Sequence record: MK295204
DNA: 64,000 nucleotides
DNA from: Shigella phage vB_SdyM_006
Direction: 5' to 3' (one strand)
The position numbers were made by a program, and so were the translations under genes. Within the stretch, counting starts at the first letter, position 1; each line of letters starts with the position of its first letter. Shown here in pieces: positions 1-64,000 of the stretch. The notes under the pieces were generated by a model. The model searched no databases. It was not told where the DNA came from and was given only the letters and a program-made list of their open reading frames with translations.

Positions 1-1244
1 CATTCCCTAATATGATCGGGTTTGATATCGCTGGTGTTCAGCCAATGAATGGACCAACTGGTCAGTACTTCTCATTACGTTCTATTTACGGTGAAGATCC
101 ACTGGCTAAAGATGCTAAAGAAGCATTCCATCCTATGTTTGCACCAGATGCAATGTACGGTGGTCGTGGTTCTCACGAAGTATTCGAAAAAATCGAAGCT
201 TCAAAATCATTAACCGAAGGTAAAGTTTACACATTTGAATTTGCCGAAACTGGTACTGCACATTTACAAGCTGTAGAAGCTGTTACTATTGCAGGTACAG
301 ATGTAGAAGTAGATGTTCTTAAGAATATTGAAGCTGGTAAATTAGTAGAAATCGCAGAAGCAATGGCAACAAGTATTGCGGAACTGCAACAAAGCTTTAA
401 TAAGTCTAAAGACAATCCATGGGATGAAATGACTTTCCGTATCGACAAACAAGTTGTTGAAGCGAAATCAAAACAACTTAAAGCAAGTTATTCTATCGAA
501 CTGGCACAAGATTTACGTGCAGTACATGGTATGGATGCTGATGCTGAGTTGAGTTCTATCCTGGCTACAGAAATTCTGTTAGAAATGAACCGTGAATTAG
601 TTAACTGGATTAACTATACTGCTCAACCTGGTAAAACTGGTATGACATTAACCATGGGTTCAAAAGCAGGTGTATTTGACTTCCAAGACCCAATCGATAC
701 ACGTGGTGCAAGATGGGCTGGTGAAAGCTTCAAATCTCTGTTATACCAAATCGATAAAGAAGCTGCAGAAATTGCACGTCAAACTGGTCGTGGTGCTGGT
801 AACTTCTTGATTGCTTCACGTAACGTTGTTAATATCTTAGCTTCTGTTGATGTTAACGTTACTCCAGCTGCTCAAGGTTTAGCACGTGGTCTGAATACAG
901 ATACAACTAAAGCAGTATTTGCCGGTGTTCTTGGTGGTAAATACAAAGTTTATATTGACCAATACGCTCGTCAAGATTACTTCACTGTTGGTTATAAAGG
1001 TGCTAACGAAATGGATGCAGGTATCTACTACTGTCCATACGTTGCATTAACACCATTACGTGGTAGCGATCCTAAGAACTTCCAACCAGTAATGGGCTTC
1101 AAAACTCGTTACGGTATTGGTATTAACCCATTTGCTGATTCTCGTTCACAAGCTCCAACAGACAGAATCACTTCTGGTATGCCTTCTTTAGATTCAATCG
1201 GTAAGAATGCTTACTTCCGCCGTGTGTGGGTTAAAGGTGCATAA
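1..1244 (+). CDS. 23: major capsid protein gp23, 3' portion (gene starts upstream of window)
   Basis: Frame is open from window edge; C-terminal region matches T4 gp23 as recalled; hairpin terminator follows. Confidence 0.9.
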   Translation, partial: FPNMIGFDIAGVQPMNGPTGQYFSLRSIYGEDPLAKDAKEAFHPMFAPDAMYGGRGSHEVFEKIEASKSLTEGKVYTFEFAETGTAHLQAVEAVTIAGTDVEVDVLKNIEAGKLVEIAEAMATSIAELQQSFNKSKDNPWDEMTFRIDKQVVEAKSKQLKASYSIELAQDLRAVHGMDADAELSSILATEILLEMNRELVNWINYTAQPGKTGMTLTMGSKAGVFDFQDPIDTRGARWAGESFKSLLYQIDKEAAEIARQTGRGAGNFLIASRNVVNILASVDVNVTPAAQGLARGLNTDTTKAVFAGVLGGKYKVYIDQYARQDYFTVGYKGANEMDAGIYYCPYVALTPLRGSDPKNFQPVMGFKTRYGIGINPFADSRSQAPTDRITSGMPSLDSIGKNAYFRRVWVKGA

Positions 1245-1257
1245 TCTTTAAGTTTAA

Positions 1258-1280
1258 AGCCCGGGAAACCGGGCTATTTT
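1258..1280 (+). terminator. intrinsic terminator after gene 23
   Basis: Stem AGCCCGG, loop GAAA, stem CCGGGCT, then ATTTT. Confidence 0.6.
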
Positions 1281-1362
1281 ATTAATATTTTATCGTAAAG
1301 TATTAATAAAATATTTTAAACTCTAACAACTAAAAAGATTTATACTTTAAGAGAGAAATAAA

Positions 1363-2613
1363 ATGACCAATAAGATTCAAAAATTATTGCGCGAATCAAG
1401 TACAACAGCCAGTTCATCTAATGGACGTCCTGATCTTGTTGGGTTAACACGCGCAACACATGATTTAATTTTTACAGATTTAATTGCAATACAGAATACA
1501 AATCAGCCAGAAGCGACTCTTTATGGTGTCAAATATTTAAATGACAATAAAGATATGAGTTTTATGACACCAGCTACATATTCTGGTGCTATAAAATCAA
1601 GAGAAAATATCGAAGAACTTGACCCATCTAAATCATATTCTAAAGATGATATGTTTAAATTTGAAGAAGTGGTTTATAAAGTCGTTAAAGATAATCCATT
1701 TACAGATTTGACGTCATTACCAAAAAATGAAGCTTTAGGCCAAGCAATTATAGATGGTTCTATTAGATTTATGTCTGAAGCGGCATTAACTGGGCATTTT
1801 GAAAAGAAAGACGTAGAAATAGCAGAAGCTTCTGTCAGATTAGATCGTTGGAATATTCCTGTAAGAACAAGAAAAATTAAAACAGAGCTCACAGTTGAAT
1901 TTGCTCAAGACTTAAATTCAAACCAGTTTGAAGCAGGTGCCGTAATTGATGACATGTTAGCTACTATTTTAGCTGAAGATGTTAATAAAGACGTTATCCA
2001 AAAAATTATGACTGTTTCTAGTCGATATAAGGTTAAAGGAATTTCTGATAAAGGAATGTTAGATTTAACCAAAACGGATGTTGCTCCTGAACAAGGACGT
2101 ACTTTATATCGTTATATTTGTGAAATGAATGCGTCTATCGAAAGAAATACAACTTATGATGGGACATATGTTTTAGCTAGTTCAAGATGTGCTGCTATTT
2201 TGTCTGCATCAGGTTGGATGGATATTAATCCTGATTATCCTTTAGCCGCTGGCACACTTAAAAATGGCTTACCTGTTTATTCTGACCCTTGGTCTCCTGT
2301 TGACTATGTAGTTGTAGGAACTAAACAAAACCTTGGTGAGCTAGAACATGTAGGTTCTTTATTCTATGCACCTTATATTGATTTTGATGGCGCAGGTGCT
2401 TATAAATTAGTTGTCGATCCAGATAGTTTACAACCTAAACTTGCTTTAATGGTCCGATATGGGTTATCAATTAATCCATATACAGTCATTGAAGTAGACG
2501 AAACACCTCAAAAAGAATCTATGTTAGTTCAAGGTGATGATTGGGACAATTTAGTTGGTAAGTCTAAAATGTCATATATTTTAGGTGTTCAATTACCTAA
2601 ACTTATAGAATAA
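1363..2613 (+). CDS. 24: head vertex protein gp24
   Basis: 416 aa paralog of gp23 directly downstream, as in T4; RBS GAGAG before ATG. Confidence 0.85.
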   Translation: MTNKIQKLLRESSTTASSSNGRPDLVGLTRATHDLIFTDLIAIQNTNQPEATLYGVKYLNDNKDMSFMTPATYSGAIKSRENIEELDPSKSYSKDDMFKFEEVVYKVVKDNPFTDLTSLPKNEALGQAIIDGSIRFMSEAALTGHFEKKDVEIAEASVRLDRWNIPVRTRKIKTELTVEFAQDLNSNQFEAGAVIDDMLATILAEDVNKDVIQKIMTVSSRYKVKGISDKGMLDLTKTDVAPEQGRTLYRYICEMNASIERNTTYDGTYVLASSRCAAILSASGWMDINPDYPLAAGTLKNGLPVYSDPWSPVDYVVVGTKQNLGELEHVGSLFYAPYIDFDGAGAYKLVVDPDSLQPKLALMVRYGLSINPYTVIEVDETPQKESMLVQGDDWDNLVGKSKMSYILGVQLPKLIE

Positions 2614-2641
2614 TTTATTTAATTTCCGGTAATTTATTACC

Positions 2642-2669
2642 TTTTTTGGGAACTTCGGTTCCCTTTTTA
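2642..2669. terminator. bidirectional intrinsic terminator between convergent genes
   Basis: TTTTTT, stem GGGAAC, loop TTCG, stem GTTCCC, TTTTT; between gp24 (+) and 2670..3233 (-). Confidence 0.65.
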
Positions 2670-3233
2670 TTAGAAAAAATCATCTAATGTAAACTCTTTA
2701 TATCCTATCATTTCTTTGAATTCGCACATCACTATTGGGTTATATAAATTATAAGTCTTTATCCCTAAATAACGTGCTAGATAAACAGCTGTTCTTGTCC
2801 CTCCAGAAACATTCCCATATTTATCCTCAGGTGCCCAAAATATAACTGAATCAACAGGATTTTCTAAAGTAGGTGTTAATATTTGCATACAATTTCTACA
2901 TTGAAGATGTTTAACAGTTTTAGAAACACTGTCTAATTTAGGATAAAATCTTCTTATAATATTAGCGGCTTTTTCTTGGATTTCGTCATTAAAGTCTGTA
3001 AATATATGAACACCATTCCCAGAATAGTGATTATTGAACCCCTGGTGAGGAATAATAACACATTTATTTTCAGATGAGTATTTCTTCATAAACAAATAAT
3101 CACTCCCAGGCGCTCCTCCTGATGTTCCTAGCACTCCTAAATTAGAAATATATTCTCCACCACTTATTAAAATATTAGATAAACGACTTGGTATTTTTCT
3201 TGACCCTATTAAAGCTACAGAATTTTTAACCAT
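2670..3233 (-). CDS. DprA/Smf-like SLOG (Rossmann-fold) protein
   Basis: Motifs IGSR, TSGGAPGSD and SGGTRTA resemble DprA/LOG-type nucleotide-binding fold; ATG with GAGGT RBS; a terminator hairpin sits immediately upstream. Confidence 0.5.
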   Translation of the reverse strand: MVKNSVALIGSRKIPSRLSNILISGGEYISNLGVLGTSGGAPGSDYLFMKKYSSENKCVIIPHQGFNNHYSGNGVHIFTDFNDEIQEKAANIIRRFYPKLDSVSKTVKHLQCRNCMQILTPTLENPVDSVIFWAPEDKYGNVSGGTRTAVYLARYLGIKTYNLYNPIVMCEFKEMIGYKEFTLDDFF

Positions 3234-3241
3234 GCTAACCT

Positions 3242-3262
3242 CAAAAAGGACCCGAAGGTCCT
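3242..3262 (-). terminator. intrinsic terminator directly upstream of the SLOG-like gene
   Basis: On minus strand: stem GGACC, loop TTCG, stem GGTCC, then TTTTT, then RBS and ATG at 3233. Confidence 0.55.
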
Positions 3263-3267
3263 TTAAT

Positions 3268-3423
3268 TTATTGTAAAGCTAAAATTAAACCCACAATAAT
3301 AAACCATAACACAAACCCAATCCATAATGGTGATAACACCCATAGCCAAGACCAAGCAATGACACCAACTAGTTTTAAAACAATAAACACAATACCTAGT
3401 ACACCCAAAAATCCAATTTTCAT
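3268..3423 (-). CDS. small hydrophobic membrane protein (51 aa), not in ORF track
   Basis: ATG 1 nt after stop of upstream gene; translation MKIGFLGVLGIVFIVLKLVGVIAWSWLWVLSPLWIGFVLWFIIVGLILALQ is almost entirely hydrophobic (about two TM helices). Confidence 0.35.
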   Translation of the reverse strand: MKIGFLGVLGIVFIVLKLVGVIAWSWLWVLSPLWIGFVLWFIIVGLILALQ

Positions 3424-3424
3424 A

Positions 3425-3670
3425 TTACCAACCTGTTATTTGTATTATATTAGAATCAAATTGGGTTCTTTTAACAGTTAACCCTTCGTTTTGTAATTTT
3501 GTAATAACTTTCTCTTGGACTCGGTATGAGATTTCACCTAGAGTCCAAGTTAAACTATCATACCCATGTTTAGATTTAAGCATTAATCGCTTTGCAATAT
3601 CATTAAACACCTGTTTAGATTCAAGCTCAACTAAGCTATCTTTAGAATCTTTTAATTTATCAATAAACAT
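3425..3670 (-). CDS. hypothetical protein (81 aa)
   Basis: ORF in leftward operon downstream of rnlB. Confidence 0.5.
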   Translation of the reverse strand: MFIDKLKDSKDSLVELESKQVFNDIAKRLMLKSKHGYDSLTWTLGEISYRVQEKVITKLQNEGLTVKRTQFDSNIIQITGW

Positions 3671-3677
3671 AATAAAC

Positions 3678-4682
3678 CTATTTTGTAATTAAATTGACCC
3701 AATCTTTTCGAATGAATTCTTGTATTTCTTTTTGAATAGATTTCTTGATTAATGCTGGGTCATCGTAATCAAGAATATCATGCCCGTCTTTTAACATATC
3801 TTTTAAAACATCCTGCATCATTAGACCTTGAACTTTGCCAAAATCTTTTGAAGATATTTCGCCAACATGGCTAATCACATTAGATAAACGTTGTGCAGTG
3901 ATATATGATGTAGAAAAATTAACCAGTTCTTGGTCGTCATTTGATAATTCTGGTGTAGGTCTAATTGTTTTTACTTTACCAGTTTCTTTGAACTTAGCAT
4001 TTTTACATTTAAAAATTACACGGCTTTTATTATTGAACTGTGTTGGAGTAATAGGTTTAAGAACATAACCTTCTGCAATATTTTCTGAACCTTCTTTTTG
4101 AGGACCAAATACGTGGGCATTTGCAGCCGGAATACCATGTTCTTTTACTATTGCATTAAATTCTGGGATTAAAGAATCAAATGAACGCTCTAAATTACTT
4201 AATTCATCAAAGTCACCAGTTAAAATAACAGGGCAGATTTTAAGATTTGTTTTAGAAGATAACATTCTTAAAAATAAAGCATCTACTAAATCACCATTAA
4301 TTAAAATATCAAATACCCAGAAATCTTTTTCTTCGTAATCTACTTCTCGTTGAATACCAGGGCCTGCATATTCGCCAAAGACTGTTAAAAGTTCTAAGTC
4401 AGGCATTGATTCTTTAACAGTATTAAACATGTCAAGAATGTTTTGTTTATAACGCTTTAAGATTAATTCGTATCCAAAAAATGCTTCAGATTCACCAATA
4501 AGATTAGTTCGTTTTGCACAAACAACATCTACACCATCACAAATAAAACTAAAATTAGTCCCATGTATTTTTTCTTGGGCAATCCAAGGAATACCTGGTG
4601 CTGTTTTTCCTTCAAAAAAGGCCTTTTCTACTAATTTAGTGTTATCAATATTTTCAATAGAATCATATTTAATAAATTGCAT
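3678..4682 (-). CDS. rnlB: RNA ligase 2
   Basis: 334 aa, same length as T4 Rnl2; nucleotidyltransferase motif EKIHGTN and co-linear similarity to T4 Rnl2. Confidence 0.9.
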   Translation of the reverse strand: MQFIKYDSIENIDNTKLVEKAFFEGKTAPGIPWIAQEKIHGTNFSFICDGVDVVCAKRTNLIGESEAFFGYELILKRYKQNILDMFNTVKESMPDLELLTVFGEYAGPGIQREVDYEEKDFWVFDILINGDLVDALFLRMLSSKTNLKICPVILTGDFDELSNLERSFDSLIPEFNAIVKEHGIPAANAHVFGPQKEGSENIAEGYVLKPITPTQFNNKSRVIFKCKNAKFKETGKVKTIRPTPELSNDDQELVNFSTSYITAQRLSNVISHVGEISSKDFGKVQGLMMQDVLKDMLKDGHDILDYDDPALIKKSIQKEIQEFIRKDWVNLITK

Positions 4683-5018
4683 TTATACCTCAAACAATCG
4701 TATTTTAAGACTAGTTGTATATTTGATTTCTAAATTATAAACTTTACCACTATAAACAACAAGAATTTTATTTGGGTTTTCTTCACACCACATTATATTA
4801 TCGTCATTAATAATGTTTAAAAATTCTAGCTCTGAATAACAAGCCCACGAGAATGATTTACTTAAAAACTCTTTTAAATCAAGCCAATCGGTTTCGTCAC
4901 AAATAGCAGGACTCATAACAGCAAGTTTGTGGGTATATGTTTCTTTATCACACCAACGAGTAAAAAACACTTCACGTTTTTCTTCTAAAGGAATAACACC
5001 AGCAGTATACCAAGACAT
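4683..5018 (-). CDS. hypothetical protein (111 aa)
   Basis: ORF; C-terminus resembles that of the next ORF. Confidence 0.5.
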   Translation of the reverse strand: MSWYTAGVIPLEEKREVFFTRWCDKETYTHKLAVMSPAICDETDWLDLKEFLSKSFSWACYSELEFLNIINDDNIMWCEENPNKILVVYSGKVYNLEIKYTTSLKIRLFEV

Positions 5019-5027
5019 AATAATTCC

Positions 5028-5312
5028 TTATTTGATTGGGATGATTCTAAATTTGTATTCACCGCCACGAGTAAATTTAACTTCTAACTGAGTTGATTCA
5101 CCAATGTAAAGAACCAAAATTGAATTTTTATTAGAACGTAACCAGTCTTGATATTCTTCAAAAGACTTGCGTAAAGATGGGATGCTATTTTTATATCGGC
5201 CTAAAATAGTCCATGAGAATTCACCACTGCCCATCCATTTAGTGGAACGGTCATATTTTAAAAGGTTTTCAATATCAATATTTAACCATGTTTTAAAGTT
5301 TTCTTTAATCAT
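5028..5312 (-). CDS. hypothetical protein (94 aa)
   Basis: ORF; C-terminal pattern ILVLYIGE..LEVKF resembles ILVVYSGK..LEIKY of 4683..5018. Confidence 0.5.
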   Translation of the reverse strand: MIKENFKTWLNIDIENLLKYDRSTKWMGSGEFSWTILGRYKNSIPSLRKSFEEYQDWLRSNKNSILVLYIGESTQLEVKFTRGGEYKFRIIPIK

Positions 5313-5500
5313 TTTCTTACCTTCATTCGTTTACGATAAACTACTTTTTCGCGAGTTTTAAATTCCTTCTGTTTTTGTTCAACTTCAATATAAACAGAAG
5401 CCATTTCTTTAGCTGTTCCACCCATTTTTCTGGCTATATCAACAAAGTGCATACCTTGTTGTTTAAGAAAGTGGATTTTTATTTTATCATGATTTGTCAT
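5309..5500 (-). CDS. small basic protein, possible helix-turn-helix
   Basis: Track ORF starts at TTG (5512); first ATG at 5500; Lys/Arg-rich C-terminus. Confidence 0.4.
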   Translation of the reverse strand: MTNHDKIKIHFLKQQGMHFVDIARKMGGTAKEMASVYIEVEQKQKEFKTREKVVYRKRMKVRK

Positions 5501-5660
5501 TATTTTCTTCAAAATCTTTACAGATATCCAAGAGTTTTTTGTTTAAAGCTTCAACAAATTCTGTAGCTGAATCAGGGTATTCGTTAAATAAATAACACAA
5601 ATACTCACTATGTATTTCATGGGCCACTTGAGAAACCATAGTCTTAAGTTCTTTATTCAT
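5487..5660 (-). CDS. hypothetical protein (57 aa from ATG with GAGG RBS)
   Basis: Track ORF extends to 5693 overlapping the macro gene; internal ATG at 5660 has RBS and removes the overlap. Confidence 0.4.
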   Translation of the reverse strand: MNKELKTMVSQVAHEIHSEYLCYLFNEYPDSATEFVEALNKKLLDICKDFEENNDKS

Positions 5661-5664
5661 ATAA

Positions 5665-6099
5665 TCACCTCTCAATAATGTGTATTCTATCATCTAAAAT
5701 ATCATTAAGCATAGGACCAATGACATCCCAATTTAAGCCACCATTAGAACACCCTGGTTTAGGCAGGAGAACTCTTTTAAAATTGTTATTAGATACTATC
5801 TCCATTAATTCTAATGCACTCTTACGTATCAGGTCTTTATCAGACTTGTTATACCAATCATGTTTAGTAGGAAATGATATTAAATTAATGTTATTATATT
5901 TCGTAAGAATTCTGCATACATGGCCGTATTGGATTAAGGATTTAGCCATGATTAAGTCTAAATTAGGAACCTTCAACGAAAAGAGACGGGCAATTCCGGC
6001 TCCCATAACAGCTCTTTTATTTTTCTTGATATTCATGTTTGTTGTAATGCAAATAGCATCACAAGGGATATCAAGAATATTTCCAGATACTATTTTCAT
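5665..6099 (-). CDS. macro-domain protein (ADP-ribose binding/hydrolase fold)
   Basis: 144 aa; N-terminal SGNILDIPCDAICITTN, glycine loop VMGAGIA, C-terminal PKPGCSNGG fit minimal macro domain. Confidence 0.75.
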   Translation of the reverse strand: MKIVSGNILDIPCDAICITTNMNIKKNKRAVMGAGIARLFSLKVPNLDLIMAKSLIQYGHVCRILTKYNNINLISFPTKHDWYNKSDKDLIRKSALELMEIVSNNNFKRVLLPKPGCSNGGLNWDVIGPMLNDILDDRIHIIER

Positions 6100-6518
6100 A
6101 AAGCTTCTTTTAAAACTTCTATAGCATGCTTAATTTCAAAAGGGATACCTTCTGATGGATGCTGGCGAATGTTATCGTCAATATGACTAAAATCCATGCC
6201 AATTACACGGACTTTATATTTTTGCTCACTATCAAATTCTGATATATTAGAACCCCAAGTGTTTGATGATGTAACTTCTTTAGTCTCAAAATAAGTACAT
6301 CCACAATGACAATATTCGTGCCAAAAATCACAGTCTTTATCAAATAAAGGGTGGTCTTCGCGAAGAGTTAAATATACCGCATAACTCCAATCCGGACGAC
6401 CATCATTAAATAAAGCTTTATAACTAGGTGGTAATCCTGTAAACCATGAAGTAACTTCAATAGCTTCGCCTTTCTTTTTATCTGCATGAACAGTGTATAC
6501 ATATTTTTGAATAGACAT
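6096..6518 (-). CDS. Cys/His-rich protein coupled to macro-domain gene
   Basis: Stop overlaps macro start (ATGA); contains CDFWHEYCHCGC cluster; no family recognised. Confidence 0.55.
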   Translation of the reverse strand: MSIQKYVYTVHADKKKGEAIEVTSWFTGLPPSYKALFNDGRPDWSYAVYLTLREDHPLFDKDCDFWHEYCHCGCTYFETKEVTSSNTWGSNISEFDSEQKYKVRVIGMDFSHIDDNIRQHPSEGIPFEIKHAIEVLKEAL

Positions 6519-6716
6519 TTATTTTACCTCAATAATAGTGAGTTCAGTATCTTCTGTCAAATCACAAAAGTCAAAAGCCAATGCAGCAATACCTGGGTAT
6601 TCTGATTCGTCAATAATACATTCAGTATTATTATTTTTGATGTCTAAGGCTAATTGATAATTAGACGTAGTAAATCCAAGTTCAAGTTCTTCGCACCATA
6701 CGGTATACTTTTTCAT
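6519..6716 (-). CDS. small protein, tandem paralog A (65 aa)
   Basis: Begins MKKYTVWCEE, ends TIIEVK; paralog of adjacent gene. Confidence 0.55.
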   Translation of the reverse strand: MKKYTVWCEELELGFTTSNYQLALDIKNNNTECIIDESEYPGIAALAFDFCDLTEDTELTIIEVK

Positions 6717-6911
6717 TTATTTTACCTCAATGAGTTCACAATCGTATAAACAACTACACAGTTCACAAAAAGAATAAGCCGATGCATATGAATCAGTGTC
6801 TATCCAAAACCCAAGATTATCAATAGCACCTTTACGAACTTCATAAGCAAGTTGATAATCAACTGTTTCAAATCCAATTTTCTTTTCTTCGCACCATACT
6901 ATATATTTCAT
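6717..6911 (-). CDS. small protein, tandem paralog B (64 aa)
   Basis: Begins MKYIVWCEE, ends ELIEVK; abuts paralog A. Confidence 0.55.
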   Translation of the reverse strand: MKYIVWCEEKKIGFETVDYQLAYEVRKGAIDNLGFWIDTDSYASAYSFCELCSCLYDCELIEVK

Positions 6912-7756
6912 GAGTATTCCTTGTCATAATAAGAATCTGGAGTAAAAATATTTAACATATTTGTAGAATTATCAATAGTAATAATATTTTCCTGTTCAAC
7001 TTCAGGTGTATAATATTTTAAAAACTCTTCTTTAACGTATTTTACTGGATCACTTTTATAATCGTCAGTAGAAATATCAAATAATTCAATTGTATACGTA
7101 TCAAGCCATTTTTCAGAACATGTTAATCGTCCACATAATAATCCATCATAAACGATAGCATATTCAATATGGCCCCATTTATATGAGCTATCAGCGTCGT
7201 GTCTGATTAGATAAAACTTAATATCAGAATTCTCACAATCATCACTAATATTGTCACGAACATCGTATTCATTGAGCTCGGTCAATTCACTTAAAGCATT
7301 AATAAACAGGTTTTTATATTGAGGGCCAGTTACTAACTTATCTTCTGTTAGTTCTTTCTCAATAAATTCTTTTAAAGTTAAAACTGGCAATTCATACTTA
7401 GGAAATAATGCAGTTTCAGTAATAGTGCCGATATTCAATTCGGCCAATTTCTTAATAACAGAATCTTCAGCTTTATCAGAATCAGTCCAAATATGAAGAA
7501 CTTTAAAATTATGATTATTCCAAATTTTTTGTGGGTCAACATCAATCACATCTTGGGTTTTAGACAAAAACATTAAAAGGTAATCAGAATCATTCCACCC
7601 TACTGGGTTTTCGTATTTTTGAATGACTAGATATTGGAAATCAGTCATTAATGCATTATATCTTTCTTTAGAAGCTAAAGAAGTAGAATCCATAGATGAA
7701 GAAAAAGCTTCAATAACACTAGCTGGGTTTTTAATTAACATTTTGAATAGTCCCAT
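6908..7756 (-). CDS. hypothetical protein (282 aa)
   Basis: ORF with ATG; ATGA overlap with downstream gene. Confidence 0.55.
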   Translation of the reverse strand: MGLFKMLIKNPASVIEAFSSSMDSTSLASKERYNALMTDFQYLVIQKYENPVGWNDSDYLLMFLSKTQDVIDVDPQKIWNNHNFKVLHIWTDSDKAEDSVIKKLAELNIGTITETALFPKYELPVLTLKEFIEKELTEDKLVTGPQYKNLFINALSELTELNEYDVRDNISDDCENSDIKFYLIRHDADSSYKWGHIEYAIVYDGLLCGRLTCSEKWLDTYTIELFDISTDDYKSDPVKYVKEEFLKYYTPEVEQENIITIDNSTNMLNIFTPDSYYDKEYS

Positions 7757-7977
7757 GTGATTTTAACACGATCATGATATATTACTCTATCATGGCTTTT
7801 TGAAACTGTAAATCCTTTTTCTTTAAGAATTTCAATCAACGCATCTTTAATGGCTTCATTTTCTGGAAGCTTTGCGTAATGCTCTGTACTATCATGCAAA
7901 GCCAGTTGGCAAATATCATTTAACACAATAGCTAAATTGTGTTCAACAACAGTATTTTTAAGATCAGATAAATTCAT
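7735..7977 (-). CDS. hypothetical protein (80 aa), first gene of leftward accessory operon
   Basis: ORF with ATG; candidate GTTTAC promoter upstream. Confidence 0.5.
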   Translation of the reverse strand: MNLSDLKNTVVEHNLAIVLNDICQLALHDSTEHYAKLPENEAIKDALIEILKEKGFTVSKSHDRVIYHDRVKITWDYSKC

Positions 7978-8010
7978 ATTATTCTCACAGTTGCGAATTG
8001 ATGATGTGTA

Positions 8011-8039
8011 TACTATATTATAAAATAGTGTTTGTAAAC
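8011..8039 (-). promoter_or_regulatory. candidate early promoter for leftward accessory operon
   Basis: Minus strand GTTTAC, 16 nt spacer, TATAGT. Confidence 0.35.
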
Positions 8040-8062
8040 ATCTAAAATAATTTAAAATAAAT

Positions 8063-8091
8063 GTTTACTTTTGCTGTCATTATGATATTAT
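8063..8091 (+). promoter_or_regulatory. T4-type early promoter, copy 1 of repeated promoter/5'UTR cassette
   Basis: GTTTAC (8063-8068), 17 nt, TATTAT (8086-8091); followed by conserved leader ending GGAGTATATTATG. Confidence 0.6.
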
Positions 8092-8133
8092 ATACATATT
8101 GAAACGAAACATGAAAAACAAATGGAGTATATT

Positions 8134-8478
8134 ATGAATAAGACACAAATCAATGCAGTTTTAAAAACTTTAGGTTATGGTAATTTACGTTATTCTAATG
8201 GTAAAACATACCGCAGAGGAAACTCTATGGTTAAAGGTTTTCATTTAATTTCTACTGGTGCATGTATGGTGACTTCACCAGAAACACAAAAATTTAGTGA
8301 TCTTGTTAATGAGTTAAAACAACATTTTGAATTACAATCATATTATGACAATTGCATGGCAATATTTGTGACAGGAAAATTAAAAATTGTTGTTTGTTTA
8401 ACAAATTTTAATACATACGGTGGCTTAAACCCAGATTATAAAACATGGTTTGCATCTGTTAATATTGAAAAGTTATAA
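8134..8478 (+). CDS. hypothetical protein (114 aa), rightward moron-like gene
   Basis: ATG at 8134 preceded by GGAG; opposite orientation to neighbours; own promoter and terminator. Confidence 0.55.
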   Translation: MNKTQINAVLKTLGYGNLRYSNGKTYRRGNSMVKGFHLISTGACMVTSPETQKFSDLVNELKQHFELQSYYDNCMAIFVTGKLKIVVCLTNFNTYGGLNPDYKTWFASVNIEKL

Positions 8479-8481
8479 AAC

Positions 8482-8509
8482 AAAAATGGGACCGTAAGGT
8501 CCCATTTTC
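8482..8509. terminator. bidirectional intrinsic terminator
   Basis: AAAAA, stem ATGGGACC, loop GTAA, stem GGTCCCAT, TTTT; between 8134..8478 (+) and gp54 (-). Confidence 0.6.
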
Positions 8510-9422
8510 AAATTAATCTTGTTACAGCTCCTATTCCTCCTCCAGCACCACCTAATCTTGTTAAATTTCTTAATGAAGAGCTTAAAGAGTTTTCTTCTGA
8601 AATTGTATCTATGGCACCAATTGCTTTTGATTCTAACCAATCAAGAGCTGCTTGCCTACCGACAGAACCTACCTGCATCACCCTGTATGCGAATGTAACA
8701 TCAAAAACAGCAATAGTATTATTATCTTCATATGAAAGTTCAGGAGCACCTACCGACATAGGAACACACCCTGTGAACATGGCAACAGTATGTGGAAGAC
8801 CGTTTCTATTGTGTAAATTAACCTGGATATCGGCTTCAACATCTATAGGTAAAGCACGTAGTCCTGTGATTGGGTCTTCAACTGAATTCACCCAATCTTG
8901 CATAGCTCGATAATTACTTGCTTCTGAATCCATCCTAAACGAAATTATCAACGGGTCATATTCTCTAGATAGAACTTTTATATTAGGTGAATTATGATTT
9001 TTATCCATCTCATAAGATAGTCTGTTTTCTGGTAATTTGACAGAATAAACCATTAACCCAGATGTTGGAAATGCCATATTAAAGAAATCTAATAGATAAG
9101 TCCCTACTTCAAATTCTCCTAATAATGATTGAACCACACGATTAGACATGGCTCCTAAAAGATATTTAGAAACACCAGATTTTCTCACTAGTTTTTGAGT
9201 ACCAGCAACAACTAGACTTGATACTGCACTAGTTACATCATTTTGAGATATTCCAAGAAAATCTGTATCTATAGGTAAATTGTTAAACAAAAAACCACCA
9301 AAATTATCTAAAAGCTCATTAGTTTTTGATGATGGGGCTGTGGCAAAAACAACACTAAACATGTTTGTTCTTTGGAAGTCAAGATTGACAGCTTGGCTTT
9401 TAAATTCTTCTAATGTATACAT
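8508..9422 (-). CDS. 54: baseplate tail-tube initiator gp54-like
   Basis: 304 aa; position and size fit T4 gene order 29-48-54. Confidence 0.65.
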   Translation of the reverse strand: MYTLEEFKSQAVNLDFQRTNMFSVVFATAPSSKTNELLDNFGGFLFNNLPIDTDFLGISQNDVTSAVSSLVVAGTQKLVRKSGVSKYLLGAMSNRVVQSLLGEFEVGTYLLDFFNMAFPTSGLMVYSVKLPENRLSYEMDKNHNSPNIKVLSREYDPLIISFRMDSEASNYRAMQDWVNSVEDPITGLRALPIDVEADIQVNLHNRNGLPHTVAMFTGCVPMSVGAPELSYEDNNTIAVFDVTFAYRVMQVGSVGRQAALDWLESKAIGAIDTISEENSLSSSLRNLTRLGGAGGGIGAVTRLI

Positions 9423-10465
9423 TATAACAATCCTTCTGCAAACAAAGTTCCACGATTTAGTGTTAAAATCTCTCTAAACGTTATTTCAAGAGTAAACGTA
9501 CTTGGTAAATTTGGGGCCATGGCTAGACCATTAAAATGTCCATTAGGAGATTTGTCAAATCTTATACTAGAAATCTGGGCTGGTCCAAATATATCAGTTC
9601 GGCCATCATAAGAAGATGTTTTACCAAAATTTCGTATAACCCATATTGTTGGGTTACTTACAACAAGAACATTAGTTAAAAAACTTGTAATATTTTCCAA
9701 TATTGTTCCTGAAGTATCAGCACCGTCTGGGGTATTAGGATTTATTAATGTTGTTTTATACCATTCATCAATAGCGGCTTTAATTTCTTTAGCAAATTTA
9801 GACACACCTGTTTCACCATAAGAGAAATAACTAAATATTTCGTAAATATACAAAATTTGTATAAGGTCTTGTGGAGTCCTTGGTGTTAAATGCCAGGTAA
9901 AAACTTTAGTTCTATTATCCGCTCCAGCATACATAGATCTAGCTGTAGTATAAATTTGTTCGCCTTTATCAGCCATAATTCCTTGTGTAATCGAATCTAA
10001 TGCACCAAAAACAGCCGTTGACGCAACATTACTCAAAGCACCTGTTACGCTACCACCACCTTTAGTTAATAAAGAATCTCCAACATCATTAAATCTATGA
10101 GAAATGTTATCTACGTCAGATTGACTTCTTGGCATTAATATATTAGCAACAGATTCTTGACTAAAGGTGGTTGTCCCACCTTTTTTAGAAAAATCAATAT
10201 TAATTGCGTCAACGGCATTTTGTTTTTTTCTAAAGTCTCTTAATGAGCCTGTATCGCGTGCATTATAATTATATGCAGTAAATAACAGCCCGTTTTTATA
10301 TAAGTCATTAAGTCTAAAATCTAAAGCATTATCTGTACCAGAGGCTCGTTCTGCTGGAAACTGAGCCACTAATGTTTTGGTTTGAGTATTTGTTGGATTA
10401 GAAGACCCAGCAGATATTTTTGTTCCTATTTTCTCTACTTCTTCATCCAGAACTTTTATTTTCAT
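9422..10465 (-). CDS. 48: baseplate tail-tube cap gp48-like
   Basis: 347 aa; synteny between gp29 and gp54. Confidence 0.65.
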   Translation of the reverse strand: MKIKVLDEEVEKIGTKISAGSSNPTNTQTKTLVAQFPAERASGTDNALDFRLNDLYKNGLLFTAYNYNARDTGSLRDFRKKQNAVDAINIDFSKKGGTTTFSQESVANILMPRSQSDVDNISHRFNDVGDSLLTKGGGSVTGALSNVASTAVFGALDSITQGIMADKGEQIYTTARSMYAGADNRTKVFTWHLTPRTPQDLIQILYIYEIFSYFSYGETGVSKFAKEIKAAIDEWYKTTLINPNTPDGADTSGTILENITSFLTNVLVVSNPTIWVIRNFGKTSSYDGRTDIFGPAQISSIRFDKSPNGHFNGLAMAPNLPSTFTLEITFREILTLNRGTLFAEGLL

Positions 10466-12186
10466 TAATTAACCTCTAAAGCTTTATACATGCCAGGAGC
10501 AGCATATCCTGTTACAGGATTTTGTTGAATAACAGTCTTATTATTAGCTACATTGTTTTGGACATTAGCTGTATTTGTGGTCGTTTGAGATGATGTTTCT
10601 GTTGTTTCTATATTATTGATATTTTCTGCACTTGTGTAAGCTTGAGATTCTTTAGGATCTTCAGGTTTAATAGATGGGATCTGCTCTAATAACAAATCTG
10701 ATCTATCTAATGCATCTATTCCTAATTTATAATAATCCGAATCGACTTCAACATCTTGGTTATCAACAATAGAACTTGCAAGTTCTCTTAATTCGCCAGC
10801 TATTTTAGTTAAAGCCTCTGGGTTATTTCTATGAGCTTCAGATAAGGCCATTAATTGATTTAATCTAGCTTCAGTTTTTACTTGTTCTTCTATATCGCCC
10901 ATTTCTGGTGCAGATTCATCTTGCTTTTTAGCTAAAGCAATAGCCCTATCAGCATCTTCTCTACTTATAACATTATTTTTTACATAAGTGTTTGCAGCTT
11001 CTTCTATAGACCCACCTGTAAATCTTGCTCTAGCTTTTATCATTGATAAATAGCCTTCATCATCACTTTTGGCGGTATTTCTAATGTCGTTACCACGAAC
11101 TTTAGCCATTAACTTAAGTTCATCTTCGTTAGGCATATAACCTGTATTTTTATTATATGCTTCTATAGTTGCAACTTCTAATTCGTCAGCCCAGTCGTCC
11201 TGCCCTATAGCTCGTAATAATGAAGATAACATTTTTCCTAATGCGTACTGTAAGCCTTGTAAAAGATTTTCTAAAACGTTTACCATACCTTTTACAATGG
11301 CTAATGCTAAATTACCAAAATCGCCTTCTTTCCAGAATTTTTTGACATCTTCTAGTGTAGCAAATATAGAACGCAATATCGGGGCTAGTGGTCCAAGTTT
11401 TTCTTCAAAATCGTCAAAGGCTTCATTAAATAATTTACCCCAATATTTAAAATGAATCATTATAAGGTCCATAGCTAATACTATAGCCAACATTATTGCT
11501 GCCCATTTGGCAGCAAACAACGCCGCTGTTACAGTGTATTTAAACAACATATCAGCTATTCTGTTTGTCATCCCATAAGCAGATTTGAACCCAGTTTTAA
11601 CATTTTTATTTAAAGAATTTAAAACTTTAGATAAAGAGTCTTTTTCTTTATTGTCATCTTTAGGTTCTTTCTTTTTCTTCTCTTCTTCTGGGACCGGTGC
11701 TCTATCGACGTCATCTCTTCTAATAACAAGGTCTTTAATAGCAGATTCTAGTTTATTATCTTCAACCGGAACAGGGAGTTTAGAAAAAGCTTCTTCGGTC
11801 TCAGAAACTTCTGGTTCTACAATTTCCTGTTTTTCTGGTTTAAATTTTTCTTTTAACATATTACTTAATTTAGATATGTTCGAAGAAAAAGAATTTGATA
11901 ATTTAGAATTACTTGTTGCTAAGTCTTTTAAGTTATTATTTGTTTCTTGACTAGAATCTATTAATAACTCAACACCAGCTTGAACATCTTCTACAGAAGA
12001 AACAACTTTAGAAGTCCCAGATTCTACGGTTTCTGCAACTAGCTCAATACCATTTGATAAGTCATCTAAAGAATCAGAAACATTAAGCATAGAGTTAGCA
12101 ACATTTTCTTGGCCTTTAGATTCTTTAGATATTTTATTTTTTTCTTCTATTACTTTATTTCTTCTAAACGAATCAGGTGTTTTCAT
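10465..12186 (-). CDS. 29: baseplate hub / tail length determinator gp29-like
   Basis: 573 aa (T4 gp29 about 590 aa); synteny. Confidence 0.65.
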   Translation of the reverse strand: MKTPDSFRRNKVIEEKNKISKESKGQENVANSMLNVSDSLDDLSNGIELVAETVESGTSKVVSSVEDVQAGVELLIDSSQETNNNLKDLATSNSKLSNSFSSNISKLSNMLKEKFKPEKQEIVEPEVSETEEAFSKLPVPVEDNKLESAIKDLVIRRDDVDRAPVPEEEKKKKEPKDDNKEKDSLSKVLNSLNKNVKTGFKSAYGMTNRIADMLFKYTVTAALFAAKWAAIMLAIVLAMDLIMIHFKYWGKLFNEAFDDFEEKLGPLAPILRSIFATLEDVKKFWKEGDFGNLALAIVKGMVNVLENLLQGLQYALGKMLSSLLRAIGQDDWADELEVATIEAYNKNTGYMPNEDELKLMAKVRGNDIRNTAKSDDEGYLSMIKARARFTGGSIEEAANTYVKNNVISREDADRAIALAKKQDESAPEMGDIEEQVKTEARLNQLMALSEAHRNNPEALTKIAGELRELASSIVDNQDVEVDSDYYKLGIDALDRSDLLLEQIPSIKPEDPKESQAYTSAENINNIETTETSSQTTTNTANVQNNVANNKTVIQQNPVTGYAAPGMYKALEVN

Positions 12187-12691
12187 TTTGGAATAATCCT
12201 AATATGTCGTCGCCATAAACAACTTTGTCTTCAAGGTTTATAGCAATACTTTTTCCAAGTTCATCAGCCCATTTATACACAAAAGCTGGCATACTACCAA
12301 AATCAACTTTTTCTAAACATAATGTTTCTAAAAGTTCTTTAGCTGAAGTGAATCTTTCTCCTGGTAATATGTCTCTAAATTTATATTCTTTTCCTTGATA
12401 AGTAAATTTAGGTGTTGGTAATAGATAAACATCATTTATTGAGTAAGTTTTATCTTTATATACGAATGTGTCTGTACATTTACCATTAAATTCGGCTAAA
12501 TGAAGCAAGACTAAATGAGCTTCTTTAAATGACAAATTTTTATCTACAGAATCAAGAACTATTTTTAAAGTATCTTCTGGAGATTTAGCTTCTTTGAATT
12601 TGTCATAATAATTAAGTCCGAGTTTAGGAATTGTTAATTCTTTTCCATTTATATTAATCTTCTTCAGTGGAAGAATTATCTTTAATTTCAT
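12173..12691 (-). CDS. 28: baseplate hub distal subunit gp28-like
   Basis: 172 aa; synteny. Confidence 0.6.
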   Translation of the reverse strand: MKLKIILPLKKININGKELTIPKLGLNYYDKFKEAKSPEDTLKIVLDSVDKNLSFKEAHLVLLHLAEFNGKCTDTFVYKDKTYSINDVYLLPTPKFTYQGKEYKFRDILPGERFTSAKELLETLCLEKVDFGSMPAFVYKWADELGKSIAINLEDKVVYGDDILGLFQNENT

Positions 12692-13799
12692 TTTTTACCT
12701 TAATATGATCTACTGGTTTAAGAATTTTACTATTACTGAACATGTAAATATGTGTAAAACTCTGATTATTAGACATTTCATGTATAACAGAATCTACATA
12801 AAAAGTACTTAAGAACTGATTCTTAGGGTCATAGAATTCTAATTTATTTCCAGGCGTTATATCAAAATCCCCATAAGTTGTACATTTTGCATAGGAATCA
12901 TATTGAGCCATTGTATTTAATTTAGTCGCTTCTTCATACCCATTTCTAAATAACTGATCTGAATACCCGCCATTTCTCGAAACTAAAATAGAATTTTCGC
13001 CATTTCCATTCACTATCCTAGTACAAGTTTTATCAATCATACTAAAAGAATATATAGTCGAGTTTTCGTATGGGTTTCTATTATGAGAATTTGTTTTTGT
13101 TATCCATTCAAAATCATATGCAAGTGGATATTCAAGTTGATCTGCAAATTGTCCAACCATTAACGGTTCTCCGACTACCATTTCCTTAACTTTTGAATTA
13201 ATGATTTGTTGGAAATCTGTGACGTGGATCCCATTAAAATCATCCCAAACCAAAGCAAACATATCAGATGCAACAGAAATACCAGTATCTCTAACATAGT
13301 CCATATATTCCTTAATTCCAAGAACCCATGGAACTAAAGGAACGTGAATATTCGTGCCAGTGATCGTAGGTTTCAATAAAGGGGTGTCGGTATATAAAAC
13401 ATTTATCATTTCTTCTATAGTCTCTGTGGCGTTCTTGAAGAACACTCGACTAAATTTAAGATTTTTATTTTTATACGGTGGAATCAATTGCATTGTAATA
13501 ATGTTATCGCCTTTTTGATCAACTGATACAGAAGAATATTTTACGGCATAAATTCTATTTTTAGTTATTGATGTATTTGCATTACCTACAGAAATTTGGA
13601 TTATTTGGTCTCCATCTAATTTAGTATGCATATTTTTATGATCGTAAATTTGTAACATCCCTTCGTTGGTCCCGTATAAATCATCTCTAATTGTCAACGA
13701 AGTAAAAGTTCCTGCTAATTCTATAAATCGGTTTTCTAACCAAGCATCATAACTTTGGTATAATTTTATCGATATATTAGGATAACCCACCTTTTGCAT
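12654..13799 (-). CDS. 27: baseplate hub subunit gp27-like
   Basis: 381 aa (T4 gp27 391 aa); synteny. Confidence 0.65.
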   Translation of the reverse strand: MQKVGYPNISIKLYQSYDAWLENRFIELAGTFTSLTIRDDLYGTNEGMLQIYDHKNMHTKLDGDQIIQISVGNANTSITKNRIYAVKYSSVSVDQKGDNIITMQLIPPYKNKNLKFSRVFFKNATETIEEMINVLYTDTPLLKPTITGTNIHVPLVPWVLGIKEYMDYVRDTGISVASDMFALVWDDFNGIHVTDFQQIINSKVKEMVVGEPLMVGQFADQLEYPLAYDFEWITKTNSHNRNPYENSTIYSFSMIDKTCTRIVNGNGENSILVSRNGGYSDQLFRNGYEEATKLNTMAQYDSYAKCTTYGDFDITPGNKLEFYDPKNQFLSTFYVDSVIHEMSNNQSFTHIYMFSNSKILKPVDHIKVKNEIKDNSSTEED

Positions 13800-14550
13800 G
13801 TTTTTTGTCCTTTAAATCTTTTTCTATTAATGCTAATGTGATTGTCCTGTTCATTGGGGTCATTTTCTCTATATCGTTTAGAGAATAGCCTTGTTTAACC
13901 ATGATATGATTAATTTTATAAAATGCTATAATTTCCTCTTCAGACAAAATTATTTTAAACAGGTCTAAAATGTTTCTATATACCATTTCGTGAGTATCAC
14001 AACAACTAAATTTAACAGGGATATAAATTGGATATATCTCTTTTATTATTTGTTCAAAATCATCTAGAGAAATAACAGACATAACAAGATTTTTATTCTC
14101 TTGGTCTAAATCTTCCCATATATAAGAACCATTATTGTCTTCAATTTTATATATACAGCTGTCAAATAATTTTTTTATATCAGTTGTCATTATATCTGTA
14201 AAATCAAAATGAATTTTTATTCCTGAAGTTTCTAGAACAGGTCTTTTAAGTCTTTTCAATTCTAAGTTTAAAAAGGTCTTCTTTTCTTTACCACATTTAG
14301 GGCATTTAAAACGTATAGGAAGAACAGATTTACCAATAGATGAAGTAAACCAAATTATAAATGCATAAGCTCTATATATTTTTGGCATATAAGGAAATGA
14401 CTCTTCTAATAATTCATCTAGTATTTGTTCTGCTTCTTCTTGATTTTTTTCTATTTCACTCCGTACAAATAATAATTGTAAATAATCATCATTAGTAAAC
14501 TGACGAATTCTGTATGTTTTTTCTGGTGTGACTATTCTTATTATGTTCAT
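13777..14550 (-). CDS. 51: baseplate hub assembly catalyst gp51-like
   Basis: 257 aa; first gene of leftward late operon; TATAAATA upstream. Confidence 0.6.
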   Translation of the reverse strand: MNIIRIVTPEKTYRIRQFTNDDYLQLLFVRSEIEKNQEEAEQILDELLEESFPYMPKIYRAYAFIIWFTSSIGKSVLPIRFKCPKCGKEKKTFLNLELKRLKRPVLETSGIKIHFDFTDIMTTDIKKLFDSCIYKIEDNNGSYIWEDLDQENKNLVMSVISLDDFEQIIKEIYPIYIPVKFSCCDTHEMVYRNILDLFKIILSEEEIIAFYKINHIMVKQGYSLNDIEKMTPMNRTITLALIEKDLKDKKHAKGGLS

Positions 14551-14566
14551 AGTGTCTCCTCTTATT

Positions 14567-14574
14567 TATTTATA
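14567..14574 (-). promoter_or_regulatory. late promoter TATAAATA for gp51 operon
   Basis: Exact TATAAATA on minus strand, 17 nt from gp51 ATG. Confidence 0.6.
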
Positions 14575-14578
14575 AATA
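14571..14578 (+). promoter_or_regulatory. late promoter TATAAATA for gp26-gp25
   Basis: Exact TATAAATA on plus strand, 18 nt before gp26 ATG; overlaps minus-strand copy. Confidence 0.6.
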
Positions 14579-14595
14579 GATAAAAAGGAGACACT

Positions 14596-15180
14596 ATGTT
14601 TGAAATAACATGTAACGACATAACATACAACGCTAGATATTTCACTCTAGACGAATACGAGGACGTTCTTAATAAAATAACTGATAATAATATTAAAGAC
14701 GCCATTAGTGGGCTCTTAATTGATTGTATAGACTCCTACGATACAAACTTGCCTAAACACTATGCAGAATGTATTTTTCTTAAATTATGGGCTCACAGTT
14801 TAGGTGGAGTAACTAAAGAACTAAATGATATTTTTGTTAATTTTAATTATATAGAAACACCTAAAGAAAAAGGATTTATTTACAAATTAGATGGATTGAG
14901 TCTCAAAATGAGATATCCAAAATTATTTGAAGACTCTGATAAATTAGAAATGGTCATAAATTGTATTGACTCAGTATTATTAGAAGACCAAACAGAAATT
15001 AAAGCTTCAGAGCTTTCTTCAGATGATTTAAACGTTTTATATTCATACTTGACGAAAGACGTAATTTTTTCGTTAAGAGACGAATTACTTAGACCTAAAC
15101 CGTATATCGCTTTTCCTGTTGATGACGAAATTAAAACAATAGAAGGGTTTAAAAATTTATTAGAGGTGATAGATGAGTAA
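14596..15180 (+). CDS. 26: baseplate hub subunit gp26-like
   Basis: 194 aa; AGGAG RBS; directly upstream of gp25. Confidence 0.65.
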   Translation: MFEITCNDITYNARYFTLDEYEDVLNKITDNNIKDAISGLLIDCIDSYDTNLPKHYAECIFLKLWAHSLGGVTKELNDIFVNFNYIETPKEKGFIYKLDGLSLKMRYPKLFEDSDKLEMVINCIDSVLLEDQTEIKASELSSDDLNVLYSYLTKDVIFSLRDELLRPKPYIAFPVDDEIKTIEGFKNLLEVIDE

Positions 15181-15559
15181 AATGAATGTTTTATATTCTG
15201 ACTTAGACCCTAAAATGGAAAAAGGCTGGGATAAAGACCTGCATAAAGTCGTAGGAGATAGGGCTGTCAAAAATTCTATTCTAGGAATAATTAGTACTAG
15301 GAAAGGGTCTAGACCCTTTGACCCAGAATTTGGGTGTAATATAACAGACCAATTATTCGAAAATATGAGTCCATTAATAGAAGACACTATAGAGCGATCT
15401 ATAGTTTCGGCTATTAAAAATTATGAGCCAAGAGTACAAAGATTAAAAGTTTCTGTTACTGCATTGTATGATTCAAATTCTATAGTTGTAGATATTATTT
15501 TTTCTATTGTAGATAATCCAGACACATTAGAACAGATAAAAGTTCAATTATCAAAATAG
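15173..15559 (+). CDS. 25: baseplate wedge protein gp25
   Basis: 128 aa; motif TRKGSRPFDPEFGC and overall co-linearity with T4 gp25. Confidence 0.9.
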   Translation: MSKMNVLYSDLDPKMEKGWDKDLHKVVGDRAVKNSILGIISTRKGSRPFDPEFGCNITDQLFENMSPLIEDTIERSIVSAIKNYEPRVQRLKVSVTALYDSNSIVVDIIFSIVDNPDTLEQIKVQLSK

Positions 15560-15760
15560 TTTACTATAGTTATTAATTTATTACTTAATAGTTATATATA
15601 ATATATAAAGAACTTAATAAAATAATAAAAATTCTGGAGCTGCGCTCCAGATTTCTTTAGAAATAGTAACATATAGTTATTAATTTATTACTTAATAGTT
15701 ATATAGAATATACTATACTTTTAATAAATTAATTTACTAGAGTTACTATTAATAGGCTAT
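15560..15760. repeat. AT-rich intergenic repeat region, copy 1
   Basis: Two copies of ATAGTTATTAATTTATTACTTAATAGTTATATA (from 15566 and 15673); about 85 bp near-identical to 52358..52441. Confidence 0.8.
15634..15650 (+). terminator. hairpin inside repeat region
   Basis: Stem CTGGAGC, loop TGC, stem GCTCCAG, then ATTTCTTT. Confidence 0.5.
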
Positions 15761-15798
15761 TATAATAAAATGGTTATAATGAATCATTTGGAGGAACT

Positions 15799-16209
15799 AT
15801 GAATTTAGAAGAATTACAAACAATGTTATCAGAAGATTTAAGAATTGATCCATTAAAACTTCAATATGAAGCTGCAAATAATCCAACATTATATGGAAAA
15901 TGGTTAAAAATTTATTCTGATATAAAGAAAGGAATTATTTCTTATGAAGCTAATAAGAAAAAACTTTTAAAACAAAGATTAGACCATTATACTGGACGTG
16001 GTGATGAAGTGTGTATGGACTTATATGAAAAATCAGAACTTAAAACTGTTATTGCAGCTGACCCAGAAATTTTGAAAACACAAACATCTGTGGAATATAG
16101 AACATTATTATTGGATTTTGCATCAAAAGCTTTAGATGCTATTAAAGCCCGTGGATTTAGTATTAAGCACATTCTAGAATGTAGACAATTTGAGGCAGGA
16201 ACAAAATGA
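15799..16209 (+). CDS. uvsY: recombination mediator UvsY
   Basis: 136 aa; KLQYEAANN and LLDFxSxALDAIKxRGFxIKHI match T4 UvsY. Confidence 0.9.
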   Translation: MNLEELQTMLSEDLRIDPLKLQYEAANNPTLYGKWLKIYSDIKKGIISYEANKKKLLKQRLDHYTGRGDEVCMDLYEKSELKTVIAADPEILKTQTSVEYRTLLLDFASKALDAIKARGFSIKHILECRQFEAGTK

Positions 16210-16577
16210 CAAGCATTGATGTATTGAATCAACAGATTGATTTAGCTTCTTCAATTGAAGGAATTACTGACAAAACTCCTGTAATAAAATCAATGAAACA
16301 CTATTTAAGAGATATAAATAATATTAAGCCAATGGCTGAAGGTATACTTAAAAGTAATAAATTACCTGATTATACATTATCTCAAATCATTGAAGAACTA
16401 AAAGGATGGGCTATGGACCATATTTGTGTAGTTTGTAAAAAGCCTATTGATGAGAGTTTAGTTATCTATAACGATAATAATGAACCTGTTCATCCGGGGC
16501 CTTGTTATAATTTTGCTAAAGAACAACCTGTAACAGAATCAGGTCATTCTTTAAATGAAGTAGAATTATTAATGTAA
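16206..16577 (+). CDS. hypothetical Cys-rich protein downstream of uvsY
   Basis: 123 aa; CVVCKK...HPGPCY suggests zinc ribbon. Confidence 0.5.
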   Translation: MTSIDVLNQQIDLASSIEGITDKTPVIKSMKHYLRDINNIKPMAEGILKSNKLPDYTLSQIIEELKGWAMDHICVVCKKPIDESLVIYNDNNEPVHPGPCYNFAKEQPVTESGHSLNEVELLM

Positions 16578-16583
16578 AAAATA

Positions 16584-16609
16584 AAAGACGAGGGTTACTC
16601 GTCTTTTTC
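16584..16609. terminator. bidirectional terminator
   Basis: Stem AAAGACGAG, loop GGTTAC, stem CTCGTCTTT, flanked by A- and T-runs. Confidence 0.55.
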
Positions 16610-16816
16610 TGTTTCTAAATCTTCTAATTCTAATCTCTTGCCTTCTAAGGCATCTCTTATAGAGATATCATCAGTATCTTTAATTTCTAATTCTTTTATA
16701 CGTTTAGAATAATATTTTTCTAATTCGTCTAAACCAGCCAATGTTTGACATTCTCTTATTTTGTTCATAAAAGTTTCGACACTAGCTTCGATTAAAATAT
16801 CTTTAAATTTTAACAT
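16595..16816 (-). CDS. UvsW.1-like small protein
   Basis: 73 aa directly downstream of uvsW. Confidence 0.5.
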   Translation of the reverse strand: MLKFKDILIEASVETFMNKIRECQTLAGLDELEKYYSKRIKELEIKDTDDISIRDALEGKRLELEDLETEKDE

Positions 16817-18315
16817 AATTTTACCTCTCTCATAGAATAATCAAATTGTTCACTTGCATACCTTTCTATACGTTCTAAAGCGTGTTTTAATGCATAATTT
16901 AAATGTACATATTTCTTTTTAGAATTTTTAGATTTAGGTTTTACACCCATGTCATCTACAATGTCCCAAAGAACACCTTCAGCTTTAGAACCATGTAATC
17001 TAAGAACACGTCCAATAGATTGTAATACGGTTACTTTTGATTTAATTGGGTGTGCAAATATAACATGGTGTAAATTTTTTATAGATACACCAGCACTGAA
17101 AACACCATAAGAAGCGACTACAACCATCCCTGAGCGTTTTTCTGCTAAGGCCTTTATAATATCTCTATCTTTGTCTTTAACTTCTCCTGCGATAAAGAAG
17201 ACGTTTTCTTCGCCATATATAGCCTTACATGCCTCGTATAGATCTTTACCATGGGCTATTCTATCAAACATAACAAACACATTTTCATTTTTAGATGCTA
17301 ATTTACATGCAAGTTTAGCTATCCATTCATTACGCTGTTTAGCTTTAATAATGATTTTAATTTCATCTTGATACGAAAATCCTTTAACTTTTTCTGTAAA
17401 CGCATCCGGGTATCTTAAAAACAAAGTATTAATTTTAAGTTTAGACACTTGTCCTGCTTCCATTAGTTCAGCCGTGGACACTGGTTTGTATATATCTCCA
17501 AATAATCCGATATATTGCATTACATTAGCTTTGCCATCTTTAACGGTTCCTGTTAGCCCGAATTTAAATTTACAGTTGTTTAATCCGTTAATAATAGTAC
17601 TAATACTTTTACCAGTCGCTAAATGACACTCATCATTCATTAACATTCCAAATTGACTAAACCATTCTTTTGGTTGCTTAATAGCTGTCTGCCAGGTTGA
17701 TACGTAAACCAAAGCATCAGAATCTTTAGCTGTACCGCCTTTTATTCCTAATAACATTTCTTTAGAAAATAGTCTATAGTCGACTAAGTCATCAATCATT
17801 TGTTTAACAAGAATAGTTGTTGGAACTAAAATTAAAACTTTACCTTGAAAGTTTTCTATATAATAACGTGCTAAGAGCGCCTGGATCAACGATTTACCAG
17901 CTGATGTAGGTAAATTCAATAAAGCTCTATTTTGTGTTAAGCCTTTAACTACAGAATCTTTTTGATACCAATGAGGCGTTATCTTAGATGACCCAGAATA
18001 TATTTCTTTAGAATCTATCCAATCAGAAACTTCTTTTTCAGTAATATCGCCATTATCATATATTTTAGGATCCGTTTCTACAGTATAGTCCATATTAGAA
18101 GCAAACTTTTTAACATAGTTCACAAGCCCGTATGGTAATAAGCCGTCATACCCTAAAATTCTAATCTTGCCGTCCCATTGACCATATTTAAATTTTGGAT
18201 TAAATTGGTACCCAGGAGTTTCGAAAGAGAAATAATCTCTTAATTCAAAGAACACAGAATCTTCACACTCGATTTTTACACTACTATAATCGTAAAACTT
18301 TAATTTAATATCCAT
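16810..18315 (-). CDS. uvsW: DNA/RNA helicase UvsW
   Basis: Strong co-linearity with T4 UvsW from MDIKLKFYDYS; helicase motifs LNLPTSAGKS and DECH; track ORF has 13-codon extension, start placed at MDIK. Confidence 0.9.
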   Translation of the reverse strand: MDIKLKFYDYSSVKIECEDSVFFELRDYFSFETPGYQFNPKFKYGQWDGKIRILGYDGLLPYGLVNYVKKFASNMDYTVETDPKIYDNGDITEKEVSDWIDSKEIYSGSSKITPHWYQKDSVVKGLTQNRALLNLPTSAGKSLIQALLARYYIENFQGKVLILVPTTILVKQMIDDLVDYRLFSKEMLLGIKGGTAKDSDALVYVSTWQTAIKQPKEWFSQFGMLMNDECHLATGKSISTIINGLNNCKFKFGLTGTVKDGKANVMQYIGLFGDIYKPVSTAELMEAGQVSKLKINTLFLRYPDAFTEKVKGFSYQDEIKIIIKAKQRNEWIAKLACKLASKNENVFVMFDRIAHGKDLYEACKAIYGEENVFFIAGEVKDKDRDIIKALAEKRSGMVVVASYGVFSAGVSIKNLHHVIFAHPIKSKVTVLQSIGRVLRLHGSKAEGVLWDIVDDMGVKPKSKNSKKKYVHLNYALKHALERIERYASEQFDYSMREVKLC

Positions 18316-18329
18316 TACTTTCACCTTGT

Positions 18330-18337
18330 TATAAATA
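18330..18337 (+). promoter_or_regulatory. late promoter TATAAATA for inh-like/hoc
   Basis: Exact TATAAATA 33 nt before ATG at 18371. Confidence 0.5.
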
Positions 18338-18343
18338 CATATA

Positions 18344-18351
18344 TATTTATA
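18344..18351 (-). promoter_or_regulatory. late promoter TATAAATA upstream of uvsW
   Basis: Exact TATAAATA on minus strand about 29 nt before uvsW ATG. Confidence 0.45.
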
Positions 18352-18370
18352 CAAAGCCTAAGAGGACATT

Positions 18371-19084
18371 ATGAAAATTGATCAACAATATATTGATTCT
18401 TTAACTGAAGAATATACTTCAGGCGAAATTGATAGAAAAACAGCTAAACAAAAATTAACAGATTATGCTAAAGAATCTTTTAATTTTGATTTAAACAAAC
18501 AAAAAAGTTTTGAGAATATGATTGTTCAGCTTAAAGAAATGATCGATAATTATGTAGAACCCGAATTAGAAGAACAAGATGGAATTTCTATTAAAGATCT
18601 AATTACCGCAGCTGACCAATTAGATGGTAAAAGTGTTTTTAATGATGCCAATGAAGAAGCATTAGAATTACTTTCAGATGTTTCTTATGATGGAATTAAA
18701 CCAGATTTGGTAATTAAAACACCCCAACCACAAATTACTAAAGAAGAAATTATTGATAAACCAGAAAAATCTTTAATAAGTAAGAATTTAGAAGTTAAAG
18801 AAGAAATTAAATCCCAAGAATATATGCCGGAATCGGCAAAATATGTTCTTCCTGATGGGTTCTCTCCAACTATTACATTAATTGGTAAAACTCCTGGATA
18901 TTATACTCTTCCATGGTGGATTTATCAATGGATTTTAGAAAATGAAGATTGGAAAGATAGGCCAGAAGAATGCCCCGAGTATTCAGCTATTAATATTTTA
19001 AAATCATTGATTTACTTTATTAATAGAGATGGACAGGTCAAAATTAGAGAAACAAGAAATTCAAGATTTTATACCCTAAAATAA
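18371..19084 (+). CDS. acidic protein at the inh position
   Basis: 237 aa (T4 Inh 226 aa); position immediately upstream of hoc; no sequence confirmation. Confidence 0.4.
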   Translation: MKIDQQYIDSLTEEYTSGEIDRKTAKQKLTDYAKESFNFDLNKQKSFENMIVQLKEMIDNYVEPELEEQDGISIKDLITAADQLDGKSVFNDANEEALELLSDVSYDGIKPDLVIKTPQPQITKEEIIDKPEKSLISKNLEVKEEIKSQEYMPESAKYVLPDGFSPTITLIGKTPGYYTLPWWIYQWILENEDWKDRPEECPEYSAINILKSLIYFINRDGQVKIRETRNSRFYTLK

Positions 19085-19093
19085 GGATTATAT

Positions 19094-19918
19094 ATGAGTA
19101 TAGTACTAAAATTAACACCAGAGAACCCTAAAATTACTATAGGAGAATCTCAAGAATTCACCATGACTACAGAGAATCAAACAGATGAGACTCTAAAATA
19201 TGAATGGTATATTAATGAAGACATATATGAAGCCACAAATAAAAATATGACATATACACCTGATAAATCAGGTGAATTTATTATAAAATGTAAAGTATCT
19301 TCTTTAGGATTAGAAGGGGAAACCGTTTTAGGCGAAGAATCCACCACTTTAACTGTAAATCTTAAAACTATAACCGATTTGACGACAAATATTACAGGCC
19401 CAAAAGAAGCAGAATATGGCGAAGAATTTGAACTTGTTGTAAATGCTGAAACTACAGCAGAATCTCCTAAATATACATATAAATGGTCTAGTGGTGAAAC
19501 TACAAAAAAAATAAAGGTAATTGAATCTGAAGAAGGTGAAAAAACTTTTACATGTACAGTAACATGTAAATCAACTAATTATGAACCCGCTACTTCAACA
19601 TCAGAACATAAAGTTTCTATATCAAAACCCGTAGTTCCTGAACCAGATCCGTCTTGTGAATCATGTAGATATATTCATCCTTTAGACCATAGAGAATCAG
19701 CATATTTATGGGTAGGATACTGGGTACTAGAAGAAATAGAAAAAGCCGTGGAAGAAGGAATTGATTGGAAGAAGCCAGATGATACTGATCTAAAATATAA
19801 ATGTGATTTGAAGACCCTCGCATTTATGTTAGAAAAATACCCTAATGTAGATGTACAAGAATCAAGAAATGGATATATCTTATCTAAAGACGATATTGAA
19901 AATGGGGTTATTTACTAA
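19094..19918 (+). CDS. hoc: outer capsid protein Hoc (two Ig-like domains plus capsid-binding C-terminus)
   Basis: C-terminus HPLDHRESAYLW...DVQESRNGYI matches T4 Hoc; two Ig-like repeats rather than three. Confidence 0.85.
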   Translation: MSIVLKLTPENPKITIGESQEFTMTTENQTDETLKYEWYINEDIYEATNKNMTYTPDKSGEFIIKCKVSSLGLEGETVLGEESTTLTVNLKTITDLTTNITGPKEAEYGEEFELVVNAETTAESPKYTYKWSSGETTKKIKVIESEEGEKTFTCTVTCKSTNYEPATSTSEHKVSISKPVVPEPDPSCESCRYIHPLDHRESAYLWVGYWVLEEIEKAVEEGIDWKKPDDTDLKYKCDLKTLAFMLEKYPNVDVQESRNGYILSKDDIENGVIY

Positions 19919-19920
19919 AC

Positions 19921-19947
19921 AAAAAAGGGACCAATTGGTCCCTTTTT
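19921..19947. terminator. bidirectional terminator after hoc
   Basis: AAAAAA, stem GGGACC, loop AATT, stem GGTCCC, TTTTT. Confidence 0.6.
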
Positions 19948-19951
19948 ATTT

Positions 19952-20221
19952 TTATTTTCTAAAGATCTTACCAAATTTGCTAATCACAAAATTCTCACCA
20001 ACTTTAATATCGATACGAATAGAAACATGTCCTATTGTATCAGTATTCAACATATCACTTAAAGACATTGAAGAATGTCTTTCGAAATCTTCAACAATAT
20101 TAAACCCATCATTATCACAATGAGTGTCAATAAATTCTTTAAGCTTTACTGAGCTTCCTTCAGATAAAATAGGGTCATTATAGAAACGACAAGATGATTC
20201 AAATAATTTTAAAGTAACCAT
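19952..20221 (-). CDS. hypothetical protein (89 aa)
   Basis: Track start is TTG at 20281; ATG at 20221 has AAGGAG RBS. Confidence 0.5.
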   Translation of the reverse strand: MVTLKLFESSCRFYNDPILSEGSSVKLKEFIDTHCDNDGFNIVEDFERHSSMSLSDMLNTDTIGHVSIRIDIKVGENFVISKFGKIFRK

Positions 20222-20281
20222 GATATTCTCCTTTGTTGTTGATGTAAGTATAGTAACACTACACAAAGGAGATGTAAACAA

Positions 20282-22345
20282 TTAAATAATAAATTTTTCT
20301 GGGACAAAAGTAAGATCAACAGCTGTTGATAATAATTCTAGCCCTTTTTGACTAATTTTACCAGTATTTTCTTTTAAGAATTCTTTAAACCCAATTTTTT
20401 CGATTTTTCCTTCAGATAAAAACTTATTTCCGTCAATAAGTTCGCTTTCATCTAGTAATTCTGGATCCACTACAGATGTTTCTACTAATATTGGTCTATT
20501 AAATTCTATATCACGAGCGTTTTCATAACCGTGGATAGAATGAATCTTAAGAGCTAAACCTCTAGGTAAAATCACCTCGCATTCACTAGAGTATTTTGAC
20601 ATATTACCAGGAATAATAACATTGACTTTATGTGCACCTTTAATAGTTATACCCATAGAAATGTTAATATCTGTTTTCTTAGTTGCTTTCTTACCATTAA
20701 CGGCTACACCAATATTTTTTGGTGTCATAACTGTTGATATAACATCATCGAATGTTTCGGATTCAAAAGTTACTGTAGTCGCGTTAGGTTTAATATTATC
20801 AAGAACATCATTTCGTTCCCCAAAAATAATTGGAGCTAATGAAGTCGAAATATAATTAGGAAAATATAATGTTTTATTTTTAGCAGCTTTTTCTACGTCG
20901 GCATAAGGTAATTTTTGTGCTCTATATAAAATAGTTCCTTTTTCTAACTTGGTTCCTTTTTTGAAGGCCCCATCTAAGACAGGAATTTTGTTTTCATACA
21001 CAGATTTTAAACTTTTATCTTTACCAAGCAAAAAGTCGTTCATTTCTTCATATCCACGTAAAGCATAATCTGTGATAACTTTTCGCTCTTCTTCTGTTAA
21101 ATCCATTTCTGTTTCGGTTCTAAATAACTCTTCTAAAGGAGTATAGAAAACATTTCTGTTTAAAGCAGAGATACAGCCTCTTAAAGCTCTAGTCTTAGCC
21201 ACATTATCGTCAGGTCCATATGTTTCTAAATCTTCGGCTATTTTTTTGTAAACATCCATAGCATTATTAGAAGTTTTGAGCGCATTGTTAATTATCAATA
21301 TATACGGTTTTGCTAATTTATATTTTTCTTCACTAGATAAATGATAAAAATTTTCAACACCATACCCAGATATGCGTTCTAAAGAATCTAATAAAAATCT
21401 AGCTTCTAGATCTGATTCTTCTTCACTCACGGCCGAATTTATTTTATCTAAAAACACAGATTTAGATTCATCAATTTTATTAAGGACATTTTTATGAACT
21501 AATGCAATTTTTGTAGAATCACTTTGGACAATAGGAGGATTATCTTGTAGTTCAATATATTTTCTTCTTCCTTCTTCAGAATAATTTTCTAAGTCTTCTG
21601 GTTTAGAAACACCATACATTGCTGATAATAATTCACGTCTAGAAACTTTAGTTTTTGAAATGACAGATCGTTCACTTCTTGTGTTTTCTTGTGCTGCAAT
21701 ACTTCCTGCAATGGCTTCTAATTTAGACACTTGCTTGCCAGTTTTGTCATTGATATACACATCACCTACTTTAGAATCGACTTTAGTATATAAGTCAGAA
21801 TCAATACCAGGAATCCCAGCGATGTCTTCTAAAGGTCTGTTTTTACGATATATTAAAACATAAGCATGTTTACCTGTAAATTGATACAAATCTTCTAAGA
21901 CAACAAATTTACCACCAGTACGTTGCATAGCCAGACGTTTGATTATTCTTTGTAATGTCTTTTCTTGGCCTTTCATTTTTTTAGCAGGGAATCTAAATAA
22001 AACTGCGTCCATTTTAAGTTTTTTAACTTGTTCGTATACAGTGTCAAAAATAGTATTCAATGCCCCAATAGGGTCTGAGCCTAAACCATTTCTTAATTCT
22101 GCTGCATTACCATTTTTAGACAAACTCATCAAAAACACTTGAACAAATTTATCACCTTGCTTTACTGCTTTTAATGCATCGCCTTTAGATAAATAAGACA
22201 CCATTCTAACTAAAAGATTGTCATTTCCAGGAACACTGACATTCCATAATTGAGGGACCTTAGCCCTTTTATTAAGATTAATAGCTTTATATTGAGCTAT
22301 TTCTGAATCAAAAACCTCATTTAAATTAATTTCATTTAATTCCAT
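20282..22345 (-). CDS. alt: ADP-ribosyltransferase Alt
   Basis: 687 aa (T4 Alt 682 aa); R-S-E type motifs YRAQ, YISTS, ECEVILPRG; late promoter upstream. Confidence 0.85.
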   Translation of the reverse strand: MELNEINLNEVFDSEIAQYKAINLNKRAKVPQLWNVSVPGNDNLLVRMVSYLSKGDALKAVKQGDKFVQVFLMSLSKNGNAAELRNGLGSDPIGALNTIFDTVYEQVKKLKMDAVLFRFPAKKMKGQEKTLQRIIKRLAMQRTGGKFVVLEDLYQFTGKHAYVLIYRKNRPLEDIAGIPGIDSDLYTKVDSKVGDVYINDKTGKQVSKLEAIAGSIAAQENTRSERSVISKTKVSRRELLSAMYGVSKPEDLENYSEEGRRKYIELQDNPPIVQSDSTKIALVHKNVLNKIDESKSVFLDKINSAVSEEESDLEARFLLDSLERISGYGVENFYHLSSEEKYKLAKPYILIINNALKTSNNAMDVYKKIAEDLETYGPDDNVAKTRALRGCISALNRNVFYTPLEELFRTETEMDLTEEERKVITDYALRGYEEMNDFLLGKDKSLKSVYENKIPVLDGAFKKGTKLEKGTILYRAQKLPYADVEKAAKNKTLYFPNYISTSLAPIIFGERNDVLDNIKPNATTVTFESETFDDVISTVMTPKNIGVAVNGKKATKKTDINISMGITIKGAHKVNVIIPGNMSKYSSECEVILPRGLALKIHSIHGYENARDIEFNRPILVETSVVDPELLDESELIDGNKFLSEGKIEKIGFKEFLKENTGKISQKGLELLSTAVDLTFVPEKFII

Positions 22346-22375
22346 TTTATCACCTTTATAATAAGAATATATTAC

Positions 22376-22383
22376 TATTTATA
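22376..22383 (-). promoter_or_regulatory. late promoter TATAAATA for alt
   Basis: Exact TATAAATA on minus strand about 30 nt before alt ATG. Confidence 0.55.
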
Positions 22384-22387
22384 CCAA

Positions 22388-22410
22388 AAAGGAGACCGAA
22401 GTCTCCTTGT
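22388..22410 (-). terminator. intrinsic terminator (UUCG tetraloop family)
   Basis: Minus strand AAGGAGAC-TTCG-GTCTCCTT then T-run; same hairpin at 27314..27336, near-copy at 26969..26992. Confidence 0.6.
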
Positions 22411-22425
22411 TTTTATATTATTTAT

Positions 22426-22635
22426 TTATTCACCAATTTCTTCTAAGAAATTCTCATAATCAGTTGGGAATCTTTTCCAAAACTTTTTAATTTTTTGTTC
22501 TTTATTCTTGCATTCTGCCAATGAAATCATTAAACCGTTATCAGAATCAGATTCAACTCGTGTTAATGTTAAACCTAATTCAGAAAGTGCTGTTAAGTGA
22601 TTTTGTGCCAATACATATAAATATAAATCAAACAT
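22426..22635 (-). CDS. hypothetical protein (69 aa)
   Basis: Track ORF starts at TTG; ATG at 22635 preceded by GGAGTATATT leader of cassette copy 2. Confidence 0.5.
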   Translation of the reverse strand: MFDLYLYVLAQNHLTALSELGLTLTRVESDSDNGLMISLAECKNKEQKIKKFWKRFPTDYENFLEEIGE

Positions 22636-22675
22636 AATATACTCCGTTGTTTCCGTGTGTTGTTTCAATATGTAT

Positions 22676-22704
22676 ATAATAACATGTCTACAGCAAAAGT
22701 AAAC
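22676..22704 (-). promoter_or_regulatory. T4-type early promoter, cassette copy 2
   Basis: Minus strand GTTTAC, 17 nt, TATTAT; leader near-identical to copies at 8063 and 22989. Confidence 0.6.
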
Positions 22705-22723
22705 ATGTTATTGTGGCTTTTTA

Positions 22724-22960
22724 TTAAATAATTCTAGCTATCAATGCAGAAGTATTAATACTAACAGTAAATTCCATTGGCGTTTCATCTTCTTCAGAAC
22801 TAATTACCATTGAATGGATTTCGGTAACACCAGATACGGATAAAACTCTATCTTCAATAATAGTTATATGTGAAGAATATTCAAAAGGACCATATGGGTC
22901 TCCATCTAATCTAGATGTATCTTTAAGCATTTTTAACAATTCAGCACTTGATAATTTCAT
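22724..22960 (-). CDS. hypothetical protein (78 aa)
   Basis: Track ORF extends through promoter; ATG at 22960 preceded by GGAGTATATA. Confidence 0.5.
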   Translation of the reverse strand: MKLSSAELLKMLKDTSRLDGDPYGPFEYSSHITIIEDRVLSVSGVTEIHSMVISSEEDETPMEFTVSINTSALIARII

Positions 22961-22988
22961 TATATACTCCATTTTCGTATGTTGTTTC

Positions 22989-23017
22989 AATATGTATATA
23001 ATAACATGTCTACAGCA
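22989..23017 (-). promoter_or_regulatory. T4-type early promoter, cassette copy 3
   Basis: Minus strand GTTTAC, 17 nt, TATTAT, directly after terminator hairpin. Confidence 0.6.
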
Positions 23018-23022
23018 AAAGT

Positions 23023-23038
23023 AAACAAAAAAGAGCCT
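23023..23038 (-). terminator. intrinsic terminator fused to early promoter
   Basis: Minus strand stem AGAGCC, loop GAAA, stem GGCTCT, TTTTTT, then GTTTAC. Confidence 0.55.
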
Positions 23039-23045
23039 TTCGGCT

Positions 23046-23249
23046 CTAAATAATTTTTGATAAATCATCTTGTATTGCTAAGATTTTATGAAAATCTGAT
23101 TCTCTTATAGGACAAGACTTATCTAACTTAAATGATATTAAAGAATTCATAAAGATAGATTCTATTTGTTCTTCTAAATCATCTATTAAAATATTCTTCT
23201 GGTGATTGTCCAAAGATTTCATAAAAGTCATTTGCCTCTTGTTTATCAA
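23046..23249 (-). CDS. hypothetical small protein, start uncertain
   Basis: ORF overlaps ligase 3' end by 71 nt as drawn; true start may be an internal ATG. Confidence 0.3.
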   Translation of the reverse strand: MINKRQMTFMKSLDNHQKNILIDDLEEQIESIFMNSLISFKLDKSCPIRESDFHKILAIQDDLSKII

Positions 23250-24651
23250 GACGTCTCATTTTAACACGTGGTAAAAATAAACTATATGTTTCTCGTCCAT
23301 CAACTTTTTGAGCTGCATTACATACACCCGAGATAATCATACCGACAAGTTTACCTTTCTTATGAAGATCCCATAATAAACGACGGTCTAATTCATGACG
23401 TTTATCGAGTGGAATCCAGATTTTTTCTTTTGAACCTTTTACCTTTTCGTAATCTTTATCCTTAAAACCAGAACCACAGTCAACTAAAATAGTCCCATCT
23501 CTAGACCTTAAATTGACACCACCTAATTTTTCAGGGTCTTTAGAATGTGGATACGCACCAATAATTTCTAAATCAAAATCTTTTTCTTCTTTAAATTTTA
23601 CTTGGTCACAAGTACGTCCATCAGACCAAACACCAAGTTTATTTTTTAGAATAATACCTTCTAACTTCATATCAACATATTTTCTGTAAATAACTTGGGC
23701 TTCTTCTAAAGTCTTAACTTCTTCTGATGGAATTAATTCTAAACGTCCTGCTTTTTTAGTAATTAATTCTAAATTTTTTAACCTTTCTTTGTAAGGTTTA
23801 TTAATTTCTGAATTATCAGTCTGTGTACCTTGTGTAACTTCATAGTTAATTAGATCCCAGACCTGGAATTTAACACAATCTGCTTCGGTTTTTGAAATGG
23901 TTCCTTGGATTGATTTATTTGCAATACCGTTACCTTCTTCTCTAGAAGCAACAATATTTTCTTCTTCGTCTTCATCAAAGAATAAATCTAGACCTTGTTT
24001 TGTTGATTTAGGAAAATAAACTAGTTCACCATCAAGAACAACGTTTCCTAATCCTTCAGTGATAGATACAATTTCTTCTTTTAGCAAATCTAGACCAAGA
24101 TATTCGCTACCAGAACGAGAATATAAATTAACTTCCCCGTCTACAACTTCGGCAAAACATCTAGCACCATCTGCTTTAAGCTGAGCTAATGCTGGGAATT
24201 TAATTTTAGATACATTAGCTTTACTAAAAGGCGCTGCTAAAAACTGCGGCTGCTTTGGTAATAAATTTTCCCATACTTTGTTTGGAATACTTCTTCCTAC
24301 ACCACATTCCAAGTCACGTTTGACAATGCGTTTAATTAATGCTGCATCTTTAGGGCATAAACTTTCTAATACATCTTTTAAAGCAGCAATTGCAGCATGT
24401 CCTGTTAAAACCCGTTCACCTAAAACATTTTCTAAAAAATCTAAAGCGTCACGAAGTGTTTTAGATTCGGTTTTAGGTTCATATTCTGGAATCTTTTTAA
24501 TATGGAATTTGACTCTTTGAGAATATGTTAATCTAAACACATCTTTTACTAATAAATTGTTTTTATATTTTAAAAGAATATTTTCTTTTTCTTTTAATGA
24601 ATCCGTAGAAGCTAGTTCTACAATAATATCGTATACCATACCTTTTTCCAT
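23179..24651 (-). CDS. 30: ATP-dependent DNA ligase gp30
   Basis: Active-site KADGAR (KxDG) and long co-linearity with T4 DNA ligase; start may be second ATG (24639). Confidence 0.9.
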   Translation of the reverse strand: MEKGMVYDIIVELASTDSLKEKENILLKYKNNLLVKDVFRLTYSQRVKFHIKKIPEYEPKTESKTLRDALDFLENVLGERVLTGHAAIAALKDVLESLCPKDAALIKRIVKRDLECGVGRSIPNKVWENLLPKQPQFLAAPFSKANVSKIKFPALAQLKADGARCFAEVVDGEVNLYSRSGSEYLGLDLLKEEIVSITEGLGNVVLDGELVYFPKSTKQGLDLFFDEDEEENIVASREEGNGIANKSIQGTISKTEADCVKFQVWDLINYEVTQGTQTDNSEINKPYKERLKNLELITKKAGRLELIPSEEVKTLEEAQVIYRKYVDMKLEGIILKNKLGVWSDGRTCDQVKFKEEKDFDLEIIGAYPHSKDPEKLGGVNLRSRDGTILVDCGSGFKDKDYEKVKGSKEKIWIPLDKRHELDRRLLWDLHKKGKLVGMIISGVCNAAQKVDGRETYSLFLPRVKMRRLDKQEANDFYEIFGQSPEEYFNR

Positions 24652-24660
24652 TTATAGTCC

Positions 24661-25296
24661 TTATTTTATACTATTTAATGATTCTTCTAAGTCTGGTAAA
24701 ATGGATTCAAAATCATACCAGTCTTTAACATTGATAATAGGACAATCTGGCAAATCACGTTGTCCACGTGGCATATGAATCAAAGGTAGTCTCGAAATAA
24801 CTTTATGACAATCTTCAAGATTATGAGCCAAATCATCAACAAAACATAAAAGATTTTTAGTGTGTTTAACTTTAACATCTAAATAATGAGGAGTTTTAGA
24901 TTCACCATAATTCACAAGTAAAATATCACTAAATGCATTAGGAAATAAAGAATTCAAATTATATAACCGATTAAACAATGCCTGGTTAGTAGTTCCTAAA
25001 GCTGTGATAGCAACAAATTCATACTTATGTTTAAGCCTATTAATGACTTCAATGGCATCAGTATATCCAGTTAGATACTTAATATATTTTGAGTTATTGT
25101 ATTCCGTCATTAATTTTAAGCCAAGTTCTTCATTACAACGGAACATTTCGCCTGGCGACATAAAAACATTTTCTGTGATAACTCTTAAAATATTTGATGT
25201 ATCAATACCATAATCTTGTGCAAAATAAGGAAGTCCAGATGCCCACTGGACTAAAATGCCATCAACGTCAGTTAAAATAACAGGTTTTACTTGCAT
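24661..25296 (-). CDS. HAD-like phosphatase-fold protein
   Basis: N-terminal LTDVDGIL resembles HAD motif I. Confidence 0.45.
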   Translation of the reverse strand: MQVKPVILTDVDGILVQWASGLPYFAQDYGIDTSNILRVITENVFMSPGEMFRCNEELGLKLMTEYNNSKYIKYLTGYTDAIEVINRLKHKYEFVAITALGTTNQALFNRLYNLNSLFPNAFSDILLVNYGESKTPHYLDVKVKHTKNLLCFVDDLAHNLEDCHKVISRLPLIHMPRGQRDLPDCPIINVKDWYDFESILPDLEESLNSIK

Positions 25297-25739
25297 TATG
25301 CATCCTCATATTTAATTGCCATAAGAGCCTTTTTAGTGAATTCGTAGATGTCAATATTTTTAACACCTTGGCTTAAAATAGATTCCACTGTTTTATCAAG
25401 AACTGGCTTAATAAAAGGTCCTTGAAGATTCATTGTTCCAGTTCTATCTTTAAATGCGATAACGAATTTACGATCGACCCAATTATTTTTGGGTTCAAGA
25501 TTTTCTATTTTTTCAAAATAACCATGTTCATCAACGTCAATAATAAACGCTACTGTAAAATCGTCTTCGGTTAAAGTTTCGTCACCACATTTAAGTTTTT
25601 TGACATGTCCACTTTCGTCAAGTTCAATAACTTTAAATGGGCTATTTGAGATAGCATTAGCAATACGTTCATTAGAATAATTTTCATCAACAAATCCGTC
25701 AATGTCAATTAATTTATACCAACCATTTAATTCAAACAT
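25296..25739 (-). CDS. hypothetical protein, tandem paralog (147 aa)
   Basis: SNSPFKVIELDESG resembles GKNPFKVLALGPGN of next gene. Confidence 0.5.
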   Translation of the reverse strand: MFELNGWYKLIDIDGFVDENYSNERIANAISNSPFKVIELDESGHVKKLKCGDETLTEDDFTVAFIIDVDEHGYFEKIENLEPKNNWVDRKFVIAFKDRTGTMNLQGPFIKPVLDKTVESILSQGVKNIDIYEFTKKALMAIKYEDA

Positions 25740-25746
25740 AGTATTC

Positions 25747-26199
25747 TCACTTAAAAGTAATAGATTGGGTGATTTCAGCAGTTTTATCTAAAGTATACAT
25801 TTCAACTTTACCAGTAGGATTTTTTGTTAAAAATGCTTCGATACTTTTATGTGCTGATTCTTCATCTAGAGGAACTGAAGAAGTTTCTACACCGTTTAAA
25901 ATTTGGACTAAAACTACACGGGCTGACGGGACTACAACTTCATTAAAATACTCCACTTCATATTTAGAAATCACCACTGTTAATTGAGAGTCAAAATCAG
26001 AAGGTGTGTATTCTTTTCCGTTAATTGAAATTAAAACAACATCACGATTGCCAGGCCCAAGAGCTAAAACTTTAAAAGGATTTTTCCCAATAAGGTTATA
26101 AATTTTTTCATTATATGCCGAGTACTCTTTAAACTCGTGTTCATTGATAAGTTGATAAGATTTACCGATTTCAAATTCAAAAGCTGTTTTAGTTTTCAT
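25747..26199 (-). CDS. hypothetical protein, tandem paralog (150 aa)
   Basis: See previous feature. Confidence 0.5.
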   Translation of the reverse strand: MKTKTAFEFEIGKSYQLINEHEFKEYSAYNEKIYNLIGKNPFKVLALGPGNRDVVLISINGKEYTPSDFDSQLTVVISKYEVEYFNEVVVPSARVVLVQILNGVETSSVPLDEESAHKSIEAFLTKNPTGKVEMYTLDKTAEITQSITFK

Positions 26200-26200
26200 A

Positions 26201-26521
26201 TTAGGACCTTATTTTTAAGATTGTTTTCATTGCAGCAACTAATGGTTTTTTATCCTCAACCCAGTCATCACAACATAAATTTTCATTATCGAAATTATTG
26301 TATCTAGAACCTAGACAATGTAAACCGATAAATGTATCATTTGATGTTTTTGTTACACTGATATCATGGTCTAACATTAAGACCCAAGCTTGATTAATAT
26401 TATTACATGGATCAAATTTTAAGCCATTAATATAAACAAATAACTTAAACCCTTGGTTTTCTACTGTGTATTCATACCCAAGACTTTTAGCTAGTTCAAT
26501 ATTAATATCAAGTTCAGTCAT
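26201..26521 (-). CDS. hypothetical protein (106 aa)
   Basis: ORF. Confidence 0.5.
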   Translation of the reverse strand: MTELDINIELAKSLGYEYTVENQGFKLFVYINGLKFDPCNNINQAWVLMLDHDISVTKTSNDTFIGLHCLGSRYNNFDNENLCCDDWVEDKKPLVAAMKTILKIRS

Positions 26522-26955
26522 AACCGTCTCCTTAAAGATGTCAATATACCACAGAATTCTTGGTTTGTTAATATAGTTTCGAACTTATTTTCGCATCCTA
26601 TAGTATGAACTAATGTTTTATCGCCTGTTGCTCTCAGAGCATCTCTGAATGATTTATTCTGATTAAACATATGAATATATGCTCTGACTAGTAAACGTTT
26701 GTAGGCTTCACTGTGACGATTAATAGGGCATCCATTATACCACATAGTGTCATTTTTCATTTTAGGACCAGCTAATTTGGCCTTTAATCCATGCAGTTTA
26801 AACACTTCAGATTGTTCTTTAGGGTCTTTAATTTTTAATCCTTGTAAAAATCCTTCTATACTGCCAAAGAGCTGATTGTCCATTTTAAAAGGATGCTCAG
26901 CAAAATTACTTAAAGCACATGAAGGCCAAGGGCCTCTAGAATGAATATCAATCAT
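26518..26955 (-). CDS. NADAR (YbiA-like) domain protein
   Basis: LSNF..PF, S.E.F.Q..K and MFNQN..FRDALRATGDKTLVH align with E. coli YbiA motifs FSNF..P, TSEHYFQAQKF and KFEQH..LRALLLATAPAKLVEH. Confidence 0.7.
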   Translation of the reverse strand: MIDIHSRGPWPSCALSNFAEHPFKMDNQLFGSIEGFLQGLKIKDPKEQSEVFKLHGLKAKLAGPKMKNDTMWYNGCPINRHSEAYKRLLVRAYIHMFNQNKSFRDALRATGDKTLVHTIGCENKFETILTNQEFCGILTSLRRRL

Positions 26956-26968
26956 ATATCCTCTAAAC

Positions 26969-26992
26969 CAAAAAAGGAGACCGGAGTCTCCT
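26969..26992 (-). terminator. intrinsic terminator (tetraloop family)
   Basis: Minus strand AGGAGAC-TCCG-GTCTCCT then TTTTTT. Confidence 0.55.
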
Positions 26993-26999
26993 TAATCAT

Positions 27000-27236
27000 T
27001 TATAGTGTCACCAAATCCAAGATACGCTCTATTTGGTCAATAATTGCTTTGCCAGAGTCATTATCGTAAACAAACTTTGTTAATGCTATATTTCTTATAG
27101 TAGTTGTTTTTGCTAATTCTTTAAGATCGTTATTAAAGAAATAAAGTGCGTCGGCTTCATTGTCGAAATACTTATTATAAACCTTTTTTTCTTTAACAAT
27201 TCTGTATACTAAATTATATTGAGTTGATGTTGACAT
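27000..27236 (-). CDS. hypothetical protein (78 aa)
   Basis: ATG with GGAGG RBS; early promoter upstream. Confidence 0.5.
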   Translation of the reverse strand: MSTSTQYNLVYRIVKEKKVYNKYFDNEADALYFFNNDLKELAKTTTIRNIALTKFVYDNDSGKAIIDQIERILDLVTL

Positions 27237-27264
27237 TTTAGACCTCCGTTATTAATTGTGATCT

Positions 27265-27294
27265 ATAATATCCTTTTTTAAAAGAGAAGTAAAC
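27265..27294 (-). promoter_or_regulatory. T4-type early promoter
   Basis: Minus strand GTTTAC, 18 nt, TATTAT, immediately after terminator. Confidence 0.5.
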
Positions 27295-27313
27295 ACTTAT
27301 TTTCAATAAAACC

Positions 27314-27336
27314 AAAAAAGGAGACCGAAGTCTCCT
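27314..27336 (-). terminator. intrinsic terminator (UUCG tetraloop family)
   Basis: Same hairpin as 22388..22410. Confidence 0.6.
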
Positions 27337-27342
27337 TAAATT

Positions 27343-27474
27343 TATTTCTTGTTTCCTAAATTAGCTAAAAACTTAGCTCGCCCATTTTCTTGTCGTTTAA
27401 CAAATCCAACCAGTTTGTCTAGGTCTTGGTTAATACGTTTATTTGTTTTTCGTTTGTAACCTTTACGTGCGGAC
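27343..27474 (-). CDS. small basic protein (43 aa), not in ORF track
   Basis: ATG at 27474; translation MSARKGYKRKTNKRINQDLDKLVGFVKRQENGRAKFLANLGNKK. Confidence 0.3.
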
Positions 27475-27485
27475 ATAGTAATTCC

Positions 27486-27731
27486 TTATTTCAATGTAAC
27501 AATATAATGACGAACAGCTTTACGTGCATTAGAACTTAAATGCTTAGCATATTTTAAATTATCATTTTCGATAAGCTCTTGGTGAAGATTTTTTTGTTCT
27601 GGATTTAAGTGTTTAAAACCTTCAAGAACTTTAAGTGCTTCAGCCAGAACATCGATTGATGCACCATAGTTTTCATGGCCATTTTGGAAAGAATTACGTT
27701 GGATATCTAAAATTGTTTTTACAAAAGTCAT
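27486..27731 (-). CDS. hypothetical protein at the rIII position
   Basis: 81 aa directly downstream of gp31 in transcription order (T4 rIII 82 aa); synteny only. Confidence 0.4.
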   Translation of the reverse strand: MTFVKTILDIQRNSFQNGHENYGASIDVLAEALKVLEGFKHLNPEQKNLHQELIENDNLKYAKHLSSNARKAVRHYIVTLK

Positions 27732-27804
27732 AGATGCCTCAAAAATGCGAGGTTAATATTTAGTGGTCATAATGACCACCGGTTTAGAACACATGTTCAT
27801 ATAG

Positions 27805-28122
27805 TTATTTATACACTGCTGCAATAGATTTATAATGAGCAGTAATAAATTTTATTGGGAATTCACTAGCTTTTTTATCATTAAAAACAGTTTCTGGATG
27901 AGGAACATTACGCATGTTACCTGTAGGTAAAGGGACCTTATCACCGATCTCAAAATAACCTTGAGGAACACAATCACCAATGGCATAAATTTCACCATAT
28001 TGTGGTAATTCACCTTGTTGACGAACACCAATAACAATACCTGAAGCCGAAACTTCTTCGGTCCCAGCTGATTCTGCTTTTGCTGCTATAATAACGCTTT
28101 CACCTAATGCTTTAATATCCAT
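27805..28122 (-). CDS. 31: co-chaperonin gp31 (GroES-like)
   Basis: 105 aa; RNVPHP and C-terminal HYK resemble T4 gp31. Confidence 0.8.
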   Translation of the reverse strand: MDIKALGESVIIAAKAESAGTEEVSASGIVIGVRQQGELPQYGEIYAIGDCVPQGYFEIGDKVPLPTGNMRNVPHPETVFNDKKASEFPIKFITAHYKSIAAVYK

Positions 28123-28451
28123 TAAACCAACCTTAAAATGTCTTCATACTTCATAGAATTAACAGAAATAATTGATTCTGTTGTAATAGAACGCCATGCA
28201 TTAATCTCTGTATCAAATACTCGGATATATGATGGTGTTTTTGTTTCTTTTTCTGTTAAAGGTTTAGAACTATCTTGTTTAGGATGATGTTCTTCAGGAA
28301 TAATATCATAATCTAGTGTACAGCGAATAACTCTAATAGAACCATCTTTTTTAGTAAAAACAATTTCATTTTTACCATTATGTAGTAAGGTTTTAATTAA
28401 AGCAGTTAATTTAGCTTTTCTTTCTTCTGTAAGTTTCATTTTACACCACAA
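28122..28451 (-). CDS. hypothetical protein (109 aa)
   Basis: ORF between cd and gene 31. Confidence 0.45.
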   Translation of the reverse strand: MWCKMKLTEERKAKLTALIKTLLHNGKNEIVFTKKDGSIRVIRCTLDYDIIPEEHHPKQDSSKPLTEKETKTPSYIRVFDTEINAWRSITTESIISVNSMKYEDILRLV

Positions 28452-28987
28452 TAGTTAGTTATAGTAGACCAATCAATATGATTGAGATTAGAACGCTCAT
28501 ATTTAATAACTTCAATTCCAGAATCTAATAAAATCTGGTCCCATCCAGGAACATTGCGATCATATGTTTCTGCATAAACAAGTTTTTTAATACCAGATTG
28601 AGCAATCGCTTTAGCACAATCAGGACATGGCGATAATGTTACATACATTGTTCCGCCATCAATAGAAATACCATTACGAGCAGCAAAAATAATTGCATTT
28701 AATTCTGCATGGATTTCATGTTTAGAAGACCATGCATTATGTTGCTCACGGAATTCCATATTTAATCCTGTAATAGTTTTAGGACGAGGACCTGGAACAA
28801 TAATAGGTTTAGTCCAACCTTTTTCTGCTGCATGGTCGCAGCAATTGACGCCACCAGTAGGAGAACCATTATAACCAGTAGAAATGATTCTTCCACCTTT
28901 TTCAATAACAGCACCAACTTTCCAAGAAACACATTTAGATTCTTGAGAAATGATATAAGCAAGTTGGAGATATGTCGAAGCTTTCAT
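28436..28987 (-). CDS. cd: dCMP deaminase
   Basis: Zinc-binding deaminase motifs HAELNAI and PCPDCA. Confidence 0.9.
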   Translation of the reverse strand: MKASTYLQLAYIISQESKCVSWKVGAVIEKGGRIISTGYNGSPTGGVNCCDHAAEKGWTKPIIVPGPRPKTITGLNMEFREQHNAWSSKHEIHAELNAIIFAARNGISIDGGTMYVTLSPCPDCAKAIAQSGIKKLVYAETYDRNVPGWDQILLDSGIEVIKYERSNLNHIDWSTITNYCGVK

Positions 28988-29273
28988 TAGAACGATCCTC
29001 TATGTATTCTAAACATTTAGACGGAGTTTGAACCTGTACATCATAAGTATGGCTCTCATAATTGAATTCTGCTTTAACAACATATTTTAAAGCATGTTCT
29101 GGGTCCATTAATTGAATTAATGTATGGATTGTTGATTTCAAATTTAATTGAAGTTTCCAATCGCATATCTCAAATAAATTATTTTTATGCCATTGTTCAA
29201 TATACAAACGAAGAAACTCATCCAAATTTTCTGGAGATGCATGATTTAATTCTTTTACAACTTTAATACTCAT
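28935..29273 (-). CDS. hypothetical protein (112 aa)
   Basis: ORF. Confidence 0.45.
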   Translation of the reverse strand: MSIKVVKELNHASPENLDEFLRLYIEQWHKNNLFEICDWKLQLNLKSTIHTLIQLMDPEHALKYVVKAEFNYESHTYDVQVQTPSKCLEYIEDRSNESFDISPTCLYHFSRI

Positions 29274-29275
29274 TA

Positions 29276-29614
29276 TTATTCCTTAAGCATATACATATAA
29301 ACTAAATAGGTTGTGTTTCTAGTTTTTACAATAGCTACTCTATCATCTAACATTTTAAAGCTCTTTACAGTAGATGTACTAACATAAGTTTCATCTTTAA
29401 ATCGATTAGAAATATCACTGTAAATAAGTCCAGAAATACCAAATCTGGCTTCTAAATTAACTTCAAGAATATGCTCTAATTTATCAGACATTCGATGTCC
29501 GATAACAGCTAGAATAGCATCGCATGCACAAGCATTTCGAATAGAAGATAATTCAGATTCTTGGTTTTGCCCTATTTTATCTTCAATTGCGTTAATCAAT
29601 TTTTCTGTTTTCAT
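29276..29614 (-). CDS. hypothetical protein (112 aa)
   Basis: ORF directly downstream of DAHP synthase gene. Confidence 0.5.
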   Translation of the reverse strand: MKTEKLINAIEDKIGQNQESELSSIRNACACDAILAVIGHRMSDKLEHILEVNLEARFGISGLIYSDISNRFKDETYVSTSTVKSFKMLDDRVAIVKTRNTTYLVYMYMLKE

Positions 29615-30585
29615 TATAAGTCCACAATTAATTGTGCAGTGTCAAAGATATCAATACAAGGATCTGTAATTGATACACCCCATAAAAGATTATCGGAAAT
29701 CTTTTGATTACCTTCTATTAAATTACTTTCAATCATAAGCCCAAAAGTATTTTTAGCTTTAATTGCTTCTTTAGCTACATTAATTTGGTTTTTAAAATTA
29801 CCTTCACAATTAGCGTGTGAGCAGTCAACCATAACTGGAATCTCTAAAGACTCAATATATTCTTTAGAATAATTAGTTTTATATTCTTTACCGATTTTAC
29901 CACCACGTAAAATAATATGCGTATTTAGATTTCCACTTGCATAGATTTTACTAATCACGCCATCCATATTAATACCTAAATACGAATGTGGAAAAGCTGA
30001 ACTCTTCATAGCATCTAATGCTACTTGAATATCACCTGATGTTGAATTTTTAAATCCAACGGCCATAGGCAGCCCAGAAGCTATTTCACGATGAGTCTGT
30101 GATTCTGTTGTTCTAGCGCCGATAGCAGTCCAACTAAAAATACCAGATAGATACTTAATAGTAAATGGGTCTAAGACCTCTGTCGCCAAAGGAAGCCCAA
30201 GATTCAATAGTTCTATGCATAAGTGACGAGCAATTCTTAACCCTTCATCCATGTTAAACGAACCATTTAATTCAGGGTCATTAACAAGTCCTTTCCAACC
30301 TACGGTTGTACGTGGCTTTTCAAAATAGACCCGCATTACTAAAAGACATTTATCACCAATATGGTTTTGTAATCTTTTTAAATACTGCCCGTAAATGACC
30401 GCTTGTGCTGGGTCATGAATAGAACAAGGCCCAACAACGATCAGTTTTTTAGAACTCACGCCAGAAATAATATCTTTAACTTCTTGGCGATGATTTTCCA
30501 CTTGTTGCTTTAATTCATCAGAAATTGGCAACTCATCATGTAGCTCTTGTGGTGTGCTAATAGTTTTAACGTGCATGGATATCAT
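29614..30585 (-). CDS. DAHP synthase (type I alpha, AroG-like)
   Basis: LIVVGPCSIHD, MRVYFEKPRTTVGWKGLVNDP, IGARTTESQTHREIASGL match E. coli AroG nearly residue for residue; ATG with GAGG RBS. Confidence 0.85.
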   Translation of the reverse strand: MISMHVKTISTPQELHDELPISDELKQQVENHRQEVKDIISGVSSKKLIVVGPCSIHDPAQAVIYGQYLKRLQNHIGDKCLLVMRVYFEKPRTTVGWKGLVNDPELNGSFNMDEGLRIARHLCIELLNLGLPLATEVLDPFTIKYLSGIFSWTAIGARTTESQTHREIASGLPMAVGFKNSTSGDIQVALDAMKSSAFPHSYLGINMDGVISKIYASGNLNTHIILRGGKIGKEYKTNYSKEYIESLEIPVMVDCSHANCEGNFKNQINVAKEAIKAKNTFGLMIESNLIEGNQKISDNLLWGVSITDPCIDIFDTAQLIVDL

Positions 30586-30901
30586 ATTCCTCTGAATGGA
30601 TTAAATGAGTATCATCTTCGATTTTTAACCATAACGTTAATTTAAAAATACCTAAACGACAACTGATATCCCATTCAACATCTGATTTAAATAGTGTTTT
30701 GAAAATACGATTGACCTGATAAACAATAGCTTCATCAGTAGAAGCATAATCAGAACACATGGAAATTACGCCTTGAGCCATATCTGATATTGATAATTGC
30801 TTAGGAACTTTGTATACATTACACATAAAGAATTCTCCAAGTATATCCACCTTCTGGATATTCACCAATAATAAAATATTGAATACCTTTTGGCGATTCA
30901 A
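30566..30901 (-). CDS. hypothetical protein (111 aa)
   Basis: ORF. Confidence 0.45.
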   Translation of the reverse strand: MNRQKVFNILLLVNIQKVDILGEFFMCNVYKVPKQLSISDMAQGVISMCSDYASTDEAIVYQVNRIFKTLFKSDVEWDISCRLGIFKLTLWLKIEDDTHLIHSEEYDIHAR

Positions 30902-31030
30902 CTGTTACTAAAACTTCATTAATAAACCCAGAATTAATAGTATTGTGTGAGTTTAAAGTTACAGTTGAATCAACTATTTTTTCTGAGAGAGCTTTTGCAA
31001 ACTCTCTAACTTTATTTTTAAACATTATAA

Positions 31031-31222
31031 TTAACCTAAGTTTAAAACAACTTTTTTAATTTCGCAATCAGGGCCGAAACGAGTATCTATTGCATCTTTA
31101 GCTTCTTTGAATGATTTGTACAAACACAAATGTTCTTCTCGTTTTCGTGTAAAGATTCCTTGCGAAATAGAAATACCTTGAATCATAAAAGTATTTTTAC
31201 GAAAAATTGCAAATAATTCCAT
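31031..31222 (-). CDS. hypothetical protein (63 aa)
   Basis: ORF. Confidence 0.4.
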   Translation of the reverse strand: MELFAIFRKNTFMIQGISISQGIFTRKREEHLCLYKSFKEAKDAIDTRFGPDCEIKKVVLNLG

Positions 31223-32220
31223 TAAAAGTCACCTCTATTAACTTGCCAGCACTCAAGTCCAAGAACTCGCCACATATCAACTACTTGTTGACGGTCATCT
31301 AAAACATAAAGAACATTATACCTATTTGCAATGTGTTTGTAAAACAATTCTTTCTTAACAATAGAATCTTTTCTATGATCTTTATGACTACGCATAATAA
31401 GCTTAGAATATTTTACGCCGTGTTTGTTAAGCCATTTTTCGGTCCCAATACGATGCTCTTTTTCTTCACCTTCTTCGCGTCCAGATGTTAATAATATCTC
31501 AACACCTAAATCATGCATCATATTAATATGATTAATAACATTTTGACGAGGTGTATCTTTCCATAATTTATACAGGTCATGTGGGCTACGATGATTGTTG
31601 TCAGCAATAGTTCCATCAATATCAACAATAATAGCTTTAGGCAAATCTAAAGTCTTAGACCAATCAGGAACACCATGCAAGTAATGTTGCATTTTTTCAT
31701 AAAACGAATAAATTACTGCTGGAGGAACTGCTGATTCTCCACGGTACAAGTTTCGTTTATATAGTGTTTCTAAGTCTTCATCAAAATAAACCCAATCAAG
31801 CTGGTATTTAAAGGTTTTAGCAATATCTTTCCATTTATCTCGTGTTTTTGGATTTAAGTTTGTGTCTGACACAATAACAATGCGATGACCAGATTTATTA
31901 AGCCATTCAACTGCGAGCAATTGCTGTTTATCTGTAACTTCTCGCTCACGTTGTTTTGATGGCTTATATTCATTACGCTTGCAATTAAATAGTTCACAGC
32001 GTAAATCATCACGATTAACATTTAGAACAATACCTGGATTAGCAGATACCATTTCTTCAGCCCAAGTAGATTTACCAGAACCTGGTGCACCAACTGTCAT
32101 AATAATTTGTTTTACAAATTCTTCTTTTGGTTTTGGAATATCATAACCCATGTACTTAAGAACCTGTTCATTTTCAATATTAACCCAAGTAATATCATCA
32201 CTTTGCATTGGTACAAACAT
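31222..32220 (-). CDS. pseT: polynucleotide 5'-kinase / 3'-phosphatase
   Basis: P-loop GAPGSGKST, phosphatase DIDGT, C-terminal WRVLGLECWQV match T4 Pnk; true start probably internal. Confidence 0.9.
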   Translation of the reverse strand: MFVPMQSDDITWVNIENEQVLKYMGYDIPKPKEEFVKQIIMTVGAPGSGKSTWAEEMVSANPGIVLNVNRDDLRCELFNCKRNEYKPSKQREREVTDKQQLLAVEWLNKSGHRIVIVSDTNLNPKTRDKWKDIAKTFKYQLDWVYFDEDLETLYKRNLYRGESAVPPAVIYSFYEKMQHYLHGVPDWSKTLDLPKAIIVDIDGTIADNNHRSPHDLYKLWKDTPRQNVINHINMMHDLGVEILLTSGREEGEEKEHRIGTEKWLNKHGVKYSKLIMRSHKDHRKDSIVKKELFYKHIANRYNVLYVLDDRQQVVDMWRVLGLECWQVNRGDF

Positions 32221-32395
32221 AATAATCCTTATTCTTTAATCAAAGAATTCATAAATTCGATAAAAGCTTCACGTGCATCATTGAGTTGCTCAGCCGTTTT
32301 ATTATATTCGTCGTAATCAGTCACATGTCTAAGAGATGTTCCTAATTGTTCGAATTGGCTAAACAACCCATATAAAATATGAAACTCTAGAGGAG

Positions 32396-33109
32396 TCATT
32401 TTAATTCCTGCTCAATTTTGTCAATGATTGCATAAATTTCATGTTTAACTGGAGTAACGGTTTTACCTGATTTTTTAAACAACTTAGAAGCTTCTTCAGG
32501 ATTTGTTTTATACAATTTTTTAGCTTCTTCTTTGATGATAGTGGCTTCTTCAACTGCAGACATAAGTTCTTTAAGCTTTTTACGAAGATCTTCGATATCA
32601 TTATTACATGGAACAAAATCTTTTTCTAAAATCATAAAACGATGCCATTGAGTAACAGAAATTGGGTCAGTTAATTTAAAATCTGATATTTCTGTTTTAC
32701 CAGGAATAATGATATCATTATCAGTCTCAGCAACTTTGACTACAACATGAGTCACTTTGTCATCTTCAATAGTTGGAATAAACCGAGGTCTTAAATCAGG
32801 ATTTGCCTTTTTAGTAGAATGCAAAGAAGCAAATCGTTTAAACCGAGTATCTGTAATACTATGGACAAACGAAGCATCATTAAGCATATATACGTTCTGG
32901 TCATCTTCAAGAATGTGCACATCACCTGGGAGATGTAACATATATCCTGACGATGAAGCAGGGCTAGAATTGAAACCTGGTAAATGATTAACTTCAGAAT
33001 AATCGATCTTAAAAAGACCATCAGATCTTCGTGTTGCATTGACAGTAATAGGGAACACAATACCTGCCATGCTTGCAAAACCATTATGGCTTGTTAATTT
33101 AATTTTCAT
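32396..33109 (-). CDS. hypothetical protein (237 aa)
   Basis: N-terminal GIVFPITVNAT resembles next ORF. Confidence 0.5.
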   Translation of the reverse strand: MKIKLTSHNGFASMAGIVFPITVNATRRSDGLFKIDYSEVNHLPGFNSSPASSSGYMLHLPGDVHILEDDQNVYMLNDASFVHSITDTRFKRFASLHSTKKANPDLRPRFIPTIEDDKVTHVVVKVAETDNDIIIPGKTEISDFKLTDPISVTQWHRFMILEKDFVPCNNDIEDLRKKLKELMSAVEEATIIKEEAKKLYKTNPEEASKLFKKSGKTVTPVKHEIYAIIDKIEQELK

Positions 33110-33111
33110 AA

Positions 33112-33333
33112 TTATTCCTCTATAACTGAAAACTCACGTGGTGTAAAATAATAAGAATCTGTTGATGCGGATTTGTCAAATCCTTTTAATTTAATGAACT
33201 GAGATTGGGCAACGTTGATACAAGCGCTGTTATCACAATCAGGTGTAGCATAGACTTCAATAGGAAACTGAATACCTTCTAAAGAAGTAAACCTGCCATC
33301 ACATAATATTTTTACTTTTATCATAATTTTCAC
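33112..33333 (-). CDS. hypothetical protein (73 aa), paralogous N-terminal domain
   Basis: GIQFPIEVYAT shared with 32396..33109. Confidence 0.45.
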   Translation of the reverse strand: MKIMIKVKILCDGRFTSLEGIQFPIEVYATPDCDNSACINVAQSQFIKLKGFDKSASTDSYYFTPREFSVIEE

Positions 33334-33607
33334 ACTTAGGTTCGTTTAAGTCAACACGGTAATAACATACCATAGTTTTCATTTGTTGTAAATATCTTTT
33401 TACATCTTCAAGCCAAATTCTTAAATCTTGAGAGTCTTTATAAGATAAAGCAACTTGTGGGCCGTCTTTATTAATGACTTTCCATTTTACATCTAATGGC
33501 TGAACAGGAGCTGGCCATTGTGGATGGATTTTAGGCACTTCCTGTGGTGCAGGAACAACGCTATTGCACCCGGTTAATAACATAATAGGAATTATCAGAT
33601 GTTTCAT
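33299..33607 (-). CDS. outer-membrane spanin (o-spanin) lipoprotein
   Basis: Signal peptide with lipobox LLTGC, Pro-rich periplasmic segment; follows i-spanin as in T4. Confidence 0.7.
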   Translation of the reverse strand: MKHLIIPIMLLTGCNSVVPAPQEVPKIHPQWPAPVQPLDVKWKVINKDGPQVALSYKDSQDLRIWLEDVKRYLQQMKTMVCYYRVDLNEPKCENYDKSKNIM

Positions 33608-33963
33608 TTCGTTTCCTCTACAACACTATCAGTGAACTTTTTAAACGAATTATTAATAAGTTTAGACACTAGTCCAGGTTTAGATTCAACGATATGTTCA
33701 CGAGCTGCATCTTTTTTTAGTTTATAAGTTATGCTATTGGTTTCCGTCTGAATAGAACTAAACTTATCGTTTAAAGCGTTGTATTGCTTTATTTGATTAT
33801 TAAGTTTTTCTTTATAATCATCAAATTCTGTATTAAGCTTTTGTAGTGCTTTTTCTGTTTGATCTAGTTTTGTTGCATTTTCTGTGTATAAATGGAATAA
33901 TACCCCATTACTCAAAATAAGAACAAGACCAATAACTAAATAAATTTTTGTGTTCATTGACAC
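33604..33963 (-). CDS. inner-membrane spanin (i-spanin)
   Basis: N-terminal TM helix IYLVIGLVLILSNGVLF then coiled-coil-like periplasmic domain. Confidence 0.65.
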   Translation of the reverse strand: MSMNTKIYLVIGLVLILSNGVLFHLYTENATKLDQTEKALQKLNTEFDDYKEKLNNQIKQYNALNDKFSSIQTETNSITYKLKKDAAREHIVESKPGLVSKLINNSFKKFTDSVVEETK

Positions 33964-34454
33964 ACCTTAAAAATTGTGTTAATGATGTCGTCAGAAGATA
34001 ATCCTCTGAATAGAATATGATTTCTTGATGTTGAAGAACTACAGGAAAAAGAAGGGATTAAAGAAGCCATATCATCGTATGTTAGTTCTTTATGCATAAT
34101 ACCAAGTTGGTGTTTTTCATAAATCGGGTCAACGATAATATAGCATTTATGGCCATTGATATGAACATTAGGCTGTGAAATATTAATAAAGACCTCTGCA
34201 TCAGTGTTAGCTAAATAACTTTCTAAAAATGACTTCATTTCTTGAACAGCTTCAGGTAATTTTTCGCGTCGTTCTTCAGAAACACGATTATTATATTCTT
34301 TTTGTTTGAGTGATTTAGATTTATTACGACCTAAAGCTGCTCTTAAATCAGACAAATAGCCTACGCGTTTAGAGCCTTTCCAAACAGATAACCCATCATG
34401 ACGGTCTCCAAAAGAAGCCACTACCATATCATTTGTAATTAGTTGTAAATCCAT
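33954..34454 (-). CDS. hypothetical protein at the alc position
   Basis: 166 aa (T4 Alc 167 aa) between rnlA and spanins; synteny and size only. Confidence 0.4.
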   Translation of the reverse strand: MDLQLITNDMVVASFGDRHDGLSVWKGSKRVGYLSDLRAALGRNKSKSLKQKEYNNRVSEERREKLPEAVQEMKSFLESYLANTDAEVFINISQPNVHINGHKCYIIVDPIYEKHQLGIMHKELTYDDMASLIPSFSCSSSTSRNHILFRGLSSDDIINTIFKVCQ

Positions 34455-34511
34455 GTTAACCTCTCATTTTCAAATTTGTCTTACTATATTATAAAAATGA
34501 GAGGTTGTAAA

Positions 34512-35630
34512 CTACTTTTTATATACTTCTGGGATAAAAAATGTGTAGTATTTAACAAATAGATCGTTTAAACATGATAATAATACGTCATAGTCAAATC
34601 CATTATACATTTTCATATAGGCAGAAAACACTTGTGGCACGCCTGCTTTATTGAATTCTGTCTGACCATTGATTGCGTAGTCTTTTCGATCTTTTCCAAG
34701 ATTTGCTTCATAAACCATTTTAACAGATTCAACTTGGTCATGAATAGCTTGAGTATAGACTTCTTCAAAGGCTTTAATTTTTTCTAAAGATTCTTGGTCA
34801 TTTGCAAATAATGATTTCAAATCGTCAGAGGTTCCTTCTACAATTGCTTTAAAAAGGTCTTCATTTGAAGTAATAGAATCTTTTGTTCTGTGTAAAGAAA
34901 CATAAGCATAACTTTTTACTTTAAATTTAGTCCCATCAGACATCTGAGCAACAACGCCTTCAATACCTTGTGATTCATAAACACGCTCTACCCAACCTTC
35001 TTCAGGTTCGTATCTAGTAACCAAAATTGGTCTTAATTCTTTAATTGCTTTTAAAGAGTCATAATCAATATATTCGCCGGTTTCATTATGACGAGCATTT
35101 AACAAGATTAAAGCTGGCTCAGAGTATTTAAGAACAATACGATTTGTTGGTGCAACATATTCAAAATTAAAAGTGTACTCAGGGTTATCTTTAATCACTT
35201 TCCTAACTTCAGAATACATTTCACTATTGATTAGTTTACATGCCTCTAGAGCCTGTTCTGAGCTAATAGAACCTTTAGATTTTAGATAAACGAACCCGTC
35301 AACAAGATAAGAACTAATTAATGAGCCGTCAGCTTTATCCATGAGATATTCTACTTTAGAAAGATCTAAATCCATTGTCATAGGATTTTCGTTTAAATTA
35401 AAAAACTTTTCCATAGGTCTAGAAAGAACTTTGACTGGATTATTATCTTTATCAAGTTCAAACATAATACCACGACATTCTAAAGCATCTGGCAATAACC
35501 AATCTGAATATGAAGCATAATTATAATTAAAAATCCTTCCTTTTTTATCTATACTCAAATTTACGTCATTATAGAAAAACTTTGTTCTATCATACTCGCA
35601 TAAAGCCATCAAATTGTCAAATAGTTTCAT
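34512..35630 (-). CDS. rnlA: RNA ligase 1
   Basis: FNYNYASYSDWLLPDALECRGIMFE, RPMEKFFNLNENP, KADGSL match T4 Rnl1. Confidence 0.9.
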   Translation of the reverse strand: MKLFDNLMALCEYDRTKFFYNDVNLSIDKKGRIFNYNYASYSDWLLPDALECRGIMFELDKDNNPVKVLSRPMEKFFNLNENPMTMDLDLSKVEYLMDKADGSLISSYLVDGFVYLKSKGSISSEQALEACKLINSEMYSEVRKVIKDNPEYTFNFEYVAPTNRIVLKYSEPALILLNARHNETGEYIDYDSLKAIKELRPILVTRYEPEEGWVERVYESQGIEGVVAQMSDGTKFKVKSYAYVSLHRTKDSITSNEDLFKAIVEGTSDDLKSLFANDQESLEKIKAFEEVYTQAIHDQVESVKMVYEANLGKDRKDYAINGQTEFNKAGVPQVFSAYMKMYNGFDYDVLLSCLNDLFVKYYTFFIPEVYKK

Positions 35631-36037
35631 TCTTTTTCCTTATGTTGTGTATTCCAATCAGGGTTAAACATTTTAATAAAAATTGGCTCTTCAAGGTCCA
35701 TAGTACTTATTTCCATTTGCCCTAAATCATTTTTAGCCACTAAGTCAAAACACTGACGATAATAAAATATTACAGATTTACCTTGATTTAAAGAATCATA
35801 GATATTTTTAGATTTAGTGGAATCTGAAGTCCAAGTTTGCCTGTTCATGGAAGTTCTGTAATAATTTATCCTCTTTCTAAGATTTTTAGTTTTACCAATG
35901 TAAACTAATTGTCCATCAACTTCTATAGCGTATATTACATTTCTTTTTGTTTTAAGCTCTTTTGGAATAGGTGATATTTCATTATTGTCTAAATTGAGCT
36001 CTAAATATTTTACAAATCCGAATTGTTTAAATGACAT
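35627..36037 (-). CDS. denA: endonuclease II (GIY-YIG)
   Basis: 136 aa, same length as T4 DenA; VIYAIEVDGQLVYIGKT; position between rnlA and nrdB. Confidence 0.8.
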   Translation of the reverse strand: MSFKQFGFVKYLELNLDNNEISPIPKELKTKRNVIYAIEVDGQLVYIGKTKNLRKRINYYRTSMNRQTWTSDSTKSKNIYDSLNQGKSVIFYYRQCFDLVAKNDLGQMEISTMDLEEPIFIKMFNPDWNTQHKEKE

Positions 36038-36044
36038 AAAAATA

Positions 36045-36060
36045 AAGGGCCGAAGCCCTT
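36045..36060 (-). terminator. intrinsic terminator after nrdB
   Basis: Minus strand AAGGGC-TTCG-GCCCTT then TATTTTT. Confidence 0.5.
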
Positions 36061-36064
36061 CTCC

Positions 36065-37237
36065 TTATAAGTATTTCTTAAATCCATCTAAAACTTCTGG
36101 ATTAATATCTTCATCAATTTGAGAAATTAAATAAGAATCGATTTCAACTTCTTGAGGTGCTGATTGAACACCTTCAGAATTTAGATATTTAGACATCCAG
36201 ACTAAAGGATTTTTAAGACCTTTATATGGACTATTTAATCCAGCATGACGCATTCGGATATCAGTAATATAGTCTACATAGCCTTTAAGATTTGTATGGT
36301 TTAAACCTGAGACAGTCCCAAATTTAAACAGATCATCTACCCAATCTTTTTCTTGTTGATTTACTTCTAAGAATAATGTAGTAGCTTCTTCTTCAAGTTC
36401 ATCTGCGATTTTTTTCCAGTGTTCGCCTTCTTTACCAGATTGCCATTGACGAATCATATATTGAGTGCCTTTAAGATGTAATTGTTCATCACGGGCAATC
36501 AACTTCATGATTTTGGTATTGCCTTCAAGAACACCTTTGTTTTCGAAGAAATTAAATGTACACGCAAAAGATACATAAAACCGAATAGCTTCTAAAGCAT
36601 TAATGGCATGCATACATAGATATAGTTTACGCATGGCATCATCTAAATCTTTTTCATATCGATTCCAAGCGCCAATTAATTGGAATCCTGTTGGGTCTCG
36701 TTGTTCTTCTTCCTCAATAATGTCTTTAATATTTTCGTATTCTCTGATAGCCTTAATTAAAGAATCATAATATTTTGTGATTGATTCTGCACGAGCCATA
36801 ATAGCATCATCAAGAACAATTTCGTCAAATTCTTTTGATGGGTCTTCATAAAGATTACGCATAATATGAGTATAAGACCTAGAATGAATTGTTTCGCTAA
36901 ATGACCATGTTTGAATCCATGTTTCTAATGAGACATCAGAACAAATAGACAATAAAGCTTCTGATGGACCACGTCCTTGAATAGAATCAAGAAGTGTTTG
37001 ATATTTTAAGTTATTAGTAAAAATTCTTTTTTCGTGTTCAAGTAATTTGTCGTACTGTGATTTGTCTGTCATTAAATTAACTTCTTCTGGCCGCCAAAAA
37101 AAGCTTAAAGCTTTTTCAGTCAAATCTTCAAAGACTCGATGTTTTACTGTTTCGTAACGTGCAATACCTGTTGATTCACCAAAGAACATTGGCTGAGACA
37201 TGATGTCGATTTGTTCTTTATTAAAAATAGTTGCCAT
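36065..37237 (-). CDS. nrdB: ribonucleotide reductase beta subunit (class Ia), uninterrupted
   Basis: Co-linear with T4 NrdB (FFWRPEEVNL, SYTHIMRNLY, EAIRFYVSFACTFNF); single continuous ORF. Confidence 0.95.
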   Translation of the reverse strand: MATIFNKEQIDIMSQPMFFGESTGIARYETVKHRVFEDLTEKALSFFWRPEEVNLMTDKSQYDKLLEHEKRIFTNNLKYQTLLDSIQGRGPSEALLSICSDVSLETWIQTWSFSETIHSRSYTHIMRNLYEDPSKEFDEIVLDDAIMARAESITKYYDSLIKAIREYENIKDIIEEEEQRDPTGFQLIGAWNRYEKDLDDAMRKLYLCMHAINALEAIRFYVSFACTFNFFENKGVLEGNTKIMKLIARDEQLHLKGTQYMIRQWQSGKEGEHWKKIADELEEEATTLFLEVNQQEKDWVDDLFKFGTVSGLNHTNLKGYVDYITDIRMRHAGLNSPYKGLKNPLVWMSKYLNSEGVQSAPQEVEIDSYLISQIDEDINPEVLDGFKKYL

Positions 37238-37377
37238 TTTAATCCTTAATTTTTCTTTTTACAAGGGTCCCATCTTTTACTGCTTTGTCATAAGCAATTT
37301 TAATTAATCGTAGACGTTCCACTTTAGAATTTCTAATTTTGTTAAAATCTATCTCGGACGAATCCGAGATAGTTGTA

Positions 37378-39618
37378 TTATAACTTACAGCTTTCGCAAT
37401 CTGACTGTCCTTGATCTTCATCTTGATTATTACCATCATTAGTATTATGATAATACATAGTTTTTCCACCTAATGACCAGAAGTATAACATATCATCCAT
37501 GATTACGCTCATTGGTACCTTAGATTTTTCATAAATACTTGGAGTGTAATAAGTATTAACAGAAATACTTTGGTCTACAAACTTCTGCATAATAGCAGCT
37601 TGAGTTAAATAACCTTTCATTCCGCGTTTACTTAGGTCCCAGGCATAATCATAAAGATCTTCATTAAACTCAATATTAGGAACAACTTGATTAAACGACC
37701 CGTCTTTAGAAGCTTTAGCTGTTACAGATTTTCTTGGTGGTTCAATACCATTTGTGCTATTAGAAACTTGAGAAGACGATTCACACGGCATTAATGCAGA
37801 TAAAGTACTGTTTCTGATACCATATTTCTTAAGGTCTTTTCTTAAAGATTCCCAATCACAAACATATTCCGGTTTAACAATTTTATCTAAATTTTTATTA
37901 TACCAATCAATAGGTAATAAGCCTTGAGAATACTTAGTTTCGTGATAAAGTTCGCATGGACCTTTTTCTTTAGCTAAATCAACAGAAGCTCTGATTAATG
38001 CATATTGTAGTCGTTCAAATAACTCATGAGTAAACTGTTGTGCATTATCATAATTTAAGAACTGAGAAGCTAACGCCGCTGCATAGTTAGTTACACCCAT
38101 TCCTAATGCTCTACGTTTTTTAGCAATTAAAGCTTTTTCAACAGGATAATCTTGATAATCTAATAAAGCATCTAATGCTCGGACACCGACACGTGCAATT
38201 TTATTAATTTGTTCTTGGTCTTGATAATCAAAAGAATCTAGAACAAATGCACTTAATGTACATAAAGCTATTTCGCCATCAGGTTTGCCTACATCACTTG
38301 TTGGCAATGTAATTTCAGCACATAAATTACTTAATCTGATAGGTGATGTTCTTCTGATAAAAGAACCTTGTCTATTAACATTATCGACAAAGAACGGATA
38401 AATTCTTGCAGTGTTAGCTCGTTCAGTTAATAGAATAGAAAATACTTCTGAAGCCTTAATTCGTTTTTTACGAATATTAGGGTCTTTTTCTGCTGCTTCA
38501 TATAAATTACGGAATTTCTCTTCATCAGAAAAATATGAATCATACATTCCTTGGACTTCATGTGGGCTGAACAGAGTAATATAATCGTTATTAATTAAAC
38601 GTTCAATCATAAGGTTATTAATTTGAATTCCATAGTCAAGATGTCGAATACGGTTTTCTTCAATGCCTTTATTATTTTTTAGAACAAGCAATTTTTCTAA
38701 TTCAAGATGCCAAATTGGATAATATAATGTAGCAGACCCACCACGAATACCACCTTGAGAACAACTTTTTACAGAAGCCAAATGAGTTTTCCAGAAAGGA
38801 ATAACGCCAGTGTGTCTTACTTCGCCTGAACCAATTTTAGAACCTTCAGCACGATACATACCAGCATTAATGCCAATCCCAGCTCGTTTAGAAATATATT
38901 TGATAATTGAACGGTTTGTTTCATTAATAGAATCTAATGAGTCACCACTATCAATAACAACACAAGAGCTAAATTGACGAGTAGGTGTTCGTACACCAGC
39001 TAAAATAGGTGTAGGTAATGATAATTGTTTATCCGAGACTACGTCATAGAATTCAATGACCTGGTTTAATCGATTATTAGTTTCTTCTTGGAATAAGCAC
39101 ATCCCAATTAGCATAAATGCATATTGAGGAGTCTCGTAAATAATTCCAGTCGAACGGTCTTTAACTAAGTATTTACTTATTAATTGCATTGTCCCTGCAT
39201 AAGTAAATTTAAAATCTTTATCATGATTGATATGATTTTCTAATTCTTCAATTTCTTGTGCTGTATATTTACTTAAAATCTCAGAATCATATAATCCCAG
39301 GTTTACATTACGAGAAATTAATTCAATAAATGGAATAGGATTAGATTGTCCATATACTTTTTTACGTAATGCAATATGCTCTAAATTAGAAGCCACATAC
39401 TGATAATCTGGGGTTTCTTTTGAAATATTAGAAGCAGCAACTTTAATAATTGTTCGTTGAATCTGCTCTGTGGTCATATTATCTGTAAACATTGGTCTAG
39501 AGATTTCCATTACTTCATATGGGTCCACTGATGTATTTCTGCATGCAATCTCTAGTACATTAATAATTTTAGATTCGTCAAAATCTTGAGTTACACCTGA
39601 TGATTTAATTACTTTCAT
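37378..39618 (-). CDS. nrdA: ribonucleotide reductase alpha subunit (class Ia)
   Basis: 746 aa, ATP-cone N-terminus, C-terminal CESC; upstream of nrdB as in T4. Confidence 0.9.
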   Translation of the reverse strand: MKVIKSSGVTQDFDESKIINVLEIACRNTSVDPYEVMEISRPMFTDNMTTEQIQRTIIKVAASNISKETPDYQYVASNLEHIALRKKVYGQSNPIPFIELISRNVNLGLYDSEILSKYTAQEIEELENHINHDKDFKFTYAGTMQLISKYLVKDRSTGIIYETPQYAFMLIGMCLFQEETNNRLNQVIEFYDVVSDKQLSLPTPILAGVRTPTRQFSSCVVIDSGDSLDSINETNRSIIKYISKRAGIGINAGMYRAEGSKIGSGEVRHTGVIPFWKTHLASVKSCSQGGIRGGSATLYYPIWHLELEKLLVLKNNKGIEENRIRHLDYGIQINNLMIERLINNDYITLFSPHEVQGMYDSYFSDEEKFRNLYEAAEKDPNIRKKRIKASEVFSILLTERANTARIYPFFVDNVNRQGSFIRRTSPIRLSNLCAEITLPTSDVGKPDGEIALCTLSAFVLDSFDYQDQEQINKIARVGVRALDALLDYQDYPVEKALIAKKRRALGMGVTNYAAALASQFLNYDNAQQFTHELFERLQYALIRASVDLAKEKGPCELYHETKYSQGLLPIDWYNKNLDKIVKPEYVCDWESLRKDLKKYGIRNSTLSALMPCESSSQVSNSTNGIEPPRKSVTAKASKDGSFNQVVPNIEFNEDLYDYAWDLSKRGMKGYLTQAAIMQKFVDQSISVNTYYTPSIYEKSKVPMSVIMDDMLYFWSLGGKTMYYHNTNDGNNQDEDQGQSDCESCKL

Positions 39619-39629
39619 TTTATTCCTTT

Positions 39630-40196
39630 CTAGATATAATATTGATCTATTTTTCTAATATGGCTTTTAATAAACGAACTTAATATGGATGACAATTTTA
39701 TAGAATTTTCTACATTGTAACACCCCATAATCTTTTTATCACAAGATGCTAAAGAAAACATATAAACAGGTTCTTTGTTTTCATCATTTAAATAATTAAC
39801 AATAGATACAGCAGAAGAAAAATGGTTATTGTTTTTATCATCTGTTAAAAAATCTTTGATACATATTTCTGTCTTAGATTCTGCATGGTATTTCCAACTA
39901 TCTAGATATTTCACAAGTTTATTAAGCTTAGTTTTATAATGGGATAAAATTTTATCTGCACATATTTTATTAGGGGTTTTACCGTATGAATAAAAACTTG
40001 GTGTGTGTAAAATAATATGTCTAGTCCCGAAATTAAATCCTATAGATGCCACTAAATTTATAGGTCTATTTTTATTTCTTATCTTTTTGTATTCTAAAGA
40101 AACAGATTCTGATAAAACAATCCATTCGGATTCGTTAATTTCATAAAAAGCATTATTTGATATTTCTGTGGAAATATCAGTTTTATTAATATACAT
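39630..40196 (-). CDS. hypothetical protein (about 188 aa)
   Basis: Track start is TTG at 40241; ATG at 40196 avoids overlap with upstream gene. Confidence 0.45.
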   Translation of the reverse strand: MYINKTDISTEISNNAFYEINESEWIVLSESVSLEYKKIRNKNRPINLVASIGFNFGTRHIILHTPSFYSYGKTPNKICADKILSHYKTKLNKLVKYLDSWKYHAESKTEICIKDFLTDDKNNNHFSSAVSIVNYLNDENKEPVYMFSLASCDKKIMGCYNVENSIKLSSILSSFIKSHIRKIDQYYI

Positions 40197-40203
40197 AAAA
40201 GTC

Positions 40204-40488
40204 TCACAAATATATTTTATCATTAAACAGTTTATTAACAACTTCGGCTATTATATCACCATGGCATGGCTTAGGATAACATGTGCAACCAAGTCTAGAG
40301 CCTCTTAAAACTTCAAGATGATGTTTATTTATTTCGCCAGTTTTTATTTTATTAAGAAAATATGGGATAAACCTTTTGATGTTTTCTTCTCTAGTTCCAT
40401 CTTTAAAAGGATTACCCCACATTGTCCCTCTTTGAATATTAATATCAAAGTCAGAGTTATATTTATTAACGACTCTACAATGTTTCAT
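40204..40488 (-). CDS. DUF4326-like small protein
   Basis: WGNPF near N-terminus and LGCTCYPKPCHGDI near C-terminus fit the DUF4326 pattern as recalled. Confidence 0.5.
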   Translation of the reverse strand: MKHCRVVNKYNSDFDINIQRGTMWGNPFKDGTREENIKRFIPYFLNKIKTGEINKHHLEVLRGSRLGCTCYPKPCHGDIIAEVVNKLFNDKIYL

Positions 40489-40649
40489 TAACTATACATT
40501 AAAGGAAGAATTACAACAAACAATAATAGCATAATTAATAATAATTCCATTATATCTCCTTAAACCAAGGTTGGGTTTCTTCATACAAAAATCCGGCCAT
40601 TAAACAAATAACAGGAAACCAAATAATAAAAGCTATTAAATATTCCATG

Positions 40650-40997
40650 TTAGTCCTTTGGCTTCATGAATTCTAATAAAGCTTCTTTAAGTTCGCTAAT
40701 ATTAAGCCAGGCATTAAATTCTGATTTATATTCTCTAAAGTCTATAATATATTCTAAAGGAACAATAGAACCCAATTTTAGTTCATGTGTATAATCAAAC
40801 AGTAACGTTGAACCAGAATAACAACTAATTTTTAAATTTTCGTATTCGTTATAATTAAATTCAATTGTCTTATCAAATGGGTCTACATCATACAATAATT
40901 CGCATTTATACAATTCGGAACAAAGGGATTCTACAGAATCCCAAATTCCTAAAGTGTGCTCATAATCATCATAGACCGCTTGGACTAAAAAATTCAT
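40650..40997 (-). CDS. hypothetical protein (115 aa)
   Basis: ORF. Confidence 0.45.
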   Translation of the reverse strand: MNFLVQAVYDDYEHTLGIWDSVESLCSELYKCELLYDVDPFDKTIEFNYNEYENLKISCYSGSTLLFDYTHELKLGSIVPLEYIIDFREYKSEFNAWLNISELKEALLEFMKPKD

Positions 40998-41005
40998 AAT
41001 ATTTC

Positions 41006-41857
41006 CTATACACTGAAAGGGTATTTAATAGCAGGGTGATATTGATAATCTTGTACTTCAAAATCATCTACAGTGACCCAGGTTTCAATATCTTCTAATG
41101 ATCTGATATTATCATTAATAATAAGTTTAGGTGCATTAAACGGCGTCCTAGACACATGCTCTGGGACTAAAGATAATTGGTCTTCATAGATATGGGCATT
41201 TGTTATCTTATGAAACACTTTACCAGGTTTATTTGCTGTAATCTGGGCCATTAAATGTAAAAGCACATAACACTGAATCATATTAAAATTTAAACCTAAT
41301 GGGACATCACATGATCTTTGGTATGAAGTTAAATATAAAGTCCCATTAACGAGAGAAAAATTATGGGTATGCATACAAGGACGTAAACAACCTAAGTCAA
41401 ATTCTCCTGGATTCCAGAACGTTAGGATTTCTCCACGATCATCAGTTCCTTCACTTAAATTATCATAGATTTTTCTGAGTTGGTCAATAGTGCTATTAGG
41501 TCCTTGCCATTGTCGTCCTTGAACACCATAAACACGGCCCATATCGTCTTCACCTTTGCGATGAGGGTTATTTAGCCATGCTTGATTTTCATTAGCGTTT
41601 GCATTCCATGTATTACAACCAATTTCACGAAATTGCGCTGCATTGTCGTAACCACGAAGATATCCTAACAGTTCAGCAATAGCAGCTTTATAAAAGCTTT
41701 TACGAGTTGTATCAATTGGGAATTCAGAATATTCTAGGTCGGCATTAATAATAACACGACAAAATTTTCCAGTTCGTTTATTATATACGTCTTGGCCTTC
41801 ATTATAAATCTTTTTTAATAATTGTTGATACTGATTCTTTTCTAAGATCTTTTCCAT
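41006..41857 (-). CDS. td: thymidylate synthase family protein, uninterrupted
   Basis: [29 protein letters not shown] align with ThyA; active-site region reads LRPCMH not the usual PCH; position between frd and nrdA. Confidence 0.8.
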
Positions 41858-42147
41858 TTATTATCACTCACGTACACCAATTGTTTAAAAGATAGTTTAA
41901 GCTGTTCTATAGATACTTTAGAATCCGCTGTAACGAATTCTAATTCACCCATTCCTAGCATTTTACCATCAACCCAAAGTTCAATACATGTCATGTCCCA
42001 CCAATTTTTTCTAGAATTCAAGAAATCTCTAACTTGTTCTAAGTTAGAGAAAACTCCTGCGTTTCTAGAGGATTCACACATATTATGGTCAACAACAATA
42101 AGTATCTTCGACATTTTTATCCACCAAAACAAAATAAATTTGCTCAC
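41842..42147 (-). CDS. hypothetical protein
   Basis: ORF; start uncertain. Confidence 0.4.
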
Positions 42148-42496
42148 CTTGTTTAATAAAATATCCGTAGATTTTTACTTCAGTATCTTTAACTTTAACA
42201 TACCCTTCAGAAACGGCTTTTGTTATGTCAAATAGTGTAGTACGAATATAAACCAAGCCATCTTTAGTTCTAATAGATGTACATGATGAATTTATATTTG
42301 AGCCAAGTTCTTTTATATCACAAGAAATCTCATAAATACCATGGTGTAATTCTCGTTCTTGACAATTTCTATAATTAGATTTAAAAGTTTTTAAAGAAAT
42401 AGAATCTAAAAAGAATGTTCTTGAAGGAGGCGCTTTAACTAATTTCCATGAGCACATTGGTTGTACAAACTTTTTATACAATTTAATTTCAGCCAT
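42089..42496 (-). CDS. hypothetical protein, tandem paralog (135 aa)
   Basis: Shares W.LV.APK, HG.YE, ISEG with next ORF. Confidence 0.5.
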   Translation of the reverse strand: MAEIKLYKKFVQPMCSWKLVKAPPSRTFFLDSISLKTFKSNYRNCQERELHHGIYEISCDIKELGSNINSSCTSIRTKDGLVYIRTTLFDITKAVSEGYVKVKDTEVKIYGYFIKQGEQIYFVLVDKNVEDTYCC

Positions 42497-42890
42497 TATT
42501 CAAGTCCTCATTTATTAAAGGATAAAGACAAATAATACGGCCATTTTTTCTAAAGATACCTTTAACTGTAATTAAGTTATTTTCAATTTTAGTATGTCCT
42601 TCAGAAATAGATTTAAAAAGACGACATAAACATGTGTCCATTTTAACAGCTCGTTTATCTGTGATATCTGAATTTGTCAAATATAAATCGTGTCCATTAC
42701 CGCCATATTCTCTATCAATTTTATAATTTTTTAATTCGTAGACACCATGCGGCATAACATCAACATGTTCTTTTCGTATTAAAGATTTATACCCATCGAT
42801 AGTAAGGTCTTTAAAGAATAAGAAATGTTCTTTAGGTGCTTCTACAAGAACCCAATTATTTTGTTCTTCAAATCTGTGAATTAGTTGCAT
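42489..42890 (-). CDS. hypothetical protein, tandem paralog (133 aa)
   Basis: See previous feature. Confidence 0.5.
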   Translation of the reverse strand: MQLIHRFEEQNNWVLVEAPKEHFLFFKDLTIDGYKSLIRKEHVDVMPHGVYELKNYKIDREYGGNGHDLYLTNSDITDKRAVKMDTCLCRLFKSISEGHTKIENNLITVKGIFRKNGRIICLYPLINEDLNNG

Positions 42891-43510
42891 ACTCGTTCCA
42901 GTATAGTTTCTTCGATATAATTTTTAATATCGATATCGTTAAAATAATCAGTAACATATAAATGAGATTCTACTAACTTAAATTTAGCGTATCCACTCAA
43001 ATATTGCCCAATAGATTTATCTAAAAATGTATCTGCAGGATTTGTATCTGCATGTAAAACAGAAGTCCAAATAATCCTATCACAAAATTCAAATGAAGCT
43101 TCGATTAAACGTTTACCACCTATAATAGAAACTAAGTTCTTAGGGTTCTTGTTGTTAAATGTTGGAGCAACTTCGGCTTCTTTACAGATTTGTTCTAATT
43201 CATAAGGACCCCATGGTCCTACTATTTCTTTATCAGCAGGTTTTCCGTCTAATGAAAGTAGTTCACCTCTAGGGTCATCAACAAGAACAATAGAAATTCG
43301 GTCTTTCAATTTAGGCATAGACATAAATGTTTTAGGGCCCATGATAACATACGAATCAATTTGAGACGTAACAGGAACCATTCTAGGAGCTATAGTTCTT
43401 GATCTGAAGTTATCCATATCTTTTTTAATACGTGGCCAAGGAAGGGTTCCTTTGAATCCTATTCCGTATCCTTTCTGGTCGTATTGAGTTGCAAAAACGG
43501 TCTGAATCAT
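42881..43510 (-). CDS. frd: dihydrofolate reductase
   Basis: GFKGTLPW and VIMGPKTF resemble DHFR motifs; adjacent to td. Confidence 0.75.
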   Translation of the reverse strand: MIQTVFATQYDQKGYGIGFKGTLPWPRIKKDMDNFRSRTIAPRMVPVTSQIDSYVIMGPKTFMSMPKLKDRISIVLVDDPRGELLSLDGKPADKEIVGPWGPYELEQICKEAEVAPTFNNKNPKNLVSIIGGKRLIEASFEFCDRIIWTSVLHADTNPADTFLDKSIGQYLSGYAKFKLVESHLYVTDYFNDIDIKNYIEETILERVCN

Positions 43511-43544
43511 AGAATCTCCAAAGGGACTTTCGTCCTTTAATTTA

Positions 43545-43895
43545 TTAAGCTAGCCAAAAATCTTTATTCGTACCAAAAATATTAATTGTGACCTTATCAG
43601 CAGTCTCATCATATTTTTTATTAACTAAAACTAGGTCATCAATCTTGTGACATACACGAAGTTTCTTATAAAAATAATTTAATATTTCATAAAGTTCTTT
43701 TGTTTCTTCACGCGGTTCGTTAGACATACAATAACAACGAATAGCAGATAAATCATATCCAAATTCTTCTGGGCCCATAAGTTTTGCATTAATTTCTGCA
43801 GGGTCAACATCTTTATAACAACACATAGGGTAGACAGTCCCATCCATGTCACGAAATTTGAAGCCGTAATCTGCCAGTGTTTTTAAAGTTTTCAT
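43545..43895 (-). CDS. hypothetical protein (116 aa)
   Basis: ORF. Confidence 0.45.
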   Translation of the reverse strand: MKTLKTLADYGFKFRDMDGTVYPMCCYKDVDPAEINAKLMGPEEFGYDLSAIRCYCMSNEPREETKELYEILNYFYKKLRVCHKIDDLVLVNKKYDETADKVTINIFGTNKDFWLA

Positions 43896-43902
43896 ATTGT
43901 TC

Positions 43903-44406
43903 TCACATTTTTACCAAAGTTTCTTTTAAAAATTCATATGCACTGATGAAGTCTTTTTCTTCAGTATATCCAAGTTCAGGTATTTCAATAGAAGGGTCTT
44001 TAAATCTAGCTTCAAGAGTTTTTATCATTTTCTTGACACCTTTTTTATCTAAAAATACCGCTTTACCTGGTGTATATAAATTCGCAGAATACACTTTATG
44101 CTTAGTGGGCCCATCTACAATCTTACCTTCATCTAAAGGTTCTAAAAACTGTATTGTAAATTGAGTAAACAAATAAGGTGTAATAACCCATGGAACAAAT
44201 ACACCATCAACACAGAGTCGATAACAAGATTGATTAATTCGTTTAAGCCCAAATTCAACATCCCATTTACTAAAATCATTATTTGTAATATAATTAGCAA
44301 TTTGAGTATTTTGAACTCCATTTTTAGCATTAATGAATTTATTAAAATCTTCTTTAGATTTAAATTTGTACCGACATACGTTTTTAAGGTTTTTAGGCTG
44401 TTTCAT
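43903..44406 (-). CDS. hypothetical protein (167 aa)
   Basis: ATG with GAGG RBS; early promoter upstream. Confidence 0.5.
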   Translation of the reverse strand: MKQPKNLKNVCRYKFKSKEDFNKFINAKNGVQNTQIANYITNNDFSKWDVEFGLKRINQSCYRLCVDGVFVPWVITPYLFTQFTIQFLEPLDEGKIVDGPTKHKVYSANLYTPGKAVFLDKKGVKKMIKTLEARFKDPSIEIPELGYTEEKDFISAYEFLKETLVKM

Positions 44407-44434
44407 AATCTACCTCATTTGTTTTGATGTGTCC

Positions 44435-44463
44435 ATAATATCACGCTAAAAATCTTTGTAAAC
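44435..44463 (-). promoter_or_regulatory. T4-type early promoter
   Basis: Minus strand GTTTAC, 17 nt, TATTAT, just after gp32 terminator. Confidence 0.55.
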
Positions 44464-44482
44464 ATTTATTTTCTATAAAACC

Positions 44483-44508
44483 AAAAAAGGAACCCGAAGG
44501 TTCCTTTT
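44483..44508 (-). terminator. intrinsic terminator after gene 32
   Basis: Minus strand AGGAACC-TTCG-GGTTCCT then TTTTTT. Confidence 0.6.
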
Positions 44509-44517
44509 ATTAAGAAA

Positions 44518-45414
44518 TTAGATGAGTTCGTTTAAAATATCATCAACTGACTGGTCAGTCATTGAGCTTTCACCCAAATCAACTGGTTCGTTAAATGAAG
44601 ACATTTGACTAGAAAAATCATCTTGAGCAGATAAATTATCTAATTCGGCATCAATATCAGCAGAAGCATTTGATGCAGAACCTGCAACCATTCCAACACC
44701 CATAACTTGTTTAAACTTAGTTTCTAACTCAGCATAAGGTTTAAACTGGTCTTTAGCAACGATAGCTTGTAAATCTACACATTGATCAATAATTGATTTT
44801 TGAACAGCTTCATCATCAATATTAGGAATTTCTGATTGTGCATAGAACTTACAGTCATCATAATTAGGGAAATTACTTACTTTTTTAACTTTAAGAGCAA
44901 AGTTAGCACCTTCAAAAGGACAGAAAATATTTACTGGTGTCTCACCCATTTCGATATCAACGTTTGCCATAGAATCAATCTTATCCATGATTTTTTGACC
45001 GAAACGATATTTAAATACTTTACCTTCATTTTCAGGAGCACTTGGGTCTTTAACAACTAAAATATTAGCCCAATAAGAATGTTTACGTTTAATCAGTTTA
45101 TATTCTTCTGGATTAGTATTGTATGAGTCTTTTTCTGTTAAATATTTACACACTGGGCATGAATCATAATCGCCGTGTGTAGAACTACAATTATTGATAT
45201 ACCATTTACCATTTTTCTTAAAACCATGATTTGTTAGTTTAACAAATGGAGTAGCATTATCATCTTTAGCTGGTAAAAAACGAATTACTGCGTTACCATT
45301 ACCTGCGGCATCAGTTTTTAATTTCCATTCGTTTTTATCTTCGTTTTGAAAACCACCACCTTTTAAGCCAGCTAATTGTTCTTGAAGTTCTGTTACTGAT
45401 TTACGTTTAAACAT
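44518..45414 (-). CDS. 32: single-stranded DNA-binding protein gp32
   Basis: [51 protein letters not shown] match T4 gp32. Confidence 0.95.
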
Positions 45415-45455
45415 ACTTTTACCTTTATATTATTTACAGTTTTACTTTATTTACT

Positions 45456-46109
45456 TTAATATTTACATGCATTGATTGTTTCAACAAAAACTTTCTTTGC
45501 CGTTTCACTATCTATTTCTAGAAGTTTTTTATATGAACTTAATTTAGTTGAATATGTAGACCAAACTAAGTCAGTCGAACATTGGTCATGTTTATTTATA
45601 ATACCTAAAAACGAATCAAGTAAAATAAAAGTTTCATAACCAATGATATTAGATTGGAGAAGTTTGAATATATAAGATGTTTGTGTTTTAGTATTATATT
45701 CAAATATATCTTTAAGCGAACTTACATTTATCTTTTTAGAGAAGTAATAAATGTTTTTAAGGTCTTCTTTATAAACATCAGAAAGACCTTGTAATTTACC
45801 AATATATTCTCTATAAAATACCAAGGCGTCGGCGTCGGATATTTCACCTATCCAAGCATCTTGGTTAGCTACTAAATTAGAAATAAAAATATAAACAAGT
45901 TCATTAAGTTTATATTTATCAGAAAGTTTTTCAAAAAAATATTTATCACGACGTTTATTATAAGCCGCATCCGATATACGCATTGTCCAGTTATACTTAA
46001 TTACATCGTATTTACCGTTCATATGATTTTTTAACATCAAATATAATTGGTACACACTTTTACCGGTAATATATCTATTTGAATTATGTGGAATACGGAC
46101 TTTAATCAT
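45456..46109 (-). CDS. 59: helicase loader gp59
   Basis: 217 aa, co-linear with T4 gp59 (GKSVYQLYLMLKNHMNGKYDVIKYNW, ISNLVANQDAWIG). Confidence 0.95.
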   Translation of the reverse strand: MIKVRIPHNSNRYITGKSVYQLYLMLKNHMNGKYDVIKYNWTMRISDAAYNKRRDKYFFEKLSDKYKLNELVYIFISNLVANQDAWIGEISDADALVFYREYIGKLQGLSDVYKEDLKNIYYFSKKINVSSLKDIFEYNTKTQTSYIFKLLQSNIIGYETFILLDSFLGIINKHDQCSTDLVWSTYSTKLSSYKKLLEIDSETAKKVFVETINACKY

Positions 46110-46113
46110 AATA

Positions 46114-46383
46114 TTAAAATAAGAAATCTAATGTATTCATTGTAAAAGATTTACGAACAGATGGACGAAGCTCGTTGTTTTCTAAAGCTTCTTTAGTAAT
46201 TTTATCAACTATAGCACCTGGTAAATACTTATTACATAAATTGTATGGAATAGAATTTTCTTCTAACCAATTTGTAGAAGCTTCTAAATAAGAAGCTCCT
46301 TCTTTAACTTTTTGTTCAATTAAAGCTCCAACTAATGTTGGGTCTTCTATATCAATATTATTGGTTTGGGAACAAAGAGTCAT
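46114..46383 (-). CDS. 33: late transcription co-activator gp33-like
   Basis: 89 aa between 59 and dsbA; synteny only. Confidence 0.5.
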   Translation of the reverse strand: MTLCSQTNNIDIEDPTLVGALIEQKVKEGASYLEASTNWLEENSIPYNLCNKYLPGAIVDKITKEALENNELRPSVRKSFTMNTLDFLF

Positions 46384-46627
46384 ATAAATCTAATGCCTCG
46401 TCAGTTTCTGCTTCGAATCGTTCACGAGTTTGTTTATGGTAAATTGCAAATACACGATTCCACATTTTAGAATCAACACCTAATTCGTCTTTGGCTTGGT
46501 TTTTAATGTCTTTAATTTTTTCGGCGTATCCTTCCATAATAGTTTTTTGGTCAGATGCATCTTTAATCATTGCTGCTAATTTTTCACCATGGACTGCTTC
46601 ATCAAATTCAATTTTTTCTTTAGACAT
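46358..46627 (-). CDS. dsbA: dsDNA-binding protein DsbA-like
   Basis: 89 aa (T4 DsbA 89 aa) between rnh and 33; synteny. Confidence 0.5.
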   Translation of the reverse strand: MSKEKIEFDEAVHGEKLAAMIKDASDQKTIMEGYAEKIKDIKNQAKDELGVDSKMWNRVFAIYHKQTRERFEAETDEALDLYDSLFPNQ

Positions 46628-46635
46628 AATTACCT

Positions 46636-47553
46636 CTAAAACATGTTAATATCTTTAGTTAATTTAACTAAACCGGATTTTATAAAATATGGATAAATTT
46701 TACTTCTTCCAGGAACTTTAAAATTATCAAACTCATCAATAATTTTTGTTTTAATATCTTCTGGAATACAAGTCATATCTATCATAATCTTGTTTTCATT
46801 AAAGCGTTTAAGTTCTTCTTCAGAAAGATGTTTTTCTGGACCATCGTCTAAACAATCTTGAATTAACTTAGACGAAATACTTGGTGCACGTTCACCTTCT
46901 AAACGAGTAAACCAGTAGTCTGAACGGCATTTTACACCAGCTACAGCATCTTTTCTATCACCTTTAAGAAGTTTAGTCATTAAAAACTCTGGGATAGGTT
47001 CTTTTGATTTAACCATCTTTTTAAGTTGTGGTGCCCATTGTTCAACATTATTATGTATATGCAATTGTTTATAGTCACCATCTGAAGAAATAATCATTAT
47101 TTTTCTGTCTAAACATTCTCTAAGAGTAAGAACGCCGATAATATCATCAGCTTCAACTCGTGGAATGTCAATAGAATAATAAGGCATATTATCTTTAAAT
47201 TCGGCTTTAATTATTTCCATTGCTGAAAAATAACCTTCCCAATCAAAAGAAGTATTATCTTCACGGGCGGCTGCACGTGTTTTCTTGTAATAATACCCGT
47301 AGTCTCGACGCCAATAGCCGTTATTAGCATTATCAAAAGCTAGCACTGTAATTGGATATTTGTCATTAAATTTTTTAAGATTGTACCTGATACTGTTTAA
47401 GATAATATGGCGTAACATCCCGATTTTAATAGGAACATTTTGGAATTCTTGTAAGGCTGAAGCTAATGCAATTTGAGACATATCAAAAAACTTAATTCCA
47501 GGTTTTTCGTCTTCTTCGTCTTCAAAAAATGCGCTTAAATTAACTTGATTCAT
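46636..47553 (-). CDS. rnh: RNase H (FEN-family 5'-3' exonuclease)
   Basis: FDMSQIAL, YWRRDYGYYYKK, IISSDGDYKQLH co-linear with T4 RNase H; track start is GTG at 47610, ATG at 47553. Confidence 0.9.
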   Translation of the reverse strand: MNQVNLSAFFEDEEDEKPGIKFFDMSQIALASALQEFQNVPIKIGMLRHIILNSIRYNLKKFNDKYPITVLAFDNANNGYWRRDYGYYYKKTRAAAREDNTSFDWEGYFSAMEIIKAEFKDNMPYYSIDIPRVEADDIIGVLTLRECLDRKIMIISSDGDYKQLHIHNNVEQWAPQLKKMVKSKEPIPEFLMTKLLKGDRKDAVAGVKCRSDYWFTRLEGERAPSISSKLIQDCLDDGPEKHLSEEELKRFNENKIMIDMTCIPEDIKTKIIDEFDNFKVPGRSKIYPYFIKSGLVKLTKDINMF

Positions 47554-47591
47554 AAATCCTCTAATAAATATAGTAAAGAAAGGAGCCATAT

Positions 47592-50500
47592 ATGACTTTA
47601 AATAAATCACTTAAAGCAACGTACGGACTTGATGCCTCTAATGAAAAAGTTATAAATGTCGGATTAGCTGACAAAAATACTTTAACAGATGGCGTTAATG
47701 TCGAATTTTTAATTCAAGAAAACACAATCCAAGCATACGACAAAAATCGTGGATATGAAAAAGGCTTTGCTGTTATATTTGAAAATAGAATTTATGTTTC
47801 AAATCAAAAAATAGAATCTCCAGCTGGAGATTTTGAGCCTCATAAATGGTTTTCTTTACGTGTAGACCCTAAATGGGACACGGTATTTGAAACCGTAGCA
47901 TCAGGTCAAATTATAACATCAGGACAGTTTATTGCAGCTAATACGTCAATAAACGATTTATATTTTAAATTGCCTAGAAAACCACAACCAGGTGATACAA
48001 TTTGTATCAAAGAGGTCTCTGGTAATTCAGGCTATAAGTTCCTTAAAATAGGTAAAACCGATAATAATATTTTATGGAACGGAACTAATGTTGAAGAATT
48101 ATATCTAACACGTCCGTATTCGCAAACTTATTTTATATTTTCTGGGAACGTTTGGAATGTATTTCAAATAGAGCACGAAGATATTGGTAGAATAATATCT
48201 ACTTCACCATTAAAGCAACAAGTTTCTTCTGGAGAGAGATTATATAGATTATCCAATACTGGTCCTATCAATATCATGTTACCTAAATATGCTATGCATG
48301 GTGATGTTATTGAGATGTTTGATATTGATGGATTAACTTCAATAAATCACTTAACTCTTTACACGTCTGAAGGGTCTGGGCATGCTATAGGAACTTTAGG
48401 ACAATCTAAATTAGAAATAAGAACTATTGGTAACGGGCGATTAGTATTTGATAGTTCTAATAATCTATGGAGATTATGGGACGGCGATATAAGAACTCGT
48501 TTAAAAACTATCAAAGAAGATCGTAAACTATTACCTAATGAACAGGTTCTTGTCTATGGGATGAATAATACAGTTAAAGAAACCGTCACTCTAACGTTAC
48601 CTAGAAATATTGCTGTCGGTGACACAGTTGAGATTTCTTTAGGTTATATGAGAAAAGGCCAGACAGTTATCATAAAGACTGAGGGCGATGATATTATTGG
48701 GACTGATAAAACATTATTACAATTCCCTAAACGATCTCAGTATCCGCCTGAAATGACCTGGGTTGAAGTAAAAGAACTTGTGTTTAATGGTACTGATGAT
48801 TATTTACCTTATTTAAAATTTGCGTATGTAGAAACATTATCTGATTTAGGGTGGGCAGTTCAACATTATCGTCCTAATGTTGAGCGTGTAGATTTTAAAA
48901 ATCCAGAAAGAATCGGATTGATAGCATTAGCTACTCAAGATCAAGCAAACAAAGATCATGAAAACAACCCAGAAAAAGAATTGGCTGTAACACCATTTAC
49001 TTTGGCAAATAGAGTTGCTACAGAAGAACGACGTGGTATTGCTAAAACAGCAAAAACTTCTATGGTCAATCAAAACTCAAATGGAAAATTTGAAGATGAC
49101 ACAATTGTCACACCTAAAAAATTAAACGAACGAACAGCTACAGAAGAACGACGTGGCCTAGCCGAAATTGCTACTCAAGAAGAAACAAATACAGGTAAAG
49201 ATGATACGACTATTGTTTCTCCATTAAAACTCGAGAACAGGAAAGCCTCAGAAACTTTATCTGGTATTGCTAAAATAGTCCCATCTAAAGGAACGCCAGG
49301 AACACAGCGTGATAAACAAGGAACTGGTGTTTATAATTACACGGATAATAAGACTATTGTTTCTCCTTCAGCTATACATGAGCTTTTAAGTACAGAAAAT
49401 TCTCATGGTGTTGTTTATTTAGCTTCTGAAACTGAAGTTATTGAAGCACCAGATATGGACCCTAAATTTCCTGTTGCTGTAACTCCGGTTCAATTACATA
49501 AGAAAACTGCTACAGAAGATAGAATAGGTTTCTCTCAAATCGCTACACAAGAAGAAACTGATGAAGGAACTGATAATTTTAAATTTATAACACCTAAAAA
49601 ATTAAATGATCGAAGATCAACAGAAACTTTAGAAGGTATCTCAAGATACGCTACTTATGAAGAGTTTAAAAAAGGTGATTCAAATTTAATATCCGAGCCT
49701 AATAAAATAAAACAGTTTTTACAAGAAGCAAGAATAAAAGTTGTTCCTGAATCTGGAATAGTTTTTACTGGTAATATTTGGGACACATGTAATTTTGATA
49801 TCAAACCTTCAACTGAAGTTGATAGAGGGACATTAAAATTATCAACTCAAGGCCAAGCTAATACTGGTGAAGATGATACAACAGCAATTACACCTAAAAA
49901 ATTACATAATAAAAAATCAACTGAATTGGTTGAAGGTATAATCCAACTTTCTAATTACGCTGAAACAATAGCAGGTGATGTTAATAATAAAGCAATATCT
50001 CCTCAGAATTTTGTTTTAGCTGTTCAAACAGAAAATAATGGATTAGAAGCCTCTACTTCTTTACGTGGATTTGTTAGACTGTTAGATGGTGCTAGTATTT
50101 GGCAAGGAACAGATGAATCTGGTAGTGACCCGGATAATGAAGACTTTTTGCATAATGGATATGCAGTATCTCCACGAGAATTAAATAAAGCTTTAAGTCA
50201 TTATCTTCCTATCAAAGGAAAAGCAGTTAACTCTACTTTATTTGATGACTTAAAAACTTCTGATTTTATTAGAAGAAACATAGACCAAGAAATTGATGGG
50301 GATATGACTTTTAATAACCCAGTTATTCTTAAAGATACATTAGTTTCTACAAGTTCTGGTAAATTTGAATCACTAGAAAGTAAAACGGTTTCTGTCGGTG
50401 ACGGTACTAAAGGTTCAATAAACTTTTTGTCTGCTACACCATGGAAAATTGATGTACAAGATGATTTCAAAATTAACAATGTAAAAATTGATAAAGATGA

Positions 50501-51248
50501 AGTTATCCATTCTAAAGGATTAGAAACAATTTCTCATGTTGACACTTCAGAATATAGATTAAATGGTAAAACATTTATTTCTGGACAAGGTACTATCAAT
50601 GTAGGTGATGCTGAATCTCAAATTAGATTCCAATCCAAAAATCCTAATGATGTTAGAATTTCTGGCTCTACAATTATTGTTAATACCAATTTAGAAGAAA
50701 AAGGTAATAAGCACTTTATTAATCGTAAACAAGATACCGTTGACGGAGATATTGAATTTACTAAACCAGTTAAAATCAATATCCAAGAAAATATGGTTGA
50801 AGTTTCCGAAGGTATATTTGTTGCCAAAATAACTTCTAAACAAGAATATGAGAAATATCCAGGTATTGCAGTTCCTAAAATAGACCAAGAAACACAAAAA
50901 GTTATTGATTATACTTATGTTAAAGGACCTGGTACACTTACTCAATATGGTGATACTAAATCTTATACATACAGAATCTGGGCTCCACAAGCTTTAGGTC
51001 AAGAAGATAATCATAACAACTATTCATTATGGATGCAGGTTTATAATCCAGTTAAAGGAGAATTTGATGCATGGGGTAGAATATACACATCTCAAAATCC
51101 ACCAACTGCTGCTGAAATAGGAGCTGTGTCTTCATCTGGTTCTACTTTCGAAACACTTAAAGTTAATCAATGGTTACAAGTTGGACCTGTAAGAATGGTT
51201 CCAGACCCAGTAACTAAAACTGTAAGGTATATATGGATCGATGAGTAA
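47592..51248 (+). CDS. 34: long tail fibre proximal subunit gp34
   Basis: 1218 aa; N-terminus matches T4 gp34 pattern (GLDA..K.INV.LAD...TDGVNV..LIQENT.Q.YD..RGY). Confidence 0.9.
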   Translation: MTLNKSLKATYGLDASNEKVINVGLADKNTLTDGVNVEFLIQENTIQAYDKNRGYEKGFAVIFENRIYVSNQKIESPAGDFEPHKWFSLRVDPKWDTVFETVASGQIITSGQFIAANTSINDLYFKLPRKPQPGDTICIKEVSGNSGYKFLKIGKTDNNILWNGTNVEELYLTRPYSQTYFIFSGNVWNVFQIEHEDIGRIISTSPLKQQVSSGERLYRLSNTGPINIMLPKYAMHGDVIEMFDIDGLTSINHLTLYTSEGSGHAIGTLGQSKLEIRTIGNGRLVFDSSNNLWRLWDGDIRTRLKTIKEDRKLLPNEQVLVYGMNNTVKETVTLTLPRNIAVGDTVEISLGYMRKGQTVIIKTEGDDIIGTDKTLLQFPKRSQYPPEMTWVEVKELVFNGTDDYLPYLKFAYVETLSDLGWAVQHYRPNVERVDFKNPERIGLIALATQDQANKDHENNPEKELAVTPFTLANRVATEERRGIAKTAKTSMVNQNSNGKFEDDTIVTPKKLNERTATEERRGLAEIATQEETNTGKDDTTIVSPLKLENRKASETLSGIAKIVPSKGTPGTQRDKQGTGVYNYTDNKTIVSPSAIHELLSTENSHGVVYLASETEVIEAPDMDPKFPVAVTPVQLHKKTATEDRIGFSQIATQEETDEGTDNFKFITPKKLNDRRSTETLEGISRYATYEEFKKGDSNLISEPNKIKQFLQEARIKVVPESGIVFTGNIWDTCNFDIKPSTEVDRGTLKLSTQGQANTGEDDTTAITPKKLHNKKSTELVEGIIQLSNYAETIAGDVNNKAISPQNFVLAVQTENNGLEASTSLRGFVRLLDGASIWQGTDESGSDPDNEDFLHNGYAVSPRELNKALSHYLPIKGKAVNSTLFDDLKTSDFIRRNIDQEIDGDMTFNNPVILKDTLVSTSSGKFESLESKTVSVGDGTKGSINFLSATPWKIDVQDDFKINNVKIDKDEVIHSKGLETISHVDTSEYRLNGKTFISGQGTINVGDAESQIRFQSKNPNDVRISGSTIIVNTNLEEKGNKHFINRKQDTVDGDIEFTKPVKINIQENMVEVSEGIFVAKITSKQEYEKYPGIAVPKIDQETQKVIDYTYVKGPGTLTQYGDTKSYTYRIWAPQALGQEDNHNNYSLWMQVYNPVKGEFDAWGRIYTSQNPPTAAEIGAVSSSGSTFETLKVNQWLQVGPVRMVPDPVTKTVRYIWIDE

Positions 51249-52359
51249 TATAATGGTTGAATTCGGCCAAGATTATGTAGGTGCTCAAACGTTTGCAGAG
51301 AACAATGCACTTACATATAAGTTAACTATTAAGGCTAGTAATAAAAACACACAGGGTGAATCCTGTGTGTTAATTAACGATAATCAAATAACAACTGAAT
51401 GCGATACTGGTATTAATGTTTGGGTCATTAATAATATAGGTAAACTTGATAATACTATGTGTTTTGATGTATCAACAGAATCTGGTATAACAGCATTTAT
51501 AACATTTTTGAAAGAACAAACTTCTGGAATAATTTGTTTAGCTTCATCTAACGAATTAGATTCAACTCAAGTCTTAGCTGATTATATGAAATCTATAGGT
51601 TCTGCTTCATGGAATAATTTTATGATTTCTAAAATCAAAACAGTGTCTTATGCAGCAGTCTATCGTCCAGAATTAAAATCCATTGTTCTGGAATCTATAC
51701 AATATTCTGATGGAATTAAAGAAGATGAATTACTTGAGTTAGAAACCATTTTTGATTCTAATAATTCTATAGGAATAACAGGATTTCCTGGTTCAATCGT
51801 ATATGATTATAAAGAATACACGTCAATTGAACAAGATTATAAAAAATGGCCTACTAATCTTTTAAATAACAAGCTTTCTGATTATGGTCTTAAACCTGGC
51901 GATTGGGTTTCTTTGAGTGCTTCTATATTTGGAGATAAAGAATTAAAAGATGACGGTGGATGGACTAGAATAGATTGTAGATGGGTATTTGGTAATGCAT
52001 GGAAACAATCATTTTATTTAGAAAGTACATTGAAAGGGAATTATCCTGTTCAGTCTATGGTTAATCCTGGTATCTGGGAATCTAAAACAGTTTATTCTCA
52101 AATACCAGAAGGTGTAGATGGATTTGTTATAATAGCTTCAAGATATAATTCAGACTTAGGCCATTCTGCTGTAAAAAATGTTGCATTCGGAAGAGCTGCA
52201 GAACCTATAATAGAAAAATCTGATAGACAAATAGGTATAAATGGTATTAGAAATTCTTTTGTAAAAGAGGAAGAACAAAAAGTAGGATCGTTATTAAGTT
52301 TGTTAAATCTTAAAGACAAATCCGACACAGTTTCTTCTATAAACTTTAAAGAAATATAG
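51241..52359 (+). CDS. 35: long tail fibre hinge protein gp35
   Basis: 372 aa (T4 gp35 372 aa); follows gp34. Confidence 0.7.
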   Translation: MSNIMVEFGQDYVGAQTFAENNALTYKLTIKASNKNTQGESCVLINDNQITTECDTGINVWVINNIGKLDNTMCFDVSTESGITAFITFLKEQTSGIICLASSNELDSTQVLADYMKSIGSASWNNFMISKIKTVSYAAVYRPELKSIVLESIQYSDGIKEDELLELETIFDSNNSIGITGFPGSIVYDYKEYTSIEQDYKKWPTNLLNNKLSDYGLKPGDWVSLSASIFGDKELKDDGGWTRIDCRWVFGNAWKQSFYLESTLKGNYPVQSMVNPGIWESKTVYSQIPEGVDGFVIIASRYNSDLGHSAVKNVAFGRAAEPIIEKSDRQIGINGIRNSFVKEEEQKVGSLLSLLNLKDKSDTVSSINFKEI

Positions 52360-52525
52360 TAACATATAGTTATTAATTTATTACTTAATAGTTATATAGA
52401 ATATACTAGACTTTTAATAAATTAATTTACTAGAGTTACTAATTTATTACTTAATAGTTATATATAATATAAAGAACTTAATAAAAATAATAAATTCTGG
52501 GAGCTTTGCTCCCAGTTTTCTTTAG
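52358..52525. repeat. AT-rich intergenic repeat region, copy 2 (rearranged)
   Basis: 52358..52441 near-identical to 15663..15748; 52441..52515 similar to 15574..15650, including hairpin. Confidence 0.8.
52497..52515 (+). terminator. hairpin inside repeat, compensatory variant of 15634..15650
   Basis: Stem CTGGGAGC, loop TTT, stem GCTCCCAG, then TTTTCTTT. Confidence 0.5.
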
Positions 52526-52547
52526 AAAATGCTCTTTTATAAATAGT

Positions 52548-52555
52548 ATAAAGAA
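52548..52555 (+). promoter_or_regulatory. late promoter TATAAATA for gene 36
   Basis: Exact TATAAATA 11 nt before gp36 ATG. Confidence 0.5.
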
Positions 52556-52565
52556 AGGAGATTAT

Positions 52566-53030
52566 ATGGCAGATCTTAAAAGAGGAAGTACTGCTGGAGG
52601 AGAATTAATCCTTACACAAGGTAATTTTCCATTAATTCCAGTAGGAAATTCCTTATATTTTAATAAGCATAAAGTCTATACCGAACACGATAAGCCTACA
52701 GCAGAAGAAGTTGATTCTGTTTCGGCATCTAAAGGTGGAGAATTTAAAGAAAGAGTAATTTTTAAAGAATTACAGGTAGGGAAACAAGACCCTTTAATTA
52801 TTAAAGACCATTCTATAGCTGGGACTGAAATAATTCTTAAACAATTAGAAATTAAAAACTTAGAAAAATCATTACTAGTTCTTAATCCTGATAATCCAGA
52901 ATTACTTCAAGTTCAATCAATGAAAACAGATAGATTGGTTTTAGACACAATATCAACTCAACCTAATCATGCAGTTAGATATGACCAAGTGGTTCTTGTT
53001 GGAGATATTATAGATTTTGGAGAATTCTAA
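52566..53030 (+). CDS. 36: long tail fibre distal connector gp36
   Basis: MADLKRGSTAGGELILTQGNFPL matches T4 gp36 N-terminus; track ORF has 20-codon extension; AGGAG RBS. Confidence 0.85.
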   Translation: MADLKRGSTAGGELILTQGNFPLIPVGNSLYFNKHKVYTEHDKPTAEEVDSVSASKGGEFKERVIFKELQVGKQDPLIIKDHSIAGTEIILKQLEIKNLEKSLLVLNPDNPELLQVQSMKTDRLVLDTISTQPNHAVRYDQVVLVGDIIDFGEF

Positions 53031-55123
53031 TGGCAAAAATTCCAAGAATACAATTTAAAAGAACTAAAACACCAGGAACAAAGCCTTCAAAAGATATTTT
53101 AGCTGAAGGTGAATTAGCAATTAACTTAGCTGATAGAACTCTTTTTACAAAATCCGGAGATGATATTATTGATCTTGGCTTTGCTAAAGGCGGCACAGTT
53201 AATGGAGATATTAATCAAGAAGCTGGAAATTTTACAACCAATGGGTCAATGACTGCTAAAACATACATTGATATAAAAAATAGCTTAAATGACAAAAAAA
53301 TATTTAGGCTTTCTTATGAAGGAGATCGTGGCGCTTTATTGTCTGTTAATGAAGGCGACAATAAATGGAAAACTATACTTGTTCCATTAGACGAAGATGG
53401 GACTAAAACTATAGCTACTCGTGAACACGTAGGAAAAATGGTTTCTACTAATGATGGAGAAACCAAATTAAGGGCTCCAAACCAGACTAACTTATTGATT
53501 GCAAAAGACAATAAAGAACTTGTTTGGTACGATGGATCCACTAATAATAGAATGGTTAATTTTGGTGCAGGTGGTTTAGATTTAGCCCACAAAGGTAGTG
53601 ATATTGTCGGAGTTAGTTTATACAAAAAAGATGGCAATCAGGTTCGAATAGAAACCCATGCCCATTCATCGGCCCTTATGTTAGCTTTTGCATATAAAGA
53701 TTCTGCAGGAAATAATTCATATGTAATCAATATGCCAAAAGAAAATGGTATATTAGCTACACAAGGATGGACAGATGCCAAATACTATAAAAGGAATGAC
53801 AGCCCATCGTTCAAAGAATACGTTAATGTTTTTCATAATACCACAGGGTCTTATACTCAATTAGGATATGGTAATGCAGGTGCTACATGGTCAGTTAACA
53901 CAGGCGGCAATTGGTATATATTAAAACATCCCCTAGCTAATGGTACAGTTGCTTCTCAAGAATGGAGTCAAGCTACGCATTACAATAAATCAGAATCTGA
54001 TAATAGATATGTTAAAATTGGTATAGGTGGTGGTTACCCACTACATAATTATAATGCAGGTGGCCATGGCTATTCTACTTGGAATGAAAAAGGTGTACGT
54101 CAAGCTTATATAGGATTCGCAAATGATGGTTCTACAGAATTTACCATTAGTAACGAAAAAGGATCTAATAGTACTATTAACCTTAAAGCGGGTAATGTTT
54201 TAGTTAATGGTGTAACTATCGCCTCTCAAAACTGGGTAATTTCTAATTTTTATAAAAAAACAGAAACATATAATAAATCTGAAATTGATGGCAAAGTTAA
54301 TGGACGATTAACACAGGCCCAAGGTGATGCTAGATATTATACTAAAACCGATTCTGACGGTCGTTACTTACGAATGAATATCACCAACAAAACTAGTATG
54401 CCGGTATTCTATAGAACAGCAAACTATGGAGATGATGCAAACCAACGTGATTTAAATTACGCAGGATTTTATAGAACTAACGGATTAAACAGCTTACCGA
54501 GTCTCATAATTCATGTTCCTCATAGTAGTGGGCTAGCTCATGGAAGAGGTATAGGATTTGACTACGGTTCAGCCGGATATGGGATTTATACTTATGCATA
54601 TGATGCGAATGGAAAATATCAAGGTCAAAAATCTATCGCATTGAGCGAGTATCACTATTCAAAAACTGTATCAGATGATAGATATTACCAGAAGTCTCAA
54701 ACATATTCTAGAGCAGAAGTTGATTCTAGAGTAAACGGAAGATTAACTCAAGCCACGGCGGATGGAAGATACGCGTATAAAGGTGGTGCTAATGCTCAAA
54801 ACTTTGGTGCTAACATAGTTGATGCTGCTGACGTTAATATTCGTTCAGATTTAACTGTAAAATCAAATTTAGTTAAAATAAATAATGCTATACAAACTGT
54901 TAAAACATTAACAGGGTATACATATGATTTAAAATTAAACGATAATACATATAAACAATCTGCAGGTATAATAGCACAAGATGTACAAAAAGTTCTACCA
55001 GCATTAGTTACAGAGGACTCTTTAGGATTATTATCTGTTAATTATAATGGTTTAACTGCAGTTCTTGTTAATGCTATAAATGAATTATCTGAAAGATTAG
55101 AAAGATTAGAACGAGGTGTATAA
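53030..55123 (+). CDS. 37: long tail fibre distal subunit gp37 with C-terminal intramolecular chaperone domain
   Basis: N-terminus IQFKR.K..GT.P....LAEGELAINL.DRT.FTK matches T4 gp37; C-terminus has SDLTVKSNLVKI and GIIAQDVQKVLPALV pattern. Confidence 0.85.
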   Translation: MAKIPRIQFKRTKTPGTKPSKDILAEGELAINLADRTLFTKSGDDIIDLGFAKGGTVNGDINQEAGNFTTNGSMTAKTYIDIKNSLNDKKIFRLSYEGDRGALLSVNEGDNKWKTILVPLDEDGTKTIATREHVGKMVSTNDGETKLRAPNQTNLLIAKDNKELVWYDGSTNNRMVNFGAGGLDLAHKGSDIVGVSLYKKDGNQVRIETHAHSSALMLAFAYKDSAGNNSYVINMPKENGILATQGWTDAKYYKRNDSPSFKEYVNVFHNTTGSYTQLGYGNAGATWSVNTGGNWYILKHPLANGTVASQEWSQATHYNKSESDNRYVKIGIGGGYPLHNYNAGGHGYSTWNEKGVRQAYIGFANDGSTEFTISNEKGSNSTINLKAGNVLVNGVTIASQNWVISNFYKKTETYNKSEIDGKVNGRLTQAQGDARYYTKTDSDGRYLRMNITNKTSMPVFYRTANYGDDANQRDLNYAGFYRTNGLNSLPSLIIHVPHSSGLAHGRGIGFDYGSAGYGIYTYAYDANGKYQGQKSIALSEYHYSKTVSDDRYYQKSQTYSRAEVDSRVNGRLTQATADGRYAYKGGANAQNFGANIVDAADVNIRSDLTVKSNLVKINNAIQTVKTLTGYTYDLKLNDNTYKQSAGIIAQDVQKVLPALVTEDSLGLLSVNYNGLTAVLVNAINELSERLERLERGV

Positions 55124-55716
55124 TGGCAGTAACAGGACCACGAGTCGGTAGTTCTGCTAAAGCAGAAACCGGCCTAGCTAGTATGAAGGCCGCCGGCGCT
55201 AAATTAGGTTTAAGTGTCCCTTTTAAAATGTCACAAATGATTGGTAAAAGTGTAGCAGTTAAATGTATTATGGGTTCAGCACAGAAGCCAGTGTTTAATC
55301 AACAAATCTATTTTGTCTATGCATCAAAAGGGGTACTACAAAGTCCGAGAATACCAAGTACATTGAACATTGGTGATATACCTGAATCTAACCCGCCATT
55401 GAACACTACTTATAAAATTGAAGATGTGGAAGTTATCTCTATATACCGTTCTGATGATGTGGCTAAAACTAAAAATGAATATGGTTTTGGTATTCAAACA
55501 AAAGATTATAAACAACCGTGTAATGAGATAGAAGTTGAAATTAAAGGATATAAAGCTAAATTGAAATTAGTGTGGCGTGTTGGGGGTTATGCAAAGCCAA
55601 CATTTTATGTAAGCACTCGTGATGTTGGTAATAACAACTGGCAAGACGTTAGAGATGTTTATGATTTCTTACAAGCTGGCAAAGAATACGAATTTATTAT
55701 TAAAAAGGTGAGTTAA
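55123..55716 (+). CDS. hypothetical protein at the gene-38 position
   Basis: 197 aa between gp37 and holin t; no glycine-rich motifs; position only. Confidence 0.4.
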   Translation: MAVTGPRVGSSAKAETGLASMKAAGAKLGLSVPFKMSQMIGKSVAVKCIMGSAQKPVFNQQIYFVYASKGVLQSPRIPSTLNIGDIPESNPPLNTTYKIEDVEVISIYRSDDVAKTKNEYGFGIQTKDYKQPCNEIEVEIKGYKAKLKLVWRVGGYAKPTFYVSTRDVGNNNWQDVRDVYDFLQAGKEYEFIIKKVS

Positions 55717-55757
55717 CAATATTTTGCGCATAATTTAATTAGTTTAAGAGAACAACT

Positions 55758-56381
55758 ATGGATAAAGGCTTTTTTCTAAGCCTGCTTGATACATTGTTTA
55801 AAGACGCCGATGGAAAATTAATCCTTTGGCGTCTTCTTTCTATAGGAGTACTTGGGATTGGATGTTTTTTATATGTCGCTAGAAATGAATTTTTGGAATT
55901 ATATAAAAACACTAGATATGAGGCTTATCAACAAGTTCAAAAACAAGAAAGAGAACTTAAATTTGAAAAAGCTGTTGTAGACCAATTGCAAATAGTCCAT
56001 GTATCATCTGAAGCAGAGTTCAGTGGAATAACTGAATTTAGACCTGTAGGATTAAATTATTTTTTTGATTTAATTGCTTATGAAGGGAAACTTCCTGAGG
56101 AATTAAACTCAAAAAATTTAGGAGGCTGGCCTGTAGATAAAACTGCAGAAGAATATATCAATCATATGAATGGACATTATTATACATCAACAGAACATTT
56201 TAGATTACCAACAAGGACTAAAATAGAAAATAAATGGTTGTTTTCTTGTCCTTATTATAATTTAAATAATAATTATGCCGGGAGTATATTTATGATGTGG
56301 CCTGAAAAACCTGAGATAAATGAAGATAGACTTAATATTATATGTTCTCAGGCTTCCAGGACCATAGGTAGGACTAAATAA
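55758..56381 (+). CDS. t: holin T
   Basis: LDTLFKD, QLQIVHVSSEAEFSGITEFRP, LNYFFDLIAYEGKLP, SCPYYNL match T4 holin. Confidence 0.95.
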   Translation: MDKGFFLSLLDTLFKDADGKLILWRLLSIGVLGIGCFLYVARNEFLELYKNTRYEAYQQVQKQERELKFEKAVVDQLQIVHVSSEAEFSGITEFRPVGLNYFFDLIAYEGKLPEELNSKNLGGWPVDKTAEEYINHMNGHYYTSTEHFRLPTRTKIENKWLFSCPYYNLNNNYAGSIFMMWPEKPEINEDRLNIICSQASRTIGRTK

Positions 56382-56383
56382 AA

Positions 56384-56779
56384 TTACGAATATAATCTAT
56401 CATATTGTTGTTTATGTTGTGACTGAAAGGATTCTACACAACATTTACAATATGGAAATAACTTGTCTTCAGAATTATTCGATTCTGAAAATGAACTAAT
56501 CATTAATTGTTTACCACATCCTTTACAAACTTTTGTTGATTTAACAAATGTGTCTGGGCATGGCTCTACTAATAATTTTGATAAAACCGATTTACCTAAT
56601 GTAACCACTACTAAATCCGATTGTAAATAATTGTTTTTACAATCACCCCAATCAACATAAATAGTACGTCGCCCTCTATCTTTAACTACACCAATTTTAT
56701 TAATAGGGTTTTGTTTATCGCCTATATAGTATTTTGATGACGGACTAATATAAACTAAATCGCCAGTTTTAATGTGCAT
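56384..56779 (-). CDS. hypothetical protein with C-terminal Cys cluster
   Basis: 131 aa; CKGCGK ... CKCC suggests zinc ribbon. Confidence 0.45.
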   Translation of the reverse strand: MHIKTGDLVYISPSSKYYIGDKQNPINKIGVVKDRGRRTIYVDWGDCKNNYLQSDLVVVTLGKSVLSKLLVEPCPDTFVKSTKVCKGCGKQLMISSFSESNNSEDKLFPYCKCCVESFQSQHKQQYDRLYS

Positions 56780-56781
56780 AA

Positions 56782-57036
56782 TTAATCCTTATGATGTTTG
56801 CTTGTAGCGGTTTTAATAATTGTGTTGTTATTAACAAAATCTTCAGCTTCTTGTTCAGAAACAATTTTGATAACTAATGTGTCTTCGCCATTTTCTAAAC
56901 GTTCTTCTAAAGGGCATATCGAATCCACATAATCTTTAATAGATTTGATATAATTATTGTCTGTTACTACTCGCTGAGTCCCAGAAGCAAACATATCCAC
57001 TTTACCATTTCTTTTATAAGATGCAATAGAATACAT
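56782..57036 (-). CDS. hypothetical protein (84 aa)
   Basis: ORF. Confidence 0.45.
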   Translation of the reverse strand: MYSIASYKRNGKVDMFASGTQRVVTDNNYIKSIKDYVDSICPLEERLENGEDTLVIKIVSEQEAEDFVNNNTIIKTATSKHHKD

Positions 57037-57395
57037 TATAAGTGACCTTCTTCTTGATTTAAGTTAATTTTATATTCAAATACGTGAGCGTAATAACCGT
57101 TATGAATATTAACAAGTTCTAAATAATACCCACCTGTGATTTCAAAACAGATACTATTAAAATAATTAGAATTGTCATCGCCAATAGAAAAGTCTGTTAG
57201 CCCAATAAAGCAAACATCTTCCGGAAGATCTTCAAATTCAACTGAGGTAAAGCCATCATCAGATTTTTGATAAAATTTATAATACGCTGATTCACAACAG
57301 TGTTGAGAAGACACATCGTATCCAACAAAATTATCATTTTGATCAATAAAATTTGTTGTAGTAGACCACTCTTTTACACATTTCTTTTTAATCAT
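57036..57395 (-). CDS. hypothetical protein (119 aa)
   Basis: ORF. Confidence 0.45.
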   Translation of the reverse strand: MIKKKCVKEWSTTTNFIDQNDNFVGYDVSSQHCCESAYYKFYQKSDDGFTSVEFEDLPEDVCFIGLTDFSIGDDNSNYFNSICFEITGGYYLELVNIHNGYYAHVFEYKINLNQEEGHL

Positions 57396-57739
57396 TTTTT
57401 AAGTTCCAATTCTTCTTTAGAAAACCAACGAATCATACCGTATTTGTCAACACACGCATAAGATAAACTATCACTATCATCAATCTCGTGAACAGTAAGT
57501 TCTTCGCCAATAGAAACATCAGATTCACAACCTACTAGATTCTTAGTAAATACAACCTTATCACCAACAGAGAATCCTTCATATAGATTCCAGTCTTCTA
57601 GTTTAAATTTACCTTTTAGTCCAGGACTTAATTCAATTTCTAAAGGATAATCACCACCTGAAACACCTACAAGAGTTCCTTTAATATTACCATTTATGAC
57701 AGTAGCACCAATATTGATACCATTACCAACTTTAAACAT
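57392..57739 (-). CDS. hypothetical protein (115 aa)
   Basis: ORF. Confidence 0.45.
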   Translation of the reverse strand: MFKVGNGINIGATVINGNIKGTLVGVSGGDYPLEIELSPGLKGKFKLEDWNLYEGFSVGDKVVFTKNLVGCESDVSIGEELTVHEIDDSDSLSYACVDKYGMIRWFSKEELELKK

Positions 57740-57740
57740 A

Positions 57741-58013
57741 TTAACCTCTATTTAAATGCATTTCAATAATAGAATAAGTCGATTTATGGCCCATATTAAA
57801 TTCTTCAATTAATTGTTTTTTCTCGTCTTCAGTTAATGACTTAATTAAAGACTTTAAGTTACTTCTATTAAATAACTTTCCGTTATTACGAATACCTAAC
57901 TCATTAATGAACGCTATGAAAAGATTTTCATCTTCAATTATATCTTCACTTTCGAATTTGATAAGAATTGAGATAACAGCAAAAATTTCAGATAAAGTTT
58001 CCAATTTGTTCAT
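57741..58013 (-). CDS. asiA: anti-sigma-70 factor AsiA
   Basis: 90 aa, same length as T4 AsiA; SILIKF, DIIE, FIAFINE, LIEEFN match. Confidence 0.85.
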   Translation of the reverse strand: MNKLETLSEIFAVISILIKFESEDIIEDENLFIAFINELGIRNNGKLFNRSNLKSLIKSLTEDEKKQLIEEFNMGHKSTYSIIEMHLNRG

Positions 58014-58236
58014 TTTGTACCTTGCTATGTGTATTAAAAATAGGTAAATATGTTACTAATTCAGCAGATGGCATTACAATATCCCATTCGGATAAAATAT
58101 CCATCATTCCTGATAAATATGGTTTTCCATCACAATATAAATGGCAACCATCTGGACTATATACTTCGTTTCCTGTTATTCTTGACTTAACTCGGAATCC
58201 TTTCCGAGCTTTATCCATTGCACTAAAGAAATTCAT
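57988..58236 (-). CDS. hypothetical protein (82 aa) between motA and asiA
   Basis: ATG with GAGG RBS. Confidence 0.5.
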   Translation of the reverse strand: MNFFSAMDKARKGFRVKSRITGNEVYSPDGCHLYCDGKPYLSGMMDILSEWDIVMPSAELVTYLPIFNTHSKVQNEQIGNFI

Positions 58237-58242
58237 TTAACC

Positions 58243-58848
58243 TCACTTAGAAGCTTCTATGATATTAGTCATATTTTCTTCTGTTAATTTAATATCTACA
58301 TAATAATTATTGCCTTTAAATTTAATTTCAGCGCCAATTGCTTTATATTTTTCTAATAACTGTTCTGATAATTTGTAACCAAATACACGGATTTCACCTT
58401 TATGTCTGATTTCGAATTGACGAATTCCATTAGTACGTTTTTCTAAACGTAATTCTAAATTACTTCTGTTTTCGAAAATTCCTTTGATAGCAAAAGGAGA
58501 TAATTCTTTCATTTTATCAGCAATATCTATCATTTCTTGAGTGATACCACGTGGTTTACGTGTTGACTTAATTTTAGAAGGATTTTCTTCTGCATAGATA
58601 TCAGCAGCTTTAAGAACAACCTCTGTACCTTGTTCAGTTGTAACTAACCCATCACCAGATTTTTCAATAAAACCTTTCTTAATAAGAACACCAATATTTG
58701 AATTGATTGATGCAGCTGAAATTTCTGGAAGTGCTTCACGAATATCCTTAGCTTGTAAGAAATTAGTTTTAGCAACAACTAAAAGAATAGCACCAGTTTT
58801 TTCGTTTAATTCTGAGTTTGCTTTTAAAACATAAGATAATTTAGACAT
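58243..58848 (-). CDS. motA: middle-transcription activator MotA
   Basis: NSNIGVLIKKGFIEKSGDGL matches T4 MotA; track ORF runs through its promoter; ATG at 58848 has GGAG RBS. Confidence 0.85.
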   Translation of the reverse strand: MSKLSYVLKANSELNEKTGAILLVVAKTNFLQAKDIREALPEISAASINSNIGVLIKKGFIEKSGDGLVTTEQGTEVVLKAADIYAEENPSKIKSTRKPRGITQEMIDIADKMKELSPFAIKGIFENRSNLELRLEKRTNGIRQFEIRHKGEIRVFGYKLSEQLLEKYKAIGAEIKFKGNNYYVDIKLTEENMTNIIEASK

Positions 58849-58892
58849 AATAGACTCCGATGATAAATTGTTCATTTCGTTTTGATGATAAG

Positions 58893-58922
58893 ATAATACT
58901 ATATCTAAAAAGCTTTGTAAAC
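58893..58922 (-). promoter_or_regulatory. T4-type early promoter for motA
   Basis: Minus strand GTTTAC, 18 nt, TATTAT, directly after terminator. Confidence 0.55.
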
Positions 58923-58942
58923 AGTTATTTTCAATAAAATGC

Positions 58943-58966
58943 AAAAAGGAGCACAAGGCTCCTTAA
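58943..58966 (-). terminator. intrinsic terminator
   Basis: Minus strand AAGGAGCC-TTGT-GCTCCTT then TTTT; near-identical hairpin at 59901..59920. Confidence 0.55.
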
Positions 58967-58974
58967 ATATAAGA

Positions 58975-59412
58975 TTAATAACTGATTTTTAATCTATCAC
59001 AAATTTCTTTTAGATGATTAATTCTATGTTCAGGTAGATTTTTGTCTAAAATAACTAAACCATATTCATCAGGATGATAATCACCTAAGAATTTGATTTG
59101 ATGGTTTATTATAGCAAACTGGTTGATATTAGCATCAAATCTATCAATAGTTTCTTTTAAACCACTTTTAGCAACTAAAATGTCATTATTGTCTCTTTTA
59201 AATAATGTAATCCATTTATCTACAAAAGACTTATCTTCATGTGCTTTTTCTGTATAACCTTTAGACATCATTAATTTACGAAACCTTTCCATATTTAATG
59301 GACGCACCCAATAATCAATATCTCTTGGTGGTGTTTTGTAATAATAATCTCTAGCGGTCCCGCCAATGATATGATAATTAATATTATTATCACTTAATAT
59401 TTTAGAAATCAT
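58975..59412 (-). CDS. minimal nucleotidyltransferase-fold protein (CCA-adding/poly(A) polymerase head-domain-like)
   Basis: 145 aa; HIIGGTARDYYYKTPPRDIDYWV fits GG.RD...D.D signature of Pol-beta superfamily class II head domain. Confidence 0.5.
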   Translation of the reverse strand: MISKILSDNNINYHIIGGTARDYYYKTPPRDIDYWVRPLNMERFRKLMMSKGYTEKAHEDKSFVDKWITLFKRDNNDILVAKSGLKETIDRFDANINQFAIINHQIKFLGDYHPDEYGLVILDKNLPEHRINHLKEICDRLKISY

Positions 59413-59600
59413 TCTTTAATAGCCCATCCTTCTTTATACATTGTTCTTACATAAAATAGTTCAGTAAAATCAAATCCATCTTCTGACATGATAAATGGCC
59501 CTTCCATGTAAAAATATTCTTCATCAGAAAAATACTTATGGGTTATTTTATACCCTTTGTGCATAAGAAGTAAAGCTTCACCACGAGATAAATTATACAT
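59409..59600 (-). CDS. hypothetical protein (63 aa)
   Basis: ATGA overlap with nucleotidyltransferase gene. Confidence 0.45.
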   Translation of the reverse strand: MYNLSRGEALLLMHKGYKITHKYFSDEEYFYMEGPFIMSEDGFDFTELFYVRTMYKEGWAIKE

Positions 59601-59838
59601 ATTGACCTTCTGTTAAAGAATTCAAGTATACATCCCAGAATGAATCAAATATTGATTTGATAGATGAATCTGGACCAATCACACATGACGCAGAACAAAA
59701 ATCTTCAAAATCAATAGTCGGCATGGTTTTACCAGCAGCTGTTATATAAATTGATGCCAAAGGCCATTCTGGATTTTTAGCTGTTAATAAAGAAACCATC
59801 GCAATAAACTGTTCAAATAATCTAATTTTCTTGTTCAT
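59593..59838 (-). CDS. hypothetical protein (81 aa)
   Basis: Track ORF extends to 59910; ATG at 59838 has GAAGGA RBS. Confidence 0.45.
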   Translation of the reverse strand: MNKKIRLFEQFIAMVSLLTAKNPEWPLASIYITAAGKTMPTIDFEDFCSASCVIGPDSSIKSIFDSFWDVYLNSLTEGQYV

Positions 59839-59866
59839 TTCTATTCCTTCTATAAAGTGTGTACTT

Positions 59867-59896
59867 ATAATATCATGATAACATTTGTATGTAAAC
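59867..59896 (-). promoter_or_regulatory. T4-type early promoter
   Basis: Minus strand GTTTAC, 18 nt, TATTAT, directly after gp52 terminator. Confidence 0.5.
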
Positions 59897-59900
59897 AAAA

Positions 59901-59920
59901 AAAGGAGCACAAGGCTCCTT
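59901..59920 (-). terminator. intrinsic terminator after gene 52
   Basis: Same hairpin as 58943..58966, then TTTTTTT. Confidence 0.55.
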
Positions 59921-59923
59921 AAA

Positions 59924-61279
59924 TTACGCTAAAATATTATCAATATCTTTTTTGTACTCAACATCAGGTGTTGTAGACTTCCAATACTGATATTCTTTTT
60001 TATGTTCTTTTGCAGAATCTTCTAGTTTTTTAATTTCGTCTTTTGTCATGTGATATAAATTCATAGAAATCAATTTATCAGCAAAAGGCTTAAGGTCTTG
60101 GAATTGTTCAATTGATTCTAATGCAGCTTTTTTACTTTTACCAGATAGTTCAATAGTGCCATCAAGGACTTTTTTAATAAAAACAACTTTGGCTTTTGCG
60201 TATTCGTACCCATATTCTGATTCAGAAATTTTTAGGTCAATTCGTTTTTGATAAAACGGCTTTCTTACTTCAACAAAATATTTAATTAGCTCAGATGCTG
60301 TTTTAAAATCATCCCTAATTCTACCTTGGTCATCAATAACTGTAAAAAACTGACCTATTTTTTGAGACAACCCAAACTCTTTAATAATTTGTTCATGTCG
60401 TTCTTTAGGGTCTGTTTTAAGGTCAAAATCTTTTTTCAATGTAATCTTAAACCCAAATTTAACTTGACCTGTTTTTTCGTCTTTACCAGAAAGGTCATCA
60501 TATTCTGCTATTTTACCTTGATTAACCAAATTATCTAAAACTTTTACCGTATAGTCTTCTCGTTCCCATTTATATGGAATTTCTGTAATTGTTAGTTGTG
60601 TTTTACCTTTAAGTTCATATGTTCCTTGTAGTTCAACACCAGCTTCAGTAGGAATAATTTTACCATTAAACTGTGGGTATTGAACTTCAGGTTCTTTATC
60701 TAACTTACCTTCAATTGCTAATTTAGTGCATTCAACAACAGATTTTAAAGAATGTGGAAGAATATTTGTTGCATAACCAGTTGCAATACCTTTTACGCCA
60801 TTTAAAAGAACAGTAGGAATAATAGGCAAATAAAATTTAGGAGGAACATGTTCAATATCTTTGTGCTCTGGAGAAATCTCAATATCTTTATATAAATCAA
60901 AGAAATTCTGAGAGATTCTACAGAAAACATAACGAGCTGCACCACCTTTTTGGATTAATCTTGAACCAAAAGCACCTTGCCCATCTAAAAAAGGAACATT
61001 ATTATTCCAATCATTTGCCATTAATTTACCAGCTTCGGCAGCAGAGCCTTCACCATGATGATAACCAATTTCAGCTACACCACCAGACAAACCAGCTAAT
61101 TTATGGAATTTCTTTCTATCACCTTTAGCTTTTTCTAAAGCACGGTAAATTATAAATCGCTGAACAGGTTTAAATCCATCAACTAGATTAGGAATAGCAC
61201 GTTCTTCAACTGTATAAAGTGCATACTCTTTAGCTTCTATGTCAATAATACTTTTTAATGAACGGATATTTAATTCCAT
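59924..61279 (-). CDS. 52: DNA topoisomerase II medium subunit gp52
   Basis: 451 aa (T4 gp52 about 441 aa); GyrA-like N-terminus (AIPNLVDGFKPVQRFIIY, active-site-Tyr region ARYVFCRIS); AGGAG RBS. Confidence 0.8.
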   Translation of the reverse strand: MELNIRSLKSIIDIEAKEYALYTVEERAIPNLVDGFKPVQRFIIYRALEKAKGDRKKFHKLAGLSGGVAEIGYHHGEGSAAEAGKLMANDWNNNVPFLDGQGAFGSRLIQKGGAARYVFCRISQNFFDLYKDIEISPEHKDIEHVPPKFYLPIIPTVLLNGVKGIATGYATNILPHSLKSVVECTKLAIEGKLDKEPEVQYPQFNGKIIPTEAGVELQGTYELKGKTQLTITEIPYKWEREDYTVKVLDNLVNQGKIAEYDDLSGKDEKTGQVKFGFKITLKKDFDLKTDPKERHEQIIKEFGLSQKIGQFFTVIDDQGRIRDDFKTASELIKYFVEVRKPFYQKRIDLKISESEYGYEYAKAKVVFIKKVLDGTIELSGKSKKAALESIEQFQDLKPFADKLISMNLYHMTKDEIKKLEDSAKEHKKEYQYWKSTTPDVEYKKDIDNILA

Positions 61280-61296
61280 TATTACTCCTAATACAA

Positions 61297-61314
61297 AAAG
61301 GCCTTTCGGCCTTT
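61297..61314 (-). terminator. intrinsic terminator
   Basis: Minus strand AAAGGCC-GAAA-GGCCTTT then TTGTAT. Confidence 0.5.
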
Positions 61315-61333
61315 AAAGTTAAATATTTTTTGA

Positions 61334-61822
61334 TTAATTATATTTAAAAGAAAACCCTTCTTTAATTCGAGTTTTAACTTCATACATATTATTATAAATA
61401 TCGGTTTCTGTTTTAGCTAATTTACCAAACAAAGTTCCTTGTTTACCAATCTTATTTGTTAAATATTTAGCGTCTTGCATAGATACATAATAAATTTCAA
61501 TAGTCGATGCATCTAAATGACGTTTTAACTTAGCAGATGGACGATATTTAGGATTAGTAATTTTATTAATTACACTGTATAATCCACATGAAGTTTTATA
61601 TTTGTCACTGACTCGAATACGGCCTAAAGAATACATATTAAGCCCTTCACCAGAGAATTTATCTACAAAGAAATAAAAACCCGGCTTATACATCCCAGAA
61701 TCATCTTCACCGTTAATAATAATATCGATATTATAATGACCACGTTGTTTTTCTAAAGTTGCAACTAAAGAAGAAAATCCAGAAATAGCCTTTTTATTAA
61801 AAATCATAATAACCTCTTTCAC
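61334..61822 (-). CDS. hypothetical protein (162 aa)
   Basis: ORF. Confidence 0.5.
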   Translation of the reverse strand: MKEVIMIFNKKAISGFSSLVATLEKQRGHYNIDIIINGEDDSGMYKPGFYFFVDKFSGEGLNMYSLGRIRVSDKYKTSCGLYSVINKITNPKYRPSAKLKRHLDASTIEIYYVSMQDAKYLTNKIGKQGTLFGKLAKTETDIYNNMYEVKTRIKEGFSFKYN

Positions 61823-61846
61823 ATTAATTGATATGACATATTATAC

Positions 61847-62467
61847 TTAAAAATTTTTGGATGTAAACACTTTAAAACAAAAATTTTTATCATGATTAAT
61901 TCTTCCGGTCAAATAATATCCGTCGAATTTAGATTTCTGAATACTACCATTCTTTGTGGATAAAGCATACTGATCTGATAAAATATAAGGAATAAGTCTG
62001 AATGTGTTCTGAGAGACTTTTTCTGTTTTGAATATAATTATAACATCGGCTACGCCGAATTTCAAGAACGGTCCTAGGTTTATCCCTGTCACACCAGGAC
62101 AATCTCCGTCTATACCAGAATTAACAACGACCCATTTAGAGCCAGATTGATGTGTTTTAACTTCAATTCTTAAACCAGAATAGACTGGATGTGCTATAAC
62201 ATCATAAGCATACGTATACGGGTCATTTATATCTTCTTGACCATGATTAATAAATCCATTAACATGTTCTCTTACATATTCTTCTGCTAGTATAGCAACC
62301 ATACATTTTTCAAAGCATTGATGGATTGTTTGATCTGGGTTTGATTCTAATGAATATTTAGTTGTAGATTTTATTTTTTCTTTAACTTCTTCAGATACAT
62401 CACTTAAAGACATGATTCTAGGTTTTAATTCGGTAAGCCTTTGCCAGCCAGGATTTGTTTCTACCAT
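61847..62467 (-). CDS. hypothetical protein (206 aa), possible PD-(D/E)xK-like motif
   Basis: AYDVIAHPV...LRIEVKT has D ... E.K spacing; weak. Confidence 0.4.
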   Translation of the reverse strand: MVETNPGWQRLTELKPRIMSLSDVSEEVKEKIKSTTKYSLESNPDQTIHQCFEKCMVAILAEEYVREHVNGFINHGQEDINDPYTYAYDVIAHPVYSGLRIEVKTHQSGSKWVVVNSGIDGDCPGVTGINLGPFLKFGVADVIIIFKTEKVSQNTFRLIPYILSDQYALSTKNGSIQKSKFDGYYLTGRINHDKNFCFKVFTSKNF

Positions 62468-62484
62468 TTTATCTCCATACGAAA

Positions 62485-62502
62485 AATGGGCCGAAGCCCA
62501 TT
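62485..62502 (-). terminator. intrinsic terminator
   Basis: Minus strand AATGGGC-TTCG-GCCCATT then TTTT. Confidence 0.5.
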
Positions 62503-62519
62503 ATTTAATAATTTAATGT

Positions 62520-62720
62520 TTATTTAGATAATTCTTTAATATCTTTATGATATCCTGCTTTAACTTCTCGTAATGCAGATAAACCACAAGAAGGTTCTCT
62601 ACCAGAAATAACACAACTATTAATTTGGGCTTCAACCTGAAGTAATTTGCCAAATAAGTATTCACGTTCTACAGCACAGCCATATTTAGCTTTTCCAAAT
62701 CTTCTTTCTATAGATTTCAT
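62520..62720 (-). CDS. hypothetical protein (66 aa)
   Basis: ORF. Confidence 0.45.
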   Translation of the reverse strand: MKSIERRFGKAKYGCAVEREYLFGKLLQVEAQINSCVISGREPSCGLSALREVKAGYHKDIKELSK

Positions 62721-62783
62721 TTAAGTACTCCCACTAAGAATTAAGTATGAGAGTACTATACTATTAAAACTACAGTTTGTAAA

Positions 62784-64000
62784 CTATCTAAATCGTTTTT
62801 TGAATGTTTCAGTAACATCTTCAAGAACAGTATAACCACATGTTCTCATTTTAGCATCATTATAGTCAACAGGAATAGAAACTACATCACGTGGATGAAC
62901 CTTAACTGACACAATACGTCGATTACCGACAGCACCAATATATGATTCAGAACATACATGAAGACCAGAAGAACACGTTACATTGTCGTCTTCATCAACG
63001 GTATTTCTTGGAACTTCAACACGTTTTCCTGGTGAATTATCAAAAGTACCACTAAAACAATCTTTATAATCGTTACGGACATATTTCCATGCAATAAAAT
63101 GACCATCTTCTGTGATTTCAATATCCGTTGCCATTAAGAAATCATATAAACGTGCTACCGCTTTACGACTAGGATTCAACATTAAATTTTCTAAGAATGG
63201 TAGCAAGAATTCGAAATCTTTACCTTCTTTCATCATCTCGATAATTTTACGAGTTAATCCAGAATCAACAACAAGGTCTTTGTAATATAATGTAGAGCCT
63301 TCAATTTTGATATGGCCTTTTGTGTATGATTTAATAGCACGGCGTGTATTAATTAAATCCAAAGCCTTTTTAACGTGAGTCTGTTCTTTTTGGACATCGC
63401 CTTCAGAAATAGCAGACATTGCTTTTGATAATTGATTTAAAGCCGTAGTAAAGTTATCATGGTCTTTACCTGCATTATATGTTTTAGTCCCAACAGTAAT
63501 AGAAATAAATTTACTATTAGCATTCCATACTAAATTTTCTAATTCAGGCTCTTGCTTAACAACTTCAGGCTTAGATTCAGGTTCTTGTTTAATAGGTTTA
63601 GCTCTAAGAGTTTTAACATGTGTAGTGATATCTGATCTTTGATTATCATGATTAGGTGCATAAACAATACGGCTTAATTCTAAATCTGCAACTTTTAAAA
63701 TACCAGGAACAAATAAATCATTTTCTCCTGAGAAATTGTCTCGATTTTTAGGGTTATTGATACACAACGTGTGGCATTTTAATACAGGAGATTTTAATGC
63801 TGGGTCAATAAGAACATCATCAGCAAAAATCCAAGAATAAGTCTCATTTTTTGAAGGAACAAATTCTTGTTCTTTTAATACACGTGTAATTGTATCTGAA
63901 GAAACATTAAAGTGACGAGCAATCAAAGCTTTAGTTTTTCCTTCAGAAAACAGACGATAAACCGTCTGTTTTTGTTGTTCGTTTAAAATTTTAACAGCCA
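62784..64000 (-). CDS. helix-turn-helix domain protein, N-terminus beyond window
   Basis: Track start at 63926 is TTG; frame stays open to window edge; N-terminal TVYRLFSEGKTKALIARHFNVSSDTITRVL looks like an HTH. Confidence 0.5.
   Translation of the reverse strand, partial: AVKILNEQQKQTVYRLFSEGKTKALIARHFNVSSDTITRVLKEQEFVPSKNETYSWIFADDVLIDPALKSPVLKCHTLCINNPKNRDNFSGENDLFVPGILKVADLELSRIVYAPNHDNQRSDITTHVKTLRAKPIKQEPESKPEVVKQEPELENLVWNANSKFISITVGTKTYNAGKDHDNFTTALNQLSKAMSAISEGDVQKEQTHVKKALDLINTRRAIKSYTKGHIKIEGSTLYYKDLVVDSGLTRKIIEMMKEGKDFEFLLPFLENLMLNPSRKAVARLYDFLMATDIEITEDGHFIAWKYVRNDYKDCFSGTFDNSPGKRVEVPRNTVDEDDNVTCSSGLHVCSESYIGAVGNRRIVSVKVHPRDVVSIPVDYNDAKMRTCGYTVLEDVTETFKKRFR

Follow-up and report, generated by a model that had tools for sequence, protein, structure and literature searches.

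A probable T2/S16-type long tail fibre tip with an orphan gp38 head domain in a Proteus phage of the genus Bragavirus

Introduction

In phages T2, T6 and S16 the long tail fibre subunit gp37 bears an intramolecular chaperone (IMC) and is capped by gp38, an arrangement that has been documented repeatedly (PMC7917993; PMC6851490; bioRxiv 10.64898/2026.05.12.724579). RB43 represents a second type: its gp38 (174 aa) combines a T6-like N-terminus with an unrelated C-terminus of ~120 aa carrying host-range mutations, so that a conserved N-terminal adaptor followed by an unrelated specificity domain is known from this phage (Trojet 2011, PMC3157838). In T4, gp37 lacks an IMC and itself forms the receptor-binding tip, and gp38 is a non-virion chaperone. 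Outside these fibres, the Peptidase_S74 family includes endosialidase K1F and T5 pb1, in which the mature C-terminus itself is the receptor-binding or enzymatic end.

Here we describe the distal tail fibre genes in the window, i.e. the whole 64,000-nt stretch of sequence record MK295204 that was analysed. Our main reading, to which we assign a probability of about 0.8, is that the fibre ends in a T2/S16-type tip, formed by a gp37 with a self-cleaving IMC and a docked gp38 adhesin with an orphan receptor-binding head. The combination of an IMC-matured gp37 and a modular gp38 cap is established biology; what is new is that the presumed receptor-binding half of gp38 is an orphan sequence, with only two relatives in 1.84 billion representative proteins.

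Gene layout

The source phage is a T4-like Proteus phage of the genus Bragavirus, with ~98% identity to phiP4-3. The synteny of the region (g34-g35-g36-g37-g38-t) is that of T4, and the T4-like gp37 N-terminus noticed in the initial annotation was recovered as PHROG 1699 (aa 1-82), while PHROG 19966 covers gp37 over its whole length (E 1e-263). A T4-type late promoter box, 21 nt 5' of the gp36 ATG, is the likely start of a g36-g37-g38 late transcription unit (Table 1). The gene 36 product is equal in length to that annotated in phiP4-3, and a TTG start at 52506 was rejected as an over-extension. The 197-aa ORF previously noted after gp37 was found at 55123-55716 and corresponds to gene 38; its ATG overlaps the gp37 stop codon (TAATG), with GAGG upstream, and gene 38 is translationally coupled to gene 37. 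In Pm5461, a terminator has been annotated at the position matching the hairpin after gene 35, and a promoter at the site corresponding to the late promoter box.

Table 1. Features of the distal tail fibre region, in window coordinates.
Feature	Position	Strand	Basis or remark
Terminator-like hairpin, after gene 35	52497..52515	+	8-bp stem, 6 G-C pairs, then T run
T4-type late promoter box TATAAATA, 5' of gene 36	52538..52545	+	exact match
Gene 36, long tail fibre distal connector, 154 aa	52566..53030	+	PHROG 1425, E 4e-33
Gene 37, long tail fibre distal subunit, 697-aa precursor	53030..55123	+	PHROG 19966
~25-aa gp37 motif, copy 1 (TETYNKSEIDGKVNGRLTQAQGDARY)	54260..54346	+	mosaic junction
~25-aa gp37 motif, copy 2 (SQTYSRAEVDSRVNGRLTQATADGRY)	54695..54781	+	left edge of exchangeable tip, IMC and gp38 module
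Mature gp37 tip, predicted, aa 582-605 (AYKGGANAQNFGANIVDAADVNIR)	54773..54844	+	alignment to S16 gp37
Intramolecular chaperone domain, gp37 aa 606-697 (92 residues)	54845..55120	+	Pfam Peptidase_S74, 6F45_A alignment
gp38 N-terminal attachment domain, aa 1-44	55123..55254	+	Pfam Gp38_N
gp38 C-terminal domain, aa 45-197 and stop codon	55255..55716	+	sequence orphan, presumed receptor-specificity head
Holin t, right edge of variable cassette	55758..56381	+	Pfam Phage_holin_T, E 2e-48

The C-terminal chaperone of gp37

A chaperone-like domain at the gp37 C-terminus had been proposed in the initial annotation, with a Pfam Peptidase_S74 search as one of the checks. This search gave a match of PF13884 to aa 606-660 (E 3.2e-11, 43.8 bits) over the curated cut-off of 22 bits, and PDB 6F45_A, a construct of S16 gp37, aligns with the C-terminal ~116 residues (E 1.7e-13, 1.4e-12), both bearing the proposal out. 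More than 15 PHROG tail-fibre families also match aa ~590-695, while matches of polyubiquitin were discarded as an artefact of repeat summing (3.4 bits per stretch). Judged by these matches, the gp37 C-terminus is an S74-type IMC.

The C-terminal sequence reads ...DVNIR-SDLTVKSNLVKI...AGIIAQDVQKVLPALV...NAINELSERLERLERGV. At the IMC boundary, the motif DVNIR^SDLTVKS contains Ser606 and Lys611 and aligns to DLNVS^SDRRIKK of S16, whose gp37 cleavage site has been described (PMC7917993). The predicted scissile bond is R605/S606, with the codon of the putative nucleophile Ser606 at 54845-54847 and that of Lys611 at 54860-54862; the start coordinate of the initial annotation, 54835, lies 10 nt 5' of the Ser606 codon. 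The Ser/Lys spacing (i+5) is the one found in T5 pb1, which uses Ser1264/Lys1269 (PMC4690869), and a boundary Ser/Lys pair and a C-terminal helical tail are shared with K1F and T5 pb1.

By analogy with these systems, gp37 would be made as a 697-aa precursor, whose IMC (the last 92 residues) would bring about trimer formation at the fibre end. The IMC would then cut itself off between Arg605 and Ser606, the latter activated by Lys611, and its release would expose the short gp37 tip ...GANIVDAADVNIR. Unlike in K1F and T5 pb1, but in the manner of S16, cleavage would prepare a site on which a separate adhesin can dock. Given the S74-type IMC on gp37, trimerisation is probably independent of a T4-gp38-type chaperone, as had been suggested.

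A degenerate S74 domain that no longer cleaves itself, leaving gp37 with its C-terminus and gp38 bound differently or not at all, would be compatible with the Thr at position +3 of the motif, where Arg is usual (SDLTVK versus SD[IR]R.K), and with the loss of the Trp prongs from gp38 described below. We consider this highly improbable, as Ser606 and Lys611 are kept in every IMC-bearing gp37 of Bragavirus that was compared (window, phiP4-3, PM2, Pm5461), the profile score is well over the cut-off, and the codon changes between the window and phiP4-3 (15 synonymous, 1 non-synonymous) indicate purifying selection on the gp37 C-terminus.

The self-cleaving IMC of the main reading had been presented as a deviation from the T-even scheme, which does not agree with its standard occurrence in T2, T6 and S16. 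In an IMG/VR sample, 21 of 23 Gp38_N loci showed an upstream gp37 with an R^SD..K motif and an IMC of 92-112 aa. Conversely, SJ_PmiM is the one Bragavirus without gp38, and the S74 domain is absent there too.

Residues 582-605 of gp37 align with the stretch of S16 gp37 immediately before its cleavage site, with 22 of the 24 positions unchanged in PM2 and Pm5461. Following IMC removal this tip would presumably be the gp38 docking surface, as in S16 (PMC7917993). With the sequence IVDAADVNIR, it does not carry the aromatic residues that other phages have ahead of the cleavage site (e.g. GDFNDVYIR).

The attachment domain of gp38

The first 40 residues of the 197-aa protein are matched by Gp38_N (PF21721; E 1e-15, 57.9 bits, cut-off 25 bits), and PHROG 1121, annotated as "tail fiber adhesin", matches aa 1-59 only (E 1e-23). 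Residues 1-45 of S16 gp38 (6F45_D) were matched as well (E 2.5e-7), for which a profile was needed, since phmmer of gp38 against the PDB gave no matches; a profile built from the aligned 44-aa N-domains matched short fragments only. With the phiP4-3 protein annotated in RefSeq as "tail fiber adhesin" it shares 99.5% identity, and the identity of its N-domain is 100% to PM2 and 86% to Pm5461. As aa 1-44 constitute the canonical attachment domain of T2/S16 gp38, the protein belongs to the gp38 adhesins and differs from them in its head, and the initial description of the gene-38 slot as occupied by an unrelated protein had to be abandoned. The locus shares with S16 (and T2/T6, PDB 6F45) the C-terminal IMC on gp37, the conserved cleavage motif and the gp38 gene directly 3'. 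In the proposed T2/S16-type tip, one copy of gp38 would dock on the trimeric gp37 tip via this conserved 44-residue domain, giving a 3:1 stoichiometry.

In GenBank entries MG696114 and KP890823 the protein is called "distal long tail fiber assembly catalyst", and the ORF does sit in the T4 gene-38 position, both of which would suit a non-virion assembly chaperone like T4 gp38. Such a function is nevertheless very unlikely: no T4 gp38 or tail-fibre assembly profile from Pfam, PHROGs or NCBIfam matched the protein, in agreement with the earlier remark that it has no T4 gp38 character, its N-terminus is an adhesin attachment domain, gp37 has its own chaperone, and the RefSeq re-annotation is "tail fiber adhesin". 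T4 gp38 is unrelated to it.

The docking tryptophans of S16 gp38 (W7/W20/W36), which sit at helix apices and insert into pockets of gp37, align to R7/S20/K35 in the present gp38. All three are replaced, so that the docking chemistry must differ from that of the solved S16 case. These tryptophans are absent from all eight Bragavirus-type sequences, whereas most other sampled gp38s keep them, RB43 and Klebsiella gp38s among them.

The head domain of gp38

The initial annotation had found no T2-type glycine-rich motifs in this protein, which was confirmed: PF05268, the profile of the polyglycine-sandwich/GRM domain with its hypervariable segments, did not match gp38 even at E<=1, while an S16-type gp38 used as control scored E 4.6e-71, and the Gly content of gp38 is 8%, compared to 19-27% in the long class. 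Size and Gly content both fit the short class (160-197 aa, 8-14% Gly). The head is a mostly beta domain and not the polyglycine sandwich of T2/S16.

Neither Pfam, PHROG nor NCBIfam contained a match to aa 45-197. Using the head as query, a word-indexed search of 5.8 billion proteins found phiP4-3 only, and the full-length gp38 query recovered in addition P0002 and four further gp38s of the Bragavirus type. When 1.84 billion representatives were searched exhaustively with HMMER, the head matched P0001 and P0002 only. The relatives of the head are limited to phiP4-3 and one Logan contig protein, P0002.

AlphaFold2 models of full-length gp38 (8 sequences) and of the head alone (3 sequences) had a mean pLDDT of 55.6 and 56.1, respectively, and only the last ~100 residues reached 60-84. 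Structure prediction of the head gave no confident fold and no informative fold match, and Foldseek against BFVD recovered its own family alone (TM 0.31-0.38).

As had been suggested, the 197-aa protein is most likely a receptor-binding or host-range protein, judging by its position and by analogy. The last ~150 residues would make up the distal fibre end and set which host surface receptor is bound. It is also conceivable that gp38 docks while its orphan head has a role other than primary receptor binding (cap, secondary-receptor module or enzyme) and that specificity resides elsewhere, e.g. in the gp37 shaft. The low-confidence models and the mosaic shaft (see below) leave some room for this, although we regard it as improbable: the head is the most distal part by analogy to S16, it is hypervariable whereas the adaptor is conserved, the equivalent domain of RB43 bears host-range mutations (PMC3157838), and the head matched none of the enzyme families in Pfam and PHROGs. 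Rather doubtful, if less so, is a structurally new adhesin class, in which a new head fold (neither polyglycine sandwich nor RB43-type) would be combined with a trimer-to-monomer docking that has switched from three hydrophobic Trp prongs to a pairing of the basic or polar residues R7/S20/K35 with the Asp-rich, aromatic-poor tip IVDAADVNIR.

Head exchange and shaft mosaicism within Bragavirus

Across Bragavirus the gp38 N-domain and the gp37 tip are conserved, followed downstream by at least four unrelated head types. Between about 55254-55274 and 55731-55757 the window no longer resembles PM2, Pm5461 and L005 at the DNA level, and from about 55731-55757 onward, on the holin side, identity to all Bragavirus relatives is 93-94%. 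The breakpoints are sharp, at gp38 codon ~45 and just 5' of the holin gene, and the head domain is exchanged as a cassette among these phages. Head type and host of isolation correlate: phiP4-3, with the same head, was isolated on P. penneri, and P. mirabilis was the host for PM2 and Pm5461, whose head is a different one.

The gp37 shaft is itself mosaic among close relatives, as seen by blastn. A ~25-aa motif occurs in two copies, a repeat that was seen at the protein level and via blastn cross-matches and was not recovered by a DNA-level repeat search. Homology blocks with relatives begin or end at copy 1. Copy 2 is where similarity to phiP4-3, PM2 and Pm5461 sets in again (54699/54700) and where that to SJ_PmiM ends (54771).

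Implications for annotation and phage engineering

The assignment corrects a gene-38 product that has been misnamed as a T4-style "assembly catalyst" or taken as an unrelated ORF. For Proteus phage engineering, it delimits a presumed host-range cassette that is small and swapped in nature and has defined junctions, with about 470 bp from gp38 codon 45 to the holin gene, for which at least four unrelated heads on one adaptor are available. If the docking chemistry is indeed distinct, the Trp-less adaptor and its tip would make a useful orthogonal connector; a new docking interface would then provide an orthogonal "lock and key", with which heads could be grafted onto fibres without cross-assembly.

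Relationships among gp38 heads

Short Gp38_N proteins (160-197 aa) with a head that is not glycine-rich are also found in RB43/RB42/RB16 and in Klebsiella T4-like phages (Kpn BM7, PHROG 1121), where gp38 likewise lies 3' of an IMC-bearing gp37 and combines a modular adaptor with an exchanged head. The present gp38 has the RB43-type architecture, i.e. a T2/T6-like N-terminus of ~45-50 aa and a non-glycine-rich domain of ~115-155 aa. Comparison of head types by hhalign gave E 0.031 for A versus B (last 25 residues), 0.0022 for B versus C and 0.0004 for head D versus the Klebsiella type, with every other pair >0.2. These values are suggestive, short of a demonstration, of head types derived from a very diverged common scaffold. 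The pooled Bragavirus heads aligned to the RB43/Klebsiella heads with E 0.047 over 51 columns (the last ~50) at a probability of 1%, and the window-type head alone with E 0.65, values that do not demonstrate sequence similarity between these heads. By eye, a terminal helix-plus-strand pattern is common to the Bragavirus and RB43/Klebsiella-type heads.

Organization of the long tail fibre locus

The window carries a long tail fibre locus of T4 type on its + strand and was placed by megablast in the genus Bragavirus (Proteus T4-like phages), with Proteus phage phiP4-3 showing 98% identity across 81% of a 3.9-kb query. A hairpin terminator and a T4 late-promoter box precede gene 36, and both are annotated at equivalent positions in phage Pm5461. 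For gp36, a TTG start at 52506, taken from a mechanical ORF list and adding 52506-52565, was rejected in favour of the ATG at 52566, which is almost certainly the true start, as it lies 3' of the promoter box and gives the 154 aa annotated in relatives. The gp37 stop codon overlaps the ATG of the next ORF (TAATG) and, since a GAGG is found upstream, translational coupling of the two genes is suggested. In gp35, a Pfam domain, ILEI/FAM3 ("interleukin-like EMT inducer"), matched residues 57-127 near threshold, with 25.8 bits against a cut-off of 27 (E 1.6e-5).

Features of the tail fibre locus and their positions in the window
Feature	Position	Strand	Remark
gp34	47592-51248	+	
gp35	51241-52359	+	
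Hairpin terminator	52497-52515		ahead of gene 36
T4 late-promoter box	52538-52545		TATAAATA, ahead of gene 36
gp36	52566-53030	+	
gp37	53030-55123	+	697 aa
~25-aa motif, first copy	54260-54346		ETYNKSEIDGKVNGRLTQAQGDARY, in gp37
~25-aa motif, second copy	54695-54781		QTYSRAEVDSRVNGRLTQATADGRY, in gp37
gp38 adhesin	55123-55716	+	197 aa
C48 codon	55264-55266		in gp38
C133 codon	55519-55521		in gp38
Holin t	55758-56381	+	
asiA/motA-region genes and gp52	beyond holin t	-	

Identity of the gp38 adhesin

The initial annotation regarded the 197-aa product as unrelated to gp38, which is wrong in one important respect. Its residues 1-40 match Gp38_N (Pfam, E 1e-15), the same N-terminus matches PHROG 1121 "tail fiber adhesin" (E 1e-23), and a Bragavirus N-terminus profile recovers S16 gp38 (6F45_D residues 1-45, E 2.5e-7). 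This N-terminus is contained in 427 phage records (tblastn), and the sequence is already public and labelled as an adhesin, the phiP4-3 product (RefSeq "tail fiber adhesin") being 99.5% identical. The reported absence of T2-type glycine-rich motifs (GRM) held: PF05268, which scores E 4.6e-71 on an S16-type gp38, gave no match even at E<=1, and glycine content is 8%. T4 gp38 and assembly-protein profiles likewise gave no match, in agreement with the lack of T4 gp38 character described before, and a T4-like chaperone acting outside the virion is a very improbable identity for this protein.

The C-terminal chaperone of gp37

The intramolecular chaperone (IMC) proposed for gp37 was recovered by the suggested Pfam search, with Peptidase_S74 matching aa 606-660 well above its cut-off (E 3.2e-11; 43.8 bits against 22), and aa ~590-695 gave hits to many tail-fibre families of PHROG. 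PDB 6F45, which contains an S16 gp37 construct, is the sole solved relative (E 1.7e-13 and 1.4e-12); its DLNVS-SDRRIKK aligns opposite DVNIR-SDLTVKS of the window. In S16 the IMC comprises the last 113 residues and is autocleaved between the two serines of that motif, so that the surface on which gp38 docks becomes exposed (PMC7917993); the IMC of the window has 92 residues. In T5 pb1, Lys1269 activates the scissile Ser1264 five residues before it (PMC4690869), and Ser606 and Lys611 of the window gp37 have the same spacing. On the S74, 6F45 and Ser/Lys evidence, the motif and the GIIAQDVQKVLPALV block had been accurately described, as had the helical tail. A degenerate, non-cleaving IMC is highly unlikely.

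A known family of modular adhesins

Among 23 sampled IMG/VR loci encoding a Gp38_N protein, long, GRM-bearing adhesins (249-289 aa, Gly 19-27%) and short, non-GRM ones (160-197 aa, Gly 8-14%) were found, and in 21 of them, both classes alike, the upstream ORF ends in R^SD..K and, after it, an IMC of 92-112 aa. At the other two loci, L013 and L015, the upstream ORF ends without the SD..K motif; the L015 gp38 reading frame is truncated to just 38 aa. The short class was already published in 2011, when RB43 gp38 (174 aa) was described as having a T6-like first ~50 aa and an unrelated ~120-aa C-terminus with host-range mutations at residue Q100, and gp37 C-terminal subtypes were matched to gp38 N-terminal subtypes as lock and key (PMC3157838). 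One gp38 binds each gp37 trimer in the S16 complex (CASP13 account, Dunne and Leiman; PMC6851490), and the same paradigm was summarised for T2, T6 and S16 in a 2026 preprint (bioRxiv 10.64898/2026.05.12.724579). The window adds a new and uncharacterised member to this family of modular gp38 adhesins on IMC-matured gp37.

We propose, with a probability of about 0.8 for the scheme as a whole, that gp37 would trimerise with the help of the IMC and cut itself at R605|S606, after which one gp38 would dock through aa 1-44 and its head would recognise the receptor; cleavage, stoichiometry and binding are modelled on S16, T2 and RB43. Head type and host agree anecdotally with this scheme, P. penneri being the host for the phiP4-3 type and P. 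mirabilis that for the PM2/Pm5461 type. A head with some role other than receptor binding is unlikely. The initial annotation had made a real observation of the chaperone, and its interpretation was half right, the unrelatedness of the adhesin being the part that failed.

Cassette structure and gp37 mosaicism

In PM2, Pm5461 and a Logan contig, similarity to the window runs from 54699/54700 to about 55254-55274 and so takes in the gp37 tip and IMC as well as the first 44 codons of gp38 (in the Logan contig it reaches codon ~50). It is then lost and returns at about 55731-55757, right at or shortly ahead of the holin gene. In Proteus phage SJ_PmiM, a close relative, similarity ends at 54771 and returns at 55734; its 679-aa gp37 (L004, 2023-4288) has a different ~100-aa C-terminus, with neither S74 nor any other Pfam match, and the 226-bp gap ahead of its holin gene contains no annotated or aligned gene 38. 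Because SJ_PmiM lacks both, IMC and gp38 are gained or lost together. The domain identities of the two proteins, their linkage and their modularity were shown by these comparisons and searches.

A ~25-aa motif (..Y[NS][KR][SA]E[IV]D..VNGRLTQA....Y) occurs twice in gp37, the second copy coinciding with the left cassette junction and the first with another mosaic boundary. Its copies lie at homology breakpoints in every Bragavirus comparison, and it is probably a recombination linker, comparable with conserved boxes found in the fibre genes of T-even phages. In phiP4-3 the gp37 shaft (53967-54699, aa ~313-557) is replaced by unrelated sequence between flanks that are both ~98% identical, except for an 81-bp match to a motif copy (54257-54337, 86%). 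Part of this mosaic segment matches Pm5461 (53912-54337, 78%), and Providencia phage PSTCR6 matches 54353-54737 at 85.7%.

Against phiP4-3, the gp37 C-terminus shows 15 synonymous and one non-synonymous codon differences, and gene 38 a single, non-synonymous nucleotide difference (F58L). Gene 38 thus has 1/594 differences, whereas the flanks have 32/1107 (Fisher p 2e-5). The near-identical tract (55082-56071) has 2 differences in ~990 nt between flanks that are ~2.5-4% divergent, which suggests, and is compatible with, recent exchange or transfer of the adhesin cassette.

Orphan head and possible tryptophan-free docking

Just two non-trivial leads emerged, the orphan head fold and a docking pair devoid of tryptophan. 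S16 gp38 docks through three conserved tryptophans, one per helix of its N-terminal bundle (PMC6851490); these align opposite R7, S20 and K35 in the window. They are missing in all eight Bragavirus-type gp38s and present in most other sampled ones, and the gp37 tip is unusual to match, with IVDAADVNIR in place of the aromatic-rich segments, such as GDFNDVYIR, found elsewhere. Judged from these alignments, docking may have switched to polar or electrostatic contacts.

The head (aa 45-197) is a sequence orphan: phiP4-3 was the sole match among 5.8 billion proteins searched by word index, and when 1.84 billion representatives were scanned exhaustively with HMMER, the only matches were phiP4-3 and P0002, a 206-aa gp38 from the 48-kb Logan contig. 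The P0002 head is 39% identical, and its contig has the same order of S74-bearing gp37, gp38 and holin. The window protein and P0002 share the terminal GKEYEF.IKK and the adhesin's only two cysteines, C48 and C133, with their contexts KCIMGSAQ and KPCN; the two cysteines may be joined by a disulfide or bind a metal. AlphaFold2 models were of low confidence; moderate confidence was confined to the final ~100 residues, modelled as strands, a single helix (173-184) and a closing strand. Bragavirus-type gp38s keep the N-domain and differ in their heads: PM2, Pm5461 and a third protein, P0007, have one type in common, and two further gp38s, P0004 and P0006, have another type each. Pairwise profile comparisons of head types were non-significant or marginal; a terminal helix-plus-strand pattern is visible as common to the heads.

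What the first reader, a model, noticed from the sequence alone, without database searches (positions are those of the whole stretch)
58975..59412. Minimal CCA-adding-enzyme-like nucleotidyltransferase alongside a full RNA-repair toolkit
The 145-aa protein has the class II Pol-beta nucleotidyltransferase head signature (GGTARD ... DIDYWV) but is far too short to be a complete CCA-adding enzyme. The phage also encodes RNA ligase 1 (34512..35630), RNA ligase 2 (3678..4682) and polynucleotide kinase/phosphatase (31222..32220), the T4 system that heals tRNA cut by host anticodon nucleases. A mini nucleotidyltransferase could extend this to tRNA 3'-end repair, or be a nucleotide-signal enzyme.
Basis: partly seen in the sequence, partly recalled or inferred. 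Interest (0 to 1): 0.6.

Follow-up and report, generated by a model that had tools for sequence, protein, structure and literature searches.

The report
Head-only CCA-type nucleotidyltransferase in phage
This 145-residue early phage gene encodes just the catalytic "head" of the enzyme type that builds tRNA CCA ends; it belongs to an already annotated but untested phage family, and nothing ties it to tRNA repair.

Summary
The ORF at 58975..59412 (- strand, 145 aa) is real, carries GGTARD and DIDYWV, and matches phrog_1614 "nucleotidyltransferase" (E 2.6e-31).

The link to RNA repair is not supported:
- The family is mostly acidic (median pI 4.9).
- It sits mainly in about 40 kb T7-like phages, one of which, read in full, has no RNA ligase, PNK or tRNA genes.
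- It coexists with a full-length CCA-type enzyme and RlaP in another T4-like contig.
- The closest reference genome already has RlaP, and all eight of its tRNA genes encode CCA.
- No cGAS/DncV-like similarity was found.

RefSeq and a 2020 paper already annotate the family, but its function is untested. The gene lies in a small early-promoter cassette flanked by identical 26-nt hairpins.

Verdict: a new member of a known, uncharacterised kind, of modest interest.

The parts
58975..59412 (-). CDS of the 145-aa stand-alone class II nucleotidyltransferase head (stop codon included)
59347..59364 (-). Codons for GGTARD (residues 17-22): the motif A glycine loop and helix N-terminus that bind the NTP triphosphate in Pol-beta NTases
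   Evidence: Sequence read. G17 and G18 invariant, R21 and D22 kept in 98% of 52 family members. Aligns to GGxVRD of class II enzymes.
59305..59322 (-). Codons for DIDYWV (residues 31-36): the first two metal-binding carboxylates D31 and D33 on strand beta2
   Evidence: D31 invariant and D33 98%. Strand 32-36 in the model. Aligns to DxD of class II enzymes.
59182..59184 (-). Codon for D77, the putative third catalytic carboxylate, on strand 76-81
   Evidence: 98% conserved. Lies on a beta strand next to beta2 in the model's secondary-structure order. Its role is inferred from Pol-beta topology; side-chain geometry could not be inspected.
59116..59139 (-). Codons for FDANINQF (residues 92-99), a motif-B-like element (class II RRDFTINA)
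   Evidence: F92 96%, D93 98%, N95 and N97 100%, Q98 96%. hhalign pairs RFDANINQF with RRDFTMNAI of a full-length class II enzyme.
59023..59025 (-). Codon for R130 at the start of the C-terminal helix, the putative equivalent of the Arg of motif D (EDxxR)
   Evidence: 98-100% conserved. hhalign pairs it with the Arg of EDPVR in the class II profile, in a low-confidence part of the alignment. The E/D positions are L and P here and are not conserved in the family.
59409..59600 (-). 63-aa ORF of the same cassette, translationally coupled to the NTase (ATGA overlap). Function unknown.
   Evidence: ORF. phrog_3474 E 1.8e-24, unknown function. No Pfam hit. Only 49% identical in Pm5461. Not linked to the NTase outside Bragavirus.
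59593..59841 (-). 82-aa ORF, first gene of the cassette (RefSeq start; the mechanical 105-aa GTG start runs into the terminator). Function unknown.
   Evidence: ORF. RefSeq annotation of phiP4-3 gp004. phrog_25885 E 1.8e-48, unknown function.
59899..59924 (-). Upstream copy of the perfect 26-nt repeat. It is a terminator-like hairpin (AAGGAGCC-TTGTG-CTCCTT plus a T run) directly after the gene 52 stop codon and forms the left cassette boundary.
   Evidence: the repeat finder family D4. Terminator scan. Only 2 copies in 64 kb against 0 expected.
59867..59895 (-). Sigma-70 / T4-early-type promoter-like site (TTTACA-17-TATTAT, TG-extended) that would drive the three-gene cassette
   Evidence: Promoter scan, 10 of 12 matches. 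A promoter is annotated at the same place in Pm5461. This is a consensus match only, with no transcript data.
58943..58968 (-). Downstream copy of the identical 26-nt hairpin repeat, 7 nt after the NTase stop codon, forming the right cassette boundary
58893..58921 (-). Second promoter-like site (TTTACA-17-TATTAT) after the downstream hairpin, in front of motA
   Evidence: Conserved with Pm5461, where a promoter is annotated.

Best explanation
**What it is.** The gene encodes a stand-alone, catalytically intact 'head' domain of a class II (CCA-adding enzyme / poly(A) polymerase type) Pol-beta nucleotidyltransferase, plus one extra helix. It belongs to a phage-restricted family (phrog_1614). That family is common in about 40 kb T7-like phages and has been picked up by the T4-like Bragavirus lineage. 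There it sits in a small cassette bounded by a terminator and an early-type promoter, in the variable slot between topoisomerase gene 52 and motA.

**Shown here.**
- The fold.
- Family-wide conservation of the GG loop, three Asp (D31, D33, D77), the motif-B-like FDxNINQ and R130.
- The absence of neck (beyond one helix), body and tail domains.
- Conservation as strong as that of neighbouring core genes.
- A distribution independent of RNA ligase, PNK and tRNA genes.

**Inferred.**
- It binds Mg-NTP as class II enzymes do. The triphosphate sits on the GG loop and R21, the metals on the three Asp, the ribose on D93/N97, and R130 stands in for the motif D Arg.
- It transfers one or a few NMP to a hydroxyl acceptor soon after infection.
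- By homology the acceptor is most likely the 3'-OH of an RNA or short oligonucleotide. The enzyme would bind it without the tRNA-measuring body and tail domains and without the ED..R base template. It therefore should not synthesise CCA on its own and is not a component of the Rnl1/Rnl2/PNKP repair pathway.

Its biological role is probably a host-specific accessory function of early infection. The real acceptor is unknown.
For: **Identity**
- phrog_1614 E 2.6e-31.
- The profile search against PDB hits only class II enzymes.
- 18 of 22 members weakly hit PF01743.
- AF2 pLDDT 96.1, pTM 0.87.
- The Foldseek top 37 hits are all class II enzymes.

**Catalytic set**: conservation figures and secondary-structure order.

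**Motif mapping**: hhalign probability 95%, E 3e-8, query residues 11-134 against class II positions 1-136. FDANINQ pairs with RRDFTMNA and R130 with the EDxxR Arg.

**Family distribution**
- 225 phage records, mostly about 40 kb Pseudomonas, Dickeya and Escherichia T7-likes.
- BFVD hits in LKD16, LIMEzero, PP2, DU_PP_II and others.
- The literature notes the same small protein in 37 of 46 Pectobacterium Autographiviridae, with no bacterial homologues (PMC7693777).

**Independence from RNA repair**
- T7-like phage 3MF5 has the gene but no RNA ligase, PNK or tRNA genes.
- Contig L005 has the mini NTase plus a full-length class II enzyme plus RlaP.
- phiP4-3 has RlaP and 8 tRNA genes with encoded CCA.

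**Selection**: 86% amino-acid identity across Bragavirus, equal to the core genes.

**Early expression**: promoter-like site and terminator hairpins.
Against: - No biochemical data exist for any member (literature searches found none).
- The acceptor is not identified. The acidic charge of the family (median pI 4.86, 49 of 52 below 6.5) and the replacement of the motif B Arg-Arg by x-Phe argue against strong RNA binding. They would fit a small-molecule or protein acceptor as well or better. The window protein itself is mildly basic (pI 8.55).
- The R130 to motif D correspondence lies in a low-confidence part of the hhalign alignment.
- The promoter and terminator are consensus matches only.
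Confidence: 0.5

Rival explanations
1. Counter-defence or host-takeover enzyme with a non-RNA acceptor. The acidic mini NTase nucleotidylylates a host protein (for example a basic RNase toxin or effector, as MntA antitoxins AMPylate HepT) or a small molecule. Alternatively it makes or replaces a nucleotide-derived signal.
For: - The family is acidic, like MntA, ANT(2'') and LnuA type NTases (their charge is from general knowledge).
- It has no RNA-binding domain.
- It is phage-only, with host-biased distribution: 37 of 46 Pectobacterium Autographiviridae against 60 of more than 500 others (PMC7693777).
- In Bragavirus it sits in an early, variable slot. In T4 that slot's neighbourhood holds host-interaction genes (arn, stp, ac).
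Against: - No PADLOC hit and no CD-NTase or MNT hit in the fold searches.
- No conserved partner gene or HEPN neighbour in any context examined.
- No phage NTase of this fold is known as an anti-defence factor in the papers searched.
Confidence: 0.25
2. The protein is a minimal tRNA 3'-end (CCA) repair enzyme that complements Rnl1, Rnl2 and PNKP against host tRNA nucleases. It might act with a host partner that supplies tRNA binding.
For: - The head is homologous to CCA-adding enzymes.
- The phage carries Rnl1, Rnl2 and PNKP and, in the reference genome, tRNA genes and cef.
- Small NTases such as MenT can act on tRNA acceptor ends without body or tail domains (PMC11541572, listed).
- Several GenBank records label homologues 'tRNA nucleotidyltransferase', though only by similarity.
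Against: - It lacks the ED of EDxxR, motif E, the flexible loop, and the body and tail domains. It scores below the PF01743 gathering threshold (13 against 23 bits).
- The family is acidic.
- Most members are in T7-like phages; the one read in full has no tRNA, RNA ligase or PNK genes.
- It coexists with a full-length class II enzyme and RlaP in L005.
- phiP4-3 already has RlaP, the NTase experimentally linked to repair of damaged RNA 3' ends.
- All 8 phage tRNA genes encode CCA.
- The host has its own CCA enzyme (general knowledge).
Confidence: 0.12
3. A replication-linked role. The enzyme adds nucleotides to primer or DNA 3' ends at the replisome, possibly using dNTPs because the ribose-sensing Arg of motif B is replaced by Phe.
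For: - In T7-like phages the gene lies among DNA-metabolism genes. It often overlaps the start of primase/helicase or sits near endonuclease, RNAP or DnaB-like helicase genes.
- In Bragavirus it follows a topoisomerase gene.
- A few T7-like homologues end in an acidic tail with a terminal aromatic residue, reminiscent of the T7 gp2.5 and gp4 tails (the T7 comparison is from memory).
- Motif B reads xFD instead of RRD.
Against: - Gene order in T7-likes is fixed by class II timing and is not evidence of function.
- The neighbours differ between lineages.
- Only 4 of 52 members have the acidic-aromatic tail, and the window protein has none.
- No DNA polymerase X or TdT-like hit ranks high.
Confidence: 0.07
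4. A catalytically dead remnant that serves only as a binding protein or decoy.
For: It is very small, and no activity has been shown for any member.
Against: All catalytic positions are 98-100% conserved across a family with about 25% mean identity. Conservation across Bragavirus is at core-gene level.
Confidence: 0.04

Closest known systems
[quoted passage not shown] PDB 3AQL, 4WBY/1VFG, 3WFO, 3H37, 1MIV, 1OU5)
   Same: - Motif A GGxxRD...P(K/R)DxD, a third carboxylate, and a motif-B-like D-x-N-I-N.
- An Arg at the position of the motif D Arg.
   Different: - 145 aa against 350-580 aa.
- Motif B RR is replaced by x-Phe.
- The E/D of EDxxR are not conserved.
- No motif E, no flexible loop, and no body or tail tRNA/RNA-binding domains.
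- Below the PF01743 gathering score.
- The family is acidic.
- Not a member of the CCA-adding enzyme family as defined by its motif set.
Small 'nucleotidyltransferase' / 'tRNA nucleotidyltransferase' proteins of Autographiviridae (phrog_1614; Pseudomonas phages gh-1, phi15, 17A, 3MF5, LKD16; Pectobacterium PP2, DU_PP_II; Pantoea LIMEzero), discussed in Evseev et al. 2020 (PMC7693777)
   Same: - Same family by sequence and by fold.
- Same conserved residues.
- Phage-only, with function untested.
   Different: - The window protein is the shortest form. It is 145 aa against a family median of 176, with no N- or C-terminal extensions.
- It is mildly basic rather than acidic.
- It sits in a T4-like myovirus early cassette rather than in the class II region of a T7-like genome.
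S. pneumoniae NP_344798.1 (PDB 2LA3), a stand-alone protein whose entry title reads 'reveals a CCA-adding enzyme head domain'
   Different: Only 8% identity; 191 aa; not detected by the sequence searches. Its function is also unknown as far as I know, and no paper on it was found in the library.
RlaP (PF10127), the RNA-ligase-associated Pol-beta NTase of RNA repair systems
   Same: A Pol-beta superfamily NTase encoded by phages that carry RNA ligases. It adds 1-2 NMP to damaged RNA 3'-OH ends in vitro (PMC12776372).
   Different: It is a different family. The window protein has no PF10127 hit. RlaP is about 330 aa and is encoded separately in the same phage lineage (phiP4-3 gp215) and in L005.
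Small Pol-beta NTases acting on other acceptors: MenT/AbiEii toxins (tRNA acceptor ends), MntA antitoxins (protein AMPylation), ANT(2'')-Ia and LnuA (antibiotics)
   Same: Similar size (130-200 aa) and the same minimal catalytic core. They show that a head-sized NTase can work without tRNA-binding domains.
CD-NTases (cGAS/DncV-like signalling enzymes)
   Same: Membership of the Pol-beta superfamily only.

Membership tests
Pol-beta superfamily nucleotidyltransferase (catalytic core) | hG[GS] loop between beta1 and a helix, [DE]h[DE]h on beta2, and a third carboxylate on a neighbouring strand | tested here: met
   G17-G18 follow strand 13-16 and precede helix 18-24. D31 and D33 lie on strand 32-36, and D77 on strand 76-81. 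All are 98-100% conserved. Side-chain geometry could not be inspected because no coordinates were available.
Class II NTase head domain (CCA/PAP type), fold level | Head-domain fold closest to class II enzymes rather than to class I or other Pol-beta families | tested here: met
   [not shown]
Pfam PF01743 (PolyA_pol head domain) | Score at or above the curated gathering threshold (23 bits) | tested here: not met
   13.0 bits, E 0.14, covering only residues 14-54. 18 of 22 relatives give weak hits, the best at E 6.4e-6.
Class II CCA-adding enzyme | Motif B RRD (ribose/NTP recognition) | tested here: inconclusive
   The Asp and the downstream x-N-I-N are conserved and align (D93, N95, N97). The Arg-Arg pair is x-Phe in 96% of the family.
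Class II CCA-adding enzyme | Motif D EDxxR amino-acid template for CTP/ATP selection | tested here: not met
   Only the Arg (R130) is conserved. The E and D positions are L126 and P127 here and vary across the family.
Class II CCA-adding enzyme | Flexible loop between motifs A and B, and motif E in the neck | tested here: not met
   Only 14 residues, holding one short helix, separate D77 from F92. The protein ends 15 residues after R130, so there is no room for motif E. The role of these elements is from established CCA-enzyme literature, recalled from memory.
Class II CCA-adding enzyme | Body and tail domains that bind the tRNA acceptor/T-arm | tested here: not met
   145 aa in total. Nearly all family members (median 176 aa) end within 13-45 residues of R130. 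The full-length comparator in L005 is 354 aa and also has PolyA_pol_RNAbd.
Class II CCA-adding enzyme | CCA-adding activity on tRNA | not testable with these tools
   Needs an in vitro assay or cca-mutant complementation.
phrog_1614 (phage 'nucleotidyltransferase') | Significant full-length match to the family HMM | tested here: met
   E 2.6e-31, 110 bits, residues 2-143 against profile positions 26-192 of 268.
RlaP (PF10127) | Match to PF10127 | tested here: not met
   No hit at E up to 10. The lineage's true RlaP is a separate 331-aa protein (49.9 bits).
CD-NTase / cGAS-DncV-like | CD-NTase fold or HMM match | tested here: not met
   [not shown]
MNT (MntA-type) antitoxin | NTP_transf_2 / MNT HMM match and an adjacent HEPN toxin gene | tested here: not met
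   No PF01909 hit for the query and one of 22 relatives at E 0.31. The neighbours are gp52, two small unknown ORFs and MotA.

The most novel reading that the evidence does not exclude
A phage-only lineage has reduced the class II CCA/poly(A) polymerase enzyme to its bare head plus one Arg-bearing helix and repurposed it for a non-tRNA acceptor. Candidate roles are a host-range-linked counter-defence enzyme that nucleotidylylates a host toxin or effector, or one that synthesises a small nucleotide product. If so, this would be the smallest natural class II nucleotidyltransferase and a new class of phage accessory enzyme.
Probability: 0.25. Interest if true: 0.65.

Novelty: new member of a known kind. 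Interest (0 to 1): 0.33.

Why it matters
- **A natural minimal enzyme.** If active, these 145-230 aa proteins would be the smallest natural class II nucleotidyltransferases. They would show what a CCA/PAP-type head can do without the neck template and the tRNA-measuring domains, which bears on how nucleotide and acceptor choice arise in this enzyme class.
- **A candidate host-specific function.** The family occurs in at least 225 sequenced phages and is enriched in phages of particular hosts (PMC7693777). It is conserved like a core gene in Bragavirus, yet no function is known. That makes it a reasonable target for a host-specific counter-defence or takeover role.
- **Annotation.** The label 'tRNA nucleotidyltransferase' on many homologues is not justified by the domain content.

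Tried and rejected
2. **RlaP identity.** There is no PF10127 hit. RlaP is a separate gene in the lineage.
3. **Direct sequence match to solved structures.** Single-sequence phmmer gave only noise. The family profile was needed.
4. **hhalign with default settings.** It aligned only motif A. A lower MAC threshold, a 52-sequence profile and a 3-sequence class II profile were needed to extend the alignment through motif B and R130. That extension is low-confidence at the C-terminus.
5. **A conserved partner gene.** Contexts differ:
   - amidase and primase in Pseudomonas T7-likes;
   - endonuclease VII and RNAP;
   - DnaB-like helicase;
   - Dam methylase in L005;
   - ORF63 only in Bragavirus.
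6. **ORF63 as a DUF2829/Tad2-like sponge (by eye).** There is no Pfam support at E up to 10, so the idea was dropped.
7. **An acidic, aromatic C-terminal tail as a family feature that recruits the replisome.** Only 4 of 52 members have it, so it was dropped as a family feature.
8. **A full-length CCA enzyme in the same phage.** None is in the window, and none turned up in phiP4-3: tblastn over positions 1-157 kb, annotation read for the last 11 kb.
9. **Literature on function.** Seven searches found only descriptive mentions.
10. **The afdb50 fold library.** It was unavailable.

Full report
**1. The observation**

The ORF listing finds an ATG ORF at 58975..59412 on the minus strand, 145 aa, exactly as reported. 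The sequence encodes GGTARD at residues 17-22 and DIDYWV at residues 31-36. The start codon overlaps the stop of an upstream 63-aa ORF (ATGA).

Pfam identifies T4-type Rnl1 at 34512..35630, Rnl2 at 3678..4682 and PNKP at 31222..32220. They lie 24-55 kb away, so they share a genome with the NTase gene but not an operon.

**2. The genome and the locus**

The window is a T4-like Bragavirus. It is 98.5% identical in nucleotides to Proteus phage phiP4-3 over 58000-60500. The protein is 100% identical to a hypothetical protein of Shigella phage vB_SdyM_006. RefSeq already labels the phiP4-3 orthologue 'nucleotidyltransferase'.

On the minus strand the gene order is:
1. denB, ndd, gene 52 (topoisomerase II)
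2. an 82-aa ORF
3. a 63-aa ORF
4. the NTase
5. motA, an 82-aa ORF, asiA

T4 itself has only the 49-aa motA.1 between gene 52 and motA, so this is a variable slot.

A perfect 26-nt direct repeat brackets the three inserted ORFs (58943-58968 and 59899-59924). On the coding strand each copy is a terminator-like hairpin followed by a TTTACA-17-TATTAT promoter-like site. Pm5461 has hairpins and annotated promoters at the same two places, with different hairpin sequences. The block therefore looks like an early-expressed cassette bounded by terminator and promoter modules. The resemblance to the 'PeSL' modules described for T4-type phages is from memory and was not tested.

**3. Is it under selection?**

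Between the window and Pm5461 the NTase is 86% identical. That is the same as gp52 (86%), AsiA (89%) and MotA (82%). The two small cassette ORFs are only 49% and 54% identical.

**4. What family?**

- PHROGs gives a strong full-length match to phrog_1614 'nucleotidyltransferase' (E 2.6e-31).
- Pfam gives only sub-threshold hits: PF14907 at 18 bits and PF01743 at 13 bits against a cut-off of 23.
- NCBIfam and PADLOC give nothing meaningful.
- A full HMMER pass over 1.84 billion representative proteins finds only 21 relatives at E up to 1e-3, all 92-210 aa apart from two giant proteins.
- A profile search of 5.8 billion proteins finds 36, mostly on 40-47 kb contigs.
- tblastn with a more central member (P0016) finds homologues in 225 phage records, mostly about 40 kb T7-like genomes. 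By organism name they split into Pseudomonas 154, Escherichia 17, Dickeya 16, Vibrio 8 and Proteus 8. gh-1, phi15 and 17A are among them. They are annotated variously as nucleotidyltransferase, tRNA nucleotidyltransferase or hypothetical protein.
- Evseev et al. 2020 had already noticed this small 'tRNA nucleotidyltransferase' in 37 of 46 Pectobacterium Autographiviridae against 60 of more than 500 others. They found no bacterial homologues and left its role open (PMC7693777).

**5. Conserved residues**

In a 22-sequence alignment and a 52-sequence alignment, the positions kept in at least 96% of sequences are G17, G18, R21, D22, D31, D33, D77, F92, D93, N95, N97, Q98 and R130. P29 is kept in 94%. 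This gives three features:
- a Pol-beta signature, GGxxRD...P(K/R)DxD plus a third Asp;
- an FDxNINQ element;
- a single Arg at the start of the last helix.

**6. Fold**

AlphaFold2 with the family alignment gives pLDDT 96.1 and pTM 0.87.

- **Foldseek against PDB:** it agrees, with the top 37 hits all class II.
- **Foldseek against BFVD:** it retrieves dozens of 145-254 aa phage 'nucleotidyltransferase' or 'poly A polymerase head domain' proteins.
- **PDB profile search:** it hits only class II enzymes at E 5e-6 to 1e-3, over motif A.

No cGAS/DncV-type enzyme appears anywhere.

**7. Motif mapping**

A metagenomic T4-like contig (L005) encodes a 48%-identical mini NTase and also a full-length 354-aa class II enzyme with all motifs. 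That enzyme matches Aquifex 1VFG at phmmer E 1e-24.

I ran hhalign with the 52-member mini-family profile against a small class II profile built from that protein plus the 1VFG and 6IBP fragments. It gives probability 95% and E 3e-8 over query residues 11-134.
- RFDANINQF pairs with RRDFTMNAI (motif B).
- R130 pairs with the Arg of EDPVR (motif D).
- The E and D positions correspond to L126 and P127 and are not conserved in the family.

The protein is therefore a head plus the first neck helix. Motif E, the flexible loop, and the body and tail domains are absent. Only 14 residues separate D77 from F92. Nearly all family members end 13-45 residues after R130.

**8. Evidence bearing on the tRNA-repair idea**

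1. Domain content, as described in section 7.
2. The family is acidic: median pI 4.86, with 49 of 52 members below 6.5. The window protein is an exception at 8.55.
3. The T7-like phage 3MF5 has the gene but no RNA ligase, PNK or tRNA genes. Most carriers are such 40 kb phages.
4. L005 carries the mini NTase together with a full-length class II enzyme and an RlaP NTase, so the mini form does not stand in for either.
5. The closest complete genome, phiP4-3, shows no full-length class II enzyme: tblastn over positions 1-157 kb found none, and none is annotated in the remaining 11 kb. It does have a 331-aa RlaP (PF10127, 49.9 bits). RlaP is the NTase predicted (PMC7824862) and now shown in vitro (preprint PMC12776372) to add 1-2 NMP to damaged RNA 3' ends.
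6. All eight phiP4-3 tRNA genes encode their CCA.

These points make a dedicated CCA-repair role unlikely. They do not exclude it, because MenT-type toxins show that small NTases can act on tRNA ends.

**9. Most likely mechanism**

*Shown:*
- a complete, strongly conserved NTP- and metal-binding set on a class II head fold;
- early-type promoter context;
- core-gene-level conservation;
- a phage-only distribution independent of RNA-repair genes.

*Inferred:*
- The enzyme binds Mg-NTP as class II enzymes do and transfers one or a few nucleotides to a hydroxyl acceptor.
- By homology the acceptor is most likely an RNA or oligonucleotide 3'-OH.
- It works without templated CCA specificity and without tRNA measurement.

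The acidic surface and the loss of the motif B Arg pair keep a protein or small-molecule acceptor (a counter-defence reading) as a serious rival. A replication-linked role and an inactive remnant are minor rivals.

**10. Novelty and score**

The gene is a new, unusually short member, carried by a T4-like phage, of a family already annotated in RefSeq and PHROGs and already discussed in the literature. No function has been established for that family.

- Its functional link to the RNA-repair kit is not supported.
- Interest is modest at 0.33.
- The most novel reading still open is a repurposed head-only class II enzyme acting on a non-tRNA acceptor in counter-defence. I put its probability at about 0.25.

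Noticed in passing
window 58943-58968 and 59899-59924: A perfect 26-nt direct repeat (AAAAAGGAGCACAAGGCTCCTTAAAT on the + strand). There are only 2 copies in 64 kb. On the - strand each is a terminator-like hairpin followed by a TTTACA-17-TATTAT promoter-like site, and together they bracket exactly the three-ORF insert between gene 52 and motA. Pm5461 has hairpins and promoters at both sites but with two different hairpin sequences. This suggests recent recombination or gene conversion between the two modules in this phage.
   Followed up: partly
L014 13129-14124 (phiP4-3 120128-121123; outside the window): The closest reference genome encodes a second, unrelated 'nucleotidyltransferase' of 331 aa. 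It is an RlaP (PF10127) RNA-repair NTase and a natural partner for the Rnl1/Rnl2/PNKP kit.
   Followed up: yes
L013 42288-43831 (phiP4-3 tRNA cluster; outside the window): Eight phage tRNA genes (Arg, Tyr, Met, Pro, Gly, Asp, Ser, Glu), interspersed with small ORFs. All eight have the 3' CCA encoded in the DNA. The 64-kb window itself has no tRNA gene.
   Followed up: yes
L005 (metagenomic T4-like contig, Logan ERR12379738): Within 12 kb this contig carries four NTase-type genes: a full-length class II CCA-type enzyme (354 aa), a NadR-like NMNAT-Nudix protein, the 143-aa mini NTase and RlaP. It also carries NAMPT and a Dam methylase.
   Followed up: partly
window 58243..58956 (-), motA: The mechanical 237-aa TTG ORF, which matches the 714-nt RefSeq CDS in phiP4-3, starts inside the terminator hairpin and upstream of the promoter-like site at 58921..58893. 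The Pm5461 annotation starts at MSKLSYVLK (201 aa). The true start here is probably the ATG at about 58848 (less likely 58878), so the phiP4-3 annotation looks over-extended.
   Followed up: partly
window 59409..59600 (-) and 59593..59841 (-): The two small ORFs co-transcribed with the NTase (phrog_3474 and phrog_25885, both of unknown function) evolve much faster than the NTase (49% and 54% against 86% identity to Pm5461). To the eye ORF63 resembles DUF2829/Tad2-like small proteins, but no Pfam match supports this.
   Followed up: partly
P0039, P0043, P0046, P0023 and L003 4926-5477 (T7-like homologues): A few longer family members end in an acidic tail with a terminal aromatic residue (e.g. 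DDEAEMDIPW, GGDDGPF). This is reminiscent of the polymerase-binding tails of T7 gp2.5 and gp4 (comparison from memory). Only 4 of 52 pass a simple test, so it is not a family feature.
   Followed up: partly
phiP4-3 20481-22387 (L012 13482-15388) against window about 41006..41857: In phiP4-3, thymidylate synthase is annotated in two pieces flanking a homing endonuclease gene. The window has a single 283-aa ORF in the corresponding area, and the two genomes are offset by about 1.2 kb between the PNKP and NTase loci. The window phage may lack that intron/endonuclease insertion.
   Followed up: no
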